A stretch of DNA of 64,000 nt from Eukaryota sp. GEM-RC1 (taxonomy: Eukaryota). Location: the NCBI GenBank assembly GCA_040285855.1, contig JAUFOQ010000013.1:1240001-1304000 (forward strand). Reading direction: 5' to 3'. Numbering within the stretch: position 1 is the first letter of the stretch; each line of letters begins with the position of its first letter. The position numbers and the translations under genes are program-made. The notes below the pieces were generated by a model. It searched no databases. It saw only the letters and a list, made by a program, of their open reading frames with translations, and was not told the origin of the DNA. Shown piece by piece: positions 1 to 64,000 of the stretch.

Positions 1-92
1 AGATGTTCTAGATGGATATTGTTATACCATACAAAACGGACTCTCTGTGCAGATCAGTTCAGGTCTATGATCTGCACTGAGGTAAAATAGTT

Positions 93-164
93 CTCACTCG
101 GTGGGACTCGAACCCACAACCGATTGGTTCGAAGCCAATCGCGCTGCCATTACGCCACGAGTGA
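93..164 (-). tRNA. tRNA-Arg(TCG)
   Basis: Reverse complement folds as a cloverleaf: acceptor TCACTCG/CGAGTGA, anticodon arm ATTGG-CT[TCG]AA-CCAAT, T arm GTGGG-TTCGAGT-CCCAC. Confidence 0.93.
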
Positions 165-447
165 TATATTTAGATAAACTTCTATGACACTCCTAGGCCC
201 TGCATCATGTGAAATTTAACCTAACTTGGAAGTTCCTAAGTCTTTCCGGCACATCCGATGACGATAGACCAGAACTTGCAACATTCATACTCCAATATGC
301 CATAACAAACATCTTTCGCATCAAAATGTCAATATGTGTGCTAGGTCCTTAGAATTCTGACCTTCGTCCTTAATTGAGCAGAAATCTCTACTTTGGAACA
401 TCCTCTTCATTCACTGCTCTTGTCTGAAAGCTTGTTCTTAAACAGAA

Positions 448-1577
448 ATGATTATCGGAGTTCCTAAAGAAATCAAAAACAATGAAAACAGAGTTGGGTT
501 GACTCCTGCTGGAGTTCGCGAACTTACTAAACGAGGCCATACCGTCTATGTCCAACATACTGCTGGAGAAAACTCCGGGTTTCCTGATTCTGACTATGAA
601 GAAGCCGGTGCTCATATTCTCCCTACCATTGAGGACACATATGCCGCTGTTGACATGATTGTCAAGGTCAAGGAGCCTATTGAGCCCGAATATGAGCTCA
701 TCAAGGAGGATCAGCTCCTCTTCACATTCTTCCACTTCGCTTCTCATCTACCATTAACAGAGGCAATGATCAAATCTAAGTCTATCTGTGTTGCCTACGA
801 GACTGTTGAAAAGTCTGATAAATCTCTCCCTCTTTTGGCTCCAATGTCAGAAATTGCTGGTCGCCTTGCTTCTCAAAAGGGTGCCAACTACTTGGAAAAG
901 CCTTTGGGTGGAAGGGAATTTTACTTGCAGGAACCCCTGGTGTTTTGCCTGCACGTGTTGTTGTTATTGGTGGAGGAAGTGTTGGTTACAACGCTGCTTT
1001 AATGGCTGCTGGTCTTGGTGCTGACGTCATCATTATGGATGTCTCACTTCCCAGGCTTAGATACTTGGCTGAAGTTATGCCTAAGAATGTTAAAACTATG
1101 ATGTCTAATGATTATAACATTAGAAAAGTCATTAAAGACGCTGACCTTGTTATTGGAGCTGTCCTTATTCCTGGTGCCAAAGCTCCTCATCTCATTACCA
1201 GAGATATGCTTAAATTGATGCAAAAGGGAACCGTTGTTGTTGATGTGGCTGTTGACCAAGGTGGATGTATTGAGACATGTAAACCAACCACTCATGCTGA
1301 TCCTGTCTATGTCATTGATGATATTCTCCATTATTGTGTTGCCAACATGCCTGGATGTGTCCCTTTCACTTCAACTCTAGCTTTGACCAATGCTACTCTT
1401 CCTTATGTTATTCAGCTTGCTGATAAGGGCTGGAGACAGGCTGCACTTGAAAACTCTGAATTTGTTCCTGGCTTGAATGTTGTTCATGGTGATGTTGTAT
1501 ATAGAGCTGTTGCTGATGCTTTTGATATTCCGTGGGTTCCAGTAGAGAAGTATCTTTCTGCTGAAACTAACGAATAG
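448..1577 (+). CDS. ald: Alanine dehydrogenase (bacterial-type); one apparent frameshift near 910-920
   Basis: MIIGVPKEIKNNENRVGLTP start, VKVKEP, LPLLAPMSEIAGRL, VVVIGGGSVG Rossmann motif, VDVAVDQGGCIET, HYCVANMPG. ORFs 448-1002 and 945-1577 join. Confidence 0.93.
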
Positions 1578-2093
1578 TTAGTGTTTTGTTTATTATAGTA
1601 CCTTGTTTATTGTTGGTAAATCTGTTTATTGAGCTATGTTTATTACAGTATTTGGTATAGATGTGAACAGTTTAAATGTTTTGTATTCTGATTCTCATGG
1701 TGGTACAGTCGCTCTTTTCCTAGATTCCTCTACAGTTGTGGTTGATCCATATGCAAAGTCTTATGAGGACTCCGTTTCGAATGATTCTATTGATCACGTT
1801 GAAAAGATTGAACAACCGAAGCAAACATTCTATTGGATGTTCTGAATAAACTAAAAATATTAATTCAAAAGTTTCATTTGTTCCATTTGTTTACATAATC
1901 TTGGTCCAACAGGGGCAAAAATATTAAATGATTTTGATCGTTTCTACCGATATACTAATAGAAAGGCTGTGACTGGTTCAAGAGAGAACAATAGTGAGAA
2001 TACCTTTAAAACATTTTGAATGTCTGGATTTTAAAATTCGACTTGACTCGGCCAGAGAAAATAATGTAGCGTTGGCAAAAAAATATAATCGAT

Positions 2094-2901
2094 TTGAAGG
2101 ACAGTTCTTCAGTTGCTTTGATCAACCAAATTCCACAGATTTATGGACTGTTGTTGAATGACCATCAATGGACTACAACGTTTAGACTTCGATGTTTCTT
2201 GCAGCCCTCTAATTTATCTAATGATCTTCAATGTAAATGTGGTAAATTAGTTACTTTTTCTCACCGTTTGAGTTGCGATCGTTTCATTACTTTTAAAACT
2301 TGCATTCGTGATGCTGTCAGAGATCAAATTCATGTCATGTGTAAGTCCTACAAAATCGAATCTTTCGTTGAGCCACTGTTGAGATCACTGGAAATCAATA
2401 ATTCAAAAAATAGTGATTCTGATAAGACTTTTGGTAAACGAAGAGCTGATGTTATAGTTCCATCAGTTAATGATGAACTAACCGTTGTTGATGTGATTAC
2501 TGTGGATGTTTGCAAAAAAGTGCATTCAAGGATGCTAAAAATGAAGTTTCTCCACTGAATTCTTCAGAACAATACAAGAGAAACAAATATGATTAACCAT
2601 TGACTGCTCACATACATATTAGACACGTTGAGTACAAATTATGTCCTTTTGCAATATCAATTTATGGTCGACTTGGTCGAGATGCTCTTTGTTTTTCTCT
2701 CTGATTTTGAGAAAGTGGTCAAAAAGAAAGAACAAGAAATTTGATTTCAAATTTTGGTTGAATCGTATTGTTTTTACAATATTTAAAACAATTCCTATCA
2801 TGATTTCAAAAGCTCTATTAGCTCTCAGTGTTTTTTATGAAGAAAAAGCTGATGTGAGTTTTAATGGCGATGATTGTTGCTTTAATGATATTGAGTTCTA
2901 G
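2094..2901 (+). mobile_element. 3' relic of a non-LTR retrotransposon with restriction-like endonuclease (RLE)
   Basis: CKCG..H..SC knuckle, RDAVRDQI, IESFVEPL, RRADV..P..VVDV RLE-type motif, broken by stops and frameshifts. Its 3' part recurs at ~60160-60360. Confidence 0.7.
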
Positions 2902-2960
2902 TATTTGTGTTTATTTCAGTGTTTTTGTTCCATAAAAGTGTCCATTTCAAAAGAATCTCC

Positions 2961-3290
2961 TAGAAACAGCTGAAAAACCTAAAATTGATTTGTATTCCAA
3001 TGACGTTGCTGAACTCAATCAAATGTATATTCAAAATGTATATTTGTTCCATTTGATAATTCTATTTTTGGTAGTATTGGTGAAATGGCTTCTCGGTTTT
3101 TAACTGATTTTGGATCTACGTGTAAGTCTCAGAATAAGAGATATAACTTATCAATTTGGCATAATCTTTTGCTTTCTTCTTTGTTCGGTTCGATGCCTAA
3201 GTTTTTAATTCAATTTTCACTAAGTTGTATAAAAACTGTGATACCATTGACCAGGAATTTTTTGTGTCTAGTGTTTCATAGACTATTGAT
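2961..3290 (+). mobile_element. Second retroelement 3' relic (dispersed repeat)
   Basis: Alignable by eye with 15319-15650 (tagaaacag...ggtgaaatggctt...aagtctcagaataagaga...tttttgtgtc). Confidence 0.65.
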
Positions 3291-3495
3291 GTAAATGGTG
3301 CTCTAATGTCTGGGATGGTGGATTTACTCGATCCCTGGTTTCACTAAAAATACAGACATCACAATCAATATTTGTTATCTGCTTAAAATATAGATTTTCT
3401 ATAAAGAATATAAAAATACTGTGTACAAACGCACTTTCCCGGCCCCTGTCAGGAACATAACTATTGTTATTGAAATTACTCATTGTGCATTTGCA

Positions 3496-3560
3496 TCCAG
3501 GATTTGATAGAATATCTCCATCGATACTCAAGCATGAACAAACTATGACGACTGGAGATG
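3496..3560 (-). pseudogene. Decayed 2A-like peptide remnant (LQSS*FVH/LSIDGDILSNPG)
   Basis: Resembles the element B leader (LQSSQFLRDLTMDGDIESNP) but has a stop, an indel, E>L and no final Pro. Confidence 0.6.
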
Positions 3561-3695
3561 TAGTTTACTCTTTGAATAACAAGCAACTAATACAAAATAC
3601 AACAAAAGATGGGATTTGATGATTAAAGCACTATTAGTAAGAATTCCAATCCAAAAAAGATCAGATAAAACTCTGAAAACACAGGTTAAATTGGA

Positions 3696-6536
3696 TCAAC
3701 ATGTTTTAACTATTGACCGCATGGTTTGTGTATGACAAAAACCAAGACACTGAACTTTTTTCTTTTTGTGCAAAGTACGTACTGTACTTATGAACACCAC
3801 ATCTGCTTCTCTTCCCTGAAAACCATCAGTGGTAGACACAGTAATTTTTTGACGATAAGCTTGACCAACTCTATCATCTAAATGTTGATTAGGTACTGAC
3901 ACTTGGGCTCTATATGGTGTCAAAACAGCCACCAACAATTGTCGTTTGAGAGATTCTTCGATTTCAACCATATACATTTCAAAAAAAAAGGTTCACTTGA
4001 GTAGCCACAGCAGTTGCTTCACTGAAATTTAAGAGACTGCCTGCCAGAGTTTTGGAAAATTGGTGTTGAGAAGCAATAGAATAGAATTAAAAAATCTCTT
4101 CTGGCAAAAGAAGCAGTAAGACGACAGGGTTCTTCGGTCTGAATATTAGAATCGTACCAGACTTTGTTTGAAAATTCCCACAATTCTTGATATTGACGAT
4201 ATTGAGGATTTAATCGTTTAAATCTACGATCTTCAATCATTCTGTTTAAATGAGATTCCATCAGAGATTTAGCCAATTTTGGATTTCGGCTGAGAACAAC
4301 AGGAGGTAGCTGTTTTTCGTCTCCTACAATAACAACAGAAGCATGGTTGGGACATATTTTAAAAGCAGAGATGATTTCAGGTTCAGTTGCTTGGCCAACT
4401 TCGTCTATTATAAGAATATCAGGAGTGAAAACATTCAGTTGTCTGTATAAACCAGCAAGCGTCAATGTAGTAAATACTACATCAAATTCGTCTTGGACCC
4501 ATGATAAATCGGGTTTTTTCTCTTCGTCATCATCTGATAAATCAGCATCTTCATCTGCGTTTTGAAGTTTTTCCGCAATTTTTGTAGTCAACAAGAATTC
4601 TTCCATAGATTCTGATTTGCGGTAAGGAGCAGAAATTCGGAGTAATTTCTTTCAGTCGACATTTTCTTCATTAGCCAATTTTAAAATAATTACTTCAACA
4701 GCATCATTTGAGGGTGCAGCAACCCAAACTTTGATTCCATCATTGATCAGAGAAACAATCAAATTCACAATGGTTACTGTTTTGCCAGTACCAGGTGCTC
4801 CATGGATGCAATATAGACCAGGATCATTTCCATGTAATTCTCTAATCTCTTCGCATGCTTCTTGCTGTGACTTGTTCAAACTTTTGAAAAGACAGAACTC
4901 GGAGAAAATTGTTTTTGACACTCAGACATTGGCTTTTGGAGTTCAATTCCTAATTGAAATTTAATTTGTGCAGGAATTTTTAAGTCAACCATAGCAGAAA
5001 TTTGACGAATATAATTGCAAATGGATCCAATTTTCACAGCACAAAGCACTGTCAGCGGACAAATTGGGTTTTGAGTAATCACAGTGACCTTTGACCAAGG
5101 AATACGGCTATGGAGGCGGTAAAACTTATTCACAACAGCAACATGAAGCTTATCGTAATTTCGATCACGTATATCGGATAATGATCGCAATAAAAAAATA
5201 TCTGAATTACCAACATGGCAACAAGGACGCCTATTGAAGTACCATTCTTGAAATTCGAGTGGAATCCTAACCTCATACATTGGTAGCTTCGAATTGAGAG
5301 TATTGACAAATGTTTCACAACGATCCATACTTTCCAAAATTTCTGGGTCCTTAGTTAAGTCAGCCAAAAGTACCCGCATATTGGTAGAGAAACCATATTT
5401 GTGCTGGGTTGAAGGATGCATTGTATAACCCATTAAAACTTCTTGTTTGTCATAATTTGATAAACTGTAACAACAATTAGCAGTAATTTCATCTAAAATG
5501 ACATCAATCCATTCAGCTGAATAATCTGAGCCAACAGATAGTTGGAGAATGAATTGGCGTTTCGTGTCACCACTCATTTGGACATTAGTAAAAGTTGATT
5601 GCGGGTTTTCAGTCAAAGATAAAAAGTTTGGCCACCAATTGAAAAGATGAGGAACAATAAGGCTGGTGACTGATTCCTGAGAAGTAACAGAAGTTACAGA
5701 TGGTGGTCTATTTAAGGAAAATTGTTGACCAAAAATAAAAGAAGATTTGGAAAAGATTTGGTAACTGATGGAAAGAATGTTAGTAGTTCCAATTGATTGT
5801 TTTCAGCGAAAATGTCATCAGTTTCAGAGCTTTCAGACCAAAAAGGAATTACTCGTCTTTGCTGAGCTCGATCAAGTTGAGGAAGTGGATCAATTGGCGC
5901 ACTTATTGAGTAAGTTTCTTTCAGTGATGGCCAGGATGCAAGTGAAGGTGGAGGAGCGACTTCAAAGTTCTGGATAAAATCAGCAGGGTATTTGTCGATG
6001 ATTTTTTTGTTTTGAGATTTTTGACTTAAGGTAGCTTTGGCAAAAGCTTCAACTTCAGCATCGGAATAACACTTTTTGAAAACGGGTCGTTTTTTAAGTT
6101 TTTTTATGTATTCCTTCCAAGACTTTGGAGACACAAAATTTCGCCAAAATTTATTGTCTTCAACAACAACAAAAATTCCTGGCTTAGACTTTCTGTCATC
6201 AGGCCCTGGATTATTTTCAACATCTCCATACAAAGTCAAATCCTCTTTGTATGGATAAATGCTATTTATTGTTGATACAGAAACTACTGTAAAAATAACG
6301 ACGTTATAAGAAAAGACGAAAAAGGATTCTGCACACCTGATGGTGTTTTTAAAACTCGAAACAGTAAAAGAAGAAAAAAAGAAGAAAAAAGGAAATACGT
6401 CCTTAGGATAAACTCCTGTGAGCGCATCCTGAACACCTGATGGTGTTTTTAAAACTCGAAACAGTAAAAGAAGAAAAAAAGAAGAAAAAAGGAAATACGT
6501 CCTTAGGATAAACTCCTGTGAACGCATCCTGAACAC
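3696..6536 (-). CDS. Element A: 2A peptide + possible RNase H1/viroplasmin-like N-domain + UPF1/SEN1-like SF1 helicase (frameshifted, 3' truncated)
   Basis: DLTLYGDVENNPGP at 6201-6242. Helicase motifs GAPGTGKT, VAAPSNDAVE, IIDEVGQ, VGDEKQLPP, LNPQYR, VLTPYRAQV, STTDGFQGRE across ORFs 5712-6536, 4876-5616, 4652-4921, 4019-4606, 3696-3977. Motif VI is absent. Confidence 0.8.
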
Positions 6537-6576
6537 CTGATGGTGTTTTTAAAACTCGAAACAGTAAAAGAAGAAA
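6333..6576 (-). repeat. 100-bp tandem repeat (2.4 copies), 5' leader of element A
   Basis: acacctgatggtgttttt recurs at 6333, 6433 and 6533; units nearly identical. Confidence 0.95.
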
Positions 6577-6710
6577 CCAGAAGACACAAGTCATCAGAAA
6601 GAGTGGTGAAAGGGGATTTAGATTTCATTTCAACAGATGTGTACCTACAATGTAGACTCTGTTCGAGACATTAGCATTCTTTTCACACATTACTCTCCAA
6701 ACAGCTACGA

Positions 6711-6879
6711 ACTCAACTTATTGCACATGATAAAGAAGTTTTTGACATTGCGTTTGCTCGATCTCCAGATCTCTTTGCTTCAGTTGAAGCAGACGGCTCC
6801 GTCAGAATGTTTGATCTCTGAGCTCTTGGTCATTCCACTATCACTCACGAGACTACAAACACACCCCTCATACGCCTTC
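6711..6879 (+). pseudogene. DCAF7/WDR68 (WD40) gene fragment
   Basis: Translates [46 protein letters not shown]. Confidence 0.75.
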
Positions 6880-6944
6880 CGACTGAAGGGTTAGGATTGA
6901 TCACAACTTTTCCCTCAGCACCCACTTACCATACTTTGACTCTC

Positions 6945-7200
6945 TCTTAACCCAAAGCCTATTATGGGGCGATAAGGACGATATACAACACGTGTTTAAG
7001 ACCTTTCTAACGCTTGACTTTGTCATCGCCTCGGATGTTGTCTGTTGTGTGTACTCAACTGAAAGTGTCCCTCTACTTCTTGATACTATTAAGCAATTCA
7101 TTGATCGATATGGTTGTACTGTTTGGATTGCTCTGAAGTGGAGATCTGCAGAGTTGTTCCTCTATAGATTGTTGAAGCATTTGGTCTTGATGTTTATAAA
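6945..7200 (+). pseudogene. METTL21-like lysine methyltransferase fragment
   Basis: LLWGD...LDFVIASDVV..VY...LLDTI...VWIALKWR; no N-terminus. Confidence 0.55.
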
Positions 7201-7499
7201 CAGTAACTAGGTCTTTTTGACTGTAAACGACACTGCTCACGGAAGTCTTCAATCAGATTCCCATCAATTAGTGGCAATCAATTCTGATAGCAATGAGATC
7301 CATGTCAATCCCGTATTTGGTTATGAACTGTCATATTGGCTGATTAATGGTACTGATATATTGACCTCAGATCCTCTTGTTATAAGGAATGTACAGGGAA
7401 ACACCACAGCTGAAGCTTTCTTTCAATTAAAAACTTACTCTGTCGATATTGAAAGTTCTGTTGATTTTGAAAGCAACTGTTAATTTTGGAATCTCTTGC

Positions 7500-10373
7500 T
7501 CCCCTTAATGGTGTGCTTTGAAGGTTTCTTTATCTTTACGGCAGTGTTTGAAAACCACCCGGGTGGCGTCTGGGTGGTACTGAATGGATAATTTTTGTCT
7601 TACCATCATCTTCAATCCATGACTTCCTGAATACATACTTCGTTGTTCAACGTGTCCTGAATACAATTATTTTAACGGGAGTTATTTCTAGGCTCGGAGA
7701 GGCTAATATCATCTTATTTATCTATTGAATTGTAATTCACCATTGGGTTGTAGTTTTGCAATAATGACAGAGATCATGATGATTTGTTGATCTGCGAGAA
7801 AATCAAGGTCGTGAGCTTCTTCTTCAAAATCATTCATTAGAGATCTTCTCTGTTTCAAAGACTCTTTTTCCGTTCTACGATGTTCATTCAATTCTTTATT
7901 CACTCGTGTAGGAATTCTCTCATTGATATTTCTTGTTTCAATATCAATTATAAAAACTGTAGGAAGGGAGTCATCAACAACAGTATCAGTTGCAATGTCA
8001 ATAAATGGAATTCTTGATTCTTTTTCCTTTTTTCCTTTAACAACTGGAATTTCAGGAAATTCATGCAAAGAATCAGTTGAACCTTCAACTACTTGCGAAC
8101 TTTGACATTCTTCGTCAGTTTTCGGGAATTTTGTACAACCACTAGATTGATTATACAGTCTCTGTTGACGTTTAGAAACTTGTTCTTGTGGACGATGAAT
8201 TTCTGACGAATGACACTTTTTTGGTTTCCGTTCTAGTCGTCGTGCTTTAGAGTTTTTGACGGATGTGGCAGATGAAGAAGAATAACTTGATGAAATTTTA
8301 TTAGTTACTTATAGAGTTTTACGACGAGATGACAGACGTGTAGTACTTTCAGAAGTTTCAGAAGATTTATTTCTTTTCCCAGCAGGTTGATTAGTTTTGG
8401 GAGATTTTTTCTTTCCAGTGTCCGATCTACAATGTTGTTGCTGAGAAAGTGTAGGTGGAACTATAGTTGGTTGTAAAGATTGAAGACACAATTTTATTAC
8501 TTGCCTACTCTCTTGAGCATTGATAGAGTTTTGCAACAATATACCAGCAGCTTGAATAAGAGATTGATCTGAGAATTCATGTGAAGTGAGAAGTTCTAAA
8601 AGTCCTCTCATATACTCAAGAACATAAATTCCACAATCATTTGGTGTTTGCTTCTCTATCACTGGAACAATAATGAGTCGATAATTGAGTTGATGAAGAG
8701 TTTCATTTACTTTCGAAATAACTTGATTCAAAAACGAATTAATTTCATGTAAATTCTTATCAACATCTTGTCTGTGATCTTCAACATCCTAAAGAGGATC
8801 GAGAAAGATAAAAAGTTCATCATGTGTATCGATTACAATCAAACCCCAATGTATACCAGAACTTTCGTTAATCAATGCGTCATTTATAGGAAGAAACAGA
8901 TATCTAGAATTTGCCTGCTGAATCTTGTTGATGAAAAATTGGTGAAGAGATTGATTTTCATGAACTAAAAATAATTGAACAGATCCAGGAGTTACAAAGG
9001 CGTTTAAATCAACTCCATATAGCTCCATCAAATGTCGAGAGTACCAATTAACACAATCGTCCACAATCCAACCATCAGGTGACAAAGACTTGATTGCTTC
9101 TGAAACCTCTTTTAAATCATTTTGTGTCAGAGCATTGGGATTTGAATCTGGAATTTCATCAGGAGATGACATAAGTGTTGAAGGTTCAGATATTTCAGAA
9201 GTACCAACAGATACATTCATTTGTTGTTGAGATTGGGTTGAATGAACGTCAGTAGGTAACCCTAGGTAGTTCCTTATTTCATTATTTAACATAGTCCTGT
9301 ATACTGTGGGATCAAAAGTTTGATACGATAAATCGAATTGACATGTTGTGACTGCGGTACAATGACTTAAACCTAACAACCGATTGTATTCTGTGTAAAA
9401 CTGATTGATGGCATTTTGATAGTCATTCTGTCCCTTTTCTAAATGCTTTACCTGAGTTTCTGGGTCGTTGTTGCTGATTAATTCTTGCAGTGATTGCACT
9501 TTCTCCGCCAATATTGGAAGTTTATACTTCAAATCAATAACTATCAACTGATTGACGGCATTTTGATAGTCATTCTTTGCGTCTTCTAATTGTTTTGGCT
9601 CAGTTTCTGGGTCGTTGTTATTGATCAATTCTTGCAGTGATTGCACTTTCTCCGCCAATATTGGAAGTTTATGCTGCAAATCAACTTGATTCAAAAGCTG
9701 GTTATTGAAGCTTTTATACAAGGTTTCAATCACATATAAAACAAAAATTCCACAATCATAGTCATTGTTTTGTTGTGGTACACTTAGATTGTGAGGATAA
9801 AAAGATTGCTAGCACGTGCTACATGTTCTTTGGTTGAATTTAAGAACATTTTTCCATTAAGGGAATCTGCGAAATACAAATGACTCAAAGCAAGATCGTA
9901 AATAGCAAGTCCCCAATGACTTCCAGGAAATAATGCAGTTATAGCATCATTAATAGGCACTACTACCAACACTTTACCAACATTGTTAGATTTAATGGTT
10001 ACAGAAACATCAGCCAAATTATCTTGATTTCGTATAGCGCTGCCAAACTCCATAGGGTCGAAATCTCCTATAATCTCTGCAGCAAAGGGTACTTTTGTGC
10101 TATCAAGTGATGCCCAAAATTTAAATGTGAAGATTCTAGCCATGTTTCATCACCCAGAGGACTAATACCACCAAAAGCAATTTCTGGGTCAGGGTTTGAC
10201 TCTATGTCTCCGTCCATAGTCAAATCACGGAGAAATTGTGATGACTGGAGATTTATTGACAACATACTAGTACAATAAAATATACAACAACAAAATAAAC
10301 AAGTAATGCAATAGTTGTTTTTCAAAAAAAAGAAGTAAAGACTTAGAATAAACTCCTGCGTCAATACTTCCAA
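7500..10373 (-). CDS. Element B: 2A-like peptide + two Ulp1/SENP (C48) protease domains + PolB-type 3'-5' exonuclease-like domain (frameshifted, 3' truncated)
   Basis: DLTMDGDIESNPDP at 10185-10226. Domain 1: VPIND..GSHWGLAIYD..YFADSL..QQNNDYDCG. Domain 2: WIVDDCVN..LPIND..GIHWGLIVID..FLDPL..KQTPNDCG. Then VFIIDIET..DQQIIMISVI (7718-8068). Confidence 0.75.
9399..9684 (-). repeat. 147-bp coding tandem duplication (2 copies) in element B linker
   Basis: KLPILAEKVQSLQELI.NNDPET occurs twice; aactgattga at 9399 and 9546. Confidence 0.9.
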
Positions 10374-10501
10374 TCATCTGATGATGTTTAGAAATTTGAA
10401 AAAGAAAAAAAAGAAGTAAAGACTTAGGATAAACTCCTGCGTCAATACTTCAAACATCTGATGGTGTTTTGTGAAATTTTGGTGGAAAAAAAGAAGTAAA
10501 G
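10324..10501 (-). repeat. ~81-bp tandem repeat (about 2.2 copies), 5' leader of element B
   Basis: aagaagtaaagactta.ataaactcctgcgtcaatacttc occurs twice; shares cttaggataaactcctg and ctgatggtgtttt with the element A repeat. Confidence 0.9.
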
Positions 10502-10792
10502 TTGTTCGGAGCGGGGATCTGTCCAAAGACGACGTGAAGATCCGATGTACATAACTGACGGCAAAGGACCGAGATATACAGTTCTGAAGTTAGACATAAA
10601 TAGACATACAGTAGATGCGTCATTTGTCATGTAACAAGAATAATTGACTCTCGGAAAAGTTGTTCTTTATAAGGAACAACTGTAGACATGTCACAATTTG
10701 ACATGGTACTGTGACATTGACACTTCTTAGGTCTCCCTCGCCTTCGCTTCCGTTCCTTCTCTTCCGTTCCCCTGAAAGTAGCAATGTAAGAT

Positions 10793-10864
10793 GGGGCTAT
10801 GGTCCAATGGTAGGGCATCAGCCTCCAGAGCTGCAAGATCATGGTTCGATTCCTTGTAGCCCCA
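10793..10864 (+). tRNA. tRNA-Trp(CCA) with unpaired 27:43 position (4-bp anticodon stem)
   Basis: GGGGCTA/TAGCCCC acceptor, GTCC/GGGC D stem, T-CAGC-CT[CCA]GA-GCTG-C anticodon arm, CATGG-TTCGATT-CCTTG T arm with one T:T mismatch. Confidence 0.85.
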
Positions 10865-10937
10865 CATTTTTGCAAACAACCCTCTGTTTTTTTTTCAATT
10901 GAAATTCCGAATATTTCAGCCCAACCACAAAGTAACA

Positions 10938-12329
10938 ATGCTACAAGAATCGTTGCTTGTACTGGTTCTATCACATCTTCCACTTCCACAGTTCTATAGA
11001 TTGGGTCTTGTCAGTTCTAACTTACGAAACAAACTTCTCAAATGCTGTCACCGTCTTGATGTTCTACACTTCGGCGATGTTGGTTATTTGGTACGTTACG
11101 GTGAAATGCCTCCAATCGTCCACCACTTTGAATATCTCAAGACTTTCTGTACTGAATGGGGCAACAATGGTGATCCTGACATCTCTCGTTGGTCTAATTT
11201 CACAAACTCCTTATCCTATCTTCCCGAAAAATGCTCTGTTTTGCTTGATGATCTCTCTTGTCCAATCCAACCTAATTTTGACGCCAGCCGTTTCCAACGT
11301 ATCAACTGCCGTCTTCCTCTTTCCGACGAATGCCTCAATACCACACTCTCTGATCATAATAGGAACATTGCCATACGTTTTCCTGATCTCAAATCTCTTT
11401 ATGATGACGGTCCTGGTCTAGGGGAAATTATTAGAGCCTTCAATAATTTTCTTTTGTGGATCAATCGCCAAAAGCTCACTGAAATCAAAACACTTTATCT
11501 CGAAATTGACCTACATGATTTAACTCACGACGTTATACATGAATACAATAAGTTCTCATGTCAATTATTTGAAATTTTGTCTGAAAATTCGAATATTCCT
11601 GATTTACGATTATTTTCTGACAATTTTCGCGTCTCTGCATATCTTCCGTCCTTTAAGAAACTCTCTAATCGATGTACCTCGTTCTCAACCTCAACTCGAG
11701 GTGCATTTGATGATGGCTTTAAATTCAGTGACATCCATGCTCTGAAGGACTGTTTCGACTCAACTTTTAAGGACACGGCACCACTTGAACTGTTACGACT
11801 GTACTTTTCCGTAACTGATTCTATCTCGTTATTCTTCAAATTGGGAGAGGTACGGGGGAATTTAATTGATGTTAGCCATACAAATCCTGGTCATTTTACT
11901 GATGATATTCCTTGTTTTAATGAGTTTATACGTCCGTTTGCTCGTTATTTCAAACTTGGTGCTGTTTATTTCGATGATGTTAAATTTCCAAGGTTTTTTG
12001 ACCGATTGCGGTTAGGAGCGATCACGTTTCAATCCTACTTTCCAAAACTTCATGAAGATATCATATATTTGCAGATTTATGAATCAGTTTATCATTTGTC
12101 TGATATTGTAGATATACTTTGTAAGTGCAAACGTTTAAAGACTCTCTATTTTCGTAACTGTGAATTGGAATTATCTGACCCGCCTAATCTAGAGTGTCTG
12201 CGACTGGCAAGGTCTCGCTTTCCTACAATCATTATTGATGACGTGAAGAATAGAATGCATCTTTTGTTGTTTCGGCAGCTCTTAAATGTGATTGTTCCCA
12301 CCAGTCAAAATTTCATAATTATAAAATAA
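10938..12329 (+). CDS. Protein with putative N-terminal F-box
   Basis: Long intact ORF; N-terminus LQESLLVLVLSHLPLPQFYRLGLVSSNLR fits the F-box pattern. Confidence 0.55.
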   Translation: MLQESLLVLVLSHLPLPQFYRLGLVSSNLRNKLLKCCHRLDVLHFGDVGYLVRYGEMPPIVHHFEYLKTFCTEWGNNGDPDISRWSNFTNSLSYLPEKCSVLLDDLSCPIQPNFDASRFQRINCRLPLSDECLNTTLSDHNRNIAIRFPDLKSLYDDGPGLGEIIRAFNNFLLWINRQKLTEIKTLYLEIDLHDLTHDVIHEYNKFSCQLFEILSENSNIPDLRLFSDNFRVSAYLPSFKKLSNRCTSFSTSTRGAFDDGFKFSDIHALKDCFDSTFKDTAPLELLRLYFSVTDSISLFFKLGEVRGNLIDVSHTNPGHFTDDIPCFNEFIRPFARYFKLGAVYFDDVKFPRFFDRLRLGAITFQSYFPKLHEDIIYLQIYESVYHLSDIVDILCKCKRLKTLYFRNCELELSDPPNLECLRLARSRFPTIIIDDVKNRMHLLLFRQLLNVIVPTSQNFIIIK

Positions 12330-12780
12330 CTGTATTTCTTAGTCTACGCATACACACAACGCCACTATCACAAAGTTCTGTCATTTGTTGGTTAACCCTA
12401 CTTTGTACAAACCTTCTTACTTTTTGGTATGTATTACATTTTGGAAATCTTTGATGTACTTCACTGATGCAACGACCATGGAATAAGTGTGATTCCCCAA
12501 TAGAATCTGTAACTCTTTGAGGGTATTGATTATGGTAGTGTTCAGTTCTTCTGCTTGTACTTTGAATACTAGTATGTAATAAACATGTTTTAAAAATTTC
12601 AATTTAAAAATCAACTATGGTGACTATACGGAAATTTGGTTCAGAAAAAGAAGGTGTCAGTGTTATTGTTATTATGCCTTGATGCACTGAAATTGGACAT
12701 GTTCATGGGCATGAAATGACCGTGAACTACGTGTACATTGTAGTTACACAAATAAATTTTTATAAAATTGAGTCGGTCAT

Positions 12781-14117
12781 CTAATGACAGAGTTCTAATG
12801 CAGCTTGGTGAATAACCTCAGGTGCTACATTCAGTTCACACATGGTGGCAAAGATCTTAAGGTATTGAAGCCCGTAATCTGATGGATATCCACAAGACTG
12901 TGTGAAGGATTCCACACTTTCTTGGAAACACTCATGATTAATACGAGTGTAGTACATTAGATCATTAACAGTGTACCCTGGGACAACAAGTTCAACCAAG
13001 GAAGAAAACAAAGTATCAACCCATGTACGTCTTTTGTCTTCAGCATCAATCAAAGCTTCAAGTCGGGTTCTTCTATCATGAGCAGTTTCATGAAGTAGTG
13101 CTTTTTGGAGAGAAATGAGTTTCACGTCATACGTGTTGAATGTTTCGCTTAACTGGGCATTTCGTATCGTTGAAGATCTCTTCACTGGGGTAATTTTATG
13201 TCCTAGAGCGGCAAAAAAAGTTCCGTAAAGGTTCTGAAGCGATTGAGATGTTACCATATTGTTGGGGATGAGAAGATCGGCCAGTAGCTTGCATGAAAAA
13301 CACCACTCTATCAAAGTGCTGTTGTAGAGAGAGATCAACACCTCTGTCGTCGATTTCTTCCATGTACGTAATGGAGAACAAATCTCCGAGATATGTTCCA
13401 ATAACAGAGTCATAATAGTATGCATAGGATGATTCGAAAGGGGTTGCTGCACTGACAGCATATACGTTCATTTTGGCCATTTCTGCGGACCAATCGACAT
13501 ACATGGATCCAGATTCGCATGCTTCGGTGTAGAAGACCATTTTGTTGTAGCGACGAGTCTTCCACATATACTCAACGGTCTTCTTTAGAGACTTGACATA
13601 CAAGTATCCTCCAGCTGGAAAAGCAACCAAACCAGGTGATCCTAGAATCAGTAGATTTTCAACAAAACATACCGTGATCGAAGAACAACCATGTGATGTT
13701 GTCTTCAGCGGTAGATTCAACGACACGTCCACTTCCGCCATGTACTTTGTCAGATTGACCAGACAATACAGCTCAAAAGTTGTCGGCTGTACAGTTTTCA
13801 CCAGTGTAATCCATAGGAATATCCTTGAAGTAGTTGATGTGCTCGGGGTTGTTATAGACTTTGCCTTTTTCTGGGTTTCTTGCGTTGGAGCTGATGTCAT
13901 TGTAATGCATAACGATCATATGCTTGTCTTGATAACCATTGTCGCGCAACATCTGAACGGCATGATAAACATCTATGATGATGAACTATGACGAGGACAT
14001 ACCAGCCTGATGACGATAATTAGAATATCCATTAGAGCCAGCAACAATTACTGCCCAGTTGCGGGGAGCAGAAAAGACCAGCGAAAAAATGCAAAACAGT
14101 ATGAGAAGGATTTGCAT
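12781..14117 (-). CDS. Legumain / C13 asparaginyl endopeptidase with signal peptide; two introns (13973-14002, 13642-13672), in-frame TGA at 13773-13775, homopolymer frameshift ~13215
   Basis: NWAVIVAGSNGYSNYRHQADVYH, DHG catalytic His, YTEACESGSM catalytic Cys, TYLGDLFS; introns GTATGT..TAG. Confidence 0.88.
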
Positions 14118-14399
14118 GAGGAAAAAGTCGTTTTCGATCGACTGGAGACAAAATGATCTTTAGTGAAGTTTCCTTCACGATTTCCTTCCAGAAATGAAAC
14201 ACAGCCATTTGGCTTCCGAAGGCTTCCAATGAGCTATAAACTCAGTAACACCGGATCATTTAAAGCGGCAAAATCGGTAAGTTCGACTGACTGTCATTTT
14301 GCTACAAACAGAAACCTTAAACGGACAGCTACATGAATTCTACACATGTTAGAAGTAGTGTAGATAGGATGATCTGAAAACGATCAGTTTTACCCAGTG

Positions 14400-14706
14400 C
14401 TGTCACGTAATTAAGGTAATTCTTAATTCAAAACTATCGTAAAAAATTCAATGCACTTTTTCCTTAGCGACCCTAGATGGAAACAGCAAAGGGCATAATT
14501 CGTATTCAACCTGTTTTACATGTTTTAGAGCCATCAATGTCTAAAGGGAAAGTTTCAGAGTAAGCATTCTTTAAAGATGTCTTTTTACAAACATCCACTG
14601 ACACTACATCAACAACATACAATTTGTCTGTAGAAGAAGGGACAACAACCTCTACGAACACAGAGCTTATGTAATCACTTGCTTTTCTGTTTCCAGAGAA
14701 TATCAA
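14400..14706 (-). mobile_element. Non-LTR retroelement RLE fragment
   Basis: VVVPSSTDKLYVVDVVSVDVCKK, same family as 2094-2901. Confidence 0.55.
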
Positions 14707-15199
14707 TTATCAATTGGTATACTCGTCGACTCGATCCGTTTGCTTTCCATCCGTTTGCTATTTCTCTTTAGGGAACGTTTGGCTTTTCCGAACAATTTTT
14801 TCACATCTTCCGGCAAATTGCTTATGTAGCGTGGAACAAAATTTGAATGAAAGTTTTTGGAGAGGAAGGATGTCTTCGAAGCACTGTTTCGGTATTTTGA
14901 TTCGATTTTGAACCGTGTCTTTTCTTTAGAAACTATTATATATGGAACAAAAACACTAAGATATACACAAATACTAGAACTCCGTGTCTTTGAAATGAGT
15001 TATGTAGGTGGTTTGATGTATAGAGATATTGGTATCTCCATTTATGAAATTGATGGCAGGTATTGCGTTTTACTGTATTTTATTGTATTGACGTTTCAAA
15101 TTTTCAGATAATAAATTATTGCAATTATTGCAAACAATGTTCCTTTGCACTTCAGTTATCAGTGTCATGTTACATTCTGGGTCATTTTTTGTCAAAAAG

Positions 15200-15650
15200 A
15201 ACAATTAACTATAACAACAAACATTATAACCTTCTTATCCTTCATGTTAATGTTACAACAGTAGATTCATGTGCTCAAACTTATGTTAACGGCTTAACTT
15301 CAAAGGGTTTCAACAACATAGAAACAGTCTAAAAACGTAAAATTGATTTCTATTCCAAAGATTTTGCTAAACTCAATGAAAATCTGCATTCGAAATTTGT
15401 ATCCGTTCCATTTGCTATTTCGTTTTTTTTGGTGGTATTGGTGAAATGGCTTGTCAGTTTTTAACTGGTTTTGGATCTATGTACAAGTCTCAGAATAAGA
15501 GAATTAACTTATCAATTTGGCAGGCCCGTTTCATTTTTTCTTTGTTCGGTTCGATGCCTAAGTTTTTGAATCAACTATCACCAGTTGTATAAGAACTGTG
15601 GTACTGTTGACCAGGTATTTTTTGTGTCCAGTGTTTTATAGCTTTATTAT
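15200..15650 (+). mobile_element. Retroelement 3' relic
   Basis: Homologous to 2961-3290, preceded by a VTTVD motif. Confidence 0.6.
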
Positions 15651-16323
15651 GATATGTATTTTTCTACCCTTCATCGATAAACTGTTTTTTGATTATAACA
15701 TAATTACTAATTTTTCAATGCTTCCATCAAAGTTCTACATTCCACAAATCTTTGTTGTAGTGGAGCAACAATTGTAAATATAACTTGACAGAACCAAGAG
15801 CAGGACGGTCCTCCTGTGCCGTCTTGTTCTTGACAACAATCTTGCAAGAAGGAATAAAATTAAGACATTAGTAAGAGATTTCCTGGATTGTAGCATCTTG
15901 TTGCTCAACTAGAGAAAAGAAAAATCACCTGAGATTTCTTTCGAAGTAAATGTGATGTAGAAGAAAAAATACTGTATTGTTTTTATTGTGAAAAATCAAC
16001 CATCAATTATTGCTGCTTATTTTATTGCAATTACTGACCTCAACAAGTATTTTTCGGAATCCCTGATTGATAATATTCTATATTCGTAACTGTAAACTTG
16101 CATGAGATTAATTTGTTTTTCATCAATTATTACTTTAGAAAGCCTGCAATTGAAGTAAATGGTAGAGTCAGCAACCTAGGAAGCATCTCGACGAATGATT
16201 ACAAACATACCAAGAAGCTTCTGCAGTCGTGTCGTGACTAGCTCTACAATTGTCAGATACATTGTCATTTGAGGGTGGTCCTAAATTAATAGAACGAATA
16301 CCAAAAATTTAACTTAGCTTGTA

Positions 16324-17066
16324 CAGTAAACTCTCTCTAATTGAAACGACTTGGTGAATGGAGTTTCGTGTCAATTACAGAGAGTTCCTATGAATCTACC
16401 CTAAACATCCACATTTATTCCAGAACATCAAATATGTGTTTGTGTGTGTGTGTTTTTCTCCGCACATAAATCCGTTTTTTCAAATATGTTATTAATTAGT
16501 CTGCAAGACCAAATTAACACGTCTGATCCACAAAACAACTACCATGAATGCTCGGACTTAAACAAATGTTATTAGCTTGTCTCAAATTAATCGTCCCGCT
16601 TTTTAAAATAGACTTTTACTTAATATCGACAGTCCTCATTATATAATTAATTCTCAAACAATGATTGAGTTCTTTTTTTTGAGGAAAGGTTTTGCAGTTA
16701 CAGTTTCTGTATTTTCATCATCTTCAAAATATTGACGAGCATGCTTTTGTATTTGACTTTTGGTTGATGTAAAAGTACTGTGTACGGTATATTGAAGTTG
16801 ATGATGAGAAAAACCAGAAGAGTACTGTAGGATTTATGAAAAACAACAACGTTTTCCTCTGTCTCCACACTAACATCAATATATGGTAGCTAGCTATAGA
16901 TGCGACACCCAGAATACAGCATAACGTTGACTTCAATGTTTCAATTAGGTCTCAAAAAGTGTTTCAATTGTTTCAATTTGGTATTGTTTTACTCGGTGGC
17001 ATGGGTTTTTGTTGCAATTTCAGAGAGTTTTCAATTACAGAGGTTGCAATTAGAGAGAGTTTACTG
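16324..17066. mobile_element. pogo/Tigger-like (Tc1-mariner) MITE, 743 bp
   Basis: Perfect 20-bp TIR CAGTAAACTCTCTCTAATTG (16324-16343 and 17047-17066), TA on both flanks, subterminal caatt.cagagag repeats. Confidence 0.9.
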
Positions 17067-17129
17067 TACATGTATTTTGAATTCTACTGAATTGAAATCC
17101 TGTTCTCTTTGTTGGTCGTACATACTAGT

Positions 17130-18223
17130 ATGCCTTCCAACATCTCCCAAATTGCTACTTATCCGCGAGTTGTTGTCAACTTAAAACACATTCTTCGTAA
17201 CTGTCAAGTTTTAGGCCAAGCCGCTTCAAAACTTTCAATCAATCTCTGCGCAGTTACCAAAGGAGTATGCGCTGAACTCCCTATCTGCGAAACATTTGTT
17301 GAGTCTGGTATTTCAGTTCTGGGGGATTCTCGACTTATAAATCTTCAGAAACTTCGTCATCATTTTGGAAAACAGGTTAAACTCATGTTACTGCGCTTAC
17401 CTGCACTCTCTGAGATTGACTCGGTTGTGCGGATTTGTGACTACTCGCTGGTTTCTGAAAAGTCTACATTACAAGCCCTTAATAATACTGCTCACACGCT
17501 AGGTACAACTCATTCTGTAATAATCATGATAGAAATGGGTGACAGACGAGAAGGAACTCCACTCAAACATCTACACTCACTAGTTAAGTTCACCCTAGCA
17601 TCTCTCTCTAACATCAAAGTGATTGGAATAGGAACAAATCTGTCATGCTTGAATGGTGTGGTTGTGTCTCCGACGAAGGTACAGGAATTGCTTTCAGTTC
17701 GTAAGAAACTGAATGATGAGTTTGGTTTGGACCTGCTGTGTTCGGCATGTAATTCGGCGGGTATAGACCTCCTCTCATCCAATGGACTGTATGGAGTAGA
17801 CCAATTGCGTTTGGGTTCTGCTCTGTTGTTGGGATTAGCAACGGGGGTAAACCGTCAGCTTCGTTGGATTTGTCCACAAAGACCATGATTTTACAGGCAG
17901 AGATCATTGAGCTTCAAGTTAAGCCTTCATTTCCAGATGGAGAAATTGGACCCAATGCATTTGGTGTAAAGCAAGTTCCCAAAGATATAGGTGATCGGAC
18001 GCGGGCAATTATTGCGATTGGAAAGCAGGATTGTGTTTATGAACAGCTCTTTCCCGTAGATTCAGGAATAGTTATCGTCGGAGCTAGCTCTGACCATTTA
18101 GTTGTAGATGTTACCTCATCAAAGATAACTTATAGCGTAGGAGACATTGTGAACTTTCACTTTGCTTATGGAGCAATGCTAAGTTTGTTCACTTCACCCT
18201 ATGTTGAGAAGGTATATCTCTAA
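17130..18223 (+). CDS. PLP-dependent alanine/ornithine racemase family (Orr/YhfX-like); frameshift ~17865
   Basis: AVTKGVCA (PLP lysine), GDSRL.NL, EMGDRREG, GIGTNLSC, AEIIELQVKPS, AIIAIGKQD, GASSDHLVVD, TSPYVEKVYL. Confidence 0.85.
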
Positions 18224-18526
18224 TTTTAACAACTGTTGTTTCTTCATTTCCATGTACATGGAATGAATATGAGATCGTTTTTACATGGACCATGATCTAG
18301 TCTTAAGCAGCTCCTACTTACTAATAAGTGTGTTGACTTTTTATGTGCTATAAACGAATGTATCATTATAGCAAGAACTTATGAGTGTAAAATATATGGA
18401 TTTCTGTTTTAATGTAATGTAAAAGAAAAACGCCGTCCATTTACACATACATATAAAGATCATCATCAATTTTTCAATATATTTCTTCATTCCATTCAAA
18501 CTTTTTATGTATATAATATATATAGT

Positions 18527-19125
18527 CTAAAACTCAATATGATCATAGCAAGATTCCTTAGAATCGAACCTTGTTGAACCTTTGTCTTCATAATGCACTC
18601 TGGCGGATAATAACGCTTTCGAAATCATTGTGGGAACTGCTTTTAGAATTGTAAAGACAATTGTATTCTGCCAAAGAAGAGCGGTCAAATATTTTGTTGG
18701 TTCTATGAGCAACAACCTTTGCAAAATCATCTAAGAACTTCATGGCTAATTTACCCAAACGACCATACATAGAAATCGCAAAAGGGACAAGTGAATATTC
18801 GACATGAACAATGTATTTCAGATCTTCGAGTGGATCAGCATACTTTCTTTGTTTGAAATTTTCTGCAATGTCTATAGTTGATACTTCTTTTGTATCCAAT
18901 TTGTCACTTTTCTTGCAAACATCCACTGAAACAACATCAATCACTGTTAATGATTGAGAAGAAGAAGGTATAACAAGGTCAGCACGTCTTTGTCCAAAAG
19001 TATTTTTTTGGTTGGTTGATTGATGTCAAGAGATCTAACGGTTCAATGAATGATTCAATTTTGTAAGATTTGCACATAGCATGTTGTTGATCTCTTACTG
19101 GGTTATGCATAGAAGATCGGTAGAT
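18527..19125 (-). mobile_element. Non-LTR retroelement RLE 3' relic
   Basis: MCKSYKIESFIEP, GQRRADLVIP, VIDVVSVDVCKK, PFAISMYGRLG, ending ..HIEF* like the other copies. Confidence 0.7.
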
Positions 19126-19815
19126 CTTTTATTTAGATCATCATCAATATTAACAAAAGAGATAACAATACCTCTACATCATCTCAAATTCATGTCTCAG
19201 TCCAAAGAGACGGTTCAAAGTGAAATCAAAATACCTAAACATGCTTTGGTTCTATAAAAGAAGAGAATTTGTCTTTTTTCACGCAAATGTTTTACTGCAA
19301 TAATTAGGTCTTGCTAAAAAGATAATACAACAATCGGAAAACTACTCTTTCAAAAAGCAATATCCTCAAAATCTCTTTTGCCTACAGATAGGAAGGCCGA
19401 AATCTTCTCTTGGCAATAGTCTCCTAAAGAAATCAGACTTTTTCAGTATCTGAGAAACAGCCTTGAAAACAGAAAATATCAATCTGCCGGTCCAATGACA
19501 TTGATTGAAAGACTTGGCAACACTGTTTAACCACGCCGTCAAATTCTTGTAACAATTTCATGGCTATTAGACCAAAGAGCCAAAAAGAGAAACAGCAAAG
19601 GTACAGAAAATGTACGAAAAGATGTTTTAATTCATGTTCTTTAAGTTCTTCACCTCTGCTTTATACTTCCAAGTTAAATATTAATCAAATACAACCATTC
19701 CAAGACGTGAAAATACAAAACAAGCAATACAACAACCTTAAAACATGATTCTATTAAATTCGCCAAATATAAATTGGAAGTAGAAAACAAAATACATTTA
19801 TCGCCGATATTAACA

Positions 19816-21074
19816 TCAAAAGTCTTCAAAAAATTTCTGAACTTCAGCGGGAAGATCAGTTTCCAAATCTTCCTCGGGTTCTCCATAGTTTTCAAACAAA
19901 TGGTCATCCCCAGGACCAGTAACACGTGGAAGTATCGGGGCCGGTATTGTTTTAGTTATTACAGCATTCCAATCAATTCCTCTAAAAAACTTGTGATTCA
20001 TAATATCTCGAACGCCATTCCGCAGATTCCCTAACCTTCTACTTTTGTCCTGTGTCAGGAGCCGTTTTATTAGATCTCGAGTAACTGGATCCACGTGTCG
20101 AGGGAATGACAGTTTGTTGGAGAGAATGGATTCGTATATAGCATAAGGAGTTTTGCCAGTGTAGGGAGGATAACCTGCTAACATCTCATATATCAAAATT
20201 CCTAAAGCCCACCAGTCTACACTGTGATTGTGACCCTTGTGGAGGATAATCTCAGGCGCTAAATATTCTGGAGTACCACATAATCTAAGGTAAGTATGGA
20301 ACGGTGCATCAAACATACGTCCAGGTTCGATCATTTACAATCTTCATGAAACCAAAATCACAGATCTTGAGATAGCCTTGTGAATCAAGTAGTAGATTCT
20401 GTAGTGAGATAAAGAAATGACACATACTTCAGGTTTGAGATCTCTGTAACAGATACCATGTTTGTGTAGGTGATCCAAGGCAAGTACCAGTTGGGCAGCA
20501 TAGAACTTGGAGGTTTCTAGGGGAAAACGCTTTTGTTTCCGCAGATAGAGAAAGAGCTCGCCTGAGATGAATATGATATAAATAGACATACCTCCATTAA
20601 CAAACTCCATAACTACGTGAATTAGGTACGGATCTTGATATGTCCCTAGGCAATTTACAATGAAGGGATGGTGAATCGAGGTCAAGATACGTTTTTCGTT
20701 TAGTACATGAGAAAGCTGTTTCAGTTTGACTAGATGCGACTTCTTCATGGATTTGATGGCGACAAAGCGATTCGCAGTCATATATTTGGCGATTCGCACC
20801 GTTGCAAAGACCCCGTGCCGATGACACGGCGGAAGTCAAAATCTTCGTGGCTTAAGCAGTCTGTGTCTGTCCCCGAAGAATGTCTCTCGTATGAGAAGTT
20901 TTCAAATGGATCAGCTGTGGAATCCTCATCGTTCTGAAAATTGGTGTTAACGCTAGAATGGGAGTAACTTGAGATTTGAAGGTAAGGAGAAGCCGATTGG
21001 AAAGGTTTTAAAGCTGGTTGTGGTAAGTCATTGGAGGAGCTTCCAGCAAAAGAGAGCCTCGGTATTAGCGACAT
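19816..21074 (-). CDS. cAMP-dependent protein kinase catalytic subunit (PKA-C/PRKX-like); introns 20562-20591, 20399-20427, 20285-20318
   Basis: [50 protein letters not shown]-terminal FEDF. Confidence 0.92.
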
Positions 21075-21752
21075 TCAATCAGGCGACAGTGAGCCAAGTT
21101 TCAAAGGCAATTTGTGTTTAATTTGGAACCAACCTGGGGTCACCTCCCCTCTCCTTTATCATATAACTCCATCTTTTGCTTCTAAACAACTTTTTTTTTG
21201 ATGGGAAAATTGTTCTCAAACAACTGACGTTTCTTTGATGATGGTTTATTAAAGTTCTTGTGTCTATCTGCTTTATTTACTTACTGCTGAACTCCTTACG
21301 CTGTTGGGCTTCTTCTTCAGTTACCCCCTCTGTTCTTCTGACGACTCGTTCAAGTGGTTGTCTTTTCACACTTTCTCTTGCAACGGGTTGCATAACTAGT
21401 TCTTCTGATTGGACTGTTGGACCAGTCGGTGATTCTTCACTCCAGTTTCCTACGTCAATCTCTCTGCAAACTGTTCCTCTTTCAGTTTCTCTTCGTGGTT
21501 CGCAGACAAGATGGGAGCGTCGTTCAGGTTCACAGACTGTTCTACAAGTCTCACCAGTTGATTGTACTCGATGTTCAAAGTGCTCACGTTCTCCACTTGA
21601 CAGGGATTGTCTTATTTCGTGAGCGGTTCTGGGCTTTCTGTTCTCCATTTGAGCTAGTTTTTATTGTTGTTTGACAACTCTTCTTTTTGTATTTGGGTAG
21701 TAGATATCTTTTTTCTGCGGATTTCTTACAACTCAAGTGTTATGTATATGTA

Positions 21753-21859
21753 AGATTCATTGCATCTAATCCTGTTGAAAATATTAAACGATATCAAATT
21801 GGAAAAGTATATAGAAGAGACCAACAATGTGATTTTGATATAGCTGGAAAATATGCTCC
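21753..21859 (+). pseudogene. Histidyl-tRNA synthetase fragment with internal deletion
   Basis: [32 protein letters not shown]; the usual ..GRxREF.. segment between RRD and QCDFDIAG is missing. Confidence 0.7.
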
Positions 21860-22316
21860 AAATACATCTTTTTGAAATCTTCTAAATTCGTTATACACAT
21901 GTCAGATTCTCATATTTTTGAATCTAAAATGCAGGTCACAAAAGTTAATACAGTTTGCCACTTAGGTTTCTTACTGCTTGAAATTTGATAGTGATGGACA
22001 AGTGTTAGTTTCTGTAATATATTCCATCAAATACAAAGCGATTAAAACTATTGTATTTATCAAACAAATATTGAAGTTTTCATTCTTTACTCTGACAGAG
22101 TGTTCATGTAAAATGAATGAAGGTCTTAAGCAACACTAGGAGTTATACAAATTGATATAATCCACAAGTACACGTACGACTGCATGTTTGTGGTAAACAA
22201 TTTCCGTATTTTTACAATTAACGAAAGCACAGCCAGCAAGCCACAGCATTGAGCAAATACAGTCCGCTTTTTTTGTACTGTTAAATAAACTCAATTCTCC
22301 TCGAACACAATGTGTC

Positions 22317-23333
22317 ATGTCGGATTTTGAACAACAACTTGCACAGTTCCGCAAACATCTCGATAAAGTCAAAGCAATTCATGGACCATCTCCTATTCCT
22401 GAATCGCCACGTATTCTTCCTCTTCGACCACCTCCACGGCCGTCTAACGGTCTTCCAGAATTAGCTTCCAGTAACAATGACTCTCCTTTTCTTGTTTCTC
22501 CTAAATCACAATCTCTCACTACTTCTAGTCCTTCTACTCAACAACTTCTGATCCAAAATAATGAGTTACGTACAGAACTTAACCATTACAAGTCCATTCT
22601 CAACAAATCTCCTCGCATTAATGATTCTGAAGTCATTAGTAAACTCAAGGAGAAGCTATCTTCTGAAATGTCAGAAAATGCGTTCCTTTACGATAAAGTC
22701 AAGAAACTTGAAGACTACAAGACCTCGACTGAATCCCAACTCCTTCTACTTTCCTCCCTACAACACAGTGTTTCTGCTGAGTCAAGTCTAACTAAACAAT
22801 TGGAATTGACTCAGAATCAGTTAAAACATTACAAAGTTCTTGTTGATAAACTCTCTAAGGAAAAAGAAGATCTCAGCCAATCAAACGTATTGCTGACGTG
22901 TCAACTTTCAGAGACTTCTCATGAAGTCAAGAGAGTGCAAAAGCTGGCAGAGAACTCTACTTCTGATTTGTGTAACCAGATCAATGACCTTAAACGAGAA
23001 GTTCTTTTAAAAACTGAAGAAATCGGGTCTTTGAACTCTAAAATCCTCTCGTTATACACCCAGATCAACACTTCTACTGACTCACCTGAACCACCTGCCA
23101 TGTCACCTACAGAGGAGGTGACGTCATCACCCTGCCACGTCACTAAGTCTTTTGCCACGTCACCACTCCCAAGCTCTTCCACTTTAGATTCTCCTTTTAT
23201 CAAAACTAGTACCCGATCAGCTCCGATCCTTGTTGATTTTGCTGTTCAAGTTAACACAGTTGATGTTCTTCGTGAGGTTGATAATCCAGTATTTGGCAAA
23301 CTGCATATATTAAAAGCCAATGTAATATATTAA
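22317..23333 (+). CDS. Coiled-coil hypothetical protein
   Basis: 338-aa ORF, heptad-rich centre, S/P-rich ends. Confidence 0.6.
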   Translation: MSDFEQQLAQFRKHLDKVKAIHGPSPIPESPRILPLRPPPRPSNGLPELASSNNDSPFLVSPKSQSLTTSSPSTQQLLIQNNELRTELNHYKSILNKSPRINDSEVISKLKEKLSSEMSENAFLYDKVKKLEDYKTSTESQLLLLSSLQHSVSAESSLTKQLELTQNQLKHYKVLVDKLSKEKEDLSQSNVLLTCQLSETSHEVKRVQKLAENSTSDLCNQINDLKREVLLKTEEIGSLNSKILSLYTQINTSTDSPEPPAMSPTEEVTSSPCHVTKSFATSPLPSSSTLDSPFIKTSTRSAPILVDFAVQVNTVDVLREVDNPVFGKLHILKANVIY

Positions 23334-23356
23334 TTTATTTATTTCTATTGTATTAT

Positions 23357-23988
23357 CTATTCCGCCATCACTTCAAACCCCGCTTCAAGAATCAGAATGG
23401 TACCATCATGACAACTCAAATCACAAAGTTCTATCCACGGGGGTTAATTCGAAGCAGAACCCCGGGTTCCGAGGGAAGATGCTGGACGAAATTGATTGGA
23501 ACGATGACGTCATAGGTTGTTTCGTTTCCCTGCACCTCAATAATTGTAACACCGTAGACTACTCTACTAGATGTAAACCGAACAAAGATTGGATCTGGAA
23601 CTTCTTGAGATTGTCTCTGTATATCACTAAGAGAGTTCTCCTTCACTGCAATCTGCTGCATTCGACGTAGGGAAAGTAGGGATGAGACTAGGGGACCAGG
23701 GGTTTTCTTAGAAGTATTACGTCGTTTTCTTGAAGTAGGGGTATGAGTGATTGAGGGTTGGAATGAGGAAGGAAGTGATGAAGTTGGGGTTAGACTGGGG
23801 AAGGATCCTGTTATTTCTGTTGATAAATTGTCTTCAGATTCAGTGTTTGAGTCTATAGGATCCAGGACGTTTTGTTCCAAGTATAGAGGTCTAGGTTTTT
23901 TAGAGGGAGGGATAACGACTTCATGTATTGTTTCACGGGTTATGGTTTCCTGTGGTGCAGTCTTTTTGAAAGGATTTGTCCAAGACAT
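23357..23988 (-). CDS. Hypothetical protein, weakly SPIDR-like; frameshift in C-run ~23440
   Basis: GPLVSSLLSLRR... and LLRINPPW.EL after correcting one indel; resemblance judged by eye only. Confidence 0.4.
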
Positions 23989-24088
23989 GGCAACATTTAG
24001 TCAGACTCTGAACTACAAGCAACTAACTATAGAGTTTAGTCCAATAGAAATTTTAGACCAAAGATCTGAATTCGTTTTGTTCTCGTAG

Positions 24089-25313
24089 ATGTTGATAAAG
24101 CTCTTAGTTGTATTTGTCCACAACGATGATAGAACAGAATTCAGACTTCCTGAGCTAGAAGCAGTTGCTTCTATGTTCAATTCCCCCTATATTAGTGCAT
24201 ACACCTCCAGCATTTGAATGTCCTTATTCATGGATTTCTTTCCAGTCACTCGATATAGCTAAACAAATATGTAAAAGATGTGCATTGGTTCATACCATAA
24301 TTGATGTGTTCTACACTGCTTCAACTTGGCAATCTCTCTTAGACCAACTCAAACTTTCCAAGTCTTCAAATTCCCTCCATCCCACCTTAGCCACTGCAAT
24401 CTCCCATGGACAGTCTTTCAGATTCTCCCCTTCTGCTTGGAACAAGAACATTTCTGAAAAAGATCAAATCAAGTTAATGAAAGACATTGGTGACGCCATC
24501 AGTCCCATACACAGCACTGTCTCTCTTAAAAAATACAACTACGACCTGTGGATCTTCATCTTCAACCCAAAGCCTACTTCCTCTCTTCCCCCATGCTACT
24601 TCTTTGGAGAAGGTCTGGGTCCATCCCTACGTAAGGACATTGGTCTATATCGTCTTCCCAAGAGATCCTTTCTAGGTCCAACCTCTATGGACGCTGTCTT
24701 TTCCTTTGTCATGGCTAACCTCTGCAGAGTGACTCAGAATGACGTTGTTTTTGATCCCTTCATGGGTACAGCTTCCACTCTAATACCAGTCTACCACTTC
24801 AAGGCCATTCCTTTTGGCTCCGATCTCGATTCAAAAGTTCTCCTAACCCACCCCAAGACTCACCTTGGTCCTCTTTGCTACAAGAACTTTGACCAATACT
24901 TATTACCTCACCCTGACATCTATCAGGCTGATATCACGTTTCCATTCATTCGATCTAATACTCTAGACGCTGTTCTTACTGATCCTCCTTATGGAATAAG
25001 GGCTGGAGGAAGAGGGAAGACTAGGAAAAACGGTAATGGGACTAAGAATCAGAGAACAGGAGCTTATACCAATAGACTGGTTGATTTTGAGTGTTTAGAT
25101 CCGTTGGATTTAATCAGGACTATGCAGAAAAGTTGTTTTCCTTTGTTGAGGACAGGTAAACGACTCTGTTATTGGTTACCACAACCAGATTGTATCACTT
25201 TGGAACCCCCGGTTGAACCCGGGTATCAGGTGGTAGCTGATTGTCTTCAGCCATGTACGTCAGTTTTTAACCGGAGATTGATTGTTTTGGAGAAATTGAT
25301 TGATGATGTTTGA
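24089..25313 (+). CDS. TRM11: tRNA (guanine-10-N2) methyltransferase; frameshift ~24185
   Basis: EFRLPELEAV N-terminus, FLGPTSMDA, VFDPFMGTAS, DAVLTDPPYGIR. Confidence 0.88.
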
Positions 25314-25894
25314 TTAGTGCTTTGATTAGATGTTCTTTCTTTTTTGTAGTTTTAGTGTTGGAGAAACGTCTTGATTGATTAGTGATGTTTCTTTTAGATG
25401 TTATTACTTTATTTATTTTAGTTTGTTTTTTTTGCATTCCTAATTCGATTAATTTAAATCATTTCCAATTTAGAATTCGAATTCACGAATACTGCTACGC
25501 ATGTCTGTCAAAGAATTTCGATTCGGAGATGATCAATAATAGTAGCTTTCACAATCACATTGTTCATGCTGACAGTGAAGTGCTTTTTAGTACATTAATA
25601 AATTGAATTTTGGATCCACAGAATCATTTCATCTTATATTTTTACGATCAACCAATAAATATAAACCAGTGACTTGTTCCATTCCTAGATGCTTGTTACA
25701 GATTGGCTTTTAATGTGAGTATTACAAAATAACGAATAGCTTATAAATGTCATATTCTAATGGCAAGGTTTTTAATAGTGCTGTATGGTTTAATCGAATT
25801 ATGTTCGCTCTTTATAGAAGCATTCCCAAGTATTAAAGTTCCATTTATTCGATGTTGAATAGGGATAATTCTCGTTTTCCAAATTTTCCCCTGC

Positions 25895-26649
25895 ATGAAG
25901 GTTTTCCCGATTCCAATAGACACTAACTACTGTTACCTCTTACAGTCATCTGGTTCCTCTGAATGTTATGTAATAGATCCTACAGCAGGACCACCTGTTT
26001 TATCACGATTAAAAGAACTTTCTCTCAGACCCATTGGTATCATTGCTCTTCACCATCATCATGACCACATCTCTGGCATTCCTCTCCTTCTAGAACATTA
26101 CAATATCCCAGTGTACGTTCCCCAACATGATATTCACCACTTTCCATATCCAGTTGTTGGTCTCAGTGATGGTCAAATCATTGTCTTCAATGATATCACG
26201 CTAACCGTTCTACATACCCCAGGACATACCCAGGGTAGTTCCTGCTTATATGCTACTTCAAACGATGATCATGTTCTTTTCACTTCAGATAATCTATTTC
26301 ATTGTGGATGTGGGCGTTTGTTTGAAACAGCTGATCAACCTGAGACCATGTACAACTCACTACAACGTATTAAATCCCTTCCTTCCAGTACTCTGCTCTA
26401 CTTTGGACACGATTATGCCAAAAAGAATTTAGATTTCGCATTAATGATATATGAAGATGATGAAGTTAAACATCGATTGGAAACGTTACCCTCCTCAGCA
26501 AATGAAAGAAGTTGTTATCCACTTGGACGTGAACTTTGGATTAATCCTTTTTGAGAGTAGATGATTGTGAATTTAGGAGCATGGCTGTAGGTGAAGTTTC
26601 GGCTGTTGAAGCCTTTAGAAGGTTACGTGAACAGCGTAATCATTTTTGA
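25895..26649 (+). CDS. Hydroxyacylglutathione hydrolase (glyoxalase II); frameshift in T-run ~26550
   Basis: NYCYLL, HHHHDHISG, HTPGHT, DNLFHCGCGRLFE, YFGHDY, INPF(LR), FRRLREQRNHF*. Confidence 0.88.
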
Positions 26650-27893
26650 GTTTGTAAATATTTTTCTATTTTGTTCTCTATGAAGTATCTGACATTGACT
26701 TCTCTTACTGAAAAAATTGTATATATTTCAGGTTGTGACAAAGTCATTTACTCTGTCTATTGCCATTGTTATCCCCCAACTATGAAAATTTCAAAAATTG
26801 TTTCTTACGATTATTAATTCCATTGATTGAAAATTTCAGAGTTACTTCTGGTTTGGTTAATGAACTGAAGGATCTGATCATCCTTTTCACTTGTTTACTA
26901 TCATTGTTCCATAAATGACACAATCGATCCTTTATTCATCATTGTAACGCTCCAGGTACAAATTCTACTTCTGAAGACATACCTAGTATTATACAACTTT
27001 AGGAAACTCTTTGAAACAACTCCTAGTCTTGAGCACATACTTTCAAACAATCCTTTACGTATATTCGACGACCATATTGAGAGCAGCAGCGAAAAATATC
27101 TTATTGTTTTCTTAAAGTTTTTCTGGTATTCAACAATCAATATAGTGTTAAAGTTGATATCTTCCCTTACTTATTGTTTATCTTGAGTCAAGACAATAAA
27201 TATATCTTCAATAACAACAGTAGGTAATCGCTAAGAATGAGAAGTTCCTCAAATTCGTCGTCTGAAGCCTTGTTGAGGTGTGGGGTTCATTAATTAGATT
27301 TTTCCAATAGATTATTGAACCCACAGATCAACGTTGTACAACAAGAAAAGAAGTTTTTCTAACGCTTCTGAACTCAGATTTGGTTTAATGTTTCCTGAAG
27401 TCCTTTTAACTTTACAGAAGAGCTGCTCTACTTCATTGCTAGTTGCAAATATTCAACTTAAATCTATACATTTTTGACGTTCACAGATTCGTTGCTGTTA
27501 AAGTTTGTTCAATCTTGTATTTTAGTCATCGTGACTGAATGGCTTACCTTTCATCGGAGTTTAAAGGCTACAACTCAAATTCTTCTCTGCTTGATTCAGA
27601 TTTGCCACTACTTTAAATGAAGATAAATTAAATTAAACTGATGTTACAAAAAAACATAACACATATTAGATCGATTGCTTGCACTTTTGATTACACTCTG
27701 GATGAATGTTGTAATAAATTTCATTTTGTACAAACAGTAGCTTAATTTTGTGATCTTAGCCACTATAGTTGTTATTAAGAGAATGGAAATTCTCACCTAC
27801 CTTAAACATGAACTGAAACCATATTCTGTAATCCGAAAAAATCCGTCTGCATGTATATAGTAACCCACAAAATCAATTTCCAAATTGTAAAAA

Positions 27894-27965
27894 TGCGATT
27901 GCCTGGAATCGAACCAGGATATCATCGGCCACAACGATGTGTACTGACCATTATACTACAATCGC
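27894..27965 (-). tRNA. tRNA-His(GTG)
   Basis: GCGATTG/CAATCGC acceptor, CATCG-TT[GTG]GC-CGATG anticodon arm, CCTGG-TTCGATT-CCAGG T arm. Confidence 0.93.
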
Positions 27966-28666
27966 AGACAAATTTACATGTTCCCAAGTATTACTTAACA
28001 ATTTCCTTCGACGGTTGACATTAAAAGAAACAACATGGAAAGATTTTTAGAACTACTGTGTTCCGACTTTAGCAGAAGGGAACAGCAGCGCTTTGTAGTA
28101 ACTAAAGTAATTGTAGTGTAGTACATTGGAGAGATGACAGGTGGAGTAAATGATTTCCAACCGTTGTCAAACAGAACGTTAGTAATTGCGCAACATACAG
28201 AGACACCGAGAAGACAACAACAATAGTATTTCGCAATGGCAAGAAATGGGGTGCATCATCAACAAAGGAGAATTTCGTGTAGCTGTGTTCTGTTCTAAAA
28301 CAACCAAAAGATACCGAGACAAGTACAGCAAAGGCATATCAATGTAACGATTTTGAAGAAGAATGTAGAAAAATGCAGAACATATTGGAACCAACTAAAA
28401 TCAAGATGATGTTCTCATGAATACGTGCCTGTTTTGTTTTCAACTCAGATAACAGAGACGGACTATATAATGGTGATTGCAGAAATCAAATCAAATGTCC
28501 TAACAATTCCAATGGGAATAGAAAACTTGTCACATAAGTGTTAGGTAGAACAGTGATGAAGACAGAGGGTAACCAGGAAACGGGCATAGGTGGTTATATG
28601 TAAGTAGCTGTGAGAGATTGTTCTTGTGAAAAAAAATTCTATTTTCAAATACTTTACTTACAAATG

Positions 28667-29248
28667 CAAACTTCTTGGAGTGAAGGGCCAATAATATTTA
28701 CGTCGGGGTCTGTCCCTTCTGTGTTCACACATATTCTAAGCAAGCAGAAAGTTCGAGATTTACAAGAGTTTGAACGTGTCGTAGCAAAACCATTACCTTC
28801 AGAAATACTTTTACCCTTTACTAAATCTGCCAAACGCACATTGGACTCAACATACATCAAGGATCCACCCGTTGCTCCTTTGGTGACAGAAATAAATACT
28901 CCTCCCCTAAAACAAAAGAGGAATTCATATATTTCTCCATCATCTCCAACTCTCTGTAAACACATTGAATGTCTCAACATGCTTCCGTCTGGTGTCCGGG
29001 GTCCCTTTTGTAACGATAAGTGCAAGTACAGACGCAACAACCTTCGCGGAGGGCGGGTGAAACCCAAAGAGAGGCAGATTTTCCTACATCAAGTTCTTTG
29101 TCGGCTGTTAGACCTCAATGTCGAAGGATCTCCTAGTGTGTGCTTTGATCTCTTGCGGGATATTCCGAGCACTCTTTACGAGAGTTTTGCTGTTGATGAA
29201 GCTGTTTTATTTGGCGAAGAACAATTCCGTAAACTTGGACTGTTGTAG
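28667..29248 (+). CDS. Hypothetical protein with Cys cluster
   Basis: Open ORF with CKHIEC..FCNDKC. Confidence 0.5.
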   Translation, partial: QTSWSEGPIIFTSGSVPSVFTHILSKQKVRDLQEFERVVAKPLPSEILLPFTKSAKRTLDSTYIKDPPVAPLVTEINTPPLKQKRNSYISPSSPTLCKHIECLNMLPSGVRGPFCNDKCKYRRNNLRGGRVKPKERQIFLHQVLCRLLDLNVEGSPSVCFDLLRDIPSTLYESFAVDEAVLFGEEQFRKLGLL

Positions 29249-30006
29249 TAGTGCTTTTTGCGATGCTTTCTCTTCATTTCGCCAGCCCGTTTCGTATCGC
29301 CTAGCCTTCACCATATGCTCACATGGTATCTTCTGGTAGGCTGTATACAAATATGCTACTTGATAACTGCTTATTTTATCCTTGTTGTTACAATATTAAA
29401 GCATGATAAGCACTTTATAAATATTAGATCAATTAGTTTGACTGGGTGTGGAAGATTTTATTGGTCTGAATAAACTCTGATCTTCAGCTGATTCAAATAC
29501 TTATATGCTAGCTTCATCTATTCAGAGTCGAGATGTTCCATTAAACAACTAATTCCAGTCACAAATGAAAATGATTCATGTGAGTGTACGGTATGACAAG
29601 AACTCAAAAACACTAAAAACTTATCGCATTTTTCTATTACAATTACAATTTTACAACAAACACTGCTTTAGTAAGGGAACTCGTCAGTACTGATTATACC
29701 ATGGTCCAAAACATGTGAGACATTTATGTCCAAAAGAGCCAAAATTGTCGTAATGTATTATGGGTAAAAATGCAATTTATTGTCTACGTGTTCCAATCAA
29801 TTTCATGTAATAATGTTGCAAAAGAGGTCTTTAAATAGTGGAAGAATGAATGTAGTGGATAATTTTCTTAGAAAAACATCCATTTTACTAGTATAACACG
29901 AGTTGAATAGGAAAAAACCTCCGAAAATTTGCAATCATTGTTTGAGAAAAAACTTAGAATACAGAATAAATAATTTAATACATAACAACATTAATTTTGA
30001 ATAATG

Positions 30007-32694
30007 CTAGGCCAAAAGAGTTCTATACAATGTTGAATCCGGAAACATTTCCCTATAAAATTCAGATTCACCAATCAAAATTGATTCCACATCAACCTTC
30101 TTAATTGAGACCAACTCCATCAAAACCGATCGACACTCATCAGCAACTTCCTCATTCGAATCATGTGCATAAACATACAGATTTCGAACCAAACTACTAA
30201 AATCAGAAACAAAGAATCCCCCCAAAGGTCGACTTAGCTTTCTGTACCTCTCTTCAGTTTCCTTGCCCTCGGTCAACTCTCTTTCGTCCTTCATCTGAGA
30301 CGTGGACTTTGGAAGAGAGGACTGGAGCGAGTGCAGGTAAATGATGGCTTTCTTAAAGGGACGGAGAGAAGCGATTCTGATTGATTGCTTGGTGTCAGAA
30401 AGAAGTTGTGATAGTGATTGGGCAATCTCAATGATGACGGGAACAACTGCCTCATCTGGAACCGTGATTAAAGAAGAGATCAAAAAGTCACAAATGTCGA
30501 TAGCAACAAACCGGCACTCAACGTTTTCATTAGAAACAATACAAGAACAAAAAGGCGTTATAAACAAAGGAATAGCAACTGACAAATCTACAAAAGGCAG
30601 AATCTTCTTAAGCAAAGAACACGCAACACTTCTAACTCGGATAAAAGATGCACCTCGACGCCAATAGAAAGATGAAGAAATAGCCTTTGATAAAACGTCA
30701 TGATACTCATCAGCTGAGGGAAACGTCTCTGAAAAGGAAGAAGTAATAACAAAGATAGTAACTGATATCGAAGGTCACCTTCAGATTCTTCTTCTTCTGA
30801 TAGTACGGATGATAGATCTCGAGAAAGCCGCGCTGTAACAAGAGAGACGAGCAAAGAGAGATCAGTGGGAGCAATGTCCTTAGTGGTTTGGAAGCAAGGA
30901 GTGGAGAAGATGAAGTGATTGGAAGGAGCTGATGGAAGTGGGGTTTAGTAGGTGAGAGAAAGAGAAAGAGAGGAATTTGGTAGACATTGGAACTGAGACT
31001 AGTTGAGTGAACGCGGAAGTGAAAGAAGGGAATGTATGTTTGAAATGTAACGAAATTTTGAAAAAGAGCAAATATTTCGATATTTAGAAATATCATCCAC
31101 ATCAATCAACACGTGATTTACCTTCAACGCCAATATTTTAAACACGTCAACAACGCTCTCAGCATAAGCATCATCAGTTCCAAGAGAAAAGAAGAAATCA
31201 GTAGAGTATAATTCAAAAGAGAATTCAAAAGAGTTTCAACATGGTCCATTGAGGGAATCACTAGAGTGTTTAAAAACACTGCAAGGAATTCAAAAGTTTC
31301 TTTAATACAGATCAATGACTCGGGTAAGGTGTTGAGAGAAAGAGCAAATGATTTTGAATCAGTTACTTTGCCGATTAGACCGACACAATCAATCACTGAT
31401 CTCTTCCCATCATTTGAGCTGTTCTTTAGATAGACGATTAAGGAAGGAATTAGTTTAGGAAGTCTTCCAATCACGAGTTCTTCTCCAATCAAAACAGTCG
31501 AAATCAATCCCTTTGATACTGAAACCAGAGTTGAATCATCAACAGTGTTAGTGAAAGAACCAAAGTAATCGAGCAGAGAATTGATAAAAGAGCGGCAAAA
31601 AACAAAACTGGAGGATGAAAGTGACGAAATACATGTCACATTGGAAAAATTTAAATTTTCCAATTTTTTCAAATAGAGTTCTTCTCCATGTCGAGCTTTG
31701 TCCTTGCAAATATCAGGAAATAACTCTTCATAGCGACTTCCAACACTATCAATGATTTTGATTGCTTCATTTCTGACCTCCTCCACGTCATCACTCAGAC
31801 CAATCATAATCACAGAAAGAAGCTCAGCACAAACGTCACGCCAATTAGGTAAAGCCAATAACATTCTTCCTGCAATATTAACAACAGACTTACGAACCAA
31901 TGGAGAAAAATCTTCAATTCCATTGGTGACGTGACCAATCCAATCAGCAGAGACTTTATGAGCTCCACCAATGACAATAAACAAAAGCGACGTGTAGAGA
32001 TAACACCGAGTGACTTGATGACCTTTCATTTTGATTGCTGACGTGATGGCAGTCAGAATAGGCTCAGAATACTCACAAAGAGGACTAGCTTCATAGAAAC
32101 CATCATCTTCGTAATATCCCTTGCCCATGTCAGAGTCATTGATCCTGTGGGTAGAGAGAGTGTACATGAAGAGGGGGAGTAACTTGGAAGCAGTGAGTCG
32201 AGCATTTGGAAATGAATCACAGAGAGAGGAAGAGATGGCAGCAGCAAAGGCAGGAACAAATGGAAGAAGGAGGGAGGGACCAATGTTGCCGTGGTTTTGG
32301 ATGGCTGAAAGTATGTTAGAGAGGAGAGTCAGGGTAGCAAGACGCGTTTCTTCGACTGGTTCAATAAAAGACTTTTTAGAACGACAAATGTTGGTGAGAA
32401 GGGGGTTAGGAGGTAATGGATGTGAGCAGATAGGTCTCCACATCCAGAAGAAATGAGATGATCAAGGAGGGTGACAGAGTTGAGACGAAAATAGTCCTCA
32501 TATATAGGGATATTTTCATCTGAGAGAGACAATAACTTACATAGAGTCGGAGCTACATTAACAAATAAAGTAATTCGAGAAGATGCAGAAGATTCGAGAA
32601 TCTTTGCTGAGAGTTGCTTGAAAGATCTTAGCCGTTTGCCATAAGATACAGAAGAGTCTAACAAGAGGGAATGTTGTTCTTGTACAATGGACAT
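30007..32694 (-). CDS. DNAAF5: HEAT-repeat dynein axonemal assembly factor 5-like (several frameshifts)
   Basis: EPVEETRL, DFSPLVRKSV...LLALPNW...IGLSDDVEEVR..A...DSVGSRYE; HEAT repeats over five ORF pieces. Confidence 0.65.
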
Positions 32695-32769
32695 TGAGAA
32701 GTTGAAGTCTGACGAAATCTCTTCACTTATTGGCTTTACAGTTTCTTCTTTTTGCACCCTATTTTCCCC

Positions 32770-35120
32770 ATGACTTTCCTTGCTCGAAATCTTCCTCAGT
32801 CTATATGGACTAAGCTTCCCAAAAGTGAACTTCACTGTCATCTTGATGGTAGTATGCGCGTGGAAACAGTCATCGAACTAGCTGAAATGTATGACGTCTC
32901 CATTCCTACAACTGACGTTGAAGAACTCCGCAACTACCTCACTGTTCCCTTTGAATGTCTCAGTTTAATCGACTATCTCAAAGGCTTTGCTGTCACTTGC
33001 TCAGTTCTCCAAAACGCATATGCTCTTAAACGAACAACCTACGAAATCTGTGAAGATGCTGCTAAAGACGGAGTCCGATACCTCGAAATCCGCTTTGCCC
33101 CTTCACTTCACACTCAAAAGAACCTCTCCGCCACTGGAGCCGTGGACGCTGTCTGTGCTGGAGCCATGCTAGCTGAACACAAGCTTCCCATTACTGTTAG
33201 AATCATTGTCTGTGCTATGCGTCATGAATCTTCCTCTCTAGCTTTGGCCATTGCTGAGATTGCCTGGAGGTACCGTAATCGTGGTGTAGTTGGATTTGAT
33301 CTTGCTGGTCCCGAAGATGGTTTTCCTCCAGCTAATCACAAGGAAGCCTATGATATCATTAGAAGTAGAGGTCTCAACGTAACCGTACACGCTGCTGAAG
33401 CTAGTGGCTGGGAAAGTGCACGTGATGCGATGTTGTATTGTGGAGCTAAGAGGCTCGGGCATGGAGTTCGAATTCAGGAGAATCCAGAGTTTGCATCATT
33501 TGTGGCAACTTCTAACGTGTTGTTGGAGGTGTGTCCAACTTCTAATGTTCAGACTAAGTCGATTAAAGAACTGGAAGATCATCCTTTTTAAAATATCTTA
33601 GAATGGGGGTTCCCGTGTCTATCTGTACTGACAATACCCTAATGAGTGGGGTTAAACTTTCCTCTGAGTTGAAGTTAGTTGCAGATACTTTTGATTTGAC
33701 CTTAAATGAGCTAGTTGAGATGCTGTACCATGGTTTTTCTGCTGCTTTTGTTAATCCTTTGAGAAGAGATGTTCTAAGAGAAGAAGCCCTGATGAACTTG
33801 TTAGAGTTGTTGAGAGGTTTAGTGACGGAGGGAAGTTTAGAGAATGAGCATTTGGAAGAGGTGTTTGTGAAGTTGTCATCATTGGAGGGTGGATATGAAA
33901 TTGTTAAGAAATTTAAAGAATCAGAGGCCAGTTATATCAAAAACCAGAAAATTTTAAATATTTCAGCTGACGTCATCCAATCACTTCCCAAAGCCGACCT
34001 TCATTGTCGATTGATTGGAAGTGTTCCCCTAGATGTAATGTGGAAGGAAGTCGAGCTCTTAGAAGAAAACACTGATGAATACAACATCTTTTGCACTTCC
34101 CTCGAAGACACTGCACTCGTAGAAGTCTCTTCTTACCACTCTTTTGCTTCTTTGTTATTTCCTGAGAGACGTACTAACAGAGGGTATGAAAGGGCTAAGA
34201 ACATTTGTGCAGCTTTGTTGCGTAGTCCAGCACAAATTAAAAGAGGAGTTGCCGCTGTTTTACAGAGAGCGATTGATGATAATATTGTTTATTTGGAACT
34301 TGTGGTTCAACCTCATTTTCACACGTCTTCGATACTTTCCACTTTTGATTCAGTGATTACGACTATCAATCAAGCCATTGAGGAAGAATTAGAAGTCCTA
34401 AAGAAAACTTCTAATGCTATCCCAATTGTTCACATTGTTATTGCTTCCAGAATCAACACAGATTCCCTAGAAGTCACTAGAGGTCTCGCAGCTGCTGCCA
34501 TTCGAGCCAAAAAGACACAGCCTAGAGTTATTGGATTCGGAGCATACGGAGGTGAGATTAGTGTGGCAATGTTCAAGAATGGATATGCTGAAGTGTTTAG
34601 ATCTCTACAAGAGAACTTTCTACGTTTGTATGTTTCTGCAGGAGTAAAAGATCCTTGTAGTATCCTACCAGCCCTCACTGCTTCAGCCAATCGACTGTCA
34701 TGTTGCTATTCTCTTCACAAGAAACCTGCTTTAATCGAGTCATTGGCATTGCATCGGAACAAGATTGCTTTAGAAATGACACAATCTAATAACTTTATGG
34801 ATTATACTTCTGAAACCAAGAGTTTCTCTGAGAATGTTATTAGGTTTTACTTAGAGAATGGTGTTTCTATAGCTATTGTATCTATTAATAGCTTGATGTC
34901 TGGTACTTTTACTGAAGCACGAGATAGTAGCTTGTCGAAAACGATTGCAAAGCTTGTTACTGATGCTGGTTTGACTTTGGAAGACTTGTTTAAGTTGCTT
35001 GATTGTTCTATTAGGTCAGCCAAGGTTGAGTCTAATGTACAGGAAAAGCTTTTACAGTCACTATCAAAGGCTTTTGATTCTCTCTACTGTGAATTTCATT
35101 CCAAATGCATAAGGGCATAA
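32770..35120 (+). CDS. Adenosine deaminase, tandem two-domain (second domain degenerate); frameshift ~33588
   Basis: Domain 1: LPKSELHCHLDGS, GFDLAGPE, TVHAAE, RLGHG, EVCPTSN, ICTDN. Domain 2: LPKADLHCRLIGS lacks most metal ligands. Confidence 0.9.
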
Positions 35121-35222
35121 CCCTTCACATTTTCATGATCTCATAGAGCAAAACCCACAGTTTGAACAAATAAATGTCCTCATTCGCAAAGTCTTTTAAA
35201 ACGAGCTAACTTCATAGATTCA
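35108..35222 (-). ncRNA. Candidate Fanzor omegaRNA scaffold / element right end
   Basis: Directly 3' of the Fanzor stop. Sense strand can form CUCGUU/AAUGAG, GGACA/UGUUC and terminal AAGGG-UUAUG-CCCUU hairpins. Assignment rests on position only. Confidence 0.4.
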
Positions 35223-38200
35223 AGATTCCTGATCTTTCTGGTTTACGTGTGAGTCCTTGGGTACATCTTTCTTAGGGTTATTTGGACAAGTTGTTTTGTT
35301 ATGTCCAGGTTGAGAACATATACGACACTTGTTAGGACCTCTGACAGTTGTTGGAGGACGTTTTGCCTTACCCTTACCCTTACTCACAGTCTTTTTCTTA
35401 GGAATCTGATCTGCATTCCCGCCATCCACGACAGGTGTTGTTTTAGATTTTGGTCTCTCGAGGATGGCAGGTCTACCTTGACCTTGAATGGTTCCATTTA
35501 CAATATTGTAAATATTGATAGCAGAGTTGAAGTCTCTATTCCAGAGGACATGACATTTAGCACATTCAACTAAGCCCCATGGTGAGACTTTGTTGTTCTT
35601 CAATCTTTCTTTCGAAAATGGCAACTGGTCTGTCCATTCTTTTCAAAGTTACGCTCCACAATATTGTCTAATTGATTGTGTTCCATAATTTCCTTTTTAA
35701 TTCTTTCTCTTCCTTCTGTAACTTCTTCTTCCAATGAGGATCTGTGACTTTTATCCTTTCAGGATTGGAACAGATACCTTCGTCGTTTCTGGAAACACAT
35801 GCAGAGCAACATTTGCTGGTCTTAAATTCATCAACTAGGAACACTTTAAATCCAAATTTTCTTAATAATATCCGAATTGAAGCACCTTTTACAGTAGATG
35901 CTTTACCTCTTCTTCGACGAAAAGCAGTGTCGTTCCAGTCTCCATACCCAACAACGACTTCATCTGGGTTTCCAAACTGGAGAGCAAATCTGTGAAGCAT
36001 GTTTTTCTCACTTCGTTCCTTTCTTGAATACTGTGTGAGACGATTCCTCCTAAACCACTTTTCTTCGTAAATTCCTTCAGTAGTTCTTTGATCAGTAGTG
36101 GGTGATCGTAATAAAGAACAGGTAATTTCTTTACCAAGAACAAAATCAGAATACTGAGTCAAATCACAAGATCTACTGCCTGGCGAGTTAGAGCCCCATT
36201 GATCTAAAATTTGTTGCCCATTTATGTCAATGCGTCTGCCATCTGGAATGTGAATAAATTGAGTAGAATACTGTTGTAACCGTTCGGATTCAGATAAACG
36301 GTGGAGATTGTATCGTCTTATTTTCTTCTCCAGCTTCCTCTTCTTTCTCTTAGCTCTTTTTCTTTCCTTCCTTGTTTTTTTCTTTTCCATGGAGACTTTT
36401 TAATATCGGCATTGCGTTCCCCAGCAGTGTATCTGAATACTTTCCAATTGTCTCGATTTTTCAACTTGACAGTTGATGGTTTGTCAATAGTAGGTGCGTC
36501 TTTCCAATCCTTCAATTCCTTTTTTAATTTTTTCAAGCTTCCTTTTTTCTTTGACGATTTTGGACAAATCTTTCTTCTTCTGAGATTGGCTGATGCATCG
36601 AAACCTTCGATTTTCTTTTCCTCCTTAGATTTTAAAGAAGCACAATACATCAAATCATGCTGATTAGGATCAATAGCAACAATTCTTTTTGATTTCAAAT
36701 TTAAGTTTTGAATTTCTGTGGAACTCAAAGAATCAATGTACCTTTCAGTAGCTGTGTAGTCAACAGCTTTCACCTTCTTATGAGGATTTCCTCTCCCATC
36801 AAGCAGATCTTTCCGCATCATCATTAAATTACAGCTAACTCCATCTGTAGAAATAGAACTGTATTTGAAGTCATGAGACAATGACTTTGGAAGACACTTT
36901 GGTTTCAAAACTGAGTGCCAAATATCTTTTCGAACGTCATCAAAGCTACCTTTAATTTCTGATGCATAAACTTTTTTAAACCATGTAGTATCCAATCTGA
37001 TATGATTAGGAATCAATGATTTTGTCAGAGGAAAAGGATTATTGGCAGTAACACCAGTACAAGAGTCTTCAACAAGACGTTTCAAATACACTGCATGACT
37101 TAAGAATTTCAAAGGATCTACTTTTTCAGCATAATAGATTGTTTTCTCCATTTTACCTTCAAAAAAAGTAAACAAATAATTAAAAAATAGTAAACTCAGT
37201 CTAGAATTGGGATCAGGAAACACTTCAACATCTTGAAAATTAATTTTTGAAATTTCCCCATTAATGATCAACTGTCTGACTTCATTAAGCTTTGTACACA
37301 ACTCTTGTCGTTGATTCTTATCAGTAAGCTTGTTAAGTCTATCTTTTTCAGGGTAACCAAATTAAATACTTGAAAAACATATTCGTGAAAGTGTTCACTC
37401 ATGTTATTCTTGTAATTTGTAATAATTTCTGTAGCCATGTAATGCAATATAGGAGATAAACGATGGCTACTGGGAAACACAATCCTATCAAGTCCAACGG
37501 AATCAGCAGCTAGTTCTAAACGAGGAATGTAATGCATCAAGAAATGTTGAGCAAACTGATTTTGAGTTGAGCCATCATTTGTGTTAGAAATTATGTTTGT
37601 TAACGATTCTTGTACAGTCCTAATATGATTCTGATTGTTTACAAGTCTTTCGTCCCTAATCGTCATCATAGACAACACTTGTTCCATTGATTTCAACGTA
37701 AAAAAATTCTTCCAGTTTGGCAATTCAATTTTGGTGGTTTGAATTCTAGTCCAAAGGTCAGGTTCAGGTTCACCACTCACATCTTCAATATTTTCTACTT
37801 TAACGGGAGGAGCAGTAGCATCGATAGACTCTGAATGTACATCTGTTTCTTCATCAGTTGACTCATCTGTATCAGAATTCATTTCTTCCTTAACAGTTAC
37901 ATTTGGAACAGTAGCAGGCAGCAACTTCTGAATGTAACCTAAAATACCAGAATGTTGAAAATTATGAACACAAAAATGTTTCAAAAAGAGAGTACTACGG
38001 ACTCTTACTTGGTGAGCTCTCTTAACACGAGATTCAATAAATTTAACCTTCGCTTTGGATACAACATTGTCCAGTCGTTTCTTAACCACTTTCATTGGTG
38101 ACTTTGAACGTAATGTTTGTTTTTTGGGATCCAATAGGTCAGCCAACAAGTACTCAATCAGAGGTAATTGTTGAATTGAGTTTATCAACAATAGCGGTCT

Positions 38201-55307: not shown

Positions 55308-57761
55308 ATGTCCATTATCAACACACTTACAGACGAACAGGCTCAAGTGTTCCAAGCTATTACTCATGCAAGACCTTCTAAGCGTCGAAATTTCTTCATT
55401 ACTGGTGGTGCCGGATCGGGCAAGTCTTACCTACTGTACTGTCTTAAACAGTGGTGGTCTAATGCGGGTTCCAAGCTAATGAGACCCAATAGCCATGTCT
55501 TTTTTACTGCTACTACTGGTGTTGCTTCCACTGTCTTTGGTGGTCAAACCCTACACTCTCTCTTTGGTTATAATTTTATCCGTAATGAAAAACCAATATC
55601 TGATGTCATTCGCTCTATGCCTTCAAGTGTTAAGTCTGTTTTACGAACTATTAGTGCCCGAAATTCAATGCTTGTTATTGATGAAATTTCAATGTTGACT
55701 GCTGAACTATTCAACAGAGCATCTGATATATTTAAAGATTTACTAAAGTCTCAGTTACCATTTGGTGGACTTCAAGTTGTAATTTTTGGTGATTTTTTGC
55801 AACTTGCACCAATTGTAAAGTCTGACTCAAACACGCGTAGTGTCCTTCAACTTTCAGACTTTACGTTTTCATCACAATCTTGGAAGGACTTGAATTTAAA
55901 TTTTATTGAATTATCTGGAAGTATCCGCCAACAAAATGATGTCAATTTTTATAATTTTTTGAATGAACTACGTCTCGGACTTTTTGATGACTATATGAAA
56001 CATATTTTATTGAAACATAAGTCACTAGCCAAAAATATTGAACATCCAACCAAATTATTTGCTCGAAACAAGGATGTCGCCGACGAAAATTTAAAGCAAT
56101 TTGAATTATTATGTGAACAAGGGAATGAAAATGTTGAATTTCATTCCCTCGATAAGTTCAATGAAACCTTAATTAAATCAGAAATTGGTAAAAGTTGGGC
56201 ATTTGGTAAGCCTAATGAGGAACAAATGGAAAAGGCTTTTGATTTAAATTTAAAAAAATTATCAAGTAGGCTAAACGATTTTGCCGAACAAAAATTTCAC
56301 TGTGTCGTTGGGGGTTTGGTAATGTTTACTCAAAACAAACCAGATCTGGGCCTAGTAAATGGGTCAAAAGGCAAAATTATTGATTTCTCTGAAAGTTCAC
56401 ATTTCATTAATGTAAGATTCGGGAGGGACGAAGAACCAATCAAAATTATTCCGACTAAATTTGAAATTGAGGTGTTGAATGAGAAGAAAAAGCCTGTAAT
56501 TATAGCATCCCGATTGCAATATCCTCTTCGTCCTTGTTGGGCAATAACAGTCCATAGATCTCAGGGTCTAACAATTGAAGGAATTGAAGTTTCCTTAAAT
56601 TTTTGGGAGTATGCCCAATTGTACGTTACATTGAGTCGAGTGAAGAACTGGAACTCAATTAAAATTTTAGATATTTCTTCAAGATTTCCCAAACCAAGAA
56701 TTGATCTTTATCAGTGGTATTATTCCACTTTTCACCCCTGTCGACCAGTTACTAAACCTCTTTATCCTTTGCCATTAGAAGATGAAAAAATTGTTAGAAA
56801 TTGGCCTTCTGTGTTGAAAACTTTTGATGACTTTTCGTCAAATATTATTTCTATTGTTGGTGAAAGTATAGAAACTGTTGATGTTCTTGATCCAGTCAGT
56901 GAAGAAGTTAAGGAAGATTTGGTGGAAAAAGATGTTCCAAAAATTGAAAATTTGAATACCACTTCTAATTCAGTTTTAGAATTATTCGATAATGAAGTTG
57001 TTGTCTCTGGAAGTGATAGTGGAGATGATGAAACTGATGATGATAACGATGCGTCGTCTAGTATGAATGATTTTGTTGTGAATGATGATGAAGATGAGTG
57101 TCTCAATGGTCAAAGTGTAAGTGCCATCAATTCTGATTTAATTTTTAACAAACCTGTGCCAAAACTGAAAAAAACAACAGTCACTACTTTGCCTAAATTG
57201 AGACCAAATCTATTGTCTCGAAATACTCTCAAACCAAATTCGAATTTACCTAGTTTGAAATTATCAAAAAATAGTGCACAACATGAGGTCACTGAATCTG
57301 TCAACAGAATAACAAATTCTCTTGGTCTTCAGACAGATTTTGAAAACAACTTGAACAATACTCATAGTATTGCAATGCAGACAGAAACAAAGGTTCTCAC
57401 AATTGTCCACAATATTGTACCACTGCACTGGAACCAAAATGATACAACATCAGATTGTCTTCCAAATATGAAATTGAAACTTCAGTTGTTAAAAGATTTA
57501 AATTTATTGATGGCGGAAATTTTGAGTTTTCATTTGAATGATAGGGACAAGTACTTTAATGTGTTGTCGTTGACCAATACTTTTGTTATGTCGATATTAG
57601 ATTTAAATGATGAAGTGATGTGTGATGAACAGTGTTTAGGAATATTGGATGAATTTCGTGAAGTGATGTGTGAGTATTGTTGTGGGATTGGATATAAGGA
57701 GTCGTTTTCGTTGGCTGTGATGTTTGCGAGGGTGATGGGGGGATATAGTAGTGTTAGTTAA
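55308..57761 (+). CDS. PIF1-family DNA helicase with long acidic C-tail
   Basis: TGGAGSGKS, TATTGVAS, TLHS, VIDEISML, PFGGLQVVIFGDFLQLAPI, LVNGSKG, QYPLRPCWAITVHRSQGLTI, QLYVTLSRV. Confidence 0.92.
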   Translation: MSIINTLTDEQAQVFQAITHARPSKRRNFFITGGAGSGKSYLLYCLKQWWSNAGSKLMRPNSHVFFTATTGVASTVFGGQTLHSLFGYNFIRNEKPISDVIRSMPSSVKSVLRTISARNSMLVIDEISMLTAELFNRASDIFKDLLKSQLPFGGLQVVIFGDFLQLAPIVKSDSNTRSVLQLSDFTFSSQSWKDLNLNFIELSGSIRQQNDVNFYNFLNELRLGLFDDYMKHILLKHKSLAKNIEHPTKLFARNKDVADENLKQFELLCEQGNENVEFHSLDKFNETLIKSEIGKSWAFGKPNEEQMEKAFDLNLKKLSSRLNDFAEQKFHCVVGGLVMFTQNKPDLGLVNGSKGKIIDFSESSHFINVRFGRDEEPIKIIPTKFEIEVLNEKKKPVIIASRLQYPLRPCWAITVHRSQGLTIEGIEVSLNFWEYAQLYVTLSRVKNWNSIKILDISSRFPKPRIDLYQWYYSTFHPCRPVTKPLYPLPLEDEKIVRNWPSVLKTFDDFSSNIISIVGESIETVDVLDPVSEEVKEDLVEKDVPKIENLNTTSNSVLELFDNEVVVSGSDSGDDETDDDNDASSSMNDFVVNDDEDECLNGQSVSAINSDLIFNKPVPKLKKTTVTTLPKLRPNLLSRNTLKPNSNLPSLKLSKNSAQHEVTESVNRITNSLGLQTDFENNLNNTHSIAMQTETKVLTIVHNIVPLHWNQNDTTSDCLPNMKLKLQLLKDLNLLMAEILSFHLNDRDKYFNVLSLTNTFVMSILDLNDEVMCDEQCLGILDEFREVMCEYCCGIGYKESFSLAVMFARVMGGYSSVS

Positions 57762-57880
57762 GTTTGATAAACTGAGGTTGTATATTTTATTGGTTGTGTT
57801 TAACGACATTATATATAGAAGAAAAAATTATGAGCAACAACAATTCAATACACATAGGACACGTTGATTGAGATTGATTC

Positions 57881-58287
57881 TCACCAAATGTTGTAGTTAC
57901 AAATGTTGTAGTTACAAATATTGTATCACCAAATGTTGTATCACCAAATGTTGTCATTACAAATGTTGCATCACCAAATGTTGTCATTACAAATGTTGTC
58001 ATTACATATGTTGTAGTTACAAATGTTGTAGTTACAAATGTTGTATCACCAAATGTTGTCATTACAAATGTTGTAGTTACAAATGTTGTAGTTACAAATG
58101 TTGTATCACCAAATGTTGTATCACCAAATGTTGTAGTTACAAATGTTGTCATTACAAATGTTGTAGTTACAAATGTTGTATCACCAAATGTTGTAGTTAC
58201 AAATGTTGTATCACCAAATGTTGTAGTTACAAATGTTGTATCACCAAATGTTGTAGTTACAAATGTTGTCATTACAAATGTTGTCAT
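57881..58287. repeat. 15-bp minisatellite (~27 units, three variants)
   Basis: caaatgttgt followed by agtta, atcac or catta. Confidence 0.97.
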
Positions 58288-58803
58288 ATAGGACTTTTTA
58301 ACAAATTGGCAGATCCTGCTCCGACAGTATTATCGCTTCAGTTGTTGAGCGGATTCTCTCTAGTGTTCTTTGTTTGATAAAATTTATTGTTCCAAAGGCA
58401 CTGGAATTTATAACAGAACTAACAATCAATGTGAAACTCAATGTTAAGCATGTACATTCACACTATAAACAGTTTTCATTGGATTGTGATTCAGAATATG
58501 AGAAGGACTTCATGTAGTTAGTTAGGTTTGATTGCCACATATTTGTTATTGCACAGAACCTAGACAGCGTAAAACGGTTGTAGTGTGCGCCCATTTAGTG
58601 ACGCTATAGACATACTAGTAGTCTACTCAATGAAATTTACCTGAACATAATTCGTATTAATCTTAACGCAGATACACGTAATTCGGACTGATATTGATTT
58701 ATCACCGAAATAACAGAATGTGAGATTTATTTACAATGTTCCCAACATCTTCATAAATGAGTTATCACGTGATAAACAAGAAAAGTTAAGAACTAAAAGA
58801 AAG

Positions 58804-59100
58804 TCAAAGCGCAACGAGGATTCTCAATTGATACTGAAGCCAGGACGAGGTTGTGTAGCAGGAGTCACTACCGAGCGCTTTTTTTCGAAGAATGGCAAGA
58901 CCAGAGAAAAGACCCATGACAAAATGAAGAGATGCTGAAACAAGGACAGGCTTAGCATATTCAGGATCATCTAAACCCTCACCTAGAGGCCAACTGTTAT
59001 GGAGACCAAATCCCAGCAATCCGAGGAACATGAAGCCAAACATTCCGTAAATGAACAGAATCCAAATGAAAGTACTAGGTGTGGAGCTTTTGGAAGACAT
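58804..59100 (-). CDS. Small two-TM protein, RNASEK/V-ATPase subunit f-like
   Basis: ILFIYGMFGFMFLGLLGFGL..VLVSASLHFVMGLFSG; topology and pattern resemblance only. Confidence 0.35.
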   Translation of the reverse strand: MSSKSSTPSTFIWILFIYGMFGFMFLGLLGFGLHNSWPLGEGLDDPEYAKPVLVSASLHFVMGLFSGLAILRKKALGSDSCYTTSSWLQYQLRILVAL

Positions 59101-59264
59101 TTTGGATGGTGGTGGTTGTTTTGATGGAAGCAAGAAGTGTTAAATTGGTCAGGAAAAAACAATTAACTAAGAGACTACTACTACAGCAGTACATCACTAT
59201 TCACAACAATGAGTCTGAATCAGACTTATTTTGAATTTCCAGTGAAACGGCACTGAACAATAAT

Positions 59265-59901
59265 CAGGGATGTGGAAAAATATATTGCAGTGCAATCATT
59301 ACTTTCAGAAAATCAATTTACTGATCAAAAACAGGGGATCTCCATACTCCGTGCTTAAATCGAGTCGATCATTGATGGATTTTACTACAGTAGATGTTTG
59401 TAACAAATCTTGTGTTAGTAGGATATTAGATTCTTCTTTTAATCCGTTAACAGCAGCTTAAAAGCTCAAACACCCTAAAAATGACTCTCAAGTTAAAGAA
59501 TTAAATCGAAACTCATATTCCAAATTTGTTTCAACCTTTTGCTGTTTCTCTTTTTGGATCTATTAGTCCTGCTGGTGATCAATTTTTCAAGGATTTCGAA
59601 GAACTGTGTAAAGAAAAGAAGCGTAAGTTTAGAATGGCTGAATGGAAAAACCGTATAATGTTTTCCATATATCGGAATATGCCTTTCTATTTCCCTCGAT
59701 TAATGAGATATTGTTCAAGTTTGGTGTGAAGGTTAATGTTGAAAAACGTAATCTTTTATCGGGTGGCGATGAAGTCGAGTATTATCTCTGTAGAGTGTTG
59801 CAAATATTGCAATATATTTAATGCAACGTGACAATATCAATATATTTATTGCAAAATTTAAAACGTACAATATATTGCATTATATTTTTTCCGCATCCCT
59901 G
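59265..59901. mobile_element. hAT-like MITE, 637 bp, containing a retroelement fragment
   Basis: Imperfect TIRs CAGGGATG(T/C)GGAAAAA..ATAT; perfect 8-bp TSD ACAATAAT at 59257-59264 and 59902-59909. Confidence 0.9.
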
Positions 59902-60159
59902 ACAATAATTACTCTGATTCATACTAATTAATGTCTGGGAAAATTGGACTAATTGTTGTGAAGAGTGTAGTACAATTCATTGTTTTGTAGTACATTGTAG
60001 TCATTGTTTGCAACAATTCTTGTACTCGTAAAATATTAGTTTCTTCGTCAAATTTCTTAACTGCTGCACTTCACTGATTTCACTCTCAAATGGTGGACTT
60101 GGTAAAGATGTTCTTTGTATTCTCTCTCATTTTGACAAAGTTGTCAAAAAGGATGAACA

Positions 60160-60360
60160 AGAAATTGGATTTTAAGTTTTGTTTATCGTATTGTCTTAAC
60201 AATATTTAAAACAATTCCTATTATGATTTGAATAGCTCTACTAGTATTAGCTTTCAGTATTTTTTATGAAGAAAAAGCTGATGTGAGTTTTAATTGCAAT
60301 GATTATTGCTGTAATGATATTGAGTTCTAGATTTTGTATTTATCTTACTGTTTTTTGGTC
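60160..60360 (+). mobile_element. Retroelement 3' end relic
   Basis: Matches ~2730-2930 (acaatatttaaaacaattccta...gaagaaaaagctgatgtgagttttaat...gatattgagttctag). Confidence 0.75.
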
Positions 60361-61061
60361 TATCAACATTATAAGCGAAAAACGGGGGAATTGAACAAAA
60401 TTTCTATTTTTTAACAAATTCCAAATTTGTGTGTTCAACCTTTAGCTGATTCTCTCTTTTGTTCGACTCGTTCCTCTCCTGGTGGTGCAACACTTTTCTG
60501 TCTTGAGAAACTAATGCAAATTACAAGCACAAAATATACAGTAGTAGAGTACTGATCTTCCATTTTTGAAACAATCGGATTGAGAAGAGTTCATAGATGA
60601 GAAGGACAAAACAAATATCACAATTATATCTATGAAGCACTAGACAGACAGAATTCCTGATCAACAGAACCACAGTTCTCATCCAACTTGGTAATAATTG
60701 ATTTGATATACTAGTATTTGGGCATCGCTCAGAACAGAGAACAAATCAATCGGTTTTGGCAAATTGACAAGCAAAACCTTCAAGAATTATCTATTAGTAT
60801 TCTTCTGGGTTTTTGTATTGGACATTAGTTAAAGATGTAACGGAAGTCCATAATTAAAGTGTTTGATTTCAGTAAAGCTAACACCTTCACTGTAAAATCC
60901 TACCATAACAGAAACTCACACTGATAGTAAAAACTTTGGACACAATTTTAATTCCCGTTAAACTAGTTCTTATTATATGTAATGTATTAACATTTCAAAA
61001 AGACGCAAACTTACCCAAACAAAATTTCAAAAACCGAGTCATTTCAATTTATTCATGTACA

Positions 61062-62333
61062 TCACTGAGTAAACTCAAATTCTCTATCAGCACGTGTCAC
61101 AACAGTCTTATAAGCCTCTTCAAAATCTTCTCTCTTGACCACATACCTATTAGCCCGTACCTACAGTTAGTTGATCAAACAACTCTCAACATACCGCCAA
61201 CATCCCAGCTTCTTGCGTGATAGCACGAATATCAGCTCCTGAAAGCTTATCTGGTCTAGAAATATAATGCTCAAGATCAACCTCATCTGAAAGATTCATA
61301 TTAGCTGTGCATACCTGGAACACAAGTCTCTTTTGCCTGCGATCAGGTTCTGGAAACTCAATCTTTCTGTCTAATCTTCCCGGTCTTAGGAGTGCTGGAT
61401 CTAGAGTATCTGGCCTATTTGTAGCCATCATGACCTTGACATTGGTGTCTTGTTCAAATCCATCCATTTGGGTCAAAAGTTCTATCAGAATTCGCTGGAC
61501 TTCTCGATCAGCCCCAGTTTGTGCATCAAAACGTTTCTGAGCAATAGCGTCAATCTCATCAATAAAGATAATAGCCGGTTGATTCTGCCTAGCTAACTTG
61601 AACACATCACGCACCATTCTTGGTCCTTCTCCCAGATACTTTTGAACAAACTCTGAACCAACCATTCTAATGAAGGAAGCTTTGGTATGATGAGCAACAG
61701 CCTGGGCTAACATTGTCTGGGGTAAGAGGGTGTGTATCACAGACAAACCTTTCCGCACCCGGGGGGTCCAAACAAAAGAACGCCACGTGGAGGGTCAATA
61801 CCAACTTGTTTGTAGAGCTCAGAGTGAGTGAGTGGCAGTTCAACTGCTTCTCGAAGTTCTTGTTTCTGGACATCTAGGCCACCAACATCAGCGTATCTGA
61901 CATCAGGTTTCTCTGTTAGAGTGGTCACTGAGATATCTCCCTCCATTGGTAGAATGTCTACTAATGCGTTGGAAGCACGATGTTGGGCTACTGATCCAGT
62001 GGGTTGCAGTTGAGATCGATCGATGGTAGAGAGGATACGGACATAGTTGGAAGGTCCTTGTCCACCACCAACGATAGCGTGGTGAGTATCAACTAGTTCT
62101 TGGAACTGGCCAATGATGAGAGGAGTTGATTTGATTCGATCTACTTCTTGTTGAGCACGGATGAGTTCTCTACGTAGATTTCGTTCATCTTCTATTATGT
62201 AGGCTTCTTGAATACGGAGAAGTTCAAGTTCATGTTCAAGTTCTTTGATTTTGAGATAAGGATTGGTTTTTGAAGTAGAGCTAGTATGAGCAGGTTGTTC
62301 GAAAGTAGAAGGAGAGATTCCAAGTTCTTGCAT
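61062..62333 (-). CDS. RPT3: 26S proteasome AAA-ATPase subunit 6B; introns 61717-61748, 61161-61194
   Basis: [64 protein letters not shown]. Confidence 0.95.
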
Positions 62334-62418
62334 TGGGGATGGAAGTTTAGAAATCTTCTTCAGTCACTCACGAGGACGACTTTCTCTATTATTCGGGTTT
62401 TGTTCCACGGTTGCTGTG

Positions 62419-63471
62419 ATGCCTGTTACATTACAGTTGAAATCTCTTAACGATCTGGCTCGTTTAGCTGCAAGTTACAAACCTTCTCCACAACCTGAAT
62501 CAAATCTTTCCAAGTCAGTTATACCCAGAGTTCTTGCAAGCACATCTCCAACACGAACTACATCAGTTTCCCCCTCAAGAAGAAGACCCAAAATACGGCC
62601 ACGAATTCCTCCTCCCTTATACGATCATACAGACCTCTCTGGAAAGTCAGTTACTCCTTCTCCCCCATCTAGTCCTTCTCAATCCCCTTTTGAATCTCAA
62701 CTCTCTGCCAAGAGAGGAAGAACCATCTCCATTGACACACGTTTACCTATCCCTTCAAATCCTCCTTCAAATTCGATGCCAGCTTCTCTAACCCCTGCTG
62801 TTCGATCCATATCAACTTGTTCTGCATTCTCAGCGGTATCTAGTTTAAACAACACCAGCTGTATTTCAGCTGATCGTGAAGCGAAAGAAACTCAAGCGAA
62901 TCTCATTCCAGAAACCAAGATCGAATTCCTCTATGAAATACTATCCCCATCTTCTAAACATCTTCTCACAGCCACTCAACGTGCCCTCTCTCAAATCCCA
63001 GCTTCCCCTGATGAGCAAAACCTTGATCTTTGCTCTCGTCTCTGGGCTGAGCTGTCTACCTCTAATCTTGGAGTCTCTTCTAATTCTCTACTGACTCTGA
63101 GGAAGCATCCAGATAGAATAACTGCGGAGACTCAGACAGAATACGAAGAGCTTTGTGTTGGATGTAAGGAGTTTAATCAGATATTAAAGGAGAAGGAAAG
63201 TCAGTACGCTGAGATCCTGGAAGACTATCTTTCTATTAAACAGCAACTACACGATCTACAAGGAAAAGATCATCGGTATAAACGTTTCCTGACTCTCTTT
63301 GACTCGCCTGTTTCTCATGAAGGTCTTGGTGTAGAAACTTACAAGTCTCCTAAAGAACCGTACCCAAGGAAACCTCAACTTTTGGATGAACGGAGACCTA
63401 AACCTTCATTGACTTTGGAAGCGTTAGAGCAACTTGAAGAAGAATTTGTATCGGGATTGTTCGACTCGTAG
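62419..63471 (+). CDS. Hypothetical S/P-rich, coiled-coil protein
   Basis: ~350-aa intact ORF. Confidence 0.55.
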   Translation: MPVTLQLKSLNDLARLAASYKPSPQPESNLSKSVIPRVLASTSPTRTTSVSPSRRRPKIRPRIPPPLYDHTDLSGKSVTPSPPSSPSQSPFESQLSAKRGRTISIDTRLPIPSNPPSNSMPASLTPAVRSISTCSAFSAVSSLNNTSCISADREAKETQANLIPETKIEFLYEILSPSSKHLLTATQRALSQIPASPDEQNLDLCSRLWAELSTSNLGVSSNSLLTLRKHPDRITAETQTEYEELCVGCKEFNQILKEKESQYAEILEDYLSIKQQLHDLQGKDHRYKRFLTLFDSPVSHEGLGVETYKSPKEPYPRKPQLLDERRPKPSLTLEALEQLEEEFVSGLFDS

Positions 63472-63590
63472 TGATTGTGATGACGTGATGGTGATTATTT
63501 TTTTTGTATTGTGGTCGTTGTGTATATTTTGTATTTTATAATAATACTGCTTGAAAAAACGTATTCAGAATTAAAGTTTTCCAAAATGTA

Positions 63591-64000
63591 TCAAGATGTT
63601 CTACTTATCACAAAAACAATAATCAATATAATAAATCTAAACAAACATCGAAAAGGAGAGCAAAAATGTAATGGTTTTAAAGCATTTGGTGGAGTCGGCA
63701 CTGACTTAAACTGAGTAAAGGAGAGAGTTCCCTCAGAACTGTAGAACCCGATTGCGCCTAAATTGCCCATGTTTCCAACATAATTAGGTGCACTAAAGAT
63801 AGTAGCAAGTTGGTTCTCATGGCATAAGTCGTATCCTTCATGTCTAACCTCATGTCCTCTCAGTATGACTTGTAGTCCATTGGATTGTAAGAACCTTGCA
63901 GTAATATCAGGTCCAAAGCTTTCCCCAGAGCCTCTCTTTGAAGGAGTAGCTCCGAAAGCATCACTGGGATCAGACCAAAGTAAAGCGGCCATTAGATCAC
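63591..64000 (-). CDS. Ser/Thr protein phosphatase, PP5-like, C-terminal part (runs off the window)
   Basis: LLWSDP, SKRG..FGPDIT, ILRGHEV..EGY, TIFSAPNY..MGN.GA. Confidence 0.85.
   Translation of the reverse strand, partial: DLMAALLWSDPSDAFGATPSKRGSGESFGPDITARFLQSNGLQVILRGHEVRHEGYDLCHENQLATIFSAPNYVGNMGNLGAIGFYSSEGTLSFTQFKSVPTPPNALKPLHFCSPFRCLFRFIILIIVFVISRTS

Follow-up and report, generated by a model that had tools for sequence, protein, structure and literature searches.

Among described systems the nearest is the 5' end of the Trypanosoma cruzi element L1Tc, where the ORF opens with an in-frame 2A and a short structured element, Pr77, stands before it; Pr77 is described as both an internal promoter and an HDV-like ribozyme (PMC5814959). 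The literature also offers a precedent for structured 5' ends proposed to be IRES-like and for a 5' 2A in L1Tc (PMC5814959, PMC6765202). Mouse L1Md elements carry tandem 5' monomers, variable in number, with a partial outermost copy and a linker (tether), and unrelated monomer types have been exchanged on one body (PMC6454616, PMC9022269). In APE-type non-LTR elements a 2A-like motif stands near the N-terminus of the mobile ORF and precedes APE/RT (PMC3708506), and Fanzor1-carrying eukaryotic transposons are a further point of comparison (PMC3627910).

Here we describe elements A and B, two mobile-looking genes of an anaerobic protist, at whose starts stand tandem copies of one short sequence. 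The host, Eukaryota sp. GEM-RC1, is described as Skoliomonas, a metamonad, and its assembly as built from nanopore reads with short-read correction (PMC11316075). The window, by which we mean the whole stretch of DNA analysed, is 64,000 nt long. The locus resembles L1Tc in having a short structured 5' element ahead of an in-frame 2A; however, the leaders lack the HDV-like fold described for Pr77 and are tandem rather than single (PMC5814959), and the cargo is a Ulp1 protease or a helicase, with AP endonuclease, reverse transcriptase, poly(A) and target duplication not found. All the L1Md features listed above recur here, but the monomers here, 81-156 nt in length, are predicted to keep an RNA-type fold; their frame is mostly open and runs on into 2A, and LINE machinery was not found. 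The 2A near the N-terminus is common to these genes and the APE-type elements, whereas tandem structured leaders are not seen in the available text on the latter (PMC3708506). With the Fanzor1 transposons the common ground is the related element C, which ends in a TnpB-like zinc-finger domain (weak Pfam matches); the main text of the Fanzor1 transposon paper makes no mention of Ulp1, protease or tandem (PMC3627910).

Tandem leaders upstream of 2A motifs

Array A (about 6329-6576, minus strand) has a period of 100 nt and 2.5 copies: the 5'-most monomer is partial, two full 100-nt monomers (A1 and A2) follow, and a third monomer ends directly after its hairpin. Array B (10320..10501, minus strand) opens with a partial 5' monomer, beginning in the 3' strand of helix P2 (see below), and continues with two 81-nt monomers (B1 and B2). 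The original prediction had read these periods as 100 and about 81 bp, and had described a hairpin with an AUCA loop followed by a conserved stretch and a U-tract; the letters are as it gave them (CACC-AUCA-GGUG in A, CAUC-AUCA-GAUG in B2, a C-A mismatch in B1). The hairpin occurs five times in the window, always on the minus strand and within arrays A and B (6334-48, 6434-48, 6534-48, 10375-89 and 10455-69), against a chance expectation of 1.1 with two mismatches allowed. The conserved stretch, the 17-mer CAGGAGTTTATYCTAAG, occurs four times, again only in the arrays (6402-18, 6502-18, 10342-58 and 10423-39); its chance expectation is 0.37 with three mismatches allowed, and four copies were reached in none of 100 shuffles.

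The units of A and B align far above chance (0/1000 shuffles), and alignments of either with the leaders of two further elements, C and D, are at chance level (70 to 955/1000), which bears out, at this sensitivity, the claim that the two sets are unrelated. A model built from the four copies recovers only the five known copies in the 64 kb, the next best match having an E of 2. Within the window the motif is thus confined to 110-330 nt upstream of the 2A sites of A and B, the enrichment that had been proposed.

Four clear 2A-type motifs are present, all on the minus strand (6224, 10208, 40211 and 48205). That of A (6201..6224), DVENNPGP, fits the pattern D(V/I)ExNPGP; the 2A-like site of B (10185..10208), DIESNPDP, departs from it by a change of the conserved Gly to Asp, and P0014, a homologue of B, carries NPGP. 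We suppose that these 2As cause ribosome skipping. The linker of A (6225..6332, minus strand) is open in the 2A frame, and its 3' part is a hairpin running into the 2A codons. Such hairpins overlap the 2A coding sequence at 6219-6264 in A and 10207-10251 in B (minus strand); compared with synonymous recodings they are more stable in A (3/2000) and B (56/2000), weakly so in D (143/2000) and not in C (1013/2000). A fifth, degenerate 2A-like site (window 3490-3700, minus strand, near 3520) reads SIDGDILSNPG and follows directly after A's helicase with a B-like linker; upstream of it no intact motif and no model match was found.

In the 2A frame the four leaders contain two stops where 10.1 are expected (pooled p 0.002, Fisher-combined 0.047), a depletion that is significant in none of them singly. 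An in-frame AUG lies within A1 and another within B1. Leader periods are 81 nt in B, 156 in C and 153 in D, and an A paralogue, P0013, has a period of 33 residues, that is 99 nt in one frame, one base in the U-run apart from A in the window. The idea that conservation is at the nucleotide level survives, at the level of structure and nucleotides, but the argument offered for it, that 100 is not a multiple of 3, fails on P0013. It thus seems that the arrays have structure and that translation also passes through them. Variable copy number in an open frame would then yield variable N-terminal peptides, which the 2A would remove (compare the 2A-bearing elements described in PMC3708506).

The cargo of A (4019..6200, minus strand) consists of broken ORFs encoding an unnamed domain and then an Upf1/DNA2-like helicase (AAA_11, AAA_12); its middle ORF has no named match in the Atlas. 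That of B (7718..10184, minus strand), also broken, encodes Ulp1 (C48) protease domains and includes a 147-nt coding repeat. Element C (35223-40583, minus strand) has a 2A, Ulp1, a family-B exonuclease domain and a TnpB/Fanzor-like end (weak Pfam matches), looks like one broken polyprotein and has many homologues of 85-94% identity; the cargo of element D is a DEAD/DEAH helicase. A and B are without the TnpB-like domain. All four cargoes are frameshifted, and the A and B copies in the window are decayed (frameshifts; NPDP in B). The leaders of C and D (40300-40550 and 48234-48551, minus strand) form long hairpins around a common small core, whose loop presumably resembles the U1A binding word. 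An extra C-type leader (51318-51416, plus strand) runs into an unrelated short ORF and an extra D-type leader lies at 51945-52047 (minus strand), neither with a 2A behind it.

We take the units to be mobile elements. A search of 58 of the window's 98 long frames and of 45 homologous proteins, a good many of which are fragments, turned up no RT or APE family. The 3' ends of A and B, which are only roughly placed in what are old copies, have no A-run of 8, and no recurring 9-mer marks a target-site duplication. Terminal inverted repeats (10-mers) were not found in A and B, and the end of a cut-and-paste DNA transposon was rejected on that ground; neither a transposase nor a matching 3' end structure was found.

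Predicted fold of the monomer

Each coding-strand monomer is predicted to form the AUCA-loop hairpin (SL1), then a helix of 10-11 bp (P2), then the U-tract, which follows P2 immediately as a run of 6-8 U. P2 is closed by C-G and encloses an RC/AA internal loop and a hairpin, P3 (AGGA-GUUUA-UYCU); these 17 nt, RC, P3 and AA, are invariant. P2 and P3 are additions to the hairpin originally described. All structures lie on the minus strand. SL1 has 6 bp and an AUCA loop in both A1 (6532..6547) and A2 (6432-6447), and 5 bp in the third monomer of A (6333-6347). In A1 P2-P3 (6492..6530), where P2 surrounds RC, P3 with its GUUUA loop, and AA, contains the AUG in the 2A frame; in A2 (6392..6430) one P2 pair is broken and the minimum-energy fold is an alternative one. 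SL1 of B1 (10453..10468) has one C-A mismatch and holds the other AUG in the 2A frame, and that of B2 (10372..10388) has U-A in place of C-G and an inserted A that gives a stop in the 2A frame. P2-P3 is at 10413..10451 in B1 and at 10332..10370 in B2, where P3 includes a G-U.

The sequence of P2 differs between A and B and pairs in both, in a single ungapped register: three pairs are altered on both sides and three on one side via G-U, the non-pairs being two U-U in B and one A-C in A. Shuffled flanks reached the observed P2 energy in 18 of 5000 trials for A1, 0 for B1 and 6 for B2; A2 is weak in this test (86/5000 and 533/5000). Flanks of A paired with flanks of B give weaker helices (-2.7 to -8.5, against -10.5 to -11.4 kcal/mol). 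Over four copies and 21 pairs, 90.5% of 84 cells pair, compared with 40-46% in slid controls, and RNAalifold, unprompted, returns the same helices. Three double changes keep P2 pairing, but the comparison covers two independent DNA lineages only, A and B, and the count of pairs changed on both sides (4/21) is not above a shuffle control that ignores relatedness (84/500).

Folding z-scores are -3.0 to -4.0 on the sense strand; two folds tried on the antisense strand gave -3.2 and -4.0. Three of the four copies fold better on the sense strand and B1 on the opposite one. G-U pairs that can form on the sense strand only number four in the P2 of A and one in the P3 of B2; the mismatch in SL1 of B1 and the broken pair of A2 would pair on the opposite strand. 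Pairing kept while sequence is free, together with wobble pairs on one strand, speaks for a structure that the sense transcript forms as a single strand, and we think it probable that the module acts as such. We expect the fold to form in RNA; with DNA parameters the minimum-energy fold is the same. Since A and B are old relatives by their 2A codons, of which four of the nine shared are identical (those four lying inside another hairpin), the identity of the 17-mer would reflect either constraint or recent exchange.

Leader types among homologues and known families

Close homologues are many, all named Eukaryota sp. GEM-RC1. Further leaders were read via these proteins, whose gene models translate the arrays; the protein searches were seeded with 2A, so that copies away from 2A fall outside their scope. 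A 2A is present in 39 of 64 family proteins, and all 39 (two of them the window's own, and some showing the linker only) were sorted into nine leader types by keys chosen after reading. The two leader classes originally proposed, A/B and C/D, give way to at least nine further or overlapping types among the named homologues; that the A/B and C/D leaders do the same job is plausible. One cargo start is found with four leader types and another with three, the cargo of B carries a different leader type in P0014, and leader copy number ranges from 1 to about 8 among the named homologues.

Relatives of SL1 were sought with a sequence-only matrix, made from SL1 of the window and scored on 12 back-translated units. 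The matrix picks the A paralogue (0/2000 shuffles), P0015 (1), P0085 (16), P0094 (20) and P0016 (24), and does not pick the other seven units (276-1677/2000). In P0015 the two codon-fixed departures fall one on each side of the closing pair, and in P0094 all four make up two pairs; pairing is kept in each case. The loop varies in P0016 and P0085, and AUCA is not family-wide. Among 3569 leader sites 4 reach a score of 9 with all pairs possible, and among 32957 coding sites 5 do (p 0.008, with the threshold set post hoc); one coding site, at 20.4, outscores all the distant leaders. These comparisons modestly suggest, post hoc, that four leader types may be diverged SL1 relatives with pair-keeping changes. 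Leaving the A paralogue aside, the 17-mer core was not detectable in the 11 remaining units (best 69/2000). A blind helix search on back-translated peptides had low power, missing three of four positive controls; so had a targeted search for P2, which failed two of three and gave 25/1000 for P0015 and 87/1000 for P0094; neither search is weighed for or against P2 in these types. In P0097, from the related organism TZLM3-RCL, a 2A and a ubiquitin-protease domain follow a 10-residue tandem repeat; the layout is therefore not confined to one species.

Rfam searches of A, B, C and D at E up to 10 returned only weak, unrelated matches: no family for the motif, and no IRES match for the leaders. The full pattern had no match in viral contigs, and a pattern scan of prokaryote genomes gave none. 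The 17-mer alone matched three times in viral contigs, and a metagenome pattern scan matched twice; we regard these five as chance, for without P2 and SL1 they score 14-18 bits, against 79-86. No viral locus encoding a relative of P0109 was found. Known structures were considered in turn. An HDV-like ribozyme, a nested double pseudoknot P1-P4, was rejected: Rfam gave no match, P2 encloses only 17 nt, and our own descriptor, used without a positive control, matched neither strand. An antisense hammerhead was rejected too, with CUGAUGA in one of five copies and CUGAUGG in four, helix I/III partners absent in A and no Rfam match; a hammerhead descriptor gave three loose matches in B, using distant partners. 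Two introns of the window's kinase gene (about 30 nt, starting GTATGT and ending CAG) served as reference for a host spliceosomal intron, which was rejected: in A the motif lacks a donor of this kind, and P2 extends across the boundaries that such an intron would have. Possible likenesses to MS2/PP7 operator hairpins, to U1 and U4 stem-loops and to twister/pistol are given no weight here. In the literature on 2A, Ulp1, Fanzor and ribozyme elements that we searched, we found no published account of these leader elements; the motif is real and, within that literature, undescribed.

Candidate roles of the leader

The reading that we prefer, at a probability of roughly 35%, is that the module is a ribosome entry or start site. 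The tandem 5' leader would fold in the sense transcript into SL1, P2 around its invariant internal loop and P3, and the U-tract; ribosomes would enter or start at the module, and the point in the array at which translation begins would vary; the in-frame 2A would then cut off the variable front end, so that the cargo protein would always carry the same N-terminus. In its favour are the tandem repeats, pairing that is kept while the sequence changes, their placement ahead of 2A, a 2A frame almost free of stops and leader types that are swapped. The open frame and the 2A do not favour it over monomers that are promoters, since both would be equally expected there. Against it stand the absence of any Rfam match to a known IRES, a 17-mer undetected in distant leader types and the decay of both copies.

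Monomers acting as internal promoters, as in mouse L1, and maybe also in RNA, as in Pr77 of L1Tc, are the foremost alternative, one that has a real if minority chance of being correct. Transcripts could start in any monomer, with the in-frame AUGs and the 2A tidying up afterwards. The word CAGRTG, which we take to be E-box-like, is kept in five of five copies, and the partial outermost monomer, variable copy number, linker and type swapping match the monomers and tether described for L1Md (PMC6454616, PMC9022269). A double-stranded binding site would, however, give no reason to maintain a helix whose sequence is free and whose G-U pairs form on one strand only, and no retrotransposon machinery was found that would need a self-renewing promoter. 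The comparison with LINE monomers made in the original prediction thus holds for the swapping of leader types on one cargo, as in mouse L1, but not for reverse transcriptase, poly(A) or target-site duplication; a LINE identity of the A and B units is not supported.

It is unlikely that the hairpins are a binding signal, in RNA or single-stranded DNA, for an element-encoded or borrowed mobilising protein, in the manner of IS200/IS605 end hairpins. The unchanged fold under DNA parameters would suit such a signal, as would the TnpB/Fanzor-like domain and helicases of related elements, but one cargo is served by many different leader structures, and the transposase, matching 3' end structure, inverted repeat and target duplication that might accompany it were not found. 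We rate as quite improbable that hairpin and U-run form a terminator or 3'-end signal, insulating the element or yielding from each monomer a small RNA of about 65 nt, or are the slippage-amplified relic of a captured small RNA: the U-runs of 6-8 directly after P2 and the decay of both copies would fit, yet the frame is open through the arrays, no small-RNA family matches, and pair-keeping divergence speaks against the neutrality of a relic. Least probable is a self-cleaving ribozyme of undescribed class, freeing the element RNA from read-through and preserved whole by tandem copies. An invariant 17-nt internal loop and hairpin in a freely covarying helix would suit a catalytic or ligand core, the 5' end of B falls a single base past that core, and ribozyme plus 2A is the layout described for L1Tc (PMC5814959). 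Yet the 5' end of A falls about 30 nt farther along, the core is unseen in related leader types, no pseudoknot partner for the AUCA loop was found in A1 or B1, and known ribozyme models and descriptors have no match.

A broader possibility, which we hold to be doubtful, is that a new compact eukaryotic RNA device, for ribosome entry or self-cleavage, is carried in exchangeable tandem cassettes and heads an undescribed RT-less family of 2A elements shipping proteases, helicases, an exonuclease and a Fanzor-like nuclease. The reason for a 2A at the very start of mobile-element ORFs is unsettled, and exchangeable leader arrays on one cargo make the notion of a variable start with a fixed N-terminus testable. 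A predicted fold of 60 nt without an Rfam family, together with about ten natural alternative leaders, provides a panel for ribozyme, IRES and promoter assays, and the arrays point to an undescribed element family in a metamonad.

A tRNA-Trp gene (10793-10865, plus strand) stands head to head with array B at a distance of about 290 bp; there is no tRNA near A, C or D. Between the end of B and the start of A lie broken WD40 and methyltransferase fragments (6675-6818 and 6887-7207, plus strand). Related fragments with a common motif occur at 2070-2558 (plus), 18591-19025 (minus), 14509-14706 (minus) and 59300-59730; to us the motif recalls the restriction-like endonuclease of non-LTR elements, and the Atlas matches of the 18591-19025 fragment are unnamed eukaryotic clusters that gave no name. 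A bacterial-looking alanine dehydrogenase (442-1577, plus strand) is split by one frameshift. Elsewhere in the window a PIF1 helicase gene and, after it, about 27 copies of a 15-nt repeat occupy 55224-58349, three 127-nt repeats lie at 52605-52986, and a 28-nt inverted repeat pair is found at 16320 and 17043.
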